Source of the DNA: TPA_inf: Saccharomyces
Lineage: Eukaryota
Direction: 5' to 3'
Length of the DNA stretch: 64,000 nt
Assembly: GCA_000146045.2 (NCBI GenBank)
Contig: BK006942.2
Location: 128,001-192,000 of the forward strand
Shown here: positions 1 to 64,000 of the stretch, one piece after another
How positions within the stretch are numbered: the stretch's first letter is position 1
How the letters are laid out: each line of letters starts with the position of its first letter
Position numbers and translations under genes: made by a program
The notes under the pieces: generated by a model
The model's input: the letters and a program-made list of their open reading frames with translations, nothing else
Told to the model about the DNA's origin: nothing
Databases searched by the model: none

Positions 1-123
1 CACAGCATAGCAGCTGTGTATATCTTAAATAAGATGTAGACTGGTTTGCATTTGGAAAGGTTTTGTGTAAGAAAAGCAATACTTGAGGTAAAACAAGAGA
101 AAAAAAAACACTTTACTAACTAA

Positions 124-1581
<1,458 letters not shown>

Positions 1582-2609
1582 GCTACGTGACTACTACTTT
1601 TCCTTTTTTTTTTCTTTTTTCGAACACATCTCACCCCCTATACCTCACACAATCACTATGGTCCCCTTTTCTTTTTACCGATATTTATACTGTCCACCTT
1701 TTTCTTTTCGTTAATGGCCTCAATGTTTCTGTACCATTATCCAAGTGAACTTGTTAGACGACCAAATATAGCCAAGATTCATTACGATTATCTTTAACTA
1801 GCAAGTAGTATTCTTGGATAGAGAGATTTTCAAAGACGGAACAATTTTAAATAGATTTACATAAGAAAACACATACTGTCCGATACCCATAAGAAATTTA
1901 AGAACTCTTTTCATCTTCAGCTTTCCGGCCTCCTTTTACTGTAGCCTGTTCCTAGACAGCTAAAAATAGTACATATGCAGCTCTGCAATAGTCTCAAAGG
2001 GGATATTGTGTAGGTTTACGAAATCATCACATTTCCGAATCAGGACATGAAGGCACAACTTTCCGCACGTAGTGTTTTCAGCCCCCAGCGCCTGTCGGCG
2101 CGAAGAGGATCTGCGGAGATGAGCTTTGCCCCGCCATTACCCGTAAAATATTACTGTTTTGGGCAATTGTGGATCAAAAAGGGAAAATGCGGATGGTGAA
2201 AAAAATTTTTGGAAATTTACTGCTTCAGATGGGGGAACTTTGTAAGTTCTTCCTTTTTTTTCGTAGAGGTTGGAAAATTCAGAGTGCTAAGAAATTAAAA
2301 GGTATGCACTGCCTATTCTCATAAAAGCAAAAGTGCACAAAAATAATAAGGTGTGAAGCAATAGTAGAAAAGACACTGGGAACCCAAGGTATCTTATTTT
2401 AACAGATAAGTAAAACTAAGATCAAATCGCGTACTGATATCACTTAAGGTTCGCGTATTTTAAAGGCTACGCAGAAGAGGAAATAAATTGCGTGCAATCC
2501 CTGCGCTTAACTCATACAAAAAGGCGCAAAACATTTCAAGAGTCCCACGATTAATTGCAGAAATTGAAAAAAAATAAGTAAAGACGAAAATCAAAGTGGA
2601 TGCCATATT

Positions 2610-3665
2610 ATGAAGCAGGAGCCACATAGACAATCCGAAGAAAAAGAGAAGCCGAAAGGACCAATGGCTGTTGAACGAGAGCAGCATACCTCATTATCTT
2701 CTGGTACAACCGTGACAGCTAGTACAGGAGACGAGAGTACCAACAGTAGACCAGTGGAATCATCGCAAACAGAAAAGTCTCTATCGCTTCGAATAAGAAT
2801 ATTAAAACAACTTGGGTTTGACGATATTCAAGAACTAAATGCATGCGACACTGGCCTAGTGGAGCAATTTTTAAACGTACGATTGATAAACGACACAAAA
2901 GAACTAGAAAAGATACGCGAGTCAAATCTTGCGAAACTAAACCAGATTATTGATAAATGTATGGAAAGTGATAAAATAAGTGATTCGACATTAAACAAGA
3001 TTCTTGATATGTCCATGAATAGAGATACAAATAATGATAACAACAATCATCTTACGATACCGTCTCCGATAACGACAAAGAAACGCAAGATAAACGCCTC
3101 CGAACTTGCAAGTCCACGAGGCCATAGAAGATATAGATCTGATATACCTACAGTGTCAGAAGTTGAGACAGGGGTCGGATACCCTCAAATACACCAGCAA
3201 CCAGGCGCATATACTTTACCTATGCCTGCAAATCAGTGGATGAGCAACCCGTATATGCAACCTCCGCAACCACAAGTGCAACAGATAATGCCGCAGTATT
3301 TATATCCACCAGGGATGGGACCACAAGCTCAGCTTCCTACAATGAGCTCAAACTCGGAGTCCCAGACACCAGTGATGAGCTCACAGTTTCTTTCCTTGAA
3401 CCAGCATGGCCTTTACCAACAAAATATAGGTGCTCATCCGGTAATGAGTATGGGCCCACAGGCAAATATATACGGGCAGCAGCACCAGCTGCAACCTGGT
3501 CAGGAACGAGACCAGTCAAGAAAAAGTTTTAGTCATAGAAGGTCACAAAGTGCCAATATTTCCATGGCAAATTTTAGGTCGCCCATGCGAAATCCCCAGC
3601 CGGCTTCGTCCCAAAGGCCCGTCAATTTTCTCATTCATACACCAAAACATCCTCCTCCCACATGA
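2610..3665 (+). CDS. POG1: Pog1 transcriptional activator (promoter of growth)
   Basis: 351-aa ORF, Q/P-rich C-terminus; recognised as POG1; synteny SIM1-POG1-QDR2. Confidence 0.85.
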   Translation: MKQEPHRQSEEKEKPKGPMAVEREQHTSLSSGTTVTASTGDESTNSRPVESSQTEKSLSLRIRILKQLGFDDIQELNACDTGLVEQFLNVRLINDTKELEKIRESNLAKLNQIIDKCMESDKISDSTLNKILDMSMNRDTNNDNNNHLTIPSPITTKKRKINASELASPRGHRRYRSDIPTVSEVETGVGYPQIHQQPGAYTLPMPANQWMSNPYMQPPQPQVQQIMPQYLYPPGMGPQAQLPTMSSNSESQTPVMSSQFLSLNQHGLYQQNIGAHPVMSMGPQANIYGQQHQLQPGQERDQSRKSFSHRRSQSANISMANFRSPMRNPQPASSQRPVNFLIHTPKHPPPT

Positions 3666-4243
3666 CGTGCAGTAATTTTCATTTTTATCACCTAATTTCT
3701 AAAACTATATCCCTTCCTAACCTTCATTCGATGCATCCGTCCACCTTACTTCAGTTCAAAAAAAAATATATATCCATATATATGCTACAGTGTTATTATT
3801 ACGATTTCTTTGCCTTTACTCCTTATCTCATTTCAATCATGAATAAACAGGATATTGATAATATATGCTGTCATTTTGGATTCAGTCTGCTTAACTGTCT
3901 TGTCCACCCCCGGTGTTCTTACCCGTCTGAGCGGTCGTAAGACGGAGGTAATAATTTTTCAGCATCCTGACCTCCCCCCCAAATCTGTGCCTTTCACCAC
4001 ATTTTTCTCGAGAAAATGTGTCTTGGCTCAGATGATGTCGTATGAGCTACTGGACTTTTTTTTGTTGGCCCTGATGAAAATAGTAATGGCGGTTACAGAA
4101 CAGATAAACGGCGTCACCATCTTTTCCTAGATAAAGAAGCAATCTCTAGATAATGGGGTATATAAATATACATTGTAAAAACGGCAAGTCAGTTGCTGGT
4201 CATTTTAGTAGAAACTCTGCTCTCAAACTTGAGTACTGCAACG

Positions 4244-5872
4244 ATGGCAGGAGCAACATCAAGTATAATTCGGGAAAATGATTTTGAGGACGAGCTTGCG
4301 GAGAGTATGCAGTCATATAATAGAGAAACTGCAGACAAATTGGCTTTGACTAGGACCGAGAGTGTAAAGCCAGAACCGGAGATAACCGCTCCGCCTCACT
4401 CACGCTTTTCCCGTTCTTTCAAGACAGTTTTAATAGCTCAGTGCGCTTTCACTGGGTTTTTCTCCACAATAGCAGGTGCCATCTACTATCCAGTTCTGAG
4501 CGTTATAGAAAGAAAATTCGATATTGACGAGGAATTGGTGAATGTCACTGTTGTAGTATATTTTGTATTTCAGGGTCTTGCCCCCACATTCATGGGCGGG
4601 TTTGCCGATTCACTGGGCAGGAGACCGGTGGTGCTTGTCGCAATCGTCATTTATTTTGGTGCCTGCATCGGTCTTGCTTGTGCTCAAACGTATGCTCAGA
4701 TCATTGTGCTAAGATGTCTACAAGCCGCCGGTATTTCACCCGTGATTGCGATTAACAGCGGAATAATGGGAGATGTTACTACTAGAGCCGAGCGCGGCGG
4801 GTACGTTGGATATGTTGCTGGATTTCAAGTTCTAGGTTCTGCGTTCGGAGCCCTTATCGGTGCCGGATTATCATCTAGATGGGGATGGAGAGCCATCTTT
4901 TGGTTCTTAGCAATTGGATCTGGCATTTGCTTCCTAGCCTCGTTTTTAATTTTGCCAGAAACAAAGAGGAACATATCCGGGAATGGTTCTGTCACCCCAA
5001 AATCATACTTAAATAGAGCTCCCATTCTTGTTTTGCCAACAGTAAGAAAATCATTGCATTTGGATAATCCAGATTACGAAACATTGGAACTGCCCACGCA
5101 ACTAAATCTACTGGCGCCCTTCAAGATTTTGAAAGCTTATGAAATTTGTATACTTATGCTAGTCGCTGGATTACAATTTGCCATGTATACTACGCACCTT
5201 ACGGCGTTATCCACAGCTTTGAGTAAACAATATCACTTGACTGTTGCAAAGGTAGGATTATGCTACCTTCCCTCCGGTATCTGCACATTATGTAGTATTG
5301 TCATTGCTGGAAGATATTTGAATTGGAATTACAGGCGCAGATTAAAATATTACCAAAATTGGTTGGGCAAGAAGAGATCAAAGCTTTTAGAAGAACACGA
5401 CAACGACCTTAATTTGGTGCAACGTATCATAGAAAATGATCCCAAATACACCTTTAATATCTTCAAGGCGAGGTTGCAACCCGCATTTGTTACCTTGCTT
5501 TTAAGCAGTAGCGGATTTTGTGCGTACGGATGGTGCATTACTGTCAAAGCCCCTTTAGCGGCCGTTCTTTGCATGAGTGGATTTGCGTCGCTGTTTTCCA
5601 ATTGCATTTTGACTTTTTCAACAACTCTAATAGTTGATCTTTTTCCCACGAAGACATCTACGGCTACGGGATGTTTAAACCTTTTCAGATGCATTCTATC
5701 TGCTGTGTTTATAGCTGCATTGAGTAAAATGGTAGAAAAAATGAAATTCGGAGGTGTTTTTACATTTTTGGGGGCTTTAACCTCCTCGTCATCGATCCTC
5801 TTATTTATTCTCTTGAGAAAAGGTAAAGAATTAGCCTTTAAGAGGAAAAAGCAAGAACTGGGAGTAAATTAA
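4244..5872 (+). CDS. QDR2: MFS (DHA1 family) multidrug/polyamine exporter Qdr2
   Basis: ORF track begins at 4193 but recognised Qdr2 N-terminus is [13 protein letters not shown] at 4244 (542 aa); 12-TM MFS signature; ~75% identical to downstream QDR1. Confidence 0.88.
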
Positions 5873-6416
5873 GAAGTAAAGCTTCTTGAATCAAAGGAAA
5901 ATGTTCCTTTTGATCGCTCCACTACCGAGAAAGAGGAATTGGTGTGATAAGTCTTCTCAAATAGAAAGTAATAGTAAGTATTTTTTTTTTTTTAATCTGA
6001 ACTCTGTAATAACTAAAATTAGAGTTAGCAGCACGATTCACTAACATAGAACGGCTAGTACTGAGTTTTGCCTTTATTATTCTCCGCCATTTTTTGCCAA
6101 GGCCGAAAATATGCTGGAGGTGCGAAATTCGGAGATTCGGGTTTCATGTTTCTGGCCCGGTTGTTAACGGACCCTTTATCTCATCTTCTGATCTTGGAGT
6201 TTCTTCTAGTTGATAAAACCATGGTGAAGCTGAAAGGTTTGAAGAATCTCTATCACTGTAGCAAAAAAATCTTCTTACAACAAAAAAAGTAAGCAAGCAA
6301 TCAGCGTTCAAAGGAACTTATTCTTGCTTAAAAAAAGTGATAATCTCTTAGCACTACCATCTTCTATTAATAAAAAAATAACAGATAGCTCATGAAGAGA
6401 CTTCTATAAGTAAATC

Positions 6417-8108
6417 ATGACCAAACAACAAACTTCTGTAATGCGTAACGCATCTATAGCCAAGGAAGAACGTGAAGGATCTGATAATAATAATGTGGAC
6501 AGATCCAGCTCAGATGCCATCAGTGACAACGACGCAGAAAGATCTAATTCTCATTCTGAAATAGATAACGAATCAAATTTTGATATGGTGCCTTATTCAA
6601 GGTTCAGCCATAAGCAAAAAATGCTTCTTGTCGTTCAGTGTGCCTTCACAGGCTTTTTTTCAACCGTGGCAGGGTCTATCTACTATCCAGTGCTTACTAT
6701 TATTGAGAGGAAATTTAACATCACAGAAGAGTTAGCTAATGTCACTATTGTGGTTTATTTTATTTTCCAAGGGGTGGCTCCTTCAATTATGGGTGGTTTA
6801 GCTGATACATTTGGAAGGCGGCCTATTGTATTATGGGCAATCTTAGCCTACTTCTGTGCCTGCATCGGACTGGCATGTGCACATAATTACGCCCAAATCC
6901 TGGCTTTAAGGTGTTTACAGGCAGCAGGTATTTCTCCTGTTATTGCAATAAATAGCGGAATAATGGGAGATGTAACGACAAAAGTAGAGAGGGGTGGATA
7001 TGTTGGATTGGTTGCAGGGTTCCAAGTTGTTGGAACTGCATTCGGTGCATTGATTGGTGCCGGATTATCCTCGAAATGGGGTTGGAGGGCAATTTTTTGG
7101 TTTTTGGCTATTGGTTCCGGAATTTGTCTAGTTTTTTCAACCTTATTGATGCCAGAGACAAAAAGAACTTTGGTGGGAAACGGCTCCGTAACACCAAGGT
7201 CATTTTTGAATAGGTCTTTGATATTGCATGTTGGTTCCGTAAAAAAAACATTACATTTAGACGATCCTGACCCTGAGACCTTAGAACCACGTACTAGCGT
7301 GGATTTTTTAGCACCTTTAAAAATTTTGCACATACGAGAAATAGACATTTTATTGTCCATTGCCGGCCTGCAATTTTCCACGTGGACCACTCATCAAACA
7401 GCCTTAACAATTGTATTGAGTAAAAAGTACAATCTATCTGTTGCAAAAATAGGCCTGTGCTTTTTACCTGCAGGAATCTCGACACTGACAAGTATTATCT
7501 CTGCTGGTCGGTACTTAAATTGGAGCTACAGAACAAGAAAGGTTAAATACAACAGATGGATTAAAGAACAAGAATTACAGCTGATGGAGAAATATAAAGG
7601 TGATAAAAACAAGGTAGCAGAACTTATTCACTCTAATTCTCATTATGCATTCAATTTAGTGGAGGCAAGGTTGCATCCAGCATTTGTGACACTTCTTCTC
7701 AGTAGCATTGGCTTTACTGCCTTTGGATGGTGTATTTCGGTGAAAACACCGCTTGCTGCTGTATTATGCACAAGTGCATTTGCAAGTTTATTTTCAAACT
7801 GTATTTTGACCTTCTCTACTACTTTGATAGTAGATCTCTTTCCGTCTAAGGCTTCTACCGCAACAGGTTGCTTAAATTTATTTAGATGTCTCCTATCCGC
7901 AATTTTCATTGCAGCACTGACCAAGATGGTCGAGAAGATGAGATATGGAGGTGTTTTTACGTTTTTGAGTGCTATAACTTCATCTTCATCGCTTTTATTA
8001 TTCTATCTCCTGAAGAATGGGAAACAACTATCGTTCGATAGGATTAGGGCAAATGATAAGTCGGCTGGAAGGTCAGTTGGTAAAAATTCAGAAAAAGTTT
8101 CGACGTGA
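6417..8108 (+). CDS. QDR1: MFS (DHA1 family) multidrug transporter Qdr1
   Basis: 563-aa ORF, MFS motifs ([11 protein letters not shown]), tandem paralog of QDR2 immediately upstream. Confidence 0.9.
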
Positions 8109-8653
8109 AGAAAAAAAGTCGTAAAACTAAAAAGTCTCTGCCCCCACTTTCCAGAAACAGATATCTATATTTTATAACAAAGACGTACGGCATCATTTAA
8201 AGTATCTAAAATTTCTTTGAAGAGATCACATAAAAAATTTTCACCTTCTTTTTCTCTTTTTGGCTGTCCAAGTAAACAAAACATAAACTGCTTCAACCAA
8301 AGATAAAACTTGAGAAAATCCAAAATGAACAATAAGGACATTTCTTGGTGACAGATTCGTTAAGTTTCATTATTTTTTTCACTTATTTTATAGAAAAAAA
8401 TCGGATGTTGAATGGGCATAAATATAAATGTATATATAAGTAATATTGTCTTGTTTCCCTGGAGAAGTAAATGAAAAATGAAATAGCATACAAAACAGAC
8501 ATAAAATTTAAAACAGAAATGAAATGAGCATTTAAAATTAATTAAAAGGTGAAACGACGAATTGAAAATTATTGATGAGGGTGAAGGGAAACAGGGAATG
8601 TGCTAGAATTAAAGGGGTAGAAAATTTATGGTGGAGACTTCCCGATACATACT

Positions 8654-9877
8654 TTAATGTTGTTGCATAAAATTTTCTGAGTCTGAAGTTGACATATTAT
8701 GCAACGGTTTATTTTGTTGGTAAAATTTATGGTTTAATTGCTTAACTTCATTTTTTAAGCAGTTTACTTGTTCCTTTAAATTTTCAATAGTGTTAAACAT
8801 TGTTTGCCACATGTATATGACATCTGTAGAGAAAACTGGGGAAATTTGTTCTTGTTGTGCATCGCGCGGTAGCTGTATAGGCATTGTTTGCTGGAAAAAT
8901 GGCGATGGTGGAGTTTGCAGGATTAGATTGTCTGCCGGTGCTGATGACAAAAGGGAAAATTGAGCCGGGCTAATGAAGGATGGTTCTCCTTTGGTATCCA
9001 AAGCTGGCAAAGATTCTAATTTATCGAGGTTGATACTTGACTGAATATGCTCTGGTGTACTAAAAACATTAGTACTATGATTACTATTCCTATTAATATT
9101 ATTGCTATTATTATTGTTGCTATTGTTACTATTGTTAATATTATTATTGTTATTGTTACAATTATTATAATAATGGTTATTAATATTATCATTAGTACCA
9201 TTCTTGTTCGGCTTCAATGTTTTTTGCGACTTGAGTATAATGTTTCCGTTTACAAAACTAAAAGTGTTTTGTAACTGCACTAGCAAATACTGCATTCTAG
9301 ATAATTTTGACGGATCAAAATTTAAGTTTGAGCCTGCCTCTTGTTTTGATTTTTTTTTCTTTTGCTTGGATTTCTTTGATGGATGCACTTTCAAAGACTT
9401 TGTGTATAAGACTTTAAATCTATCATGACATTGACGAGAGTTTCTCTCGTACCCATATTGTTGGAATAGGATTTTTGAAATTTTTTTCCAAAAATTCTTC
9501 ATAGGCTTGAAATATTCTACGAATGTTAGTAATTGAGAATTATTCATTATTGTAGTAATGAATGCTATATCCTCAGGCTCTTTCCATTTTTTCCTTATCT
9601 GTCTTGCAGACGAGGAGGATGAATTAGAGTTGTTTAGCTCATTTTCGTCAATAGAGCCTGAGTTGGAGTTGGAGTTCGAATTAGAATTGGAGTTCGAATT
9701 CGAATTTGAACTGGAAATTATTCTTGGAGTAACTAAAGAGCAGTCCGAACCCGTTTCTTCATTAAAATTTGAAGTAATGGGTGTGTTTAAATTTGGTGAA
9801 TAATCAGGGAAATTTTTGCTTATAGTGCTAGACTCATCCATTAGGTTCAACTTCGGTTGAAGATATTCCAAGTACAT
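8654..9877 (-). CDS. RPI1: Rpi1 transcriptional regulator (Ras inhibitor)
   Basis: 407-aa ORF with (NS)n and poly-Asn tracts; recognised as RPI1; position between QDR1 and RHO3. Confidence 0.85.
   Translation of the reverse strand: MYLEYLQPKLNLMDESSTISKNFPDYSPNLNTPITSNFNEETGSDCSLVTPRIISSSNSNSNSNSNSNSNSNSGSIDENELNNSNSSSSSARQIRKKWKEPEDIAFITTIMNNSQLLTFVEYFKPMKNFWKKISKILFQQYGYERNSRQCHDRFKVLYTKSLKVHPSKKSKQKKKKSKQEAGSNLNFDPSKLSRMQYLLVQLQNTFSFVNGNIILKSQKTLKPNKNGTNDNINNHYYNNCNNNNNNINNSNNSNNNNSNNINRNSNHSTNVFSTPEHIQSSINLDKLESLPALDTKGEPSFISPAQFSLLSSAPADNLILQTPPSPFFQQTMPIQLPRDAQQEQISPVFSTDVIYMWQTMFNTIENLKEQVNCLKNEVKQLNHKFYQQNKPLHNMSTSDSENFMQQH
9050..9200 (-). repeat. Imperfect AAT/ATT trinucleotide repeat encoding poly-Asn in RPI1
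   Basis: attattattgttgctattgttactattgttaatattattattgttattgtt... Confidence 0.8.
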
Positions 9878-10429
9878 TTTATAAATATCAGTAATAAAAT
9901 GATGAGAAAAAAAAAAAAAGACTTAAAAAAAAGGACTGAGAAATAGTTAAACGAATACGATAATATGATATACTACCATGAACTGTAGTCTGGATAACCA
10001 AACGGAAAAAAAGGAAATACAAAAAAAGTCAGATTGTAAGGAAAAAAAAAGAGTAGTTTCAGTATTACGAAAACTATTAGATCTTTCTTTAATTTGAACA
10101 AGAAAACAAGACTATAAAAAAAAATACTCTTTAGGATGCAGACATAAAAGAACAATACGACCGTCCCTTATTTATATATAGTCCATAGAAATAATCTCAA
10201 CCAATATAATATGCAAGAAAATAACGAAGTAAGGAACAAGCACAATGGTACGCCCGGTCTTGAAAAAGTTTAAAACAGTACTCGACCCTAGGCGCTAGGG
10301 TGGGTGACGCATTTTAACTTTGCAACAGAATGCCATATGCGGTGTTAACCTCACAAGATCGGCTCTACTATCTGCAAGCTGCGGCAAATACCAGAGAAAA
10401 TTCCATTCCCGTCGACAAAATTTAACCGA

Positions 10430-10443
10430 CCCCCCCCCCCCCC
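10430..10443. repeat. C14 homopolymer
   Basis: 14 consecutive C in RPI1-RHO3 intergenic region; very unusual in AT-rich yeast intergenic DNA. Confidence 0.95.
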
Positions 10444-10444
10444 A

Positions 10445-10455
10445 ATTTACGTTTA
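10445..10455. promoter_or_regulatory. 11/11 ARS consensus sequence match (ATTTACGTTTA)
   Basis: Exact WTTTAYRTTTW two nt after the C14 tract, inside a 1.9-kb intergenic region. Confidence 0.3.
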
Positions 10456-11751
10456 TCAGCTAATCCAAATGTGGAAGGGCAACATTCTCGACGACTCCTT
10501 TTTCCGTAATTTAAGTTTGCCCAGGCAAAATCTTATACTTGTTTTCGTAAGAGAAAGATGCGCAGATCCTTTAAGGTTACCTTCAAGCAAATCCAGAAGC
10601 ACAAATGGCAGGGGAGAAAAGACATGAAGCAGGAGTAGTCAACCGCAAAAACCCCCGCGGGCTTGTTGTTCTGCACATTTTTGATGTGTTTGTTCCTAAG
10701 ACAAAGTCCTAACTTAGGGTAGTAAGTGACTATATTCTGCACGCTCTTAAAGCAGCCACCTCGTTTAATTTTGCATGCTTATATAAGCTTATAAACGAAG
10801 TACCTGAGGACCTGCATCGGCCGGCCCATGTGAAAAGGAAGTATTTACTTTTTCTTCTTCTTTACTATGGAAATAGCTGGAATCCGACTATGCATATGCG
10901 TAAGAAAAGAAAATGAAGGAGTTTTCACAGGAAAGCACACTTGCATACTGGGCACAAGTGAGGAGAGGGGCCTGTAATGCTTCTGTGTTTAAAAGACTCC
11001 GAAATTAGTCAACGCAGATTTGCAGATGCACGCAAGAATACATAATCAATCACAGTAAGCACATCTCCCCAAGGAAAGAGTAAATGCCTTCGAGCCAGCA
11101 TTGTGGTCATGCGAGATGTCTAAGAAAAATACTTCGATAAGCACGAGGAAATGTAATATGTCTATCTACCTTATTTTTTTTACAATAAACATATAATAAA
11201 TCCCTTATCTGGTCACGTGAATTAAACTTCGGGTGTGTTGTAAGAATGGAAGGAGTAAGCGAAACTCAAATTGAGGCCACTTACCACTTCCGGTCGAGCC
11301 CGGCCCAGAACCAGTCGTCGGCCAACTTTTTTCTTGGAACAGCGTTACCGCACCTACGCGAGAAATAGTAGATTATAGATAAGAAATACAAGGAGAGGGG
11401 TGTGGATGAGCTTTTTTACAAAATAGTGTAAGGCGTCCGGGAAACCCCAAGAACGTTTTTTGACATCCACTAACAGGATTACCCGTCATAGATATACTGG
11501 TGCCATTACCCGTTAATGGCATCTTGTATATTTCTTTTATCTTTCTTAACATTCCTGAAAATTGGTAAACAGTAAAAAGAAAAGAAAAAGAAAGAAAAAA
11601 CATGTATTATTTTGAATTTACTGGAAAATAGGCAACCATTGATTTTCGTTTTTTTATCGTTCTCATCTCTAGCTCTGGTCAGCATTTTTTACTTTATAAC
11701 AACAAGTTTTTCATTAAAATCCATAGTAGCACAAGGTAAAGGGAAACAAAC

Positions 11752-12447
11752 ATGTCATTTCTATGTGGGTCAGCTTCAACGTCAAATAAACCGATCGAAA
11801 GAAAGATCGTTATTTTGGGCGACGGTGCCTGTGGTAAAACTTCGTTGCTGAATGTTTTCACCAGAGGTTATTTTCCCGAAGTTTATGAGCCTACTGTTTT
11901 TGAAAACTATATCCATGATATTTTCGTTGACAGTAAACATATCACGCTATCGTTGTGGGATACTGCGGGCCAAGAGGAATTTGACAGGTTACGATCCTTG
12001 TCTTATTCAGATACGCAATGTATAATGTTATGTTTCAGTATTGATTCACGCGATTCTTTAGAAAATGTCCAAAATAAATGGGTGGGTGAAATCACTGATC
12101 ATTGTGAAGGCGTCAAGTTAGTCTTAGTTGCACTAAAGTGTGACTTAAGAAACAATGAAAATGAATCTAACGCAATCACACCGAACAATATCCAACAGGA
12201 TAACAGCGTTTCTAACGACAACGGAAATAACATAAATAGCACCTCAAACGGCAAAAACCTGATAAGTTATGAAGAAGGTCTAGCTATGGCTAAAAAGATC
12301 GGTGCGCTACGTTATTTGGAATGTAGCGCTAAGCTGAATAAAGGTGTCAACGAAGCTTTCACAGAAGCCGCAAGAGTTGCTTTAACCGCGGGCCCAGTAG
12401 CAACCGAAGTGAAAAGTGACAGTGGATCCAGCTGTACCATTATGTAA
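11752..12447 (+). CDS. RHO3: Rho-family small GTPase Rho3
   Basis: 231-aa ORF; P-loop GDGACGKT, DTAGQE switch II, C-terminal CAAX box CTIM; N-terminus MSFLCGSASTSNKPIERK matches Rho3. Confidence 0.93.
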   Translation: MSFLCGSASTSNKPIERKIVILGDGACGKTSLLNVFTRGYFPEVYEPTVFENYIHDIFVDSKHITLSLWDTAGQEEFDRLRSLSYSDTQCIMLCFSIDSRDSLENVQNKWVGEITDHCEGVKLVLVALKCDLRNNENESNAITPNNIQQDNSVSNDNGNNINSTSNGKNLISYEEGLAMAKKIGALRYLECSAKLNKGVNEAFTEAARVALTAGPVATEVKSDSGSSCTIM

Positions 12448-12612
12448 TATAATAAGACACGGACGCACACACAAAAGAATAGAACCCAAAAAGAGAGACT
12501 AAACAAATAATATAATAAGTTATAGAAGTTAATAATACTCCTACTATTTTATATTTTTTATGTAATTACTACCACTGCTTAAAAAAAATATTGCAAAATA
12601 TCATAAAAGTTT

Positions 12613-13569
12613 TTACTCATCCTGTTCTTTCCCCTCCAGCATGTGCTCGAGATAAGTCGAAGGTGTAGGTTTTCTTTTGGACTGTACGACCAACAAATTA
12701 CCCTTACTATGGTTACGATTTACGCTACCATCACTTTCTGGTGAATTAAGCAGCTTTCGACTTGGTGAAGATGCAATTTTTGCGGGTTTCCTTATGTCTT
12801 CACCCACCTCCTTTTCATTACCGTTATCGAGCGACGATGCGGATGATGAAGAGATTGTAGACACCAGAGAATTTGTAGATACATTATCACTTGTCATAAT
12901 CACAGGTTTCTGTAATAATCTAGGGCTTTCTTGGTAAAGTTTAGATAGCCTTGTTTTGTATAAGATATCACCTGTTGGTGAAATGAAAAGTGAATTTCTG
13001 TTGGATTCGGATGCAAGAGAGAATAGCGGCCTTTCGAAATTACTTAAGAATGGTTTTTCATTATTAGTATGAGATACAAGTGCATCTTTCACCGATTCAT
13101 CCTTATTTCCGGGACTAATATCGGACTCGCTGATATGGACCTGATCTTGGAAATTTTCTTTGGCGGGATAATCCATATATGGGGAATCGCCGTAAAACTG
13201 GGTATGTTGTGTGGAAAACATCTTTGATTCGTAGTCCTGAACACTTCTGGTCAACCTATGCGAAGAATAAGTTGTTATTACCCACCATAGCAATATTGCC
13301 AAAAAAATCACTCCCGCGATTCCCCCCACTACAATGAAAACTGTTCCATTAGGCATATCCCCGGAATCCAAAATATAAGGATTACCATTTCTAGAGGGAG
13401 GAGTAATACTTGGTATAATAGAAGAGGATGTAGAGTTGGACAAAAGTGGTAAAGAAGATGAAGAAGAAGCAACAGATGTTATCGTACTACTTGAACTGGC
13501 AGTTGTTGTCGAAGAAGTGGAAGTGGTTAATTTTGGAAGGCCTCTCTTGGCAATGGTGATTACTGTCAT
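12613..13569 (-). CDS. PRM5: Pheromone-regulated membrane protein Prm5
   Basis: 318-aa ORF, Ser-rich N-terminus, single TM segment (IVVGGIAGVIFLAILLWWVIT); position between RHO3 and HIS5. Confidence 0.8.
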   Translation of the reverse strand: MTVITIAKRGLPKLTTSTSSTTTASSSSTITSVASSSSSLPLLSNSTSSSIIPSITPPSRNGNPYILDSGDMPNGTVFIVVGGIAGVIFLAILLWWVITTYSSHRLTRSVQDYESKMFSTQHTQFYGDSPYMDYPAKENFQDQVHISESDISPGNKDESVKDALVSHTNNEKPFLSNFERPLFSLASESNRNSLFISPTGDILYKTRLSKLYQESPRLLQKPVIMTSDNVSTNSLVSTISSSSASSLDNGNEKEVGEDIRKPAKIASSPSRKLLNSPESDGSVNRNHSKGNLLVVQSKRKPTPSTYLEHMLEGKEQDE

Positions 13570-14725
13570 TCTTGCGTTTTGAGTGTCAATTTATTCTATT
13601 TTCAACGACCTTTTAAAGTAATAATGAGTGCTCTTGACTTAACTCTAATGCTATAACTGTTTCTTTGCACCGATGCGTTCCTTTGAATGATCTCAGGTAA
13701 TATATTAAATATTTTTCAAATGTCTTTACCACATTCTTCAGTAATACATTTTCTCTCTAATTTTTCATTTTCCATTTTCCATTTTATTTTTAGAACGTGT
13801 GACAAAGTTGTTTCAAGAACAATATAGAATTCTTAGCCAAAAAGAGAAAGCAAGAAAATTAAACTTTATTTGTCTAAGAAAAGCCCGAACAGCGAAACCG
13901 ATCACTTCCCAGGATCGGAAGGTGTCACTTTGCGCCTTTTGCTCCGCCGCTCTTTCGTCGGCGTTCTTTGCTTCCCTGGGCGCTGTCGCATTAAGAATAT
14001 CATGTATATTCAGGAACAAAGGTAAATCACCTATAGACGTGCGCCGCAATAACCCTGCTAAGAAAATTCATTTAAAAAACTTACCTGCCAGTCTTGTTGT
14101 TTACTCAAACCACATACTATGATTATACTTTTGTCAGAGTTATGCGATGCCGCTTAAGCTTTGATTAAGAATTTTTTTCTCTTCTTTAAGTATGCCGTGC
14201 ACTTTTCGCTTCTCCAAAATATGACCCAATACTCATTTGGTTATTTTTACCAAGTAATCGATCAGATAGCATTAATAGCGTGAATATTTGATGGAATAAC
14301 ATATTAGAAAAGCTTTAGCTGGCAATTCTTGTACTGTCTTTCGCCGAAACCTGTTTGATGACTACTTCATCAATTTTTTTTTTTTCTGCCGCATTCCAAA
14401 GGTCATAACTTTGCAAAAATAAAGGGTAAATGGTTAAAAATTGTTATCATAAATAAGGTGACCGGTTATATTGAGACCTTTCCTGGACAGTAACTAATAC
14501 AGAAGCCATTGGTAATGCAATAATTTATTTGATCATGTGACTACGATCCGGGTGAGACTATTCAAAAAAGGAGTCAAGCATTGAAATAATTAATGACTAA
14601 TCCGAAGTTAATTGTTAGGAGTCAATTGTTTTTTCCAATGAATGGAATCTGAGATGACTAAACTACCAATTTTCAATAGTTCATGGTATAGTGACGTAGT
14701 TAGTGCTTTTTTTTCTTGGATCTGT

Positions 14726-14732
14726 TGACTCA
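14726..14732 (+). promoter_or_regulatory. Gcn4 response element (TGACTCA) in HIS5 promoter
   Basis: Exact TGACTCA about 200 bp upstream of HIS5 ATG; HIS5 is a known general-amino-acid-control target. Confidence 0.55.
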
Positions 14733-14927
14733 CTTCAATTGATGTTTCTTACCCTGACATGACATACTTGATATTTTATCTCTCACGTTATATAACTTGA
14801 AAAGGATGCACACAGTTCTGTTCAATATACCCTCCAATATGTAAAAACAGTTTTTCCATTGATTACTCTTAATTTGTTTCCTGCTAAACCAGCAGTACGT
14901 GTGTGCCGTATATATTAAAATTACACT

Positions 14928-16085
14928 ATGGTTTTTGATTTGAAAAGAATTGTTAGACCAAAAATTTATAACTTGGAACCTTATCGCTGTGCAAGAGATG
15001 ATTTCACCGAGGGTATATTGCTAGACGCCAATGAAAATGCCCATGGACCTACTCCAGTTGAATTGAGCAAGACCAATTTACATCGTTACCCGGATCCTCA
15101 CCAATTGGAATTCAAGACCGCAATGACGAAATACAGGAACAAAACAAGCAGTTATGCCAATGACCCAGAGGTAAAACCTTTAACTGCTGACAATCTGTGC
15201 CTAGGTGTGGGATCTGATGAGAGTATTGATGCTATTATTAGAGCATGCTGTGTTCCCGGGAAAGAAAAGATTCTGGTTCTTCCACCAACATATTCTATGT
15301 ACTCTGTTTGTGCAAACATTAATGATATAGAAGTCGTCCAATGTCCTTTAACTGTTTCCGACGGTTCTTTTCAAATGGATACCGAAGCTGTATTAACCAT
15401 TTTGAAAAACGACTCGCTAATTAAGTTGATGTTCGTTACTTCACCAGGTAATCCAACCGGAGCCAAAATTAAGACCAGTTTAATCGAAAAGGTCTTACAG
15501 AATTGGGACAATGGGTTAGTCGTTGTTGATGAAGCTTACGTAGATTTTTGTGGTGGCTCTACAGCTCCACTAGTCACCAAGTATCCTAACTTGGTTACTT
15601 TGCAAACTCTATCCAAGTCATTCGGTTTAGCCGGGATTAGGTTGGGTATGACATATGCAACAGCAGAGTTGGCCAGAATTTTAAATGCAATGAAGGCGCC
15701 TTATAATATTTCCTCCCTAGCCTCTGAATATGCACTAAAAGCTGTTCAAGACAGTAATCTAAAGAAGATGGAAGCCACTTCGAAAATAATCAATGAAGAG
15801 AAAATGCGCCTCTTAAAGGAATTAACTGCTTTGGATTACGTTGATGACCAATATGTTGGTGGATTAGATGCTAATTTTCTTTTAATACGGATCAACGGGG
15901 GTGACAATGTCTTGGCAAAGAAGTTATATTACCAATTGGCTACTCAATCTGGGGTTGTCGTCAGATTTAGAGGTAACGAATTAGGCTGTTCCGGATGTTT
16001 GAGAATTACCGTTGGAACCCATGAGGAGAACACACATTTGATAAAGTACTTCAAGGAGACGTTATATAAGCTGGCCAATGAATAA
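14928..16085 (+). CDS. HIS5: Histidinol-phosphate aminotransferase
   Basis: 385-aa ORF; class II aminotransferase PLP-lysine region (LQTLSKSFGLAGIRLG); Gcn4 TGACTCA site upstream. Confidence 0.93.
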   Translation: MVFDLKRIVRPKIYNLEPYRCARDDFTEGILLDANENAHGPTPVELSKTNLHRYPDPHQLEFKTAMTKYRNKTSSYANDPEVKPLTADNLCLGVGSDESIDAIIRACCVPGKEKILVLPPTYSMYSVCANINDIEVVQCPLTVSDGSFQMDTEAVLTILKNDSLIKLMFVTSPGNPTGAKIKTSLIEKVLQNWDNGLVVVDEAYVDFCGGSTAPLVTKYPNLVTLQTLSKSFGLAGIRLGMTYATAELARILNAMKAPYNISSLASEYALKAVQDSNLKKMEATSKIINEEKMRLLKELTALDYVDDQYVGGLDANFLLIRINGGDNVLAKKLYYQLATQSGVVVRFRGNELGCSGCLRITVGTHEENTHLIKYFKETLYKLANE

Positions 16086-16116
16086 ATAGATTAATTTAAA
16101 CAGTATATGTACAGTT

Positions 16117-16150
16117 TTATATATATATATATATATATATACATATATAA
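16117..16150. repeat. (TA)12 dinucleotide repeat downstream of HIS5
   Basis: tatatatatatatatatatatatatacatatata. Confidence 0.9.
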
Positions 16151-16326
16151 AGAAACCTGTGCGTTTTTTGTATTTTCAAATACATTTAGTTTTGGCGCCA
16201 CTTCTATAAAAGGTCTCATGATATTGTTACAATATCAATTTTTCTTCGTTTCTCATGCCCTGTTTCTATGATAGAGGATGAATTTATTATTAACGGCACT
16301 AACAACGTACATATAGCTAAATATCA

Positions 16327-19300
16327 CTATTTTGCCATGTTCAAATTTTTGAAGAAATCACCAATTTGCTTTTTCGTATTCATGGCCAACCCAACTTCTA
16401 CTACTTTAAATCCTTTCATGTCCTTTGTTATTGAAGAGGATGCATCGAACGACGAAGCCTTTTTACCTTTCTCCTCCAATTGTAACCTACTCACTTGCTC
16501 ACGCAATAATTTGATTTCTTTTAGTAAACCGTCACGTGCAAGAGATTCTTTAGCTAGTTTTGCCACTAATGGATTATCGTCCAATCTCTTATTCTTTACA
16601 GTGAACAATTTTAAAATGTTCAGCAACTCTTCAGTATGATTAATTTTGGCGGACACATCGAATAGCTTTTGACGTAATGTCTTTTGCATTCTAAATTGAT
16701 GCGTGCTGAGATCTTTAACGTATCCACTCGAAGCATCATCAAAATGCATTAAAAACAGATACTCCTCTTTTGCATTGGCTACATCTTCAGTTATTTGTGC
16801 AATATCTTTCCTGACATAATCTGTAACTTTTTCCTTCAGGTCTTGAATGTTAGCATTTGTTATTTGCATTTGTTCACACTTGATATTATTCTGAATATTT
16901 AATAGAATTTCAGCCTCTGGTATTCTCCAAGTATACAGATTATTGATAGACCGCACTGTACGCTTCACCAAAGGGATGCTCGATTGATCAGTAAAAAAAG
17001 TATCCATATTCCGGATGTTTTCCATCAGAACAGTAAACTCAGCTTCGACCGTCTGAAATGTACTCTCAATCAACCTTAACGTAGAATTTTGTGAAACGAA
17101 AGGAATATTTGATACTTTTGCACTTGTGTAATATTCTTTCAATTGCTTTGGTTTGCATTGCTCTGCTAAATAATTTTCGTCACCTTCAAATGTTTGAACA
17201 GAAAAATTACATGTTTCAACAGGCTCAGTTTGCAGACCATTGTCGACTGCTTCCTTCTTAACAGTTTGTGTACTGTTGTGTTTCACGGGTATGGCATCCG
17301 TTTGAACTTCATTTTCCTTGGAACTTTCTGAAAGGTCTGTCTGTATGCCAGATTCAGCATAATTGTCTTCTAATGAAGTTTGTACATCAAAATCAGCGGA
17401 AGCGCTCACTTCACGTGCTTTAAAAGCTTCTCCACCATGAGGTAGCTCATCAGTATTAATATCTTCCAGTTTATCGTAGGACTCAGATATACTTTCATCC
17501 CGGTCACTGTTGAGTGACATGTTATCATCTGATTCTTTAACTTCACTGCTTTGTCTACTGTCTTTTTCGCTCGCGTCCTCTTCTGAAGATTGGTGGTCTT
17601 CGAATTGCTTTATTGCCATATTTGAATCAAAATTCTCTTTTTCATTGTCTTTTTTCAATGCTATTCCATCTCCTTGGACACCATGATTTGGTTGACCGCT
17701 CCTTTCATTATTCTTCGAAGTTTCATTCATTTCTTTAGACTTGTTATCGTGATCAACCACAGCATGTTGACTATATTTTGGGTCTGTTTCGCTTTTTTCA
17801 TGATTGTTCACGTCCTGTGACTTTGGAATTTCTTCGTTTGCTGTGGTATCAAAAGCACTTTCAGAAGTCCTTACAGATATTTCACTTCCTGATACATAAC
17901 CATCTTTTGGGTCATCGTTATGATCCTTTTTAGAACTTTCTCCAGTTCTTTCTTCTTTCGCTGGTAGAAACGGATTCTCCACACTCTTCAAGGTTATGGG
18001 GCCCTTTTCACTAGTTTCTTTAGTATCAGCTTCTTCCATTGGTGAAACCGTAGATGTATTACTTTTATTCATTGTGGAGTTACCAAACGAAAAAGCAGGT
18101 GTTGTAGAGCTTGGTTTGGTAATATTTGTTGCAAATGCTGAAAACGGCGATTCGGATTTTGCTTTGACATGATTTCCAAATACAGGATTTTTTAAACCAG
18201 CCATGTCAATATTGGCACTTTTTTTTATAGTTTCAGTTAGCTTGCCTATGGGGGATTTTTGCGCTTCCTCCTCGACAACTTCACCATCTTCATCCGAGGG
18301 AGTTTCCGGTAATCTAGTAGAAGATGTTTGCTCAACCGTAGAATCTGTCAAATCATTACCGCTTACGTTGGGACCATTGCTTTCGTGTTCTTCATTATCG
18401 TCATTGATTTCACTGGTAGAGCCCTTACTTAAAGATCCATTTTCAGTATCATCTTTTGTGAAGGAACTGAATGGTGATTTGTTTCCTAACTGTGAAGAGA
18501 AAGGTGAAGCCTGAGTACCGAATTTAAAAGTTGTATCGGAACCAACAGATTCCAGAGCCTTTGAAAATCCAGATCCAAAGGAAGAACTCCCAAAATCAAA
18601 GGCATTGGTCTTTGGTTTCGTAGAGGTGTTAGGTTTCGTACCAAAAGGTGTCGAAGAAGAGTCTACATCACTCTTAGACTCATCTTCACTTTGATCGCCA
18701 GAAGATGGGAAAGGTGACGTTGAATCTACCTCCTTTGGGCTGTCAACTGTAGGTTTTGAAATAGTAAAGTTTGATCCGAAAAGTTCATTGTTGGCGGGTG
18801 CAAAAGATGATGAACCAAATGCAGCCTTTCCAAATATGGATCCAGAGTTAGTTTCGTTACTTGATGCAGTTCCGAATGCAGATGTACCAAAAGAGGGCTT
18901 ACCAAAGGCAGATCCGGAAGCAGGCGGCTCAGCAGATGAATTTCCAGAGCCAAAGGAAGGAGTACCAAAAGAGGGCTTACCAAATGCAGATCCGGAGGCA
19001 GGCGGCTCAACAGATGAATTTCCAGAGCCAAAGGAAGGAGTACCAAAAGAGGGCTTACCAAAGGCAGATCCGGAGGCAGGCGATTCAACAGATGACTTTC
19101 CAGAGCCAAAGGAGGGAGCACCAAAAGATGGCTTGCCAAAGGCATATTCTGATGTTGACGGTTCTTTGGCAATAGCTCCGAACGCGGGTTTGCCGAATAC
19201 TGGCTTAGCAGAAGCAGGATCTGTTGCGTCTTGTTCACTGGACGCTACACCAGTACTGGTAGATGAGACTGATGGCAAGTCAATTTTAAATGCGGATGAT

Positions 19301-20709
19301 CCAAATGAGGGAGCACCAAAGGTTGAAGAACTTTGAGACTGCAGGCTATTGGCAGCGGCTGGTTGTGTTTTAAGAAAAGTGAAGCCTGATGTATTTGCTG
19401 ATGTGAAAGGATTCTCTGATAAAGCCTTACTTGATTCATTATTTTTCTTTTTTTCTTCCTGCTCCTGTCCAGCAATAGGAATTTTTTCTGATGTAGGAGA
19501 GAGAGATTTCTCATGTTCTAAAGATTCCAGATTTATGCTATAATGGCCGCTTTTGATTGCTGCCACATGAAACAACCCGACTATCTGTAAGCTACCTTCG
19601 TTATTCAATATGTAAACGAGCGGCAATCGCTCTATCGTATCAACACCGGAACAAGGTTCTAGAATAGTGCCTGAAGTAACGACGTCAACTGCCACACCTA
19701 TTGGATTTGTGTCCTTATCTGTTTCCTCACTGATGGGCAATACTGCTCGTTCAGAATCCTGGGAAGGTTCAATAACTTGTTTCGAGTCCCATATACTTAC
19801 TTCACTTGAACATGATGATGCTAGCACATTTACGTTTGCATCAGGTTCAATTAAACCAGACAAGGTAACTTTGTACATATATGGGAACCTTACTATTTGC
19901 CCGAATGGAGGTGTAATATCAAAAGTTTCTTGAAATGAGGCGCTGCCGTCTATGTGCTTTATAATGTACATTTTTTGATCGTATGAAACTTCGTCATCGG
20001 TCTCTGATATAACATTACCGAAAACCGCCAAAAAATCCTGTGGAGAGAGAATGGTAACACTCAAAGGGGAATATTCTTCTACTGGAAGCTCTTCTAATTC
20101 TGACGGTAGAGAGAACTCAAATTGTTTTTCCATTTCGCCATTTCGCCATGCAAAACTTTGAAAACTTCTATCTTTTAGTAGAACTGCTAACTGCGAATTT
20201 GTGACATCAAAAGAGGTAACGTTTTGTGCCAGTTGCTTAGTCGATTTTGTTCTTAAATCCAGTGCTGATAAATCATTGACTGAATTTAAAATTACTAAAG
20301 TGTTATTAACGTTCTTCAATTGGAAAACTGGCTTCTCAAAAGAAGTGACCGTTCGAAATTCACTCAATTCCTCCAAGTCTAACGAATATAATGCATTTCT
20401 GGTTGAAACCAAAACCTGATCACCATGAAAGCACACAAATATTACATCTGGGATTTCTTTCTCCCACTTGAACGTTAACGGAGTAGAGTCGGAGGTGATA
20501 TGATCTCTCAGTAATTGTAATTCGCCGACCACCGCCTTACTACCAGAGGCAGCAACGAATAAAGACTTACTGTTTGAAATATCGAGATTTTGTAGAGATG
20601 CAAATGGCAGTTTTTCATTGAAGGAAGGTAGAATTTGTTTTTGACCTAAAAACTTAAAACCGAAGTCTTCGGAAGTCTCAGTGGGTACTTCATCCTTCAA
20701 AGAAGACAT
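16327..20709 (-). CDS. NUP159: FG-nucleoporin Nup159 (cytoplasmic filament, Dbp5 docking)
   Basis: 1460-aa ORF; N-terminal beta-propeller-like region, central PSFG/SAFG repeats, C-terminal coiled coil; recognised as Nup159. Confidence 0.92.
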   Translation of the reverse strand: MSSLKDEVPTETSEDFGFKFLGQKQILPSFNEKLPFASLQNLDISNSKSLFVAASGSKAVVGELQLLRDHITSDSTPLTFKWEKEIPDVIFVCFHGDQVLVSTRNALYSLDLEELSEFRTVTSFEKPVFQLKNVNNTLVILNSVNDLSALDLRTKSTKQLAQNVTSFDVTNSQLAVLLKDRSFQSFAWRNGEMEKQFEFSLPSELEELPVEEYSPLSVTILSPQDFLAVFGNVISETDDEVSYDQKMYIIKHIDGSASFQETFDITPPFGQIVRFPYMYKVTLSGLIEPDANVNVLASSCSSEVSIWDSKQVIEPSQDSERAVLPISEETDKDTNPIGVAVDVVTSGTILEPCSGVDTIERLPLVYILNNEGSLQIVGLFHVAAIKSGHYSINLESLEHEKSLSPTSEKIPIAGQEQEEKKKNNESSKALSENPFTSANTSGFTFLKTQPAAANSLQSQSSSTFGAPSFGSSAFKIDLPSVSSTSTGVASSEQDATDPASAKPVFGKPAFGAIAKEPSTSEYAFGKPSFGAPSFGSGKSSVESPASGSAFGKPSFGTPSFGSGNSSVEPPASGSAFGKPSFGTPSFGSGNSSAEPPASGSAFGKPSFGTSAFGTASSNETNSGSIFGKAAFGSSSFAPANNELFGSNFTISKPTVDSPKEVDSTSPFPSSGDQSEDESKSDVDSSSTPFGTKPNTSTKPKTNAFDFGSSSFGSGFSKALESVGSDTTFKFGTQASPFSSQLGNKSPFSSFTKDDTENGSLSKGSTSEINDDNEEHESNGPNVSGNDLTDSTVEQTSSTRLPETPSDEDGEVVEEEAQKSPIGKLTETIKKSANIDMAGLKNPVFGNHVKAKSESPFSAFATNITKPSSTTPAFSFGNSTMNKSNTSTVSPMEEADTKETSEKGPITLKSVENPFLPAKEERTGESSKKDHNDDPKDGYVSGSEISVRTSESAFDTTANEEIPKSQDVNNHEKSETDPKYSQHAVVDHDNKSKEMNETSKNNERSGQPNHGVQGDGIALKKDNEKENFDSNMAIKQFEDHQSSEEDASEKDSRQSSEVKESDDNMSLNSDRDESISESYDKLEDINTDELPHGGEAFKAREVSASADFDVQTSLEDNYAESGIQTDLSESSKENEVQTDAIPVKHNSTQTVKKEAVDNGLQTEPVETCNFSVQTFEGDENYLAEQCKPKQLKEYYTSAKVSNIPFVSQNSTLRLIESTFQTVEAEFTVLMENIRNMDTFFTDQSSIPLVKRTVRSINNLYTWRIPEAEILLNIQNNIKCEQMQITNANIQDLKEKVTDYVRKDIAQITEDVANAKEEYLFLMHFDDASSGYVKDLSTHQFRMQKTLRQKLFDVSAKINHTEELLNILKLFTVKNKRLDDNPLVAKLAKESLARDGLLKEIKLLREQVSRLQLEEKGKKASSFDASSSITKDMKGFKVVEVGLAMNTKKQIGDFFKNLNMAK
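18887..19150 (-). repeat. 78-nt tandem coding repeat x ~3.5 (26-aa SAFGKPSFGTPSFGSGNSSxEPPASG FG unit) inside NUP159
   Basis: Unit anchors ccaaaagagggcttacc recur at 18887, 18965, 19043, 19121 (period 78 nt) with few substitutions. Confidence 0.85.
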
Positions 20710-21142
20710 GTTATAATGGTTCTGTAATCAATATATATATATTTATGTGCGTTTCTCTGCTAAAATTGCAATAATGAAATTAAACCTTCACGCAAAATCG
20801 TTATTGAAGTTGGAGAGGAGACAAATTAACCTGAGAAATATGAATTGGTGTGAAGCAGCGTATGTGTGACAGAACAAACAAGCCTAAACGCCGATGTCAA
20901 ACACAATTTTTTCTCCAGTTTATGCGTGCAACTATCCTTCGGTCCTTTGTCTTTTTTTCTCTTTTGATCAAACAATTGAAAAAACACTGGTCGTAGGTCA
21001 CGATAAAAGTTGCGATGTCCCCTCCCACCTAGTTTCCTAAATACTATTATATAATATTAACTAAACAAACGTCAGAAAAAAAAAAAACTCTATCAAAAGT
21101 ACAAATCCTTATTTAGTAAAATTTATAAGAAAATAAAATCTC

Positions 21143-21988
21143 TCAGGGCGAGAACGATAGAGACCAGCCAAATTTGTGGACTGGTTCAGTCAGTTGTAGC
21201 GCATTGAAAGACATACCCACACCCAAAGAAATATCTTTATTCAAATTTCGCTTGTACGACAATGTAGTCAGGCCTGAATCTGCAATTTTTGCCTTAACTT
21301 GCGAAATAGAATCTGGTACGTATCTGGTAACAAATTCAATGTTCATATTAGAACTTGTCTTCGATTGTAAAGTGGCTTTAGTTCCCACTTGCAAATAGCG
21401 GTTAACGTTTTGAAAAAATGAAGCAGTTGCGCATTGCCTGTTGTTAGTAGACAAAATAAACGAATATTCTCTGGCAAGATACCCGATTGACATAGCATAG
21501 CGTGCACATAAACCCGCAGCTGTGTCATATGCGATGTCAGTGCCGCCAACAAACCCGCGGTGGCCCAAAGTAACACTTCCGACAAAGTCCTTAGGTTGCA
21601 AGATGTCTATAGAAGTTCTTGCTGCAAACGATTTTTGGGCGTAGCTCAAATTAAATTTGGCGTTCTTGATGGATTGGGGAGTCAAAAATGCGTTGACATC
21701 ACCTTTCCAACCAGGTGCTATCTTGGAAAATTCGATTCTTGTATTTAACCTGTTCTGGTTCGACCAACTCTGAGATAGCGACACTCCCTCCTTCCTGTCA
21801 TAAAACCGTCCTTCTACGCTAGTTTGGATGGGGCCTTCTGTCACGCCCTGCTTCGCCTTCAGAGTAAAATTCACACCATTTTCCGTGGTTGTTGAAATAT
21901 TCAAAGAGAGGGGGTTGGTGTGAAAAAAGTCCCTATTGAATAGGCCATTGACATCTCTAGATATATCGTTGAAAAATCGTAGTGCCAT
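21143..21988 (-). CDS. POR2: Mitochondrial porin paralog (VDAC2)
   Basis: 281-aa ORF with VDAC beta-barrel pattern; position between NUP159 and SDP1. Confidence 0.88.
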   Translation of the reverse strand: MALRFFNDISRDVNGLFNRDFFHTNPLSLNISTTTENGVNFTLKAKQGVTEGPIQTSVEGRFYDRKEGVSLSQSWSNQNRLNTRIEFSKIAPGWKGDVNAFLTPQSIKNAKFNLSYAQKSFAARTSIDILQPKDFVGSVTLGHRGFVGGTDIAYDTAAGLCARYAMSIGYLAREYSFILSTNNRQCATASFFQNVNRYLQVGTKATLQSKTSSNMNIEFVTRYVPDSISQVKAKIADSGLTTLSYKRNLNKDISLGVGMSFNALQLTEPVHKFGWSLSFSP

Positions 21989-22552
21989 CGTAGGTAATTT
22001 CTAACACTTTCCTCTTCATGCAATTCCTTCACTCGAGAATAAAACAGAAGAGCTCCATCTTCACTATTCTTTCTTTTCTTTTTGTTCCATTTCTGCAATT
22101 GGAAGCGAGAAAAAAGGAAAGGAATTGCTAAAGGCGCTTTCAATCATGTAAGACAAATTAGTATTTGGTTAAAAAATGCAGAAGCTCAGTCGCAGCATAG
22201 AAAAAGAACTAAACTTTTAAATGCTGAAAACTACGAACAGATTTTGCAGTGTGTCATTTCTGCGGAATCCGTTATTCGTCTCATTTGCTAGGCAGGGCGC
22301 ACACTATTGGAATAGGAGATATCTTCCAGATAGAAAAGGGTTTTTGCGTCGTACGGCGCGGCCTTGGCAACTCCCCTTCTGGAACAGGCAACTTCCTAAT
22401 TAGGTTGCCGCAGCGAATAACTTTAATCAGTTCTTATCCCCTTTATGGTATACTGGGTGATATAAAAGAACGAGTAAGACAAGATCAGCAACAAAGTTGA
22501 AGATAATCTATTATCTAAAATAACACATACGGCTGCGCACTTGTAGCCATAA

Positions 22553-23188
<636 letters not shown>

Positions 23189-23594
23189 GAGAGAAAAAAA
23201 AAAAAGATATAGCATTCAATGAGGCTTTATTGAGGGGCACGATGCTCTTTTTTTCTTCTGTACTTTATAAATAATTCCGTATTTCTTCGCTTTGTTTCAT
23301 GCTCTGTTCTGAGCTTTTAGTTTCTCTTATTGAGAGCCTTTTCCAAATCAAGGCTCAGGAAGTGACTCGTCCTTAGAAGAACAAGGTTTGGATTTGGTAG
23401 GGTTCTTGTACGAAGTTCTCAATATAATTTGCGCATTTACTGTACGGTTCATACTAGTTTATTCCGGGTAACAAGTTTTCTTGTGATGCTAAATCAATGT
23501 GTATATTGAGAAAACTATGTAGTAAGTTACACAAAGCAACAAAGGATATTATTATATGTGACAGAGAAGAATTGCTGTAGAGATTCATGACAAT

Positions 23595-26500
23595 ATGAAT
23601 GAGACTACTACAAAACAGCCGCTAAAGAAAAGGTCCCTGAGCAGCTATCTTTCAAACGTGAGCACGAGACGGGAGGAGCTGGAAAAGATTTCTAAACAAG
23701 AAACATCCGAAGAGGAAGATACTGCCGGCAAGCATGAACAAAGGGAAACACTGTCGGAAGAAGTAAGTGATAAGTTTCCAGAAAATGTTGCATCGTTTCG
23801 CTCACAGACTACAAGCGTTCATCAAGCCACCCAAAATAACCTGAATGCAAAGGAATCCGAAGACCTGGCCCATAAGAATGATGCGAGTTCACACGAAGGA
23901 GAGGTTAATGGGGACAGCCGTCCGGACGATGTTCCTGAAACGAATGAAAAAATAAGCCAAGCAATACGAGCGAAAATTTCGTCATCATCATCATCACCCA
24001 ATGTACGTAATGTTGATATCCAAAACCATCAACCTTTTTCGAGAGACCAACTTCGAGCGATGTTGAAAGAACCAAAAAGGAAAACTGTTGATGATTTCAT
24101 AGAAGAAGAGGGTTTGGGAGCTGTTGAAGAAGAGGATTTAAGTGATGAGGTACTTGAAAAAAATACAACAGAACCAGAAAATGTGGAAAAAGATATAGAG
24201 TATAGCGACTCAGATAAGGACACAGACGATGTGGGAAGCGATGATCCCACGGCACCCAACTCACCAATAAAACTTGGTCGTCGCAAACTGGTTAGAGGTG
24301 ACCAACTTGATGCAACAACAAGTTCCATGTTTAATAACGAATCAGATTCTGAATTATCAGATATCGATGATAGCAAGAATATTGCTTTATCCAGTAGCCT
24401 ATTTAGAGGCGGTTCTTCACCTGTGAAAGAGACAAACAACAACCTTTCAAATATGAATTCTTCACCAGCACAAAATCCAAAAAGGGGTTCTGTCTCCAGG
24501 AGTAATGATAGTAACAAGAGTTCTCATATAGCTGTTTCCAAGCGCCCCAAACAGAAGAAGGGCATATATAGGGATTCTGGTGGTAGAACAAGACTACAGA
24601 TTGCCTGTGACAAGGGCAAATATGATGTAGTCAAAAAGATGATTGAAGAAGGAGGTTACGATATTAATGACCAAGACAATGCTGGTAATACAGCATTGCA
24701 TGAAGCGGCGTTGCAAGGTCATATTGAGATTGTGGAACTGTTGATAGAAAATGGTGCAGATGTAAATATCAAGTCTATTGAAATGTTCGGCGATACTCCC
24801 TTGATCGATGCTTCCGCCAATGGACACTTGGATGTTGTCAAGTATCTTCTTAAAAACGGTGCGGACCCAACTATACGTAACGCTAAAGGGTTAACTGCGT
24901 TTGAATCTGTCGATGATGAATCTGAATTTGATGATGAAGAAGACCAAAAGATTTTGCGTGAAATAAAAAAAAGGTTGAGTATAGCCGCTAAAAAATGGAC
25001 TAACAGAGCAGGAATTCATAATGACAAATCTAAAAATGGCAATAATGCTCACACAATAGATCAGCCACCTTTTGATAATACCACAAAAGCCAAAAACGAA
25101 AAGGCCGCTGACTCACCTTCAATGGCTTCCAATATTGATGAGAAAGCTCCGGAAGAGGAATTCTATTGGACAGATGTTACTTCTAGAGCGGGAAAAGAAA
25201 AACTGTTTAAAGCTTCGAAGGAGGGACATTTACCATACGTTGGTACGTATGTAGAAAATGGTGGTAAGATAGACTTAAGGTCATTTTTCGAAAGCGTTAA
25301 GTGTGGCCATGAAGATATTACAAGTATCTTTTTGGCATTCGGATTTCCCGTAAATCAAACTTCAAGGGATAATAAAACATCCGCTTTAATGGTAGCTGTA
25401 GGTCGTGGCCATCTTGGAACTGTTAAACTGCTATTAGAGGCAGGTGCAGATCCAACCAAAAGAGATAAAAAGGGTCGTACCGCTTTGTACTATGCCAAAA
25501 ACAGCATAATGGGAATAACAAACAGTGAAGAAATTCAATTGATTGAAAATGCTATAAATAACTATTTGAAGAAGCACTCTGAAGATAATAATGATGATGA
25601 TGATGATGATGATAATAATAATGAAACATATAAACATGAAAAAAAGAGAGAGAAAACGCAATCACCCATATTAGCAAGCCGAAGAAGTGCCACTCCTAGA
25701 ATTGAAGACGAAGAGGACGATACGAGGATGCTCAATCTGGCAGACGATGACTTTAATAACGATCGTGATGTCAAGGAATCTACAACTTCGGATTCGCGCA
25801 AGAGATTGGATGACAATGAAAATGTTGGTACTCAATACTCATTGGACTGGAAAAAACGTAAAACAAATGCCTTGCAAGATGAAGAAAAATTAAAAAGTAT
25901 CTCACCACTCTCTATGGAACCTCATTCTCCAAAGAAGGCAAAATCTGTAGAGATAAGTAAAATACATGAAGAAACGGCTGCTGAAAGAGAAGCAAGACTC
26001 AAGGAAGAGGAAGAATACAGAAAGAAAAGATTAGAAAAGAAAAGAAAAAAAGAACAGGAACTACTACAAAAGCTGGCCGAAGATGAGAAAAAAAGGATCG
26101 AAGAACAGGAGAAGCAGAAAGTCTTAGAAATGGAAAGATTGGAAAAAGCTACTTTAGAGAAAGCAAGAAAAATGGAAAGGGAAAAAGAAATGGAAGAAAT
26201 CTCTTATAGAAGGGCAGTAAGGGACTTATATCCGTTAGGACTGAAGATTATTAACTTCAACGATAAACTTGATTACAAAAGATTTTTGCCGCTATATTAT
26301 TTTGTAGACGAAAAAAACGATAAATTTGTGCTCGACTTGCAAGTAATGATATTGTTGAAGGATATCGACTTGCTCTCAAAGGACAACCAACCAACTTCTG
26401 AGAAGATTCCCGTCGATCCCTCGCACCTGACTCCATTGTGGAATATGTTGAAATTCATTTTCCTGTATGGAGGTAGTTATGATGATAAAAAGAACAACAT

Positions 26501-26846
26501 GGAAAATAAAAGATATGTTGTAAACTTTGATGGGGTTGATTTGGACACAAAGATTGGGTATGAGCTTTTGGAGTACAAAAAATTTGTTAGTTTGCCCATG
26601 GCGTGGATTAAATGGGATAACGTTGTTATTGAAAACCACGCAAAAAGAAAAGAAATTGAAGGAAATATGATTCAAATATCAATAAACGAATTTGCACGAT
26701 GGAGAAACGATAAGCTGAACAAAGCGCAGCAGCCGACGCGCAAACAGCGTTCTCTAAAAATACCTCGAGAGTTACCGGTTAAATTTCAACACCGTATGAG
26801 CATATCCTCCGTCCTCCAGCAGACATCCAAAGAACCATTTTGGTAA
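23595..26846 (+). CDS. HOS4: Set3 complex subunit Hos4 (ankyrin repeats)
   Basis: 1083-aa ORF; ankyrin repeats (GNTALHEAALQGHIEIVELLIENGADVN), acidic tracts, Lys/Glu-rich coiled-coil region. Confidence 0.88.
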   Translation: MNETTTKQPLKKRSLSSYLSNVSTRREELEKISKQETSEEEDTAGKHEQRETLSEEVSDKFPENVASFRSQTTSVHQATQNNLNAKESEDLAHKNDASSHEGEVNGDSRPDDVPETNEKISQAIRAKISSSSSSPNVRNVDIQNHQPFSRDQLRAMLKEPKRKTVDDFIEEEGLGAVEEEDLSDEVLEKNTTEPENVEKDIEYSDSDKDTDDVGSDDPTAPNSPIKLGRRKLVRGDQLDATTSSMFNNESDSELSDIDDSKNIALSSSLFRGGSSPVKETNNNLSNMNSSPAQNPKRGSVSRSNDSNKSSHIAVSKRPKQKKGIYRDSGGRTRLQIACDKGKYDVVKKMIEEGGYDINDQDNAGNTALHEAALQGHIEIVELLIENGADVNIKSIEMFGDTPLIDASANGHLDVVKYLLKNGADPTIRNAKGLTAFESVDDESEFDDEEDQKILREIKKRLSIAAKKWTNRAGIHNDKSKNGNNAHTIDQPPFDNTTKAKNEKAADSPSMASNIDEKAPEEEFYWTDVTSRAGKEKLFKASKEGHLPYVGTYVENGGKIDLRSFFESVKCGHEDITSIFLAFGFPVNQTSRDNKTSALMVAVGRGHLGTVKLLLEAGADPTKRDKKGRTALYYAKNSIMGITNSEEIQLIENAINNYLKKHSEDNNDDDDDDDNNNETYKHEKKREKTQSPILASRRSATPRIEDEEDDTRMLNLADDDFNNDRDVKESTTSDSRKRLDDNENVGTQYSLDWKKRKTNALQDEEKLKSISPLSMEPHSPKKAKSVEISKIHEETAAEREARLKEEEEYRKKRLEKKRKKEQELLQKLAEDEKKRIEEQEKQKVLEMERLEKATLEKARKMEREKEMEEISYRRAVRDLYPLGLKIINFNDKLDYKRFLPLYYFVDEKNDKFVLDLQVMILLKDIDLLSKDNQPTSEKIPVDPSHLTPLWNMLKFIFLYGGSYDDKKNNMENKRYVVNFDGVDLDTKIGYELLEYKKFVSLPMAWIKWDNVVIENHAKRKEIEGNMIQISINEFARWRNDKLNKAQQPTRKQRSLKIPRELPVKFQHRMSISSVLQQTSKEPFW

Positions 26847-27221
26847 AACAATTCATCGGTCCGTTGGCATATGCTCATACATAGTTGCATTTTCGATTCA
26901 TTAAATACTATTCATGTTAACATAATTCCATATAATCGTACTGTTTTGTCATTATTATATCGGCATGACACTCACCAATTTCTTTTTTTGATTTTGTATT
27001 GTTCGATAAGGCAACGAACGAGTACTCGAAAAAATGTCATGGACCCCTTAAAATTACTGAGGGGTTCAGAAAATACCGTGCAAAAGACGAAAAAAGACGA
27101 ATTTCATTTGATTTATATTTTATAAATGACTGTTGCATTAAACAATAGACCAATTATTTCAATTTAATATTCTTTGCAGGAAACTTTCACAATGGAATAA
27201 CGCCACATATTCATTGTAAAG

Positions 27222-27765
27222 AGCATGTATAACAAACACTGATTTTTGTTTTGAGTTTTAAAAGATATCCATTTACTAACATTCGAGGTGTACAAGCACA
27301 AGTTTTGCAGTGTTGCGTACTTCTCTTACTAAAGGGGCACGGCTAACTGGGACAAGATTTGTTCAAACAAAGGCCCTTTCGAAGGCAACATTGACAGATC
27401 TGCCCGAAAGATGGGAAAATATGCCAAACTTAGAACAGAAAGAGATTGCAGATAATTTGACAGAACGTCAAAAGCTTCCATGGAAAACTCTCAATAACGA
27501 GGAAATCAAAGCAGCTTGGTACATATCCTACGGCGAGTGGGGACCTAGAAGACCTGTACACGGAAAAGGCGATGTTGCATTTATAACTAAAGGAGTATTT
27601 TTAGGGTTAGGAATCTCATTTGGGCTCTTTGGTTTAGTGAGACTATTAGCCAATCCTGAAACTCCAAAGACTATGAACAGGGAATGGCAGTTGAAATCAG
27701 ACGAGTATCTGAAGTCAAAAAATGCCAATCCTTGGGGAGGTTATTCTCAAGTTCAATCTAAATAA
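27222..27765 (+). CDS. COX5B: Cytochrome c oxidase subunit Vb (hypoxic isoform); split CDS: exon1 = 27222 (A of AUG), intron 27223..27310, exon2 27311..27765
   Basis: Exon 2 encodes LRTSLTKGARLTG... (151 aa with Met) but has no in-frame ATG; frame begins TG-TTG directly after a CAG 3' splice site; TACTAAC at 27274-27280; upstream A|GCATGT at 27222/27223 would rebuild AUG on splicing. Confidence 0.75.
27223..27310 (+). other. COX5B: COX5B intron (88 nt) interrupting the start codon
   Basis: 5' site GCATGT (non-canonical GC-AG class), branch TACTAAC 27274-27280, 3' site cAG at 27308-27310. Confidence 0.65.
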
Positions 27766-28044
27766 GTAGACGAGGAAAATAAAATTGTTTCGTATATTCC
27801 GTGTTTGGGGTATAAGTAGATTGTTTTCATATATACGCATTTGGTCTTAGTTCAGTAGGTTGATTACTTAGTTCCTTGTACCTTCTTCTGCAAATATCAT
27901 TCATTGTTACTTCGAAGAAGAAAAAAAATAATCATGGAAAATTGGAAAAAAAAAAAGTCCAATCTAAAAAATAAAAATGTTCAAGTCATCGATTCTATGG
28001 GGAGGAAAAGGACAATCAGAACCGAAGTGTTGTGTAGCTAAAAT

Positions 28045-29178
28045 ATGTCATTTTCCTTCGGCTTTACTTCCAATGACTTTGATGATGATGAGCTTGTTGC
28101 TCAACCTGAAACATTCGTTGAAAGCAGCAAAGAAAACGAAAATACCACTGCTTACATCAATCCATTAGATTCGGATTTCTTGTCGCAAGCTGGAGTTGTG
28201 CAGCCAAATGTGGAAGACCTAGGAACAATATTGGAAAGTCTTAAGGATGTTAGATTGACATTTGAAGAGTTCCAATCTCCGATATATAGAAAACCATTGA
28301 TCAAGAGGGAACTATTCGATGTCAAACATCAGCTAATGTTAGAGACAGATGCCCAATCCAACAACAACTCCACGGAACTGGACATTTTACTAGGTGATAC
28401 TTCTGAAGATTTGAGAAAGAACATCTATGAAGGTGGGTTGAAATCATGGGAGTGCTCTTATGATTTAGTTGATTTGTTGTCAGAGAACGTTGATAGAATA
28501 AGCAACGATATCGACGCGGTTGTCGAAATAGGCTGTGGTACGGCACTACCCTCAGAGTTTCTTTTCAGATCTGCTCTTCTACGGAATGATAGAAGTAAAG
28601 GTTTAAAGTTTGTTTTGACTGACTATAATGCCAGTGTATTAAGATTAGTTACCATACCGAATTTGGTTATAACATGGGCTAAAACGGTTTTGACAAAGGA
28701 ACAATGGTACGCCTTACAGAAAGACGAATGTGAAGATATTCCAATAAATAATGAGGAACTGCTTCTTACCTCAAAGCTGTTAGCTGCCTTTTACGACGAT
28801 GTACAAAGCAGGAATATCAGCGTCACTCTTATATCAGGATCGTGGGGACGTAAATTTAGTAATTTGATCCATGAAGTACTCTCAGGTAGCCAAAAAGTCC
28901 TTTCATTATCCTCAGAAACAATTTATCAACCTGACAATTTGCCCGTTATAGCGGAAACAATACTTGACATACACAATTTACCACAAACCGATGTCAAAAC
29001 TTACGTAGCCGCAAAGGATATTTATTTTGGAGTCGGTGGTAGCATCACTGAATTTGAAGCTTATTTGGACGACAAAATAAACTCCGAACATCTACCAATT
29101 CATTCTGAAAGGTTTAAAGTTAACTCTGGCTTAAAAAGGTCGATTATATGCATTGAAACAAATAAAGCTATCCGATAG
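28045..29178 (+). CDS. HPM1: Protein-histidine N-methyltransferase (Rpl3 His243)
   Basis: 377-aa ORF, SAM-MTase-like motif (VVEIGCGTALPS); recognised as YIL110W/HPM1; synteny. Confidence 0.82.
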   Translation: MSFSFGFTSNDFDDDELVAQPETFVESSKENENTTAYINPLDSDFLSQAGVVQPNVEDLGTILESLKDVRLTFEEFQSPIYRKPLIKRELFDVKHQLMLETDAQSNNNSTELDILLGDTSEDLRKNIYEGGLKSWECSYDLVDLLSENVDRISNDIDAVVEIGCGTALPSEFLFRSALLRNDRSKGLKFVLTDYNASVLRLVTIPNLVITWAKTVLTKEQWYALQKDECEDIPINNEELLLTSKLLAAFYDDVQSRNISVTLISGSWGRKFSNLIHEVLSGSQKVLSLSSETIYQPDNLPVIAETILDIHNLPQTDVKTYVAAKDIYFGVGGSITEFEAYLDDKINSEHLPIHSERFKVNSGLKRSIICIETNKAIR

Positions 29179-29384
29179 TTAGTATAATTTGTTTCAACTT
29201 CATTTCCTTAAGTTAATCCATAAGTCTTTTACTGTATCTTTTATTTATAACATGGATGAAAATAGAAAAGAAATATAGAAGTAAAAATTAAAGTAACTGT
29301 TCAATATACATAATATAATTGGAAAGCAAAAATGCAACCAACAAAAATATACAGTTTCTTTTTATCATTGATTCCCTTTTAGCC

Positions 29385-32165
29385 TTATTTGCTAATTCTG
29401 GCTTTCATGATTTGTAAGAATTCTCTGTAACTTTCGTTATTCAAAATCTTATCCTCCACTAAGGTGCTAGAAGCCCATAGTCTTAGCGTTGCAACTTCCC
29501 TAGCAGATGCATGGTTAACGGGCTCGCTCAAAGAGGCACCCCTAACAATATACAATGATTGGTAAGTGATGACATCATCATGGTTTCTCAATTGGTTGAT
29601 AATGTTTCTTACTCTTTGATTGAATTCAGAATTTTCAACAACAGGTATTTCCTGTTTGCCAATTGGAATGTCAAAGATATCCTGTGTTCCAAACACATCG
29701 AATACTAGCGCTGGTACAGCGTCACCACCCATCCACAAAAACAATTCGTTACCATTATCTATCAAGTATAGACCGTATCTTTCAAACAACGAAGAGGTAG
29801 CATTGATTGGTTGAGGCAAAACAATTGTGCCAGTAGCTTCACCATCTTCAGTTTGCACTGGTAACCCAGCCTCATCAGCCATATCATGCAGCGAATAAAC
29901 ATCAGGGTAGATGTTTTTGATTAGATATTTCAAAGGTAATGATTCTAAGTTGTTCAAGGCCGAGGCGCGATGGTCACTTGGGACAATACCAGATCTAAAT
30001 GCCATATGCTTAGTTAAAGAATGCATTAACAATGGGAACATTCTCAAATTGGCACATAACCTCAATGGGGCCCCCCCTGCAGTGTTGGACACCACTATTT
30101 CCTTCTTGTACGTGGCTAAGATATCTTGCACGGATTTGTTGATCAATACTCTTGCATCGTCCAAACTGGAATTCAATGCTTTCTCCACCGCCTTCGAGTT
30201 GTAAAACGACGCTATAGCTAATTGGTCAGCAGATGCGTAGACTTCTGCCAACGATTCCGTGGTTGGCATAGCCAATGTTATAATTCTTATTCTACGTTGA
30301 CTATTATTCAGAGATAAAAGTACCGCTACTTGAACATAACAATAGTCAGCCATAATGGATTCATCAACGTTAACTTCGAATAAGTATGATTGATCTCTTG
30401 GCATGGTGGAAAATGCACATAAATCAGATGATCTATTGAAGAAGTGACCATAGAATCTACTCATTCTCAAACCTGTGGAACCACGGGCTCTCATTACGGT
30501 TTCCATACAGAAATCCATGGAAATGTGCTTGGCAAACTCAGTGGAAAATTTGACAATATCATTTGGGTTCTTGCCTGAAAAACCAGGATAGAAATGCGTT
30601 TGACCAGCAGTGAAACGACTCAAATTCGATAGTGATGCAACGTCCATATAATCTTCAGAAGCCAAAAATAAATCGACAGTAATCTGTACTTTAGAACAAT
30701 CGATGGTGAAATTCTTATAAAATGAGTCTTGACAGGAAAGTAGTTGTGCAGTTTCCTTGGATGTATTAACAACACCACTTTCATTTCTCCTTTGTAATTT
30801 TCCTATGCCTAAGTTGGGCAAAGTACCTGACACAACAATTATTTTACCACCAACGCCACCAATTAAATGATAAGCGGATTTCAAAGCGGGGCCCAGTGCG
30901 AAATTTGTGATTAAATTAGATTGGAAGATTTGAGGAATCTTGGTCAATAAAGTTTCAATGTTTTGTCTGCAGGCCTTTAAGGACACAACCATAGAGTTTG
31001 GTCTGGGCAAGAAAGGCTCTTCCAGGTCGGCAATATCCATCATGTTGATTTGATCGGCGGACTCTTCATTGTTTTCAGAATCCAATGGGATTTTAAAGTA
31101 GTGAATGGCGTTGTCTACACATAAGATGGAAATTCTGGTTCTTTCATCATGGTTTGGAATGGAATCAAGATTTTGCAAAAGGGTGTTGATGGTAGTGGCC
31201 AGTAACCCACTCTTGATAGAGGACTGGGAGACATCGATCAGGAAACAGTAAGTGGCTGGAGGTGGTTGTCTTAGAGTATATTCCTTTGGGGCCATATATT
31301 CCATCACAGCACATTTGATTTCATTTCTGTCGTATCTACTCTTTGGGTCGTTTGGATCGCTCTGGTCCATTTGCATAGGAACGTCATTGGCCAGACGACA
31401 AAAGTTACATCTCCATCTTCTGCCTTGCTCGATAAAAGTGACAAAAGGGTTCATGTAAGAACGACAACGACGACAACGGACAATAAGTCCATCTTCATTC
31501 AATGGAGGCGGGTCGATATCGTCGTACAAGTGTTGGTATGGTCTGATAACAAGCCCAAATGGAAGTTTAGACTTCTTCAGCAGGGAGCTGTTCTTAGGAA
31601 CGGCGTTCAAGGTCGACCTGATATAATCTGGAGACGCATTGGACAATTCAGAAGGAACTAACATCCTTTCTGGAGGAATAACCAACGGTGGGGGAGGCAA
31701 GGTCAGATCGGTAATTGGAGGAGGCAATTCCGTCAACAGATCGATTGGATACAACTGGTTCATGGGCCTCATGTTTTGGCCCATTGCGGCGCTAGGTTGG
31801 CCATACGCAGGCGCTGCCATTGGTTGTTGCTGTTGCTGCAAAGGTGTGCCCATTTGCACGGGAACCTGTGGCTGCATATAAGCGTTAGGATCGACTAGCG
31901 GTACGTTGTGCAGATGCATATCGTTCATGGAAGTGGTGGCCTGATCAATTTGCTGGTGTAACTGTTCTTGAGCAGGGGTTAGGAATTGTTGCTGCCCCAT
32001 GGAAGGGACTGCACCCTGTGGCGGCATTCCCATCTGACCATAGCTCATTCCAGCTGCAGCAGGATCCTGCGGAGGCATGAATTGTGCTGGCTGTTGTAGA
32101 GGGGTGGCATTTTGTCCATACTGGAGCTGAGCTTGTGGGTAAACACGTTTCTTGTGATGAGACAT
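29385..32165 (-). CDS. SEC24: COPII coat cargo-adaptor Sec24
   Basis: 926-aa ORF; Q/P-rich N-terminus, zinc finger CRRCRSYMNPF...CNFC, trunk/helical/gelsolin regions. Confidence 0.93.
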   Translation of the reverse strand: MSHHKKRVYPQAQLQYGQNATPLQQPAQFMPPQDPAAAGMSYGQMGMPPQGAVPSMGQQQFLTPAQEQLHQQIDQATTSMNDMHLHNVPLVDPNAYMQPQVPVQMGTPLQQQQQPMAAPAYGQPSAAMGQNMRPMNQLYPIDLLTELPPPITDLTLPPPPLVIPPERMLVPSELSNASPDYIRSTLNAVPKNSSLLKKSKLPFGLVIRPYQHLYDDIDPPPLNEDGLIVRCRRCRSYMNPFVTFIEQGRRWRCNFCRLANDVPMQMDQSDPNDPKSRYDRNEIKCAVMEYMAPKEYTLRQPPPATYCFLIDVSQSSIKSGLLATTINTLLQNLDSIPNHDERTRISILCVDNAIHYFKIPLDSENNEESADQINMMDIADLEEPFLPRPNSMVVSLKACRQNIETLLTKIPQIFQSNLITNFALGPALKSAYHLIGGVGGKIIVVSGTLPNLGIGKLQRRNESGVVNTSKETAQLLSCQDSFYKNFTIDCSKVQITVDLFLASEDYMDVASLSNLSRFTAGQTHFYPGFSGKNPNDIVKFSTEFAKHISMDFCMETVMRARGSTGLRMSRFYGHFFNRSSDLCAFSTMPRDQSYLFEVNVDESIMADYCYVQVAVLLSLNNSQRRIRIITLAMPTTESLAEVYASADQLAIASFYNSKAVEKALNSSLDDARVLINKSVQDILATYKKEIVVSNTAGGAPLRLCANLRMFPLLMHSLTKHMAFRSGIVPSDHRASALNNLESLPLKYLIKNIYPDVYSLHDMADEAGLPVQTEDGEATGTIVLPQPINATSSLFERYGLYLIDNGNELFLWMGGDAVPALVFDVFGTQDIFDIPIGKQEIPVVENSEFNQRVRNIINQLRNHDDVITYQSLYIVRGASLSEPVNHASAREVATLRLWASSTLVEDKILNNESYREFLQIMKARISK

Positions 32166-32886
32166 TTTGCAGATGGTCTCAGACTTATATATTTATGTCT
32201 GTTTCAATGCGGCAAAAATGGACCTGAGTGCCAGATAAAACCTTTTTGTAGTGCTATTTTTGGCCTGTTTCCTGATGTACCATCCTCCTTACATAGTTTT
32301 GTTTTTCTTCGTTTTCGTTCTTCCAGTTTTCATTTTCTTCTGCCGTAAATGGAAAAAACAAGAAAAAAAAAAAGAGAACAGCTAAGCGTTAACAAATCTG
32401 CTCCAGTGGCCATGTCCAAGACTGTTTTTCAAGCCCAGATAGTGCCTGAATAGACTGCATTAAGCTGAAAAACTTATAGCAGTGGTTAGTGCAAAATGCA
32501 CACTTGTCAGTGCTATGTATATTTGTGACACGATTCTATCACCCAAACATAGCACTAATTACTTTTTTGTTACCCGGCATTCTAGGCGGAAATTTGCTGA
32601 AATTTTCCATCAATTAATTACGTAACCTATTCTTTTAAGAGCATGATGTTGTATATAAATATAGATCACCTTAGGAACAGTCAGGCTTTCTTAGGTTTCA
32701 GAAGTTCATGTGTCTTGGCGCAGTCAATTCTCTCGATCTTTTTTTGGTTTGGACGTTTAAGAGTAGCGGTCGCCGGAAAATAGAGAGAAAAAGGAAATTT
32801 AAAAGGAGTTCTTCTTTCTTCTTATTATTAGATCGTATACAGTAAAAAAAAAAAAAGGAAGTAGTAGTTCGAAGAGAAAGAAATAA

Positions 32887-34977
32887 ATGGTAGGCTCGAA
32901 GGATATTGATCTATTCAACCTGAGAGAGAACGAGCAAATCGTTTCTCCTTGTCTTATCGTGCACGGAAAATGCAATAAGCAAAATGGTGCGAAGACCGTT
33001 CAAGTGCAGCATCCACAATTGCCTCCAATTACTTACCCCATACATAATCAGTTCTTCAAGGCCACTGTGATATTGACTCCTGGTGAGAACAAGTTGACCT
33101 TTGTTACAGACACTAACACCGCTAGGACAATCGTATGTTACTACACACCACTGACGCAGAACCCTCCCGTACACCTGTGTCTGATCTTGGCCAAGGATTC
33201 GCCTTTACAGTTTGACTCTCCTCGAGAACAGAAGGACAGAGAGGGCGGGAATGGCCTCGAATTGGCAATCAAGAAGCTAAGACTTGGGGCCAGACTCATG
33301 CAAGCGTACACGAACGAGCAAATGCTGAGAAACAGTATGGGAAATAGGACGTTTCCCTTTGTTGAAGAATTTACCTGGGACACGCTGTTCGAACGGCCTG
33401 CTATGAGAAACACCATCAAAATACATGTAGTTCGTTCGGAAAAGACGGTGAAGGAAATCCAGGACCCTGACATAGCTCAACAGAATTCCAAAGGGAAAAA
33501 CACCGGCGCCCTTTTTGGGATAGCCATGGACGCCCTTAAAAGTTACGGCGGACCCTTCACCAATAACGAAAAGCCTGTTCAGGCAGCTTGTATGTTTCTA
33601 GACACCCACTGGGATGGTAAGTTGATTAGAGGCCACGCCGCATTGGGTGGGGGTGACGACAGCATTAAGCTCGCCATTTTTGGGTCGCACGGGCTTTACT
33701 CATGGCCTACTTGTCTCGAGCAATTGGTGCCTTATTTTACTGATGAGACAAGATCCTCCACCAGTGAAGTCGCCAACGACTGTAATGAGTGTGGTACTTA
33801 CTGGGAATGTTTGACTATCACGTTGGGAGCATTTATGCATGAGATTGGTCACTTACTGGGTTGTCCTCATCAGGAAAGCGGTGTTATGCTAAGAGGCTAT
33901 ACCACTTTGAATAGGTCTTTCTTGACTAAAGAGGCTTATTCTGTAAGAACTAATTCAACTGGTGCTAGTCCTCCCATCTTCCCCAAGGAAGAATGTACCT
34001 GGAACCGTCTCGATACGGTAAGATTTTTGTACCACCCCTCTTTCACTTTACCACAGGATTATTACGATCCATCGTTCATGAGACCTACAAAATTGGGCGG
34101 ATACCCCAATATAAAACACTCTGTATATCCTTTGGGTAACGGCAGTTGCCGCATATTATCGCCCACAGGAATCTATTTGATTGAAATTATATGTGATGAT
34201 TTGGCCAGGGGCCATATTGAATACTTGCCGGTTTCCCTAGGTGGACAGGGGCCTCAACGGGAAGTTATAGTAACATTAGATGATTTACGTGCCAGGTTGC
34301 CCAAGAATGAACTCGCCAAGTTTGGCAATACCTTCAAATTGAAAATTCTTTCTGTTAATGCACCGGAAACCGAGTTCGACAAGTTCCCATCTTTGTTAGA
34401 TGTTCAGCCATTAGACATGTCGAAATATGGGTTTTCTAAAAATGTTCAAGGTATCAAATCACCACTTTATGGTCGCAGCGACGGTGGTAATGCTGTCGGC
34501 GTCGTCGCTTTTGATGTTAGATTAGTCACTGCTGTGAGAATATACCATGGCTATGCATTAGATGGTGTGAGGTTTTATTACAAGGAAAAACCAACTGGAA
34601 CAAAGGATGCTCCCGCATCCAAGCCCTCTGTACCACCAAGAAATTATTTCTCAAAAATTACACATAGTATCAAAAATCATGCTTCAATAAACGAAGAAAA
34701 TCTAAAAAGTGTACTCTTTGGACATGAAACACAAAATTTTACGGATGCTACACTAGAACCGGGTGAAATAATCATTGGGTTTAATCTGAGGTGCGGAGCT
34801 TGGGTTGATGCTATCCAAATTATAACGAGTCATGGGAGAATGACCGACATGTTTGGTAACAAAGACGGAGGTGGGTTCGCTGAATTGCAGCCACCTAATG
34901 GCCAATATATCCTAGGTGTGACTGGCAGAGTCGGTCAATGGGTCGACGCCTTCGGAATTATTTACGGAGCTTTATAG
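32887..34977 (+). CDS. Uncharacterised putative zinc metalloendopeptidase with C-terminal jacalin-like domain (YIL108W)
   Basis: 696-aa ORF; HEIGHLLGCPH (HExxH) motif; C-terminal GxWVDAIQIIT ... GQWVDAFGIIYG resembles jacalin-type lectin beta-prism. Confidence 0.8.
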   Translation: MVGSKDIDLFNLRENEQIVSPCLIVHGKCNKQNGAKTVQVQHPQLPPITYPIHNQFFKATVILTPGENKLTFVTDTNTARTIVCYYTPLTQNPPVHLCLILAKDSPLQFDSPREQKDREGGNGLELAIKKLRLGARLMQAYTNEQMLRNSMGNRTFPFVEEFTWDTLFERPAMRNTIKIHVVRSEKTVKEIQDPDIAQQNSKGKNTGALFGIAMDALKSYGGPFTNNEKPVQAACMFLDTHWDGKLIRGHAALGGGDDSIKLAIFGSHGLYSWPTCLEQLVPYFTDETRSSTSEVANDCNECGTYWECLTITLGAFMHEIGHLLGCPHQESGVMLRGYTTLNRSFLTKEAYSVRTNSTGASPPIFPKEECTWNRLDTVRFLYHPSFTLPQDYYDPSFMRPTKLGGYPNIKHSVYPLGNGSCRILSPTGIYLIEIICDDLARGHIEYLPVSLGGQGPQREVIVTLDDLRARLPKNELAKFGNTFKLKILSVNAPETEFDKFPSLLDVQPLDMSKYGFSKNVQGIKSPLYGRSDGGNAVGVVAFDVRLVTAVRIYHGYALDGVRFYYKEKPTGTKDAPASKPSVPPRNYFSKITHSIKNHASINEENLKSVLFGHETQNFTDATLEPGEIIIGFNLRCGAWVDAIQIITSHGRMTDMFGNKDGGGFAELQPPNGQYILGVTGRVGQWVDAFGIIYGAL

Positions 34978-35245
34978 TAATTAGTCAAGGTTTTTTTTTT
35001 CTTATTTTTTTCTATTTCATAACTTAGTCATATCAAAATATATCTATTAAATTATTTTCCATATATACGTAGATATTCTTCATTTGCATAATTCTTTGGG
35101 AAAAAGGAAAACAGTTATAGAAAAATATAAACAAAAAACCGCAACACTTCATGATTGCGTCGAACAATATACCTTAAAGAAGAAAAAAAAAGGTTGGTTT
35201 TATCACTTCATTAGTCTATTTGAATAATTCATAAAATATTTCTGA

Positions 35246-35268
35246 TTTTTTTTTTTTTTTTTTTTTTT
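35246..35268. repeat. T23 homopolymer immediately 3' of PFK26 stop
   Basis: 23 consecutive T. Confidence 0.9.
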
Positions 35269-35277
35269 CATATTATT

Positions 35278-37761
35278 TTAAACGTGACTTTGGCTGCGAT
35301 TCATGGTTTTTGCCCTTATATCTTCGTTGTCATTATTATCAGCATTATTAGGATAATCCTTTCCATGTAATAGAAAACTTTTATTTTTCAACATGGATAA
35401 CTTTTCGTCCACTTTATCTATTTCAAAAATTTGCCTTGGTGTAGCCGCTGACTTCTTTACATTAGGTACATTAGAAGCCGCTTTATTGTTGTTAGCCAAA
35501 AGAGGATTCACGTTGTTTTGATTTGGAACAACCCTGGGACGATGTATCGAAATTGAGGTACCTCCACCATCTAAGATGTTATTAGAAGTATTAGTGGCCA
35601 TAAGTGGTGCAGATAATGGTATTCTCGAATCACCATTTTCATTCTTGATGTTAAAGTTGCTCCCAATGAGAGTGGTATTATTGCTGCCAGTTTGAGCACT
35701 AACGCTATTCTTGGGTTGTTCTGATAATTCACTCTGGGATGAAGATGCAGAAGTAGGATTAGATCTTTTTCTTGACAAAAAGTCACTTGCAAAGCTGCTT
35801 CTTGCACTTGGCGGAGCTGTTGGTATAACAGAATATCTTCTTTCATTATAAACAAGGCCAACCTCCTTTACTCTGGTGGTATTCAAGTCCGTTTGTGGGA
35901 CCTTAGAAAATGAATCCGATGCTTCATCATACTCCCATAATGACCAAGTGATTCCATATGGTTTTGGTTCTAGGCAATATACACAATGTAATGGGACATC
36001 CAAATTGGCAATAATACCCATACTCAAGTTCATAAAATAACCCAATAAGGCTCTTGCCACCACCCGGTGTGTAATAATAAGAACGTTATCCTCGATTCTT
36101 TCTAGTTCTGTGATAACAGGTCTGAGTCTATTAATAACGTCCATATACGATTCACCGCCAATACCAGGGTATCTGTATCTCAACTTATCTTTCTGTCTTT
36201 TTTCGAATTCTTCAGGAAAGTTGTTTTTAATTTCTGGATATGTCATACCATCATAATCACCTGCACTTAACTCATCTAACATTTTCATTTGTTTGATAGG
36301 ATAATCATCTTCGTTGAAATATTGAGCAGTCCCTATAGTCCTAGCACGCATGCTGGTCCAAACGAAAAAGTCATTATAAATGTTCCCATCTGTATTTTCA
36401 TTATTCTTTTTTTGTTGCATGAGATTTTGATAAAATATTTCTCTCTGTCTGGCAATGAATTTTGGTAGACTTTTAGCAAATCTTAGACCACGAGGAGTCA
36501 AATGGGAATTTCCGCCTATACGGCCACTAACATTATCTTCGCTCTCGCCACTTCTCGTTATCCAAATTTGTCTGTCAGCCAAATTGAAATTTAACAAATA
36601 ATATACCGTCTGCGAAGCTAAAAACCCTTGAATATTGTATGCGATGACTTTCTTTCCCACATCTATCATTTTGATGTACTGCAAATTTTCGTCATCCTCA
36701 ATTGGTTCATAGGCTTTCAAGTAGTTTGCCAGGCGACTTTTAAAATCTTTTAAAGAGCTTTCAGGATCTTTACCTTTGTAATCTGGACCAAATAATTTGA
36801 GTCTAATATTTTTCTGTACCAGTGCATGATCCGAACAAACAGATTCTAAAAATAAAACCTTCAAATGAGGACTTCTCTTTCTGATTCTAGCCAGAACGTT
36901 TTTTCTTCTTTCACGAGAGGTATTTGTAGCATCAAAAATTCCCACAGATCCTGAACCTTCTAATAAATAATCTAGCAATTCATCCAGAGTATCCATGGCC
37001 CATTTGTCTCTCAACCTAGTAGAGTCGGCGTTTTTCGGCTCGAAAAACTTTGAATCCTGGTCCTTTAGGCCATGCTCCTTAGCAAACTTCCTTCTAGTGT
37101 TACCGACATTAAACACTTTACAATAGTATAAAGAATAATTTAAAAATCTGGATAATTTATTTGTAATAAATGACTTTCCCGTAGCTGGCAGTCCGACCAT
37201 GACAATCACTAACTTTGATCCACTATCTTCCTTTGATATGAGACCATCTGGAGATGTTTTAGACTTTGTTAAACCAGGAACATCGATGGTGGTAGGTCTT
37301 CTTTTATGGTGTCTCGTAGGTGATTTAATGTCTTTCAAATCAATCCGAGTTACCTCATTTGCTCCATCTGAAGGAGGCATGTAGTCAGTAGTATCGTTTG
37401 TGGGAATTTTAGCATTTTTTAGTTGCGTTTCGTCGTTAATATGCAATCGATGTAGCGATTTCAAATTAGTAGCGCTATTTTCAGGAGAGTCAGAAGGTGT
37501 ATTTTCTTCAGTGATTCCAGGAGAGTTCCAATTGCTCGATATAGGAGTATCGCTCAAAGGTCTTTTCTGAAAAAGTGGTAAGTGCTTAGATAATTCATCA
37601 TGCGGACCCTTTTCAGCATCAATTTTATCATCGGAACTCCGGGATAAAAGATCATAACTGGAGTCTTGACTAGGTGCCACATGGTGTGGAGATTGTGTAG
37701 GAGCAAGATCAATATCAGGCGGCACAGGAGATGTTTCAGAGAAGTCTACTGGTTTGAACAT
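35278..37761 (-). CDS. PFK26: 6-phosphofructo-2-kinase
   Basis: 827-aa ORF; Walker A GLPATGKS kinase domain followed by histidine-phosphatase-like domain; recognised as Pfk26. Confidence 0.9.
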   Translation of the reverse strand: MFKPVDFSETSPVPPDIDLAPTQSPHHVAPSQDSSYDLLSRSSDDKIDAEKGPHDELSKHLPLFQKRPLSDTPISSNWNSPGITEENTPSDSPENSATNLKSLHRLHINDETQLKNAKIPTNDTTDYMPPSDGANEVTRIDLKDIKSPTRHHKRRPTTIDVPGLTKSKTSPDGLISKEDSGSKLVIVMVGLPATGKSFITNKLSRFLNYSLYYCKVFNVGNTRRKFAKEHGLKDQDSKFFEPKNADSTRLRDKWAMDTLDELLDYLLEGSGSVGIFDATNTSRERRKNVLARIRKRSPHLKVLFLESVCSDHALVQKNIRLKLFGPDYKGKDPESSLKDFKSRLANYLKAYEPIEDDENLQYIKMIDVGKKVIAYNIQGFLASQTVYYLLNFNLADRQIWITRSGESEDNVSGRIGGNSHLTPRGLRFAKSLPKFIARQREIFYQNLMQQKKNNENTDGNIYNDFFVWTSMRARTIGTAQYFNEDDYPIKQMKMLDELSAGDYDGMTYPEIKNNFPEEFEKRQKDKLRYRYPGIGGESYMDVINRLRPVITELERIEDNVLIITHRVVARALLGYFMNLSMGIIANLDVPLHCVYCLEPKPYGITWSLWEYDEASDSFSKVPQTDLNTTRVKEVGLVYNERRYSVIPTAPPSARSSFASDFLSRKRSNPTSASSSQSELSEQPKNSVSAQTGSNNTTLIGSNFNIKNENGDSRIPLSAPLMATNTSNNILDGGGTSISIHRPRVVPNQNNVNPLLANNNKAASNVPNVKKSAATPRQIFEIDKVDEKLSMLKNKSFLLHGKDYPNNADNNDNEDIRAKTMNRSQSHV

Positions 37762-38414
37762 GAGCTTTTATTCCTCTTGCCTTTGTTCCCTTGAATAAAC
37801 CCTTCTTCTACGCCTCTTGTTATTATTTTTACTCTTTTAGCTTATGGCACAAAAGTACACAAATAGATACTAAAAGGCGAAATTTATTTCACTTGATTTA
37901 CCCGTAACTGAATACTTGAGTTTGTCTATATATATATATGTATACCTTTTATTGTTAAAAAAAGAATATGCCAACAAAATCTATAATAAATAGTCCATGT
38001 ACTCCACTATAAATTAATTTGCTATTGTCAGTAATGGCGCGATTAAAAATAAATAGGAAAAGAAATCTCTCCTCAAAAAATCTTATGTCCCCTAATTTCC
38101 GTATGTTGTGATTTTGGTATTCAGAGATGATCACGTGATATAAACGTGATTATTATTATCGGTCGGGTATCCCACTCGTATAATATGACAAATACGTTCG
38201 ATCAAAAGAAGGGTAATACTACTTCCCAAAATGGAAATATCAAAACGTTAGAAGAATTACAATTATAGCTTTGGTAACATTACTGATCTAAAAGAGCCTT
38301 AGCTCAGCCCGTTTGAGCTGTATAGATATTTTTTTAGTTTATTCGAGAGAAAACCGGTTTTTTTGTTAGTATCTTCAACAAAATTTTCCTAATTCAATAA
38401 GGACTTCAATTTCC

Positions 38415-39444
38415 ATGTCTTTTCTACAAAATTTGTATGTTGCTATTTTCTTTTCTACTTCAAGTATTATTGTTCATCTTTTATTAACAAACTGGGTATG
38501 AGTTACCTTTTGAAAGCAGTCATATAAGTCCCGGCCAAACAATAAGATCTACTAGAGGTTTCAAGTGGAATACTGCCAATGCAGCTAATAATGCAGGCTC
38601 TGTATCGCCTACTAAGGCAACTCCCCATAACAATACTATTAACGGCAATAATAATAATGCCAATACTATTAACAATAGAGCAGATTTTACAAACAATCCA
38701 GTAAACGGATATAATGAAAGCGACCATGGAAGGATGTCTCCCGTCCTCACTACGCCAAAGAGGCACGCCCCTCCGCCTGAACAATTACAAAATGTAACGG
38801 ACTTTAACTATACACCATCGCATCAGAAGCCGTTTCTACAACCGCAAGCAGGTACGACAGTTACAACACATCAAGACATCAAGCAAATTGTGGAGATGAC
38901 ACTGGGGTCTGAGGGAGTCCTTAACCAAGCTGTGAAGTTACCGCGTGGTGAGGATGAGAATGAATGGCTAGCGGTTCATTGCGTGGATTTTTACAATCAG
39001 ATTAATATGTTATACGGGTCCATCACAGAATTTTGCTCCCCACAAACATGCCCGAGGATGATAGCGACGAACGAATATGAATATCTTTGGGCATTTCAAA
39101 AGGGTCAGCCCCCCGTTTCGGTAAGTGCCCCTAAGTATGTGGAATGTTTGATGAGGTGGTGTCAAGACCAATTTGATGACGAATCTCTTTTTCCTTCCAA
39201 AGTCACCGGTACCTTCCCGGAGGGATTCATCCAACGAGTAATTCAACCAATTCTAAGGCGATTATTCAGAGTTTATGCGCATATTTACTGTCATCATTTT
39301 AATGAAATTCTTGAACTAAATTTACAAACCGTACTAAACACAAGTTTTAGACATTTTTGTCTTTTTGCACAAGAGTTCGAACTACTAAGACCGGCTGATT
39401 TTGGTCCGCTGTTAGAATTAGTGATGGAGTTGAGGGATAGGTAG
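38415..39444 (+). CDS. MOB1: Mob1 kinase-activator (mitotic exit network); split CDS: exon1 38415..38434, intron 38435..38519, exon2 38520..39444
   Basis: ATG TCT TTT CTA CAA AAT TT|GTATGT ... cag|T CAT ATA AGT gives MSFLQNFHISPGQTIRSTRGFKWNTANAANN, joining in frame to the Mob1/phocein domain ORF at 38734; total 314 aa. Confidence 0.85.
38435..38519 (+). other. MOB1: MOB1 intron (85 nt)
   Basis: GTATGT 5' site at 38435; no TACTAAC in the intron, best branch candidate TATTAAC at ~38482-38488; 3' site AG at 38518-38519. Confidence 0.75.
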
Positions 39445-39580
39445 TATTGTATATTTATATAAGTCTGCTTGTAGGTTGTATTCTTCCATGCATGGGACAC
39501 AAAAACAAAAATACGGAAACATATTAATATAACATATGGATGGAAGGAAATAAAAACATTCTAGTTTACTATACTTGTAT

Positions 39581-41641
39581 TTATGATTTGAAATCGTTTA
39601 TTGGAGTTTGAATATAAATATTGGGAACTTGATCTTGTAATTCAGAATCATTAGTATCAGGTAATGAAGACATGGATGTATTCGTATTTGTTTGATTGTC
39701 CAATTTTGGTGTTACCGTGGACCCCACATAATTACTATTTATATCATCGTTTTCATCATTTTCTACCATTGTGCTATTGGCATTACTCAGCTGATACTTA
39801 TTAATGCTGGTATGGTTATTGGTTAGCTTGGGTTTCCCATCTGAATTCAAGTTTAATTTTTGTGTTATGAATTTATACTTGTCTTGTATATTCGAAGTAG
39901 ATGTTAAGATCTTCAAATTATCAAACCAAGACATCATTGATTCATAAGAATCGGCTTTAAAAACCCAATTGTGACCACGACGAATTATGCCGTTTTGCTT
40001 AGCATGCAACACAAACTTAGCATCCGAACCAGTCGAATTTGGTGATGATGTACTGTTTTTCCGGGAATGTTCCGTCACAGTACATTCACTTAATGCTAAC
40101 GACATCACTGGTACTAAATCTTTTTTTCTGTCCGCGGTCTTGAATTCATGTAAAAAGTTCGGTGTCAGCACATAATACCCTTTTGAATAGGATTTTAGAA
40201 ATTTTGATCTTCTTTCTAAAAACCCTGATTTGATTTCATAAGTCAAAGGATCGAATTGGTATTTGTAAACGATTTCTTTGAATGTCCTCATCGGTAGATT
40301 AGGCAATAAAAAGTTGGGATCCCTTGAAATGAAGTTATCCCATTCAAATTGTGGGTCAACGTTGAAAAATCCAGAATCTAATTTGGATATCAATATATCG
40401 AAAACCAATTGTGCTTCTTGTCCCAGTAATCTGGCATATATTGTTAAAGAGTTTTGAATTTCCATAACTACAATTTTTTCTAATTCAGCGCCTGAAGTCT
40501 CTAAATTATCAAAAGCTTCATGCAGAAAGTTTTCCTCCTGAAGTTGCTTTTTAATTTGTCTATCAAGCGCCAGCTTGGTTAAGAATGGATCTTGTTTTGG
40601 CACTGAATAGCGCGCATCCTTTAAAGACTCCTGAAATTGCTTCATGGCCTGTTTTGTTTGTTGTAACTCTTTGGAACAAGAATTTTTGAAATCCGACTGC
40701 AGTGATTTTATTTCCTTTATCTTGACTATTAGATCTCTCCTCAAGTCTTCCAAACGAGGAATAACATCATTGGTCAATTCCCTTGATGCCTTAGACGCGC
40801 TGGATGCTAGGGATTCATGATACTGGTTCAAAATTGTTGGTAAGTCCTGTATCGAGCCATTACCCAATGGCAAAAAAAACTTTTGTACTGATTTATCCTC
40901 CTGCGAGCTTGGTTGGTATTGATTCTCGATCGAAAAGAATGGGAATTGTACAGCATGTGATAATCTTAGTTGCTGTCTAACAATTTCATCCTGAATAGAA
41001 GCGATTTCTGTTAAGTAAACGATCACCGACTTGATGACATTTCTCCAAGCTGAAAACCTCGCTGCAAGAATATCTGTTGGTTGCGCAGCTGTAGGGACCA
41101 GTATTACTAATGGAGATCTAGGATCTTGTTGTTGTTGCTGTTGCTGAGCAAGTCTTTGACGTTGTAAGGAAGACCTAGCCCTCGACAGTATTGAAGTGTT
41201 GGTTAAAGAGTTTTTCCCTTGGAGCTGTTTCCCGTTGTTATTATTGGGATCTGGGACAGCAATGGTTACATTGGTGTTCGAGTCGATATTAGGAGAACCA
41301 TTGCTTATGATACCTTGCAACCCTCCAGAATTCATCGTCAGCGTCCTATTGTTTTGAAACGTTGAATTACTAGTGGAAGGAACTGGTTGTCCATTCAAAT
41401 AGCTTTGTTGGTTTATATCGGATGTCAAACTGCCATTTTGAAAGCTTGCGCTCTGCTGCTGTTGCTGCTGCTGCTGCTGTTGTTGTTGTTGTTGTTGTTG
41501 CTGTTGTTGTAAAACGTTGGCATGATCTGCTGAAGTCATACTTCTCGTATGCTGCTGCAAGTTATGCAGGTGCTGAAGATTTAGCTGTTGCTGTGACAGC
41601 ATATCAGAGACCGCAGAGGTCATTGTGTTGTTTTTCGACAT
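39581..41641 (-). CDS. SLM1: PH-domain phosphoinositide/TORC2 effector Slm1
   Basis: 686-aa ORF with N-terminal polyQ, BAR-like region and PH domain; recognised as Slm1. Confidence 0.9.
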   Translation of the reverse strand: MSKNNTMTSAVSDMLSQQQLNLQHLHNLQQHTRSMTSADHANVLQQQQQQQQQQQQQQQQQQQSASFQNGSLTSDINQQSYLNGQPVPSTSNSTFQNNRTLTMNSGGLQGIISNGSPNIDSNTNVTIAVPDPNNNNGKQLQGKNSLTNTSILSRARSSLQRQRLAQQQQQQQDPRSPLVILVPTAAQPTDILAARFSAWRNVIKSVIVYLTEIASIQDEIVRQQLRLSHAVQFPFFSIENQYQPSSQEDKSVQKFFLPLGNGSIQDLPTILNQYHESLASSASKASRELTNDVIPRLEDLRRDLIVKIKEIKSLQSDFKNSCSKELQQTKQAMKQFQESLKDARYSVPKQDPFLTKLALDRQIKKQLQEENFLHEAFDNLETSGAELEKIVVMEIQNSLTIYARLLGQEAQLVFDILISKLDSGFFNVDPQFEWDNFISRDPNFLLPNLPMRTFKEIVYKYQFDPLTYEIKSGFLERRSKFLKSYSKGYYVLTPNFLHEFKTADRKKDLVPVMSLALSECTVTEHSRKNSTSSPNSTGSDAKFVLHAKQNGIIRRGHNWVFKADSYESMMSWFDNLKILTSTSNIQDKYKFITQKLNLNSDGKPKLTNNHTSINKYQLSNANSTMVENDENDDINSNYVGSTVTPKLDNQTNTNTSMSSLPDTNDSELQDQVPNIYIQTPINDFKS
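41447..41510 (-). repeat. CAG/CAA trinucleotide repeat encoding ~22 consecutive Gln in SLM1
   Basis: ctgctgctgttgctgctg...ttgttgttg on + strand; uninterrupted Q run in the translation. Confidence 0.9.
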
Positions 41642-41981
41642 TTTTTTTTCTTTTAATGTTGTATTCTTTTATTGTTAACTACTTTTTTTCTTTAAAAAGC
41701 TTCAAAAGAAGATGACCAAATGCAGATATAAGAACACTCTAATAGGTTGTACCAATTCAAGGGCTCAACAGATGTCCTCGTTGTTTTTCCCCCCCCCAGC
41801 TTGGATCGCTGTCACTCTTCAAGGCTTGAAAGCCTTCTCCCTTCTTCGATGGAATACGTAATGCCATGAGGGGAAAAGCCGCGGGAAGAGAAGGGTAACC
41901 CAATTTTAGGCCCCTGCAGGAACGTTAATCAATATATACTCTATCTAATGCAGTAATCTACGCTAAACATTCAAATGATCT

Positions 41982-43505
41982 TCATTGTGGGTTCTGCTGC
42001 TGCTCTCGGTATTCAGACTCTGCCAAAATTTCCATCTCTCTTATATTTAGTGTCTCCCACTCAGGTTCGCCAGTTTGTTCGTTGAACGATGCAATACATT
42101 CAAATTCAATATCCTGCTTGGAAAGTGACTCTTGCTCTTTTCTCATTTCCAAGGCCAGACTTCTTATGACGTTCTCACTACCCTGAGAAATGAACCACGC
42201 AGTCAGATCATCCAAGAGAACTTTGTCGTAGACGTAGTAAACATCATGGAAACGAAATGTTTCATGAATGTCCAAAAGCGCCCTTATGACTAGTCTCTTA
42301 CCACCTCGTAGAATATAATATACGAATGTCCACGCTTTCATTGCTAGGTCATAGTTTCTATGTAGTGGATAACTCAGGGCTCTCCTGATACCTGTAATGA
42401 TTGCAATCTTGATGAGAGAGCTGTCTTTATTAACCTTTGATATTTCTTTCATACCGTCTTGCAGTTCGTTCACCTGTTTTAATTGTTGGTCTAAGAATGA
42501 TATTTGAGGGCACAATTTTCCCATGGTCCAAGCACTCTCTGTGGTATGAGTACCTTCGTTTTCGATCTGTTCAAACACATAACTGAAAAGAACGCTGAGT
42601 ATAGTGACATAAAGTGGTTTTATATCTTCCACGAGATAAGACTTCTTGGGTAAATTGTCCTGCATCTGTTTTTGTTCCTCGTCAGTAAACTCAATTGGCA
42701 TGACCAGATTTGGGTTCGTACTGTCTTTGTACCATTGCAGGTATTGCTTTACGATCGAAGGTGTAAACTTCAGTAGTTCTTTAATGCCGTTAATTTCCAA
42801 GTCTTCCTCGTTACCGTATTTATGTGTCATATACTCGGAAACATAGTACTCAGGATCAAACTTCAAATTTTCTTTTCTTAACCTTTCAATAACTCTATCG
42901 TTCGCGTCAGTGTGTTCAGGATCGTCTAATTCATTGATATCGTTCCCGTTGCTTGTCGACACTGATATAACTGTATCATATAAGTTATCAAACCCATATT
43001 TTGTCTTCAATATTCCATTATTGGTGCTGGAATCCATCTTTTGCTCTATCTCCCAATTAAACCCCTCTCCCATTTGACCAATAGTCTTCACATCATCTTT
43101 AATATTATTCGACACGCCATCAGTTTCGACCTCTTGAATAAGGGGCTTTTGGGTTTTTTTCGCATCAGTATTTTCTGTTAATGCATCGGCACCTGCAAGA
43201 TCGCCTTGCCTAGCCAACAACTTTGTCGGTAGGTCCAAATCTTCGAAATATTCATTTTTATTCAGTTTGGCTACTTTTACATTGATGCATTCATCTTTGG
43301 AATCGTATTGAGCGGTAGACCTCTCATCATCGATTAATTCGTGAGGAAATCTTAATCTTAAATAGTAAGGGGATAAGTGAAAAATGATCATATTTTCTTG
43401 GATGATTATCTCTAAACCCACTGCACTGAACCTAATATTACTTATGAATATTTTGAGAAATATAAATTCCTCATCCTGTGTTATAGAGAATCTTGGTGTT
43501 ATCAT
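41982..43505 (-). CDS. SHQ1: H/ACA snoRNP assembly chaperone Shq1
   Basis: 507-aa ORF; N-terminal CS-like domain and Shq1-specific domain; recognised; synteny. Confidence 0.88.
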
Positions 43506-43750
43506 TATAGTTCAGAAGTGATGGTAGATTATAGCAAGTATTCTTCTTTTGTGAATCTTAATATTACTCTGAGCACTTGACACTGAATATTTAGTATTCA
43601 AAATTTTTCAGCTGATTTTTGCGATGCGATGGTGATGAAAAAAAAAACATGTAGTAGTAATAACAATCAAATAAAATAAGTGAAATCTCATGAACTATCT
43701 GCTGCGAATTTTAAGGATAATCGGATAGCTTGAAGCATTTCTTTTTCGTA

Positions 43751-45028
43751 ATGAGTGGCTCTACAGAATCTAAAAAACAACCAAGAAGAAGATTTATTGG
43801 GAGAAAATCTGGCAACAGTAATAATGACAAATTAACTACAGTGGCTGAAAATGGCAACGAAATAATCCACAAGCAAAAGAGTAGAATCGCCCTAGGTAGG
43901 AGTGTTAATCATGTGCCAGAAGATATATTGAATGACAAAGAGTTGAATGAAGCCATCAAATTATTGCCCTCTAACTACAACTTTGAAATCCACAAAACTG
44001 TGTGGAATATCAGGAAATATAATGCTAAAAGAATAGCCCTACAGATGCCTGAAGGTTTGCTGATTTACTCATTGATTATAAGTGACATTTTGGAACAGTT
44101 CTGTGGTGTTGAAACTCTAGTAATGGGGGATGTGTCTTATGGTGCATGCTGTATTGATGATTTTACTGCTAGGGCATTGGATTGCGATTTTATTGTGCAT
44201 TACGCTCATTCGTGTTTAGTTCCTATTGACGTTACAAAGATTAAAGTACTATATGTCTTTGTTACTATAAATATTCAAGAAGATCATATTATCAAAACGC
44301 TGCAGAAGAATTTTCCTAAGGGATCTAGAATCGCTACATTTGGTACCATTCAGTTTAATCCTGCGGTACACAGCGTCAGAGATAAACTGCTTAACGATGA
44401 AGAACACATGCTGTATATTATTCCACCACAAATCAAGCCTCTATCGAGGGGTGAAGTATTGGGGTGTACTTCTGAAAGATTAGATAAAGAACAATACGAT
44501 GCCATGGTATTCATCGGTGATGGTAGATTTCATTTGGAGTCTGCAATGATACATAATCCGGAAATTCCTGCATTCAAGTATGACCCATACAACAGAAAGT
44601 TCACTAGAGAAGGATACGATCAAAAGCAACTCGTGGAAGTTAGAGCAGAGGCCATTGAAGTCGCTCGGAAGGGTAAAGTTTTTGGTCTGATCTTAGGTGC
44701 ATTAGGTAGACAAGGTAATTTAAACACTGTAAAAAACTTGGAAAAAAACCTGATCGCAGCAGGTAAAACCGTGGTGAAAATTATTCTAAGTGAAGTTTTT
44801 CCCCAAAAGCTCGCAATGTTCGATCAAATTGATGTTTTTGTTCAGGTCGCATGTCCTAGACTGTCCATCGATTGGGGTTATGCCTTCAATAAACCACTAT
44901 TAACACCATATGAGGCTAGTGTCTTACTAAAGAAAGATGTCATGTTCAGCGAAAAATATTATCCAATGGATTATTACGAAGCTAAAGGATACGGGCGTGG
45001 GGAAACTCCGAAACATGCGATTGAATAG
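43751..45028 (+). CDS. DPH1: Diphthamide biosynthesis protein Dph1 (2-(3-amino-3-carboxypropyl)histidine synthase)
   Basis: ORF track begins 43730, but recognised Dph1 N-terminus is MSGSTESKKQPRRRF at 43751 (425 aa); Dph1/Dph2 radical-SAM-like 4Fe-4S family. Confidence 0.85.
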   Translation: MSGSTESKKQPRRRFIGRKSGNSNNDKLTTVAENGNEIIHKQKSRIALGRSVNHVPEDILNDKELNEAIKLLPSNYNFEIHKTVWNIRKYNAKRIALQMPEGLLIYSLIISDILEQFCGVETLVMGDVSYGACCIDDFTARALDCDFIVHYAHSCLVPIDVTKIKVLYVFVTINIQEDHIIKTLQKNFPKGSRIATFGTIQFNPAVHSVRDKLLNDEEHMLYIIPPQIKPLSRGEVLGCTSERLDKEQYDAMVFIGDGRFHLESAMIHNPEIPAFKYDPYNRKFTREGYDQKQLVEVRAEAIEVARKGKVFGLILGALGRQGNLNTVKNLEKNLIAAGKTVVKIILSEVFPQKLAMFDQIDVFVQVACPRLSIDWGYAFNKPLLTPYEASVLLKKDVMFSEKYYPMDYYEAKGYGRGETPKHAIE

Positions 45029-45187
45029 TTTAAATAGTTTTTGTTGTCACTTGTCTTCCTGTTACATATGTATAAATAGTTAGTATCATATTCTTCGGAG
45101 CATCTTTTCTATTGTTTAAACGTTTTTGACGGCTTGCAGGCGAAACTAAATTGTCTAAAATTCAAAACAATGCCTTCTAACTTGATA

Positions 45188-45310
45188 TCACTGCTGGTCA
45201 AGCCTATTTTTATTCTGGTTTCTCAGGCAAACCCAAATGATATTGTCAAATTTTTCACTGAGTTTGCCAAGCATATTTCCATGGACTTTTGTATGGAAAC
45301 CGTGATGAGA
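45188..45310 (+). pseudogene. Relic fragment of SEC24 coding sequence (~120 nt, ~90% identity to 30481..30614 reverse complement)
   Basis: cactgctggtcaa...caggcaaacccaaatgatattgtcaaatttttcactgagtttgccaagcatatttccatggacttttgtatggaaaccgtgatgaga matches SEC24 codons for ...GKNPNDIVKFSTEFAKHISMDFCMETVMR with 5 substitutions and a 2-nt indel over the best 85 nt. Confidence 0.7.
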
Positions 45311-45364
45311 AATCCGGGATTTCTCATCGAGGAAAGAAGTGACTCGAGCCTCTTAAGGCTTAGA

Positions 45365-45592
45365 TTAAACTTTTTTCTTTTTATCGCTGCGTATAAGCAA
45401 TACACCTAAAACAGAACCAGTTAAAGTAAACCCGATCAACAGTAAGAAGATGGGCAGGAAAATTGCAACATTGCTAGAAATGGGGAAGAGTAAACTCACA
45501 ACTGGATTGGAGTTCTCGATCTCGAAGATAGGCAGGAGCGACCATATGACATAATAAGTAAAAAGAAGGCAAATAATTACAAAACGGTTCAT
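45365..45592 (-). CDS. Small two-TM membrane protein, DPM2-like (YIL102C-A)
   Basis: 75-aa ORF with two hydrophobic helices and C-terminal KKKKV; recognised as YIL102C-A. Confidence 0.7.
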   Translation of the reverse strand: MNRFVIICLLFTYYVIWSLLPIFEIENSNPVVSLLFPISSNVAIFLPIFLLLIGFTLTGSVLGVLLIRSDKKKKV

Positions 45593-46379
45593 GAAACTAA
45601 ACAGACGTTTACTATGCCCAACCGGTGACTATTCACATTTTTGAGCTAGTATTGCATTTAGAGTACACGCAGTCATCAACAGTTTCTTTGTATCTCTTTC
45701 AAATATATTCCTTTACACGGGAATGCTAGCGGAAATGAATGTAAGGCGGAAAAGCTCTCCGTGCGAAACTATTCTTTTAGACACTGAATAAAGTTGTAGC
45801 CTCATTCCATAATCTGGGTCAGATTTTATGAAAATGTAGTTATTTCTGTTAGTTGCTGGGTTCTACGATATTCTGCTGCGTGGTTTAGCTTTCATACTTG
45901 ATTTTTACTCCTTCATCACTCCATATAGGTTGGATATGGCTGAATCTGTTTTTATCGAGGCACCCTTATGAACATAAACAACAGTATCCCGTCTAAGAAA
46001 TACTTTCGCTACAATGACTTCGAAAATTAGGAGTTGACTGTGGCTTCAGGTCATCACATTGAGTTCAGTATATTCCATCCAAACGTCGAGGCAGGTTGCC
46101 GTTGAAGATGTGCTGGCCCGCTTACAGGCCCATGTTTAACAGCAATTGCACCACATGCATGTCACATATGCATGTCACATATTAGCCCTAATTGTCTAGT
46201 GGAATTTTCGCAGTAAGAATCAAATGTGTTTAAAAGTCATAGCATTGATGAACAGCTTACTCGTATCTCTCTATTTGATTTGGACAATAGCTTGAGCAAA
46301 CGTTGGCAAAACAGCTGCTCTGAATAATGGTCAGCAATTAAATTTGCTTTTTTTGCGTACGGCTGTTCAGATATACTAT

Positions 46380-46520
46380 TGTTGGAATAATAATCAATCG
46401 TCTATTGACTAATGTTTTCATACGTATTATTACTGCCTTCATGAAATAAGTAACCCTAAATTTTTATCACAACATTCTAATGTTCTTCATTTTCTGTAAA
46501 GAAAGAGCAGGACTGTGGCA
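46380..46520 (+). mobile_element. Degenerate solo Ty LTR remnant (delta/tau-like), 5' end TGTTGGAATA
   Basis: Begins with the canonical LTR terminus TGTTGGAATA followed by partial similarity to Ty1/Ty4 LTR 5' region; lies ~550 bp upstream of a tRNA gene, the usual Ty1-4 target zone; end point uncertain. Confidence 0.35.
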
Positions 46521-46581
46521 GAATAGTACCATTTTCATCAGCAAATGTGAGGCTATGCCATTATTTGCGAATGCTATGAAC

Positions 46582-46887
46582 CTACTGCGTTGCATTCTCC
46601 AAGGTTCCCGCTGGGTGGGTCGCCACTAACTCTTCCGTGTGGCCGTCTATTGCTGATGCATTCAAACCATAGTCACCTGCGATAGGGTTAGTTGTGTAAG
46701 AGGTAAAACAGTGACCAGGTGTTAATTCTTCCCAGTTCATCAACAAGCTTGCTGAACCATTGCTCATTATAGTTGTTATACTGCAGGAATATTTCATCTC
46801 GATATCTACTTCTTCCAGAAAAGAATTTTTTAAACAATAATAGACCTCGAATCGCTTCAATTTTTTGAACTTTTCCACCTTTAGCAT
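46582..46887 (-). CDS. Small ORF of unknown function (YIL102C)
   Basis: 101-aa ORF at the expected position between YIL102C-A and tRNA-Thr; no recognisable domain; could be spurious. Confidence 0.45.
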   Translation of the reverse strand: MLKVEKFKKLKRFEVYYCLKNSFLEEVDIEMKYSCSITTIMSNGSASLLMNWEELTPGHCFTSYTTNPIAGDYGLNASAIDGHTEELVATHPAGTLENATQ

Positions 46888-47030
46888 CTAACTTGGTTCT
46901 TTAATTACGATAATTCAGGATATGCGCAAGCCACCTACAGATTATAGAAGCAGTCGAGTACGAATCACTGTGACCGTCATCCTAGATAAATAGTATAGCT
47001 TGATGAAGAGTACTGAACCAACAAGTACGA

Positions 47031-47103
47031 GCTTCTATGGCCAAGTTGGTAAGGCGCCACACTAGTAATGTGGAGATCATCGGTTCAAATCCGATTGGAA
47101 GCA
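47031..47103 (+). tRNA. tRNA-Thr (anticodon AGU)
   Basis: 73-nt GCTTCTATGGCCAAGTTGGTAAGGCGCCACACTAGTAATGTGGAGATCATCGGTTCAAATCCGATTGGAAGCA; A-box TGGCCAAGTTGG, B-box GGTTCAAATCC, anticodon loop cACTAGTAAtg, followed by T8 Pol III terminator. Confidence 0.95.
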
Positions 47104-47175
47104 ATTTTTTTCTTCGGCACGTCATACACCTTGTAATGAGTGTACTAATTCTCTCTTCAAAAAGATCATTGTATG

Positions 47176-47186
47176 TTTTATGTTTT
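47176..47186. promoter_or_regulatory. 11/11 ARS consensus sequence match (TTTTATGTTTT) beside tRNA-Thr
   Basis: Matches WTTTAYRTTTW exactly; AT-rich flank; origins are frequently tRNA-adjacent; many perfect ACS matches in the genome are not origins. Confidence 0.3.
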
Positions 47187-47306
47187 GTCTGGAAAAACAT
47201 ATAGTACGGATATTTTTGAAAAACTTTGAAATAATATGTAAATTATGTAAAAAAATTAAAGAACCATTATAAAAGAATATTACCAAAAATGTAACAGATG
47301 ACATTT

Positions 47307-49250
47307 TTATTGTTTTGAGTTTGTTTTAAATTTGAAATTGTTCAGTGAATTGTTCGCCCTTGGCGAAAAAGAGGTGTCCATATTGGTATTTGTATTATGA
47401 GCTGGTCGTTGGTTTTGTTGCTTATAAACTTCGCTAGCATATTTCAAAAAATGATAGTGATCATCACCATAAGGTTGAGGGAAAGTGGGAGGAGCAGGCG
47501 CGATTGGTGAAGAGGGGACGTTGTAGTGTCTTGGAGACTGGTACTGAGAAGGAACTGGGTGAATGTGGTCGTAAGTATAGTTTAGCTGCCGCTGTGGCGA
47601 CGAGAGCTGGTTTGGTGGGGGTAAAGAGTATCTTTGCTGTGGTATATAGATATTTCCCGGATATGAATACCGGTGACCGTGGGTGTTGTAGAAGGATGCT
47701 AGGTTTGACAAAATTTGCACCGTTGGATCTCTTGGCCCTATTGGAGAAGAAGTTTGAGAGGTGTATGTGGACGACTTTTGCCTTTTGCTGTTTTTTTTAA
47801 TGAAGTTCTTGTCATTTGAGGAAAGGCCCAAGTTTTCTACAAATGAGTCGAATGAGGGCAAGGCGTCCTCAATAACAAGTTTCTGCGCTTTGGAATGGGA
47901 CATGGAAGTAGATCTTTGTCTTGGCCTGGGTCTGGGCTTCTGCCTAGGTCTTGCCACTGCAGTAGACGTAAAATTGGTACTTGTATTAGCAGCAGCAGTA
48001 GCAGCAGTAGCAGCACCTGCACCAGTGGTAGAACTAGCAAATGTAACGTTTTGATGAGCCAAATACCACGATTCGCAATCTTTGGGGAAATCTGGACCAA
48101 AAATAGGCACCAGAAAGTATCTGATCGGAAAACAAAACCGCAGGCATAGCAACCTTGAGATTTCCATCGGCAACCAAGTACCCTGAATTTTGATGTAACC
48201 ACCTCTTATTCTTTTCGTAAAATTTGCCGGATTTAAGTTGGGCAAGTCTATTTGGTCAGGACCAAGTTCATTGATCAGGAAGTCTTTGTAAGACTGGCAA
48301 ATAAGGTCCCGCAGTTCGGGCTTGATGTTGTTCCAATGAAAATCGATGTAATTGTTTGCCTGCGTTGAAGAAGTAGATGAAGAAGACGCATTGGCGTCCA
48401 AGAAGGTAGACCCTGTGGATGTCCGTCTCTTTGGCGGCGAAGAGGTGGAGGACGACAACAGTACGCTTGAAGATTCCTCAGAAGTGAACGAACTGTGATT
48501 GTAAAAGCAAAAAGATAGAATTTTCTCGAATTCAGCCTTGCAAAAGAACTGCTGTTGGCTAGTGGAAACGCTGTCACCTCTGGGCAAGTTTATAAGCCCC
48601 TTCATAACATCCTGATACAGCCGCCAGATGCCCGTCATGAACACATAGCCGGAGTCATGCGACCATATTACGCAGTTGTTAGGGTTGATGAGCTTGTCAT
48701 TGATCAGATTATGGTCCATTTTGGTCAACTTGAACTGCTGATTCTTTGTCAGCGAGGAGGTGGCATTTTCACGCGATGCTGTTGACAGAGCCTTCTTTTC
48801 TTGCTTGGTGGGTGATGCTGAGACTGGTGTTTTGTTAGACCGGGAAGGTAGTATGATCTTACCCATCAGAATATTTTTATCGTGCAGATGCAAGGCGGAG
48901 TGAGGAGTGGCGGAGCTAGCGAGCTGCGATAGCAACGTTTGTTCGTGGACTAGGCTCTGAATTGTTTGTAGGTTGGGAAACTGGTACTCGAAGCAGTTCA
49001 GAACGTTCTGCGCCGCCGCCTCTTCCCCGTTCCCTGCGTCCCGAGCACTGATAATGAAGTTTGGATGTGTGAACTGCGCAGCAATGGAGGATTTATAGTT
49101 AACCTTTCTAATATTGAGTCCGGCGCTGAAACTGGCCGGCGGCGAGTCCCTATCCAGTACGCTGACGAGGTAGAGACGCTGATAGTCGTCCAGGGGGTTG
49201 TCCGTTAAGTGTACCGTGTCACTGTTAATGCTAAAAGCGGGATATTTCAT
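47307..49250 (-). CDS. XBP1: Stress-induced transcriptional repressor Xbp1 (Swi4/Mbp1-like DNA-binding domain)
   Basis: 647-aa ORF; APSES-type DNA-binding domain; recognised; synteny. Confidence 0.88.
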   Translation of the reverse strand: MKYPAFSINSDTVHLTDNPLDDYQRLYLVSVLDRDSPPASFSAGLNIRKVNYKSSIAAQFTHPNFIISARDAGNGEEAAAQNVLNCFEYQFPNLQTIQSLVHEQTLLSQLASSATPHSALHLHDKNILMGKIILPSRSNKTPVSASPTKQEKKALSTASRENATSSLTKNQQFKLTKMDHNLINDKLINPNNCVIWSHDSGYVFMTGIWRLYQDVMKGLINLPRGDSVSTSQQQFFCKAEFEKILSFCFYNHSSFTSEESSSVLLSSSTSSPPKRRTSTGSTFLDANASSSSTSSTQANNYIDFHWNNIKPELRDLICQSYKDFLINELGPDQIDLPNLNPANFTKRIRGGYIKIQGTWLPMEISRLLCLRFCFPIRYFLVPIFGPDFPKDCESWYLAHQNVTFASSTTGAGAATAATAAANTSTNFTSTAVARPRQKPRPRPRQRSTSMSHSKAQKLVIEDALPSFDSFVENLGLSSNDKNFIKKNSKRQKSSTYTSQTSSPIGPRDPTVQILSNLASFYNTHGHRYSYPGNIYIPQQRYSLPPPNQLSSPQRQLNYTYDHIHPVPSQYQSPRHYNVPSSPIAPAPPTFPQPYGDDHYHFLKYASEVYKQQNQRPAHNTNTNMDTSFSPRANNSLNNFKFKTNSKQ

Positions 49251-49354
49251 GTTGGAGAAGGTGTCTATGATAAGGTATTTTGAGCTTGCCGTTGTGTGGG
49301 GAGAAGAACTGGATGCGTACCGAGAACGAGCAAGTTAAAACACTAGTACACGAA

Positions 49355-49506
49355 TAATAGATATATATATGTATGTATATATATGTTGAAGTGTGTACAC
49401 ACGTACACGCACAAGCTACAGACGCCACGCGGCCCGGCATTCATATATGTACATACATTTATGCACATATATATATATATATATATGTATATGTAAATGT
49501 ATATAT
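49355..49506. repeat. (TA)n/(TATG)n/(CA) microsatellite cluster in XBP1-SGA1 intergenic region
   Basis: atatatatatgtatgtatatatatg ... catatatatatatatatatgtatatgtaaatgtatatatac. Confidence 0.9.
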
Positions 49507-49573
49507 ACAGCTTGTGATTTCGCGCGCCGAATGGGCTGAAAAGCACAGTATAGTGGAGAAGAAGAGAGAGGAG

Positions 49574-49823
49574 AAGGGGAGAGGGGCAATAGCAATGGAT
49601 GTGGTAGAATACAGGGAAGGCCAAGCTGTTGTTCAATGGATGCGGTTCGAGGCCCAGCGCAAGGGGGGCGCTTCGAAGCATAGAACATTATCCGCGGAAA
49701 CGGGTATTAGGGGTGAGGGTGAATAAGGAAAGTCAGGGAAATCGGGCCAGAGTAACACCCATTCATAGCACTCGTACAAGGTGCTTTTAACTTGCCTGCA
49801 TGTGTGGAGTCACAAATTAGGGG
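49574..49823. promoter_or_regulatory. Cluster of five STRE-like AGGGG motifs (Msn2/4 sites) in XBP1/SGA1 divergent promoter
   Basis: AGGGG at 49574, 49581, 49662, 49709, 49819; XBP1 is known to be stress-induced. Confidence 0.5.
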
Positions 49824-50003
49824 ACTCAGGCACAGAAGCAAGGGTCCTTTTTTGGTTCCCTGTTTCCTCCTGCGCATTTCGTATTTTTTCTCATCTCTTG
49901 GCTCTGGATCCGTTATCTGTTCTGTTACACAAGAAATCGTACATTTACAATATAGTGATAATCGTGGACTAGAGCAAGATTTCAAATAAGTAACAGCAGC
50001 AAA

Positions 50004-51653
50004 ATGGCAAGACAAAAGATGTTTTATAACAAATTACTCGGCATGCTCAGCGTAGGATTCGGGTTTGCTTGGGCGCTCGAGAACATTACTATATACGAAT
50101 TTGACTTTGGCAAGGGCATTCTCGATCAAAGCTACGGCGGTGTATTTTCAAACAACGGCCCTTCGCAAGTGCAGCTGCGGGATGCAGTCTTGATGAATGG
50201 GACAGTGGTATACGATTCAAACGGCGCTTGGGACAGTAGTGCGCTGGAGGAATGGCTCCAGGGACAGAAAAAAGTTTCCATCGAAAAAATATTTGAAAAT
50301 ATTGGGCCCAGCGCCGTGTATCCGTCTATTTCGCCTGGGGTCGTGATTGCGTCACCATCGCAAACGCATCCAGACTACTTCTACCAATGGATAAGGGACA
50401 GCGCGTTGACGATAAACAGTATTGTCTCTCATTCTGCGGGCCCGGCAATAGAGACGTTATTGCAGTACCTGAACGTTTCATTCCACTTGCAAAGAAGCAA
50501 CAACACATTGGGCGCTGGCATTGGTTACACTAACGATACAGTGGCTTTGGGAGACCCTAAGTGGAACGTCGACAACACGGCTTTCACGGAAGATTGGGGT
50601 CGTCCTCAAAACGATGGGCCTGCTCTTCGAAGCATTGCCATCTTAAAAATCATCGACTACATCAAGCAATCTGGCACTGATCTGGGGGCCAAGTACCCAT
50701 TCCAGTCCACCGCAGATATCTTTGATGATATTGTACGTTGGGACCTGAGGTTCATTATTGACCACTGGAATTCTTCCGGATTTGATCTATGGGAGGAAGT
50801 CAATGGCATGCATTTCTTTACTTTACTGGTACAACTGTCTGCAGTGGACAAGTCGCTGTCGTATTTTAACGCCTCAGAACGGTCGTCTCCCTTTGTTGAA
50901 GAATTGCGTCAGACACGCCGGGACATCTCCAAGTTTTTAGTGGACCCTGCGAATGGGTTTATCAACGGCAAGTACAATTATATTGTTGGGACACCCATGA
51001 TTGCCGACACATTGAGATCCGGACTGGACATATCCACTTTATTAGCTGCGAACACCGTCCACGATGCGCCATCTGCTTCCCATCTTCCGTTCGATATCAA
51101 TGACCCTGCCGTCCTGAACACGTTGCACCATTTGATGTTGCACATGCGTTCGATATACCCCATCAACGATAGCTCCAAAAATGCAACGGGTATTGCCCTG
51201 GGCCGGTATCCTGAGGACGTATATGATGGATATGGCTTTGGCGAGGGAAATCCCTGGGTCCTGGCCACGTGTACCGCTTCAACAACGCTTTATCAGCTCA
51301 TTTACAGACACATCTCTGAGCAGCATGACTTGGTTGTCCCAATGAACAACGATTGTTCGAACGCATTTTGGAGCGAGCTGGTATTCTCCAACCTCACGAC
51401 TTTGGGAAATGACGAAGGCTATTTGATTTTGGAGTTCAATACACCTGCCTTCAATCAAACCATACAAAAAATCTTCCAACTAGCTGATTCATTCTTGGTC
51501 AAGCTGAAAGCTCACGTGGGAACAGACGGGGAACTAAGTGAACAATTTAACAAATACACAGGGTTTATGCAGGGTGCCCAACACCTTACCTGGTCCTATA
51601 CTTCATTCTGGGATGCCTATCAAATAAGACAAGAAGTTTTACAGAGTTTGTAG
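50004..51653 (+). CDS. SGA1: Sporulation-specific intracellular glucoamylase
   Basis: 549-aa ORF; glycoside hydrolase family 15 motifs (FDLWEEVNG); recognised. Confidence 0.92.
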   Translation: MARQKMFYNKLLGMLSVGFGFAWALENITIYEFDFGKGILDQSYGGVFSNNGPSQVQLRDAVLMNGTVVYDSNGAWDSSALEEWLQGQKKVSIEKIFENIGPSAVYPSISPGVVIASPSQTHPDYFYQWIRDSALTINSIVSHSAGPAIETLLQYLNVSFHLQRSNNTLGAGIGYTNDTVALGDPKWNVDNTAFTEDWGRPQNDGPALRSIAILKIIDYIKQSGTDLGAKYPFQSTADIFDDIVRWDLRFIIDHWNSSGFDLWEEVNGMHFFTLLVQLSAVDKSLSYFNASERSSPFVEELRQTRRDISKFLVDPANGFINGKYNYIVGTPMIADTLRSGLDISTLLAANTVHDAPSASHLPFDINDPAVLNTLHHLMLHMRSIYPINDSSKNATGIALGRYPEDVYDGYGFGEGNPWVLATCTASTTLYQLIYRHISEQHDLVVPMNNDCSNAFWSELVFSNLTTLGNDEGYLILEFNTPAFNQTIQKIFQLADSFLVKLKAHVGTDGELSEQFNKYTGFMQGAQHLTWSYTSFWDAYQIRQEVLQSL

Positions 51654-51771
51654 ACAAAAAAAAAAATAAAAGGAAAGCGAGAAGTATACACAAGTGTATT
51701 TCCTAGATATTTACATCAAATATATATATATACTTATTTACAAAACTCTGATATTATAAATTGATTAGATA

Positions 51772-52239
51772 CTATGTCGGAACGTCCAGCCCAACCACGT
51801 TTGCAGTTCTTTTCACTTTCTCATCCTGTGTCAACTTGTTGCCAGGATTGTATCTGTCGACCAGCTCCTCGTATTCTCTTTGGTTGTCCAAGAACTTGAT
51901 GATGTCCAAAGCGTGTTCGAATATCTCGTCAACGTTTTGTCCCTGGGCCACCTTTTTCTCCCACTTTATATCGTTTTGTAATATGGAACGTAATGACTTA
52001 GAGTCGGCTATAAACAAATTCAAAGATCTGTCGCTTACCGGATCTAGTTTTTTCCATTTCTCTAACTGTCTGTTGATGTTCTCATGCGAGTCTCTCTGAT
52101 TTTGTTTCTTAGCATATTCCAACTTTGTTATCATTGCCTTTCGTAGATTGCCCCAATTGACTATCTTGCTTGGCCTTTCATATTTCAGAATGGCTCTTAT
52201 GAGTCCTCTATATGTGCGTAATGTTCTTGGTCTATCCAT
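51772..52239 (-). CDS. FMC1: Mitochondrial F1-ATPase assembly factor Fmc1
   Basis: 155-aa ORF at the expected position; recognised. Confidence 0.8.
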   Translation of the reverse strand: MDRPRTLRTYRGLIRAILKYERPSKIVNWGNLRKAMITKLEYAKKQNQRDSHENINRQLEKWKKLDPVSDRSLNLFIADSKSLRSILQNDIKWEKKVAQGQNVDEIFEHALDIIKFLDNQREYEELVDRYNPGNKLTQDEKVKRTANVVGLDVPT

Positions 52240-52426
52240 TTCCCTGGCACTCTCTCTTTCTCTCTCTTTTCAGCTTTTTGTTATCCACTTATCGCTGCAA
52301 ATGAAACTCTAGTGCAATTTGAGATATTCACTTTTTGCAAAGGCGAAGAGAAGGGGGTGGTTAAATCTACAATTTCATACATAAAACAGAGAAAATGATT
52401 ATAAATTATAGGAAAGTAGGTAAGCC

Positions 52427-53977
52427 ATGGCAGAGAAATCAATATTTAATGAGCCTGATGTGGATTTCCATTTGAAATTAAATCAACAATTATTTCATAT
52501 TCCTTATGAACTACTGTCCAAACGTATCAAGCATACTCAAGCGGTAATTAATAAGGAAACCAAATCACTACATGAACACACGGCCGCATTAAATCAAATA
52601 TTTGAACATAATGACGTTGAGCACGACGAGTTGGCACTAGCAAAAATAACTGAAATGATTAGGAAAGTTGACCATATAGAAAGATTTTTAAATACGCAAA
52701 TCAAGTCCTACTGTCAGATTTTGAACAGAATTAAAAAAAGGCTGGAGTTTTTCCACGAACTGAAGGACATCAAGTCACAAAATTCAGGAACATCGCACAA
52801 TGGAAATAATGAGGGTACCAGGACTAAATTGATACAGTGGTATCAGAGTTATACAAACATTTTAATTGGTGATTATCTGACGAGGAATAACCCGATTAAA
52901 TACAACTCGGAGACAAAGGATCATTGGAACTCTGGCGTAGTGTTTTTGAAACAGAGCCAACTGGATGATCTCATTGATTATGATGTCCTCTTGGAGGCTA
53001 ATAGAATTTCGACTTCGTTACTACATGAGCGTAATCTCTTACCCCTAATTTCATGGATAAACGAGAACAAAAAGACACTGACCAAAAAGTCCTCTATATT
53101 AGAGTTTCAAGCAAGATTGCAAGAATATATTGAACTACTAAAGGTGGATAACTATACCGACGCTATAGTATGTTTTCAAAGATTCCTTTTACCATTCGTT
53201 AAGAGCAACTTCACCGATTTAAAATTAGCATCTGGACTTCTGATTTTTATCAAATACTGTAATGATCAAAAGCCAACTTCTTCTACCAGCTCTGGATTCG
53301 ATACTGAAGAGATTAAGTCTCAAAGTTTACCAATGAAGAAAGATCGAATATTTCAACATTTTTTTCACAAATCTTTACCTAGAATTACCTCCAAACCTGC
53401 GGTGAATACAACAGACTATGACAAGAGTTCCTTAATAAATTTACAAAGTGGAGATTTCGAAAGATATCTGAATTTATTAGATGATCAAAGATGGTCGGTA
53501 TTAAATGATTTATTCTTGAGCGACTTTTATTCCATGTATGGCATATCACAAAATGACCCTTTATTGATATACCTGTCACTAGGTATATCGTCTTTGAAGA
53601 CAAGAGATTGCCTGCACCCTTCTGACGATGAAAATGGAAATCAAGAGACGGAAACTGCCACAACAGCAGAGAAAGAAGTTGAAGATTTACAACTCTTTAC
53701 GCTACATTCACTAAAAAGGAAAAATTGTCCCGTTTGCAGTGAGACTTTCAAACCAATAACACAGGCATTACCATTTGCTCATCACATTCAGTCTCAATTA
53801 TTTGAAAATCCAATACTATTACCAAATGGAAATGTTTACGACAGTAAAAAATTGAAGAAATTGGCCAAAACATTGAAAAAGCAAAACTTAATTTCTTTAA
53901 ATCCAGGTCAAATTATGGATCCAGTTGACATGAAAATATTTTGCGAATCAGATTCTATCAAAATGTACCCAACCTGA
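52427..53977 (+). CDS. FYV10: GID E3 ligase subunit Fyv10/Gid9 (LisH-CTLH-CRA, degenerate RING)
   Basis: 516-aa ORF; CTLH/CRA region and C-terminal RING-like CPVCSE...H motif. Confidence 0.85.
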   Translation: MAEKSIFNEPDVDFHLKLNQQLFHIPYELLSKRIKHTQAVINKETKSLHEHTAALNQIFEHNDVEHDELALAKITEMIRKVDHIERFLNTQIKSYCQILNRIKKRLEFFHELKDIKSQNSGTSHNGNNEGTRTKLIQWYQSYTNILIGDYLTRNNPIKYNSETKDHWNSGVVFLKQSQLDDLIDYDVLLEANRISTSLLHERNLLPLISWINENKKTLTKKSSILEFQARLQEYIELLKVDNYTDAIVCFQRFLLPFVKSNFTDLKLASGLLIFIKYCNDQKPTSSTSSGFDTEEIKSQSLPMKKDRIFQHFFHKSLPRITSKPAVNTTDYDKSSLINLQSGDFERYLNLLDDQRWSVLNDLFLSDFYSMYGISQNDPLLIYLSLGISSLKTRDCLHPSDDENGNQETETATTAEKEVEDLQLFTLHSLKRKNCPVCSETFKPITQALPFAHHIQSQLFENPILLPNGNVYDSKKLKKLAKTLKKQNLISLNPGQIMDPVDMKIFCESDSIKMYPT

Positions 53978-54116
53978 AATAGTTTCAAGCTATATGCATT
54001 TTTTTATATAAAGATTTGTCCAACTTTCACAACTATTTTACAGATACTTACGCTATATAAGAATTAGGGAAAATGAAAGTTCTTTCATCAACATGGCGAC
54101 ATTCTTCCTTCTGTAC

Positions 54117-55127
54117 TTAGTCTGAATCAGAATCTGTGTCTTTTTTGCTTTTACGGTTATGTTTTGAACTATTCGAGACATATTTACTAAAGATGTAGAA
54201 CCTAGCATCACGTTCTTTCGCAGGTTTTGTAGTATCTTGTTCGCTATTCGTTCTCCGGTGATGATATCCTGGAAAATTTTCCCATTGGAATTTGCTCGAT
54301 CTGCTCAGAGTTAGTCCATTTTTTTTGGCTAAAAGTTTGATTTGCCATGAATCATAGGGCTCTCCATCGAAAAGGGACAGTATGATGTTACCATAACCTT
54401 CGGCGGTCAATTTTTTAGCCTGGGGAGTATCCTCATTAAGATCATAGCCTTGCGTATAACGAAGAGTATCATTTTGAATTTTCGTGTTTATAAGATTAAA
54501 TAATTGTAAGGAATTTTGGAAAAAGTTAAAAATTAAGTCCTGATGCTCTCTAATATTTCTTTCTTGATCCTTAATACCTTTTCCATTATGGGGAAAATTG
54601 AAAACTATATTTTGTAAAGGTTTGTTACCCCAACGATGATCGCTAAGCCTGTTGATTATTTTAAACCAAGTATTATTTTTGGAAATTTTAAAGCTCTTTA
54701 CGAGCTTCGTAACGTCAATCTGGAAAAATATCGGAATATTTAGATCTTTTAAGTACTGGTAATTTTCCTCAAAAGTATGCGGATATTTCAATTTCAGCTC
54801 ATTCACAGAATTATCGTAACTTGTTATGATTAAATTGTCACTTTCAATATAGTTTTGTTCAACAATGGATCTGGCAAAAGAAAAATCTCCTTCACCACAT
54901 AGCATCAAAGTTTCATCCTTCTCAAAGGGCATAACCTTCCCTTGATTAAGTTTTTGGAATTCTTGGTTTCTCTTCACGGTTTTGTTATTAGCGCTCGAAT
55001 TTTTCTTTCTTAGTTCATGTTTTTGCTTACTTTCAATATTCCTCACTAATTTCACTTTGGCCTTGTGCCTTAATAATGCACCTTTTAGGCCTTTACTCCC
55101 AATCTTACCCTTCAATTTCCTGGCCAT
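54117..55127 (-). CDS. BMT5: 25S rRNA (uridine-N3) methyltransferase Bmt5
   Basis: 336-aa ORF; Lys-rich N-terminus then Rossmann-like MTase region; recognised as YIL096C. Confidence 0.8.
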   Translation of the reverse strand: MARKLKGKIGSKGLKGALLRHKAKVKLVRNIESKQKHELRKKNSSANNKTVKRNQEFQKLNQGKVMPFEKDETLMLCGEGDFSFARSIVEQNYIESDNLIITSYDNSVNELKLKYPHTFEENYQYLKDLNIPIFFQIDVTKLVKSFKISKNNTWFKIINRLSDHRWGNKPLQNIVFNFPHNGKGIKDQERNIREHQDLIFNFFQNSLQLFNLINTKIQNDTLRYTQGYDLNEDTPQAKKLTAEGYGNIILSLFDGEPYDSWQIKLLAKKNGLTLSRSSKFQWENFPGYHHRRTNSEQDTTKPAKERDARFYIFSKYVSNSSKHNRKSKKDTDSDSD

Positions 55128-55439
55128 TGATAATTTTAGGTTATGATTGGTGTTAATCTATGATTTTAACGTTACTAAACGTTGTCAGGCTCCAATGAAT
55201 TTAAGTAATGGAAGGTTTTCTTTTAAGCTCATCGCATCGCCAATTCTTTTCTTTTTTTTTTTTTTTTTCCGAATAATTTACATTCTTTCTACAGGAGAAA
55301 AATATGGGAGCCAGCTTGAAATACTAAAATCATTAATAATACTGATGTACATGATCCAATAACAAGATCAACTACGACTTTTGTTATTACTGATTCAGAA
55401 GGAAAAAAAAATTGACTTCCAAGAAGTCATAAAAATAAG

Positions 55440-55513
55440 TGGTCTCTAGCGGGATCGAACCGCTGATCCCCGCGTTATTAGCACGGTGCCTTAACCAACT
55501 GGGCCAAGAGACC
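55440..55513 (-). tRNA. tRNA-Ile (anticodon AAU)
   Basis: Reverse complement = GGTCTCTTGGCCCAGTTGGTTAAGGCACCGTGCTAATAACGCGGGGATCAGCGGTTCGATCCCGCTAGAGACCA; A/B boxes present; anticodon loop cTAATAAc; T5 terminator downstream on the - strand. Confidence 0.95.
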
Positions 55514-55936
55514 AGGAATTTGTTGAAGTATTTCATGTAAATTTAATATTAGTACTGATAGAGATTTCCGATATATATGATCGCTCTCAATTATTTTATA
55601 TCAAGTAAATGTCAATGTCGTTAGTTTGCACTAGCTGTTACTATTTATTCTTAGTAAAGGTTTTTAAAAAAAACTGTAATTATAACCAGGCAGGCGTATG
55701 CAGAGCGAAGGTCTTGGAAAAAGAAAAATATAGAACAGTACATTTAGGAAACGCTAAAAAAGTCACCAAGCAGGCAGGTCACAGGCTCCACTTGAACATA
55801 AGTTAGTTCGCTAATACAGGTTGAATTTCCATTGTGGGATAGTTTATTATCTTCAGCGAAAAAAATCTTTTTTGATTGAAGTGTTGATCAAGATTATTTG
55901 TAACCTCCTATCTTTAGTTGAACTGATCCAAAAACA

Positions 55937-58369
55937 ATGAATACTCCACAGATTAGTCTGTATGAACCCGGGACAATATTAACTGTGGGATCTCATCATG
56001 CTAAGATTATCAAATACCTTACGAGTGGTGGATTCGCACAAGTATATACTGCCGAAATTTCCCCTCCTGACCCATATAGCAATGCTAACATAGCATGCTT
56101 GAAAAGAGTCATTGTCCCCCATAAACAGGGTTTAAATACCTTGAGAGCTGAAGTGGATGCTATGAAACTCCTTAGAAATAATAAGCATGTTGTTTCTTAC
56201 ATAGATTCACATGCTGCAAGGTCTGTAAATGGTATAGCATATGAGGTGTTTGTGTTAATGGAATTTTGTGAACGTGGAGGTCTTATAGATTTTATGAACA
56301 CCAGATTACAAAATAGATTACAAGAATCTGAAATATTAGAAATTATGAGTCAAACCGTCCAAGGTATAACTGCAATGCACGCTCTGCAGCCGCCATTGAT
56401 TCATAGAGATATTAAGATTGAGAATGTACTTATTTCTCATGATGGCTTGTATAAAGTTTGTGATTTTGGTTCCGTTTCCGGTGTGATAAGGCCACCTAGA
56501 AATACTCAAGAGTTTAATTATGTTCAACACGACATCCTAACAAATACTACAGCTCAGTATAGATCACCTGAAATGATTGACCTGTACAGAGGGTTACCTA
56601 TCGACGAAAAATCTGATATTTGGGCTCTTGGTGTCTTTCTTTACAAAATATGTTACTATACTACGCCGTTTGAAAAAAGTGGTGAAGCCGGTATACTACA
56701 TGCAAGGTATCAATATCCATCCTTTCCGCAGTATAGTGACAGGTTGAAAAATTTGATACGTCTTATGTTAATGGAAGCACCATCTCAGAGGCCAAATATT
56801 TGTCAAGTTTTAGAGGAGGTTTCCAGGTTACAGAATAAGCCTTGCCCGATTAGAAATTTTTACTTGTTAAGAGCAATGAATCAGAATGCGAATACCCAAT
56901 TGGCCGGTGAACCGTCTTCGACAACTTATGTTCCAACACAGAAATTTATTCCCGTACAAAGCCTTCAGAGCATCAACCAGCCACCAAATATGATGCCTGT
57001 AACTCACGTCAGTACTACTCCTAATTTGGGTACTTTCCCTATATCTATTAATGATAATAACAAGACAGAAGTAACGGCGCATGCTGGCTTACAGGTTGGA
57101 AGCCATTCAAATTTGACTAGTCCCTTAATGAAAACAAAATCCGTTCCACTTTCTGATGAATTTGCATCACTATATTATAAAGAGCTACACCCTTTTCAAA
57201 AGTCTCAGACTTTCAAATCAGTAGAAAGTTTCCAATCCCCACAAAGGAAGTCTATGCCTCCATTATCGCTTACTCCTGTTAATAATGACATTTTTGATAG
57301 AGTTTCGGCAATAAATCGTCCAAATAACTACGTTGATTCTGAGACGCAAACTATAGATAACATGGCTGTGCCAAACTTAAAACTATCTCCCACCATTACA
57401 AGCAAATCACTAAGCTCCACAAAAGAAATTGCTGCTCCAGATAATATAAATGGAAGCAAGATTGTGCGTTCACTAAGCTCTAAGTTAAAAAAGGTTATTA
57501 CTGGTGAATCTCGCGGCAATTCTCCGATTAAATCAAGGCAAAATACTGGTGATAGTATCAGATCAGCATTTGGTAAGCTTCGTCATGGGTTTACAGGAAA
57601 CTCAGTGAACAATAGCAGGTCTGCTTCCTTTGATAATAACAATGTCAACGGCAATGGTAACAATACAAACAGGCGATTAGTTTCGTCTTCAACCTCCTCC
57701 TTTCCTAAATTTAATTCTGATACCAAAAGAAAAGAGGAATCAGACAAGAATCAGAGACTGGAAAAACGTCGCAGTATGCCTCCTTCAATTTTATCAGATT
57801 TTGACCAGCATGAGAGGAATAACTCGAGAACTGGATCAAGGGACTATTACAGGTCTCATTCTCCAGTGAAGAAAACTCAAGCATCAGCTAAAACGACATC
57901 AAAGCCTACTTTGATACCAGATAATGGCAACGTTAATATAAATCAAGAAAAGAAGGAATCAATTCAAAGAAGAGTGCATAACTTACTAAAGAGTTCTGAT
58001 GATCCGGTAACGTATAAATCCGCATCCGGGTATGGTAAATATACAGATATTGGTACAGAAACTTCCAATCGACATTCAAGTGTAAGAATAACACCAATCA
58101 CAGAAGAAAAGTTTAAGAAAACCCTTAAGGATGGTGTTTTGGACATCAAAACGAAAAGCAACGGTAAAGATAAATCAAGACCACCACGTCCACCACCAAA
58201 ACCACTACATTTAAGGACAGAAATTCAGAAGATAAGAAACTTTAGTCGTTTACAATCAAAGAAACTGCCGATTGAAAGAATTTCCAGCGAAGCCACAGAA
58301 ACTATTGTTGATGTTAACGTAGATGATTTAGAAGCCGATTTTAGAAAAAGGTTTCCCAGCAAAGTTTAA
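55937..58369 (+). CDS. PRK1: Ark/Prk-family actin-regulating Ser/Thr kinase Prk1
   Basis: 810-aa ORF; N-terminal kinase domain (HRDIKIENVL, DFGS), long Ser/Asn-rich tail with proline motif RPPRPPPKP. Confidence 0.92.
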   Translation: MNTPQISLYEPGTILTVGSHHAKIIKYLTSGGFAQVYTAEISPPDPYSNANIACLKRVIVPHKQGLNTLRAEVDAMKLLRNNKHVVSYIDSHAARSVNGIAYEVFVLMEFCERGGLIDFMNTRLQNRLQESEILEIMSQTVQGITAMHALQPPLIHRDIKIENVLISHDGLYKVCDFGSVSGVIRPPRNTQEFNYVQHDILTNTTAQYRSPEMIDLYRGLPIDEKSDIWALGVFLYKICYYTTPFEKSGEAGILHARYQYPSFPQYSDRLKNLIRLMLMEAPSQRPNICQVLEEVSRLQNKPCPIRNFYLLRAMNQNANTQLAGEPSSTTYVPTQKFIPVQSLQSINQPPNMMPVTHVSTTPNLGTFPISINDNNKTEVTAHAGLQVGSHSNLTSPLMKTKSVPLSDEFASLYYKELHPFQKSQTFKSVESFQSPQRKSMPPLSLTPVNNDIFDRVSAINRPNNYVDSETQTIDNMAVPNLKLSPTITSKSLSSTKEIAAPDNINGSKIVRSLSSKLKKVITGESRGNSPIKSRQNTGDSIRSAFGKLRHGFTGNSVNNSRSASFDNNNVNGNGNNTNRRLVSSSTSSFPKFNSDTKRKEESDKNQRLEKRRSMPPSILSDFDQHERNNSRTGSRDYYRSHSPVKKTQASAKTTSKPTLIPDNGNVNINQEKKESIQRRVHNLLKSSDDPVTYKSASGYGKYTDIGTETSNRHSSVRITPITEEKFKKTLKDGVLDIKTKSNGKDKSRPPRPPPKPLHLRTEIQKIRNFSRLQSKKLPIERISSEATETIVDVNVDDLEADFRKRFPSKV

Positions 58370-58516
58370 AACTTGCTCTCACACATAATAGACTATGTAA
58401 TATTAAAAGTCATACAAAATGTACAAATTTTCTTTCGTCAATCATTTGAAATTTTTTGAAATATATCTTGTCACTCATTCATTTATTTATTCGTTTCTAT
58501 TTTCCTATTATATGCT

Positions 58517-59653
<1,137 letters not shown>

Positions 59654-59784
59654 TTAGTTATATAAATATGTCGCACTAATATAATAATCGCATAGATACA
59701 GTCTTAGCTAATTCTAAATCAGTTAAGATGTCCTTATATAACTGTAGAACCAGTTTAGTTTCTTGTTGTTCTTTCCTCTAATTA

Positions 59785-59790
59785 GAGTCA
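59785..59790 (-). promoter_or_regulatory. Gcn4-type TGACTC element in LYS12 promoter (minus-strand orientation)
   Basis: GAGTCA on + strand about 150 bp upstream of the LYS12 ATG. Confidence 0.35.
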
Positions 59791-59822
59791 TCTTAAGAAT
59801 ATTTTTCCACGGGAAAAAAGTG

Positions 59823-59848
59823 AAAAAAAAAAAAAAAAAAAAAAAAAA
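59823..59848. promoter_or_regulatory. 26-nt poly(dA:dT) tract in LYS12 promoter / RSM25 3' region
   Basis: Uninterrupted A26; such tracts exclude nucleosomes and mark yeast nucleosome-depleted regions. Confidence 0.6.
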
Positions 59849-59989
59849 GAGTGGGAATTTTCAGTGCAGTTGAAAAAATCGAGGTGGAATTTGAGAACGA
59901 CAATTACTTAGCACTACATGTGTTGTTCTCGTTTGTTTTTAATTATATACAGGTTGGTTAGGTGACGTTGGAGAAAAGAGGCAGCCCAC

Positions 59990-60787
<798 letters not shown>

Positions 60788-61065
60788 TCAGAATTCTAAG
60801 ATCTTCTTCTTGAATGGTGCGCAATGTCCTTCTTCCTTTTCCAAGCTTCTAATGAGGTTATTTTCTTAGACTTTTGTGCAGTATCTAAATATTATTGGTT
60901 TTATTGCTTGTAACTTGCACTTTTCTGTAATTGCCGAAGTATCAAAGAAATTTCAACTCTCAAAGAAGATGCGCAAGAATGAAGACCAAATGAAAAATGT
61001 CATAAAAAAGCAGTATATTAGCTGTCTTGGGTTAGGGTCCTCGTTCAACAGATTCTTTTTGCTTA

Positions 61066-62967
61066 ATGGTGCAAATGAGATCCAAAAACATGGCATACGA
61101 GTCGGGAACTAATAACTATAGTGATACAATAGCTAATGGAAATACCCTGCCGCCGCGAAGCAAGAAGGGACACAGTGGACGTAGAAAGAGGAGCGAAACT
61201 TTGCCCATAGCGTGTAATAATTTTTGTGTTACAAGACAGATTGATGACGATGAACAAGCGTTCAAAATGCTAGATAAAGTGAGTCATCTGAAAAAATTCA
61301 GTGCTGAAGACGGTGATGATAACAATATATTCGTCCAATGGGCCGATGATATTACAGATATCTTATTTGGACTATGCTGTACAGGAACGTTTTTGAAACT
61401 TCTTATAAGCTCTGCATTATCCGGCCGGGCTAAGACATGGTTTGATTCTACAACGGAGGGAATCGATGACCATGTGATAAAGGCTTACAGTTTTGAAAAA
61501 TTTCTTGCTCTACTATCAGAAGAATTTGATGGAGCAAGATCTTTAAGAAGGGAAATTTTTACGGAACTATTGACGTTGTCCATTGATTCTGAGAAGTCAT
61601 TAGAAGCATTTGCCCATAAATCGGGACGTCTAACTCCATATTATCTGTCTTCTGGTGCTGCGTTGGATCTATTCCTCACAAAATTGGAGCCACAGTTGCA
61701 AAAGCAACTGGAAAATTGTGCATTCCCAATGACTTTGAATTTAGCACTATTGATAACTGCCTGTGAATTTGCGAAGAGAGCATCTAATCATAAAAAATAC
61801 CGGTATAAAAATACGAGGGATTCCGACATTTGTACTCCAAAGAGTAAGAATACTGCTATCGTTAGCAAATTATCGAATACTAAAACTATAAGTAAGAATA
61901 AGGTTATTGAAAAGAGTGATAAGAAAAATTACTTTGATAAGAACAGTCAACACATACCCGATCCTAAACGTCGGAAACAAAATGAACCTGGAATGCGGCT
62001 CTTTCTTGTCATGGATGAGGAAAAGAATATTCTTACATCTAGGAATGTTTCTGCCAATGCATACACATCAAAAAATGGACACACCAATTTAAGCGATCTC
62101 CATACGAATCTTAAAAACAGTAAATCTCAACAATGTGCAGTGGAGCCAATATCGATTTTGAATAGCGGCAGTTTGGTTACAGGCACAATTAATATTGACC
62201 TAATTAATGATGAAGTTTTAGGCACGAAGGAGGAAACTACAACTTATGATGAACGTATGGATGGAAACTCACGTTCTTTGAATGAGAGGTGCTGCGCCGT
62301 CAAGAAAAACTCACTACAACCTATAACATCAAATATATTTCAAAAAAACGCTGAAATTCAGGGCACAAAGATCGGGAGCGTTCTAGATAGTGGTATATCG
62401 AATAGCTTCTCCTCAACAGAGTATATGTTTCCGCCCACAAGCTCTGCGACAGTTAGTAATCCAGTAAAAAAAAATGAAATCAGCAAGAGTAGCCAGGTTA
62501 AAGATATTGCCCAGTTTAATCCGTTCATGACAAACGAAAAGGAGAAAAAGTTAAATCCATCAGAAAGCTTCAAAAGCCCTGGAGTGTCTATGGAAATAAA
62601 TAGGCTAAGCCGTATCGCGGGCCTCAGAAATATTCCAGGAAACATTTACGAAGACAGCAAAATGCTTAATTTGAAAACTCGAAAGTGCTACCCACTGCAT
62701 AACTTTGCTGTGCGCACGAGGAGTGCACATTTTAATGACCGTCCTTCTAATTATATATCACCGCATGAAACCATAAATGCGACTCTCCGATCACCTGCAA
62801 GCTTTGATAGTATTCAATGTATTACTAGGTCCAAGAGGGTAGACGCAGAGACCAATAAAGCAACTGGTTCAGCAAAAAGCGAAAATATAGAAACTAAGAG
62901 CAGAAAGTTCCCTGAAGTAATAAACCCTTTTCTTGTGAACACAACGAACAAGAAAGAAAGCGATTAA
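61066..62967 (+). CDS. Uncharacterised protein (YIL092W)
   Basis: 633-aa ORF; N-terminal structured half, C-terminal Ser/Asn/Lys-rich low complexity; no motif I can name. Confidence 0.75.
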   Translation: MVQMRSKNMAYESGTNNYSDTIANGNTLPPRSKKGHSGRRKRSETLPIACNNFCVTRQIDDDEQAFKMLDKVSHLKKFSAEDGDDNNIFVQWADDITDILFGLCCTGTFLKLLISSALSGRAKTWFDSTTEGIDDHVIKAYSFEKFLALLSEEFDGARSLRREIFTELLTLSIDSEKSLEAFAHKSGRLTPYYLSSGAALDLFLTKLEPQLQKQLENCAFPMTLNLALLITACEFAKRASNHKKYRYKNTRDSDICTPKSKNTAIVSKLSNTKTISKNKVIEKSDKKNYFDKNSQHIPDPKRRKQNEPGMRLFLVMDEEKNILTSRNVSANAYTSKNGHTNLSDLHTNLKNSKSQQCAVEPISILNSGSLVTGTINIDLINDEVLGTKEETTTYDERMDGNSRSLNERCCAVKKNSLQPITSNIFQKNAEIQGTKIGSVLDSGISNSFSSTEYMFPPTSSATVSNPVKKNEISKSSQVKDIAQFNPFMTNEKEKKLNPSESFKSPGVSMEINRLSRIAGLRNIPGNIYEDSKMLNLKTRKCYPLHNFAVRTRSAHFNDRPSNYISPHETINATLRSPASFDSIQCITRSKRVDAETNKATGSAKSENIETKSRKFPEVINPFLVNTTNKKESD

Positions 62968-63029
62968 AAGTATTTGTGAATGATAATATTCTTCATTGTG
63001 TACTCTATACATTGTGGCAGTGCTAATAT

Positions 63030-64000
63030 TTATTTAAATTCATAAATTTCCTTTTGTGCATGCGATAATACAGCTGCTCTTTTCGTCCCCACAATTCTTT
63101 CGAGTGAAAGACCATCAAGCTTGCTATAAATGCATCTAACAGTGGATATGTTTAAATCGGTATTACCTAGAAAGGCGTTCTTACCAATAAATCTGACAAC
63201 TTCATTGTAAAATTCAGGATTGTTTGGAGGCTTATAAAAAACGACGCTCTTGACACCCTTGATTTCATAACGTCTATAATGGTGCAGTCTTTCCGTATAC
63301 AACATAACTTTTAGACGCCCCTGTTGAAACAATGACCTATTTGCATTGAGCTGTCTTTGGCTAGAGTACTCATTTATATCCCCAAATAAAATCGTCGTCT
63401 TCTCTTTCATGTAGTTTCTAATACGAATGAAATCAGTGTAATCAGGAATGTAAATCAGTATTCCGTCTTCATACCCGGTGGATTTGACAATACCAGGAAT
63501 GATGACACTTGTAAAAAATTTAAATCTGTAGTCAGGCTCTTCAATAATCGAATTCCCAATAATGTCAAATCTTTGAAAGATTTGCCTGATTTTCAAACCG
63601 GATTGCCCAATACTGGAGTTTTCTGATCCTATTACCTTGTGATTCTTCCATCTTCCTGCCATGTTACGGCATCTACCATTGATTAATGAATTAGCCGCTG
63701 GCGAGATGTATTTTGTGAATACCATTGTCTGTCTGAAGAGCTTAGCTTGTTCATTAATGTACCACATCCGAATTCTGCTAAAGTCAGCTTCATGTTGTTG
63801 ATCCGGGATTTTGTTAAGATGGTCAAAGATGGTGAAAATATGAGATATGTTCTGGTATTCTATTGAATGTAATTGATCAATCACCATCAACTCTATTGAG
63901 GACAAAAAATCGTCCTGCCTCTTTTTTTTATCTGTATTTTCTAAGATCATTTGAATACCCAATGGCGAACATACAATAATGTCAGACTGGTAAAAATTGC
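63030..64000 (-). CDS. UTP25: SSU processome component Utp25 (C-terminal part; 5' end beyond window)
   Basis: ORF open to the window edge; C-terminal 310 aa of a DEAD-box-like UTP25/DEF family protein; synteny next to YIL092W. Confidence 0.7.

What the first reader, a model, noticed from the sequence alone, without database searches (positions are those of the whole stretch)
45188..45330. Orphan SEC24 coding fragment between DPH1 and YIL102C-A
About 120 nt here match the reverse complement of SEC24 at 30481..30614, which lies 15 kb away on the opposite strand. The best 85 nt carry 5 substitutions and one 2-nt indel, roughly 93% identity. That part encodes SEC24 residues ...NPNDIVKFSTEFAKHISMDFCMETVMR. 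The flanks (tcactgctggtcaa...) also align, at lower identity. Chance cannot produce this; it is a duplicated gene fragment. No SEC24-like frame is kept on either side, so it is a relic rather than a gene. This pattern is typical of ectopic gene conversion, template switching during break repair, or a decayed segmental duplication. The ORF-track ORF 45134..45409 reads through it and probably only exists because of it. I do not remember any annotated feature at this position.
Basis: seen in the sequence. Interest (0 to 1): 0.55.

Follow-up and report, generated by a model that had tools for sequence, protein, structure and literature searches.

The report
SEC24 fragment pasted between two genes
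A 123-base piece of the essential SEC24 gene was copied into the spacer between DPH1 and YIL102C-A in the S. cerevisiae lineage, most likely as filler during repair of a DNA break, and it now decays as a harmless relic.

Summary
Window 45188..45310 (+) matches SEC24 30613..30489 (-) at 112/125 positions with one 2-nt gap (E = 3e-43), and the window holds no third copy.

The fragment corresponds to Sec24 residues 518-559. It carries a frameshift and four amino-acid changes in a segment that is invariant in three species.

It is specific to S. cerevisiae:
- It is present in all 11 S. cerevisiae sequences examined, including a very divergent one.
- It is absent from the orthologous spacer of S. 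paradoxus, S. mikatae and S. uvarum.
- S. paradoxus and S. mikatae keep a different sequence there, which is homologous between those two species and so is ancestral.

The fragment replaced about 55-88 nt of the old spacer. Apparent junction microhomology is only 1-2 nt. The right junction is a perfect 25-nt palindrome (45304..45328), and one arm of it is SEC24-derived.

Shared derived sites and a neutral-rate calibration place the copy after the S. paradoxus split, roughly midway along the S. cerevisiae branch.

The best reading is a fixed templated insertion made during double-strand-break repair, with a fold-back or quasi-palindrome signature, now evolving neutrally. The 79-aa ORF across it is broken by a common +T allele. 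This is an ordinary gene relic and a neat natural example of a known process. Interest is low to moderate.

The parts
45188..45310 (+). SEC24-derived fragment of 123 nt. The + strand is the SEC24 sense strand and corresponds to Sec24 residues 518-559. It carries a 2-nt deletion after 45229. Fragment-specific substitutions lie at 45202, 45205, 45210, 45214, 45255, 45286 and 45289.
   Evidence: blastn gives E = 3e-43. Alignment to SEC24 of four species and polarisation of the changes. phmmer against PDB sequences finds only Sec24, 37/41 identical, E = 3e-20.
30489..30613 (-). Donor segment inside the intact SEC24 gene (29385..32165, -), CDS nt 1553-1677. It covers the end of the Sec23/24 trunk domain and the start of the beta-sandwich domain.
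   Evidence: Pfam domain limits are trunk 301-548 and beta-sandwich 554-636. The donor is retained and its peptide is conserved in all species examined.
45304..45328 (.). Perfect 25-nt palindrome, GATGAGAAATCC-G-GGATTTCTCATC, at the right junction. The first 7 nt of the left arm are SEC24-derived. The right arm ends exactly where orthology to S. paradoxus resumes (45329).
   Evidence: Self reverse-complement hit. It is the only non-(TA)n perfect palindrome with 12-nt arms in the 64 kb. As a DNA hairpin it scores -10.8 kcal/mol, z = -4.3. It is perfect in 10 of 11 S. cerevisiae sequences; one divergent strain has 45315 C>T.
45311..45328 (+). 18-nt tail between the SEC24 homology and the resumed ancestral spacer. 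It is either de novo fold-back synthesis or an ancestral quasi-palindrome corrected against the SEC24-derived arm.
   Evidence: It has no SEC24 match. It matches collinear S. paradoxus GACATTCGGCGATTTTCCAT weakly: 15/19, p = 0.044 in a restricted test, though the same alignment against the whole spacer was not significant (p = 0.76).
45029..45187 (+). Ancestral left part of the spacer, the region 3' of DPH1. It is orthologous to S. paradoxus, S. mikatae and S. uvarum.
   Evidence: Multiple and pairwise alignments.
45329..45364 (+). Ancestral right part of the spacer, directly 3' of the YIL102C-A stop codon on the - strand. It is orthologous to S. paradoxus and S. mikatae.
45170..45409 (+). 79-aa ATG ORF (91 aa from TTG at 45134) that reads through the fragment. 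It is judged spurious.
   Evidence: No NCBI accession or NCBI name is attached to it in the collection, where it appears only as automated JGI, Logan and ENA calls. A +T allele in the T-run 45276-45278 gives a 57-aa product on 175 contigs, against 189 contigs for the 79-aa form. It has no Pfam hit. It is absent in other species.
45365..45592 (-). YIL102C-A, a DPM2-like gene of 75 aa. Its 3' untranslated region would run antisense through the fragment.
   Evidence: ORF. Pfam DPM2, E = 4.6e-8. Source names. PMC7728079 (listed). The extent of the UTR is inferred, not measured.
43751..45028 (+). DPH1, the convergent neighbour. Its stop codon lies 160 nt upstream of the fragment.

Best explanation
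This is a non-functional, lineage-specific templated insertion, that is, a gene relic.

The event happened after S. cerevisiae separated from S. paradoxus, roughly midway along that branch and before present-day S. cerevisiae lineages diverged. A break, or a stalled repair synthesis, occurred in the 3' spacer between the convergent genes DPH1 and YIL102C-A. It was repaired by an error-prone route that copied 123 nt from the middle of SEC24, which lies 14.6 kb away on the same chromosome in inverted orientation. The copy was pasted in place of about 55-88 nt of the original spacer. Only 1-2 nt of microhomology is apparent at each junction.

At the right junction the nascent strand switched to its own complement, either by fold-back or by quasi-palindrome correction. 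This produced a perfect 12+1+12-nt palindrome whose left arm begins with SEC24 sequence.

The donor gene was left intact (copy-paste). Since then the insert has drifted neutrally: a 2-nt deletion, AT-biased substitutions and indel polymorphism.

Shown here: the homology, the absence from sister species, the ancestral state, the relative dating, the loss of coding constraint, and the palindrome. Inferred: that a double-strand break started it, which polymerase and end-joining route were used, and that the template was DNA rather than RNA.
For: (1) Homology is 112/125, E = 3e-43, with no other copy in the window.

(2) The orthologous spacers of S. paradoxus (286 nt), S. mikatae (288 nt) and S. 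uvarum (284 nt) lack the fragment. The S. cerevisiae spacer is 336 nt.

(3) The 88-nt S. paradoxus segment at that place is homologous to S. mikatae (p = 0.0005) but not to S. cerevisiae (p = 0.76). So the other species keep the ancestral state and S. cerevisiae replaced it.

(4) The S. paradoxus, S. mikatae and S. uvarum spacers show no SEC24 similarity. Their scores against the whole CDS are at chance level, and p = 0.31, 0.31 and 0.97 against the very segment.

(5) The fragment is present in 11 of 11 S. cerevisiae sequences. One of these is only 98.3-98.5% identical to the window over about 21 kb.

(6) Phylogenetic placement:
- The fragment shares the derived cer+par states at CDS 1599, 1617, 1623 and 1644.
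- It shares S. cerevisiae-only states at CDS 1668 and 1671 (and possibly 1569) and no S. paradoxus-specific state.
- Identity of the window's fragment falls in the expected order: S. cerevisiae SEC24 91-93.5%, S. paradoxus 90.2%, S. mikatae 87.8%, S. uvarum 82.9%. Within the divergent strain, fragment and SEC24 are 95.1% identical.

(7) Clock: there are 7 fragment-specific substitutions in 123 nt (5.7%). The S. cerevisiae-branch divergence at 4-fold sites is 12.2% (163/1339).

(8) Coding constraint is lost. There is a frameshift and 4 non-synonymous changes in a 41-aa peptide that is identical in three species.

(9) The palindrome sits exactly at the junction and is unique in the window.

(10) Laboratory precedent in PMC11724301: templated insertions at yeast breaks are mostly about 50-300 bp, copy-paste, with 0-20 nt of microhomology. 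They are often accompanied by 5-34-bp fold-back inversions.
Against: - No break was observed; the mechanism is read from the scar alone.
- Junction microhomologies are inferred using S. paradoxus as a proxy for the ancestor. About 10-20% divergence blurs the breakpoints by several bases.
- The left junction could sit up to about 15 nt further left. The window's TCTAACTTGA resembles SEC24 TCGAATTTGA as well as it resembles S. paradoxus.
- The 18-nt tail may be ancestral spacer rather than new synthesis (p = 0.044). That would change the size of the deletion and the way the palindrome arose.
- SEC24 reads as one uninterrupted ORF, so a cDNA intermediate cannot be excluded.
- The whole S288C genome could not be searched, so a second donor elsewhere is excluded only within the window and by the species and allele identity ranking.
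Confidence: 0.7

Rival explanations
1. RNA-mediated origin. A piece of SEC24 mRNA was reverse-transcribed, for example by a Ty reverse transcriptase, and the cDNA fragment was captured at a chromosomal break.
For: cDNA capture at yeast breaks is an established source of insertions (PMC11724301 introduction). SEC24 reads as one uninterrupted ORF in the window, so the usual intron test is unavailable. The size (123 nt) fits captured fragments.
Against: The fragment is internal to the CDS (nt 1553-1677 of 2781). It has no 3' end bias, no poly(A) tract and no flanking Ty sequence. The donor lies only 14.6 kb away on the same chromosome. That is expected for DNA template switching but would be a coincidence for a diffusible cDNA.
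Confidence: 0.15
2. Ancient relic refreshed by gene conversion. All Saccharomyces species carry an old, decayed SEC24 relic here, and in S. cerevisiae ectopic gene conversion from SEC24 renewed it.
For: By eye, a few short patches in other species resemble SEC24 near the junctions. S. mikatae TTCAATGCTGATGAAAGCAAT matches SEC24 TTCACTGCTGGTCAAACCCAT at 16/21. S. paradoxus GTGGAGTTCCACAC resembles SEC24 GTGGTTCCACAG.
Against: Formal tests are negative. The spacers of S. paradoxus, S. mikatae and S. uvarum score at or below shuffled controls against the whole SEC24 CDS. Against the exact segment they give p = 0.31, 0.31 and 0.97. The patches are at most candidate microhomologies.
Confidence: 0.04
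3. Remnant of a larger segmental duplication of the SEC24 region, or of a complete extra gene copy, that decayed and was deleted down to 123 nt.
For: Gene relics of this kind exist in yeast intergenic regions: 124 were reported by Lafontaine et al. 2004, as cited in PMC9661399.
Against: Both flanks are orthologous to S. paradoxus right up to the junctions. The spacer is only 50 nt longer than in sister species. SEC24 similarity stops abruptly at both ends. The neighbouring genes are collinear in all four species. A large duplication followed by two near-exact deletions is far less parsimonious.
Confidence: 0.04
4. The insert is functional. Either it acts as an antisense SEC24 segment, or a new polyadenylation context, within the YIL102C-A 3' UTR, or the 79-aa ORF encodes a micro-protein.
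For: The - strand of the fragment is complementary to SEC24 mRNA. It starts 54 nt downstream of the YIL102C-A stop codon. Fragment-specific C>T changes create GAATAAAAATAG on the - strand (45209-45220). The insert is fixed in the species.
Against: - Divergence fits neutrality.
- Differences between strains inside the fragment (2 in 123 nt, plus 1 in the tail) are no rarer than in the surrounding 21 kb, which differs by 1.5-1.7%.
- A +T indel is common and destroys the ORF.
- The palindrome is broken in one lineage.
- There is no Rfam or Pfam match.
- Sister species manage without the insert.
Confidence: 0.05

Closest known systems
Templated insertions at double-strand breaks in yeast (Break-Ins assays of the Ira laboratory; PMC11724301, PMC12214859)
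   Same: Copy-paste of a short stretch of nuclear DNA (typically about 50-300 bp) from a distant site into a break. The donor is retained, junction microhomology is 0-20 nt, and short fold-back inverted duplications (5-34 bp) are frequently associated. Here the insert is 123 nt, the donor is intact, apparent microhomology is 1-2 nt, and there is a 12-nt-arm inverted duplication at one junction.
   Different: Those events are laboratory products at an induced HO cut. This one is a natural event, fixed in a species and roughly datable. It is accompanied by loss of about 55-88 nt of target sequence. The initiating break and the enzymes involved are unknown.
Gene relics in S. cerevisiae intergenic regions (Lafontaine, Fischer, Talla & Dujon 2004, Gene 335:1; cited in PMC9661399 and PMC5499181)
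   Same: An intergenic stretch with residual similarity to a functional gene and no intact reading frame.
   Different: Many catalogued relics are leftovers of whole duplicated or lost genes. This one was never more than a 123-nt internal piece, and it is lineage-specific rather than a degraded ancestral gene. I could not read the 2004 list, so I cannot say whether this relic is in it. The 2010 pseudogene supplement (PMC2876123) has no SEC24 entry.
Quasi-palindrome and short template-switch mutations during repair synthesis (bioRxiv 10.1101/2023.08.09.552703, PMC3820800, PMC8604942)
   Same: Several clustered changes make the two arms of an inverted repeat perfectly complementary. The S. paradoxus orthologue is an imperfect palindrome (GGACATTCG-G-CGATTTTCC, 7/9 pairs). 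S. cerevisiae has perfect 12-nt arms.
   Different: Here one arm includes freshly inserted foreign (SEC24) sequence. So the switch either accompanied or followed the insertion. A de novo fold-back cannot be told apart from correction of a pre-existing quasi-palindrome.
Nuclear insertions of mitochondrial DNA and Ty cDNA captured at yeast breaks (summarised in the introduction of PMC11724301)
   Same: Short filler DNA fixed in intergenic regions by end joining.
   Different: The donor is a nuclear single-copy essential gene on the same chromosome arm, not organelle DNA or a retroelement.

Membership tests
Gene relic / pseudogene fragment | Intergenic DNA with statistically significant similarity to the coding sequence of a functional gene | tested here: met
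   112/125 identical, E = 3e-43. Translated, it is 37/41 identical to Sec24 residues 519-559, E = 3e-20.
Gene relic / pseudogene fragment | Parent reading frame disabled or truncated | tested here: met
   A 2-nt deletion after 45229. The homology covers only codons 518-559 of 926. Four non-synonymous changes fall in a peptide that is invariant in three species.
Gene relic / pseudogene fragment | Evolves without selective constraint | tested here: met
   5.7% fragment-specific change against a 12.2% neutral branch length. Strain differences are as frequent as in the surrounding DNA. A +T indel is common. The sample is small, so weak constraint cannot be excluded.
Templated insertion at a DNA break (copy-paste) | Insert absent from the orthologous site of sister lineages, which keep the uninterrupted ancestral sequence | tested here: met
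   Absent in S. paradoxus, S. mikatae and S. uvarum. The S. paradoxus segment is homologous to S. mikatae, p = 0.0005.
Templated insertion at a DNA break (copy-paste) | Donor locus retained intact | tested here: met
   SEC24 is a full 926-aa ORF whose protein is identical to the S288C entry.
Templated insertion at a DNA break (copy-paste) | Short or no microhomology (0-20 nt) at the junctions, not long homology | tested here: inconclusive
   With S. paradoxus as proxy, the left junction shares T (45188) and the right shares GA (45309-45310). Divergence since the event leaves the breakpoints uncertain by several bases.
Templated insertion at a DNA break (copy-paste) | Arises at a double-strand break through end joining and/or Pol delta synthesis | not testable with these tools
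   This needs genetics. Here it is inferred only from the scar: insertion plus deletion plus fold-back.
Fold-back inversion / quasi-palindrome template switch | An inverted duplicate of the sequence immediately adjacent, giving a perfect palindrome at the junction | tested here: met
   GATGAGAAATCC-G-GGATTTCTCATC at 45304-45328. It is unique among non-(TA)n palindromes in the 64 kb.
Fold-back inversion / quasi-palindrome template switch | An imperfect precursor palindrome in the ancestor (for the quasi-palindrome-correction variant) | tested here: inconclusive
   S. paradoxus has GGACATTCG-G-CGATTTTCC (7/9 pairs) in a collinear position. The tail-to-S. paradoxus match has p = 0.044 in the restricted test only.
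Processed pseudogene (retrocopy) | Poly(A) tract, 3' end bias and target-site duplication | tested here: not met
   The piece is internal (CDS nt 1553-1677). There is no A-tract at either end, and target sequence was deleted rather than duplicated.
Processed pseudogene (retrocopy) | Loss of introns relative to the parent | not testable with these tools
   SEC24 reads as one uninterrupted ORF in the window.
Ectopic gene conversion between pre-existing repeats | Recipient site already homologous to the donor before the event | tested here: not met
   No significant SEC24 similarity in the spacers of S. paradoxus, S. mikatae or S. uvarum.
Relic of a SEC24 paralogue (SFB2/ISS1 or SFB3/LST1) | Closer to the paralogue than to SEC24 | not tested
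Iss1p is 55% and Lst1p 23% identical to Sec24p at protein level (PMC2174359), whereas the fragment is 90% identical in protein and 91-95% in DNA to SEC24. So a paralogue source is very unlikely.
Protein-coding gene / de novo micro-ORF | ORF kept intact within the species and in relatives | tested here: not met
   The 79-aa form is on 189 contigs and the frameshifted 57-aa form on 175 contigs. The ORF is absent from other species. It has no Pfam hit.

The most novel reading that the evidence does not exclude
The 3' UTR of YIL102C-A, the DPM2-like regulator of dolichyl-phosphate-mannose synthase, runs antisense through the insert. S. cerevisiae alone would then make an mRNA with about 120 nt of 91-95% complementarity to the coding region of SEC24 mRNA. 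That would create a species-specific mRNA-mRNA duplex in trans, coupling ER glycosylation supply to COPII export. Alternatively, the insert may have rewired 3' end formation of the convergent DPH1/YIL102C-A pair.
Probability: 0.04. Interest if true: 0.6.

Novelty: new member of a known kind. Interest (0 to 1): 0.25.

Why it matters
Templated insertions and fold-back inversions at DNA breaks are mostly known from induced breaks in laboratory yeast and from cancer genomes. This locus is a clean natural example: the donor, the ancestral target, both junctions and the relative age can all be read. It shows that such repair scars can become fixed in a compact genome and persist for a large part of a species' history.

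It also has practical uses. It warns annotators and searchers for de novo genes that the 79/91-aa ORF at this position is a by-product. It could also serve as a diagnostic marker for the S. cerevisiae lineage. It does not reveal a new kind of biological system.

Tried and rejected
(1) Ancient relic in all species, refreshed by gene conversion. A few junction-adjacent patches suggested this by eye. Smith-Waterman scores against shuffled controls rejected it, both for the whole CDS and for the segment.

(2) A protein search with the 42-aa frame-corrected translation, meant to look for a better donor among 5.8 billion proteins. It returned a single candidate, another allele of the local ORF, because the query was too short for the word index. 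It was uninformative about donors. The PDB sequence search found only Sec24.

(3) XBP1-anchored look-ups with 6-kb flanks for S. paradoxus and S. kudriavzevii did not reach the spacer. In S. paradoxus a Ty3-like element sits between XBP1 and YIL102C-A. I repeated the S. paradoxus look-up with a 10-kb flank and then used PFK26 as an anchor that spans both SEC24 and the spacer. The S. kudriavzevii spacer was never obtained.

I got round it through the cluster table.

(5) Rfam scan of 44800..47400 found only the tRNA-Thr and nothing in the spacer.

(6) Literature. The supplement of Lafontaine & Dujon 2010 has no SEC24/YIL109C entry. PMC9661399 holds no readable supplement. The 2004 relic list is not in the library.

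(7) Recent gene conversion between the fragment and SEC24 within S. cerevisiae, as an explanation for the three SEC24 sites where the divergent strain carries the fragment state. I rejected it because intervening fragment-specific sites (CDS 1653, 1656) were not co-transferred. Also, 3 differences in 123 nt is not significantly above the gene-wide 26 in 2781.

Full report
**Setting.** The window is S. cerevisiae chromosome IX-left. Its Sec24 and Pfk26 proteins are identical to the entries named for S288C. SEC24 lies at 29385..32165 (-), DPH1 at 43751..45028 (+), YIL102C-A at 45365..45592 (-), and XBP1 at 47307..49250 (-). YIL102C-A is a 75-aa DPM2-like protein (Pfam DPM2, E = 4.6e-8; PMC7728079). 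The finding sits in the 336-nt spacer between the convergent genes DPH1 and YIL102C-A.

**Observation.**
- blastn of the spacer against the whole window gives one significant non-self hit. Window 45188..45310 (+) matches 30613..30489 (-) at 112/125 positions with a single 2-nt gap, E = 3e-43. All other hits have E >= 0.7.
- The + strand of the fragment is the SEC24 sense strand. It corresponds to residues 518-559, the last 30 residues of the trunk domain (301-548) and the first few of the beta-sandwich (554-636).
- With the frame corrected, the translation matches only Sec24 among PDB sequences (37/41, E = 3e-20).
- SEC24 similarity stops abruptly at both ends.

Positions 45304..45328 form a perfect palindrome, GATGAGAAATCC-G-GGATTTCTCATC.
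- Its first seven bases are the last bases of the SEC24 homology.
- Its last base is the last base before orthology with S. paradoxus resumes.
- It is the only perfect palindrome with 12-nt arms in the 64 kb apart from two (TA)n tracts.
- As single-stranded DNA it folds at -10.8 kcal/mol (z = -4.3).

**Comparative evidence.** I fetched the orthologous region from three species.
- S. mikatae IFO1815: loci L001 and L009.
- S. uvarum: loci L003 and L011.
- S. paradoxus CP020250: loci L008, L010 and L012.

Gene order is the same in all. The spacer is 286 nt (S. paradoxus), 288 nt (S. mikatae) and 284 nt (S. uvarum), against 336 nt in S. cerevisiae. None of them contains the SEC24 fragment.

The S. 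cerevisiae spacer aligns with S. paradoxus from the DPH1 stop to about 45187, and again from 45329 to the YIL102C-A stop. In between, S. paradoxus has 88 nt of unrelated sequence. That 88-nt segment is significantly homologous to the collinear part of the S. mikatae spacer (p = 0.0005). It is marginally similar to S. uvarum (p = 0.07) and not similar to S. cerevisiae (p = 0.76). So the sister species hold the ancestral state, and S. cerevisiae replaced it.

**Is there an older relic underneath?** A few patches in other species looked SEC24-like by eye. Formal tests were negative:
- Local alignment scores of the three foreign spacers against their own complete SEC24 CDS are at or below shuffled controls.
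- Against just the relevant 260-nt segment they give p = 0.31, 0.31 and 0.97.

I therefore reject gene conversion of a pre-existing relic.

**Spread within S. cerevisiae.** A PFK26-anchored look-up returned an assembly (LR813559.2) that is only 98.3-98.5% identical to the window over about 21 kb. That is very divergent for this species, and its accession series suggests a Taiwanese isolate, though I did not verify this. It carries the fragment. Nine further contigs from NCBI, ENA and Logan assemblies also carry it. So it is present in 11 of 11 sequences.

Variation inside the insert:
- 45210 T/C and 45289 T/C. The divergent strain keeps the SEC24 state at both.
- 45315 C/T. The T breaks the palindrome in the divergent strain. 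If the tail is homologous to the S. paradoxus spacer, S. paradoxus has C at that position, so T would be the derived state.
- A +T in the T-run 45276-45278, present in the nine contigs.

**Dating.**
- At CDS positions 1599, 1617, 1623 and 1644, the fragment shares the state of S. cerevisiae and S. paradoxus against S. mikatae and S. uvarum. The copy therefore post-dates the S. mikatae split.
- The fragment shares C at 1668 with both S. cerevisiae alleles (S. paradoxus and S. mikatae have T).
- It shares G at 1671 with the divergent S. cerevisiae allele (other species have T or C).
- It shares no S. paradoxus-specific state (1578, 1638).
- Identity of the window's fragment to SEC24 ranks as expected: the divergent S. 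cerevisiae allele 93.5%, S288C 91.1%, S. paradoxus 90.2%, S. mikatae 87.8%, S. uvarum 82.9%. Within the divergent strain the two copies are 95.1% identical.
- Three of the eleven S288C differences (CDS 1569, 1641, 1671) are changes in S288C-lineage SEC24, not in the fragment.

For calibration, 4-fold degenerate sites of six neighbouring genes give an S. cerevisiae-branch divergence of 0.122 (163/1339) and an S. paradoxus-branch divergence of 0.082. The fragment has 7 lineage-specific substitutions in 123 nt (5.7%). Under neutrality that places the copy roughly midway along the S. cerevisiae branch. The Poisson uncertainty is wide, about 20-95% of the branch.

**Decay.** Five of the seven fragment-specific changes are C>T, and four change the amino acid (T>A, H>Y, P>S, S>F). 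They fall in a 41-residue peptide that is identical in S. cerevisiae, S. paradoxus and S. mikatae and has one change in S. uvarum. Together with the 2-nt deletion, this shows coding constraint is gone.

The ATG ORF 45170..45409 (79 aa) exists in the protein collection only as automated JGI, Logan and ENA calls, on 189 contigs. One source names it, clearly wrongly, 'ribosomal protein L10'. The +T allele gives a 57-aa product on 175 contigs. There is no Pfam or Rfam match. The ORF is a by-product.

**Mechanism.** The scar has five elements:
- a 123-nt copy of a sequence 14.6 kb away on the same chromosome, in inverted orientation;
- an intact donor;
- loss of about 55-88 nt of target;
- junction microhomology of about 1 nt (T at 45188) and 2 nt (GA at 45309-45310), judged against S. 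paradoxus;
- a short inverted duplication at one junction.

This matches what is recovered at induced breaks in yeast. Templated insertions there are mostly about 50-300 bp, copy-paste, with 0-20 nt of microhomology. They arise by microhomology-primed, switch-prone synthesis or by end-joining capture, and are often accompanied by 5-34-bp fold-back inversions (PMC11724301; PMC12214859).

Two versions of the right junction remain open:
- (a) The 18-nt tail is new fold-back synthesis.
- (b) The tail descends from an ancestral quasi-palindrome. S. paradoxus has GGACATTCG-G-CGATTTTCC (7/9 pairs). The tail-to-S. paradoxus match is 15/19, p = 0.044 in the restricted test, while the same alignment scored against the whole spacer was not significant (p = 0.76). 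Under this version the quasi-palindrome was corrected against the new SEC24-derived arm.

In either version the right arm, TCTCATC, complements SEC24-derived GATGAGA. So the perfect palindrome arose with or after the insertion, by copying from the complementary strand.

A cDNA intermediate cannot be excluded, because SEC24 has no intron to test. The internal position of the fragment, the lack of an A-tract and the nearby same-chromosome donor all make it less likely.

**Function.** I found no sign of one. The - strand of the insert would be antisense to SEC24 mRNA if the YIL102C-A 3' UTR extends more than 54 nt. This is plausible but unmeasured. The substitution rate, the polymorphism and the broken palindrome in one lineage all look neutral. 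I keep a trans antisense role as the most novel reading, at about 4%.

**Comparison with known things.** This is a gene relic in the sense of Lafontaine et al. 2004, who reported 124 relics (cited in PMC9661399 and PMC5499181). I could not check whether this one is on that list. The 2010 pseudogene supplement has no SEC24 entry.

It is not a relic of SFB2/ISS1 or SFB3/LST1, whose proteins are only 55% and 23% identical to Sec24p (PMC2174359). I did not align this segment to them directly. It fails the tests for a processed pseudogene and for gene conversion between pre-existing repeats.

**Verdict.**
- Observation: confirmed.
- Novelty: a new member of a known kind.
- Interest: low to moderate.

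Noticed in passing
window 45055..45098 (core TACATATGTA at 45064..45073): The block CTTCCTGTTACATATGTATAAATAGTTAGTATCATATTC just 3' of DPH1 is almost invariant in S. cerevisiae, S. paradoxus, S. mikatae and S. uvarum, while the rest of the spacer diverges. Its core, TACATATGTA, is itself palindromic. It resembles a yeast UAUAUA-type 3' end efficiency element that could serve both convergent genes. In the divergent S. cerevisiae strain, four of its spacer differences cluster here (45058, 45062, 45077, 45079).
   Followed up: no
window 47031..47103 (+); L008 12428..12500 and 12823..17509: A tRNA-Thr(AGT) gene lies between YIL102C and XBP1. In S. paradoxus CP020250 a Ty3-like element sits next to the orthologous tRNA. 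It has a 1260-aa ORF with Ty3 protease, reverse transcriptase, RNase H and integrase domains. It stretches the XBP1 to YIL102C-A distance from 1.7 kb to 7.8 kb. S. kudriavzevii ZP591 also has extra DNA there, which I did not characterise.
   Followed up: partly
window 45276..45278: There is a common +T length polymorphism in the T-run of the fragment (T3 in the window and in SEC24, T4 in nine other S. cerevisiae contigs). It changes which ORF automated gene callers report: 79 aa, 57 aa or 105 aa.
   Followed up: yes
window 45170..45409 (protein P0224): One public source (JGI/IMG) names the automated ORF call across the fragment 'ribosomal protein L10'. That is evidently an annotation error. 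The ORF has no Pfam hit.
   Followed up: partly
window 45094..45120 versus L008 (S. paradoxus spacer): Besides the SEC24 replacement, the S. cerevisiae spacer lacks about 16-20 nt that are present in S. paradoxus and S. mikatae (GAAGCAAGAGTAAGTT-like). It also shows other small indels in the left half. So this spacer has been remodelled more than once.
   Followed up: no
window 16118..16141 and 49465..49488: Two (TA)n microsatellites, (TA)12 and ACA(TA)9TGT. They are the only other 12-nt-arm perfect palindromes in the window.
   Followed up: no
window 30489..30613 (SEC24 CDS 1569, 1641, 1671) versus L013: Within the donor segment, the window's SEC24 carries three synonymous differences from a divergent S. 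cerevisiae allele. At all three the divergent allele has the fragment's state. That is 3 in 123 nt, against 26 in 2781 nt gene-wide. The excess is not significant, and the pattern does not fit a conversion tract, but it inflates the apparent age of the fragment if only S288C is used.
   Followed up: yes
L008 19930..20163 / L010 11574..11807: The YIL102C-A orthologue is 77 aa in S. paradoxus and in some S. cerevisiae strains, against 75 aa in the window. The 3' end of this small gene varies in length next to the remodelled spacer.
   Followed up: no
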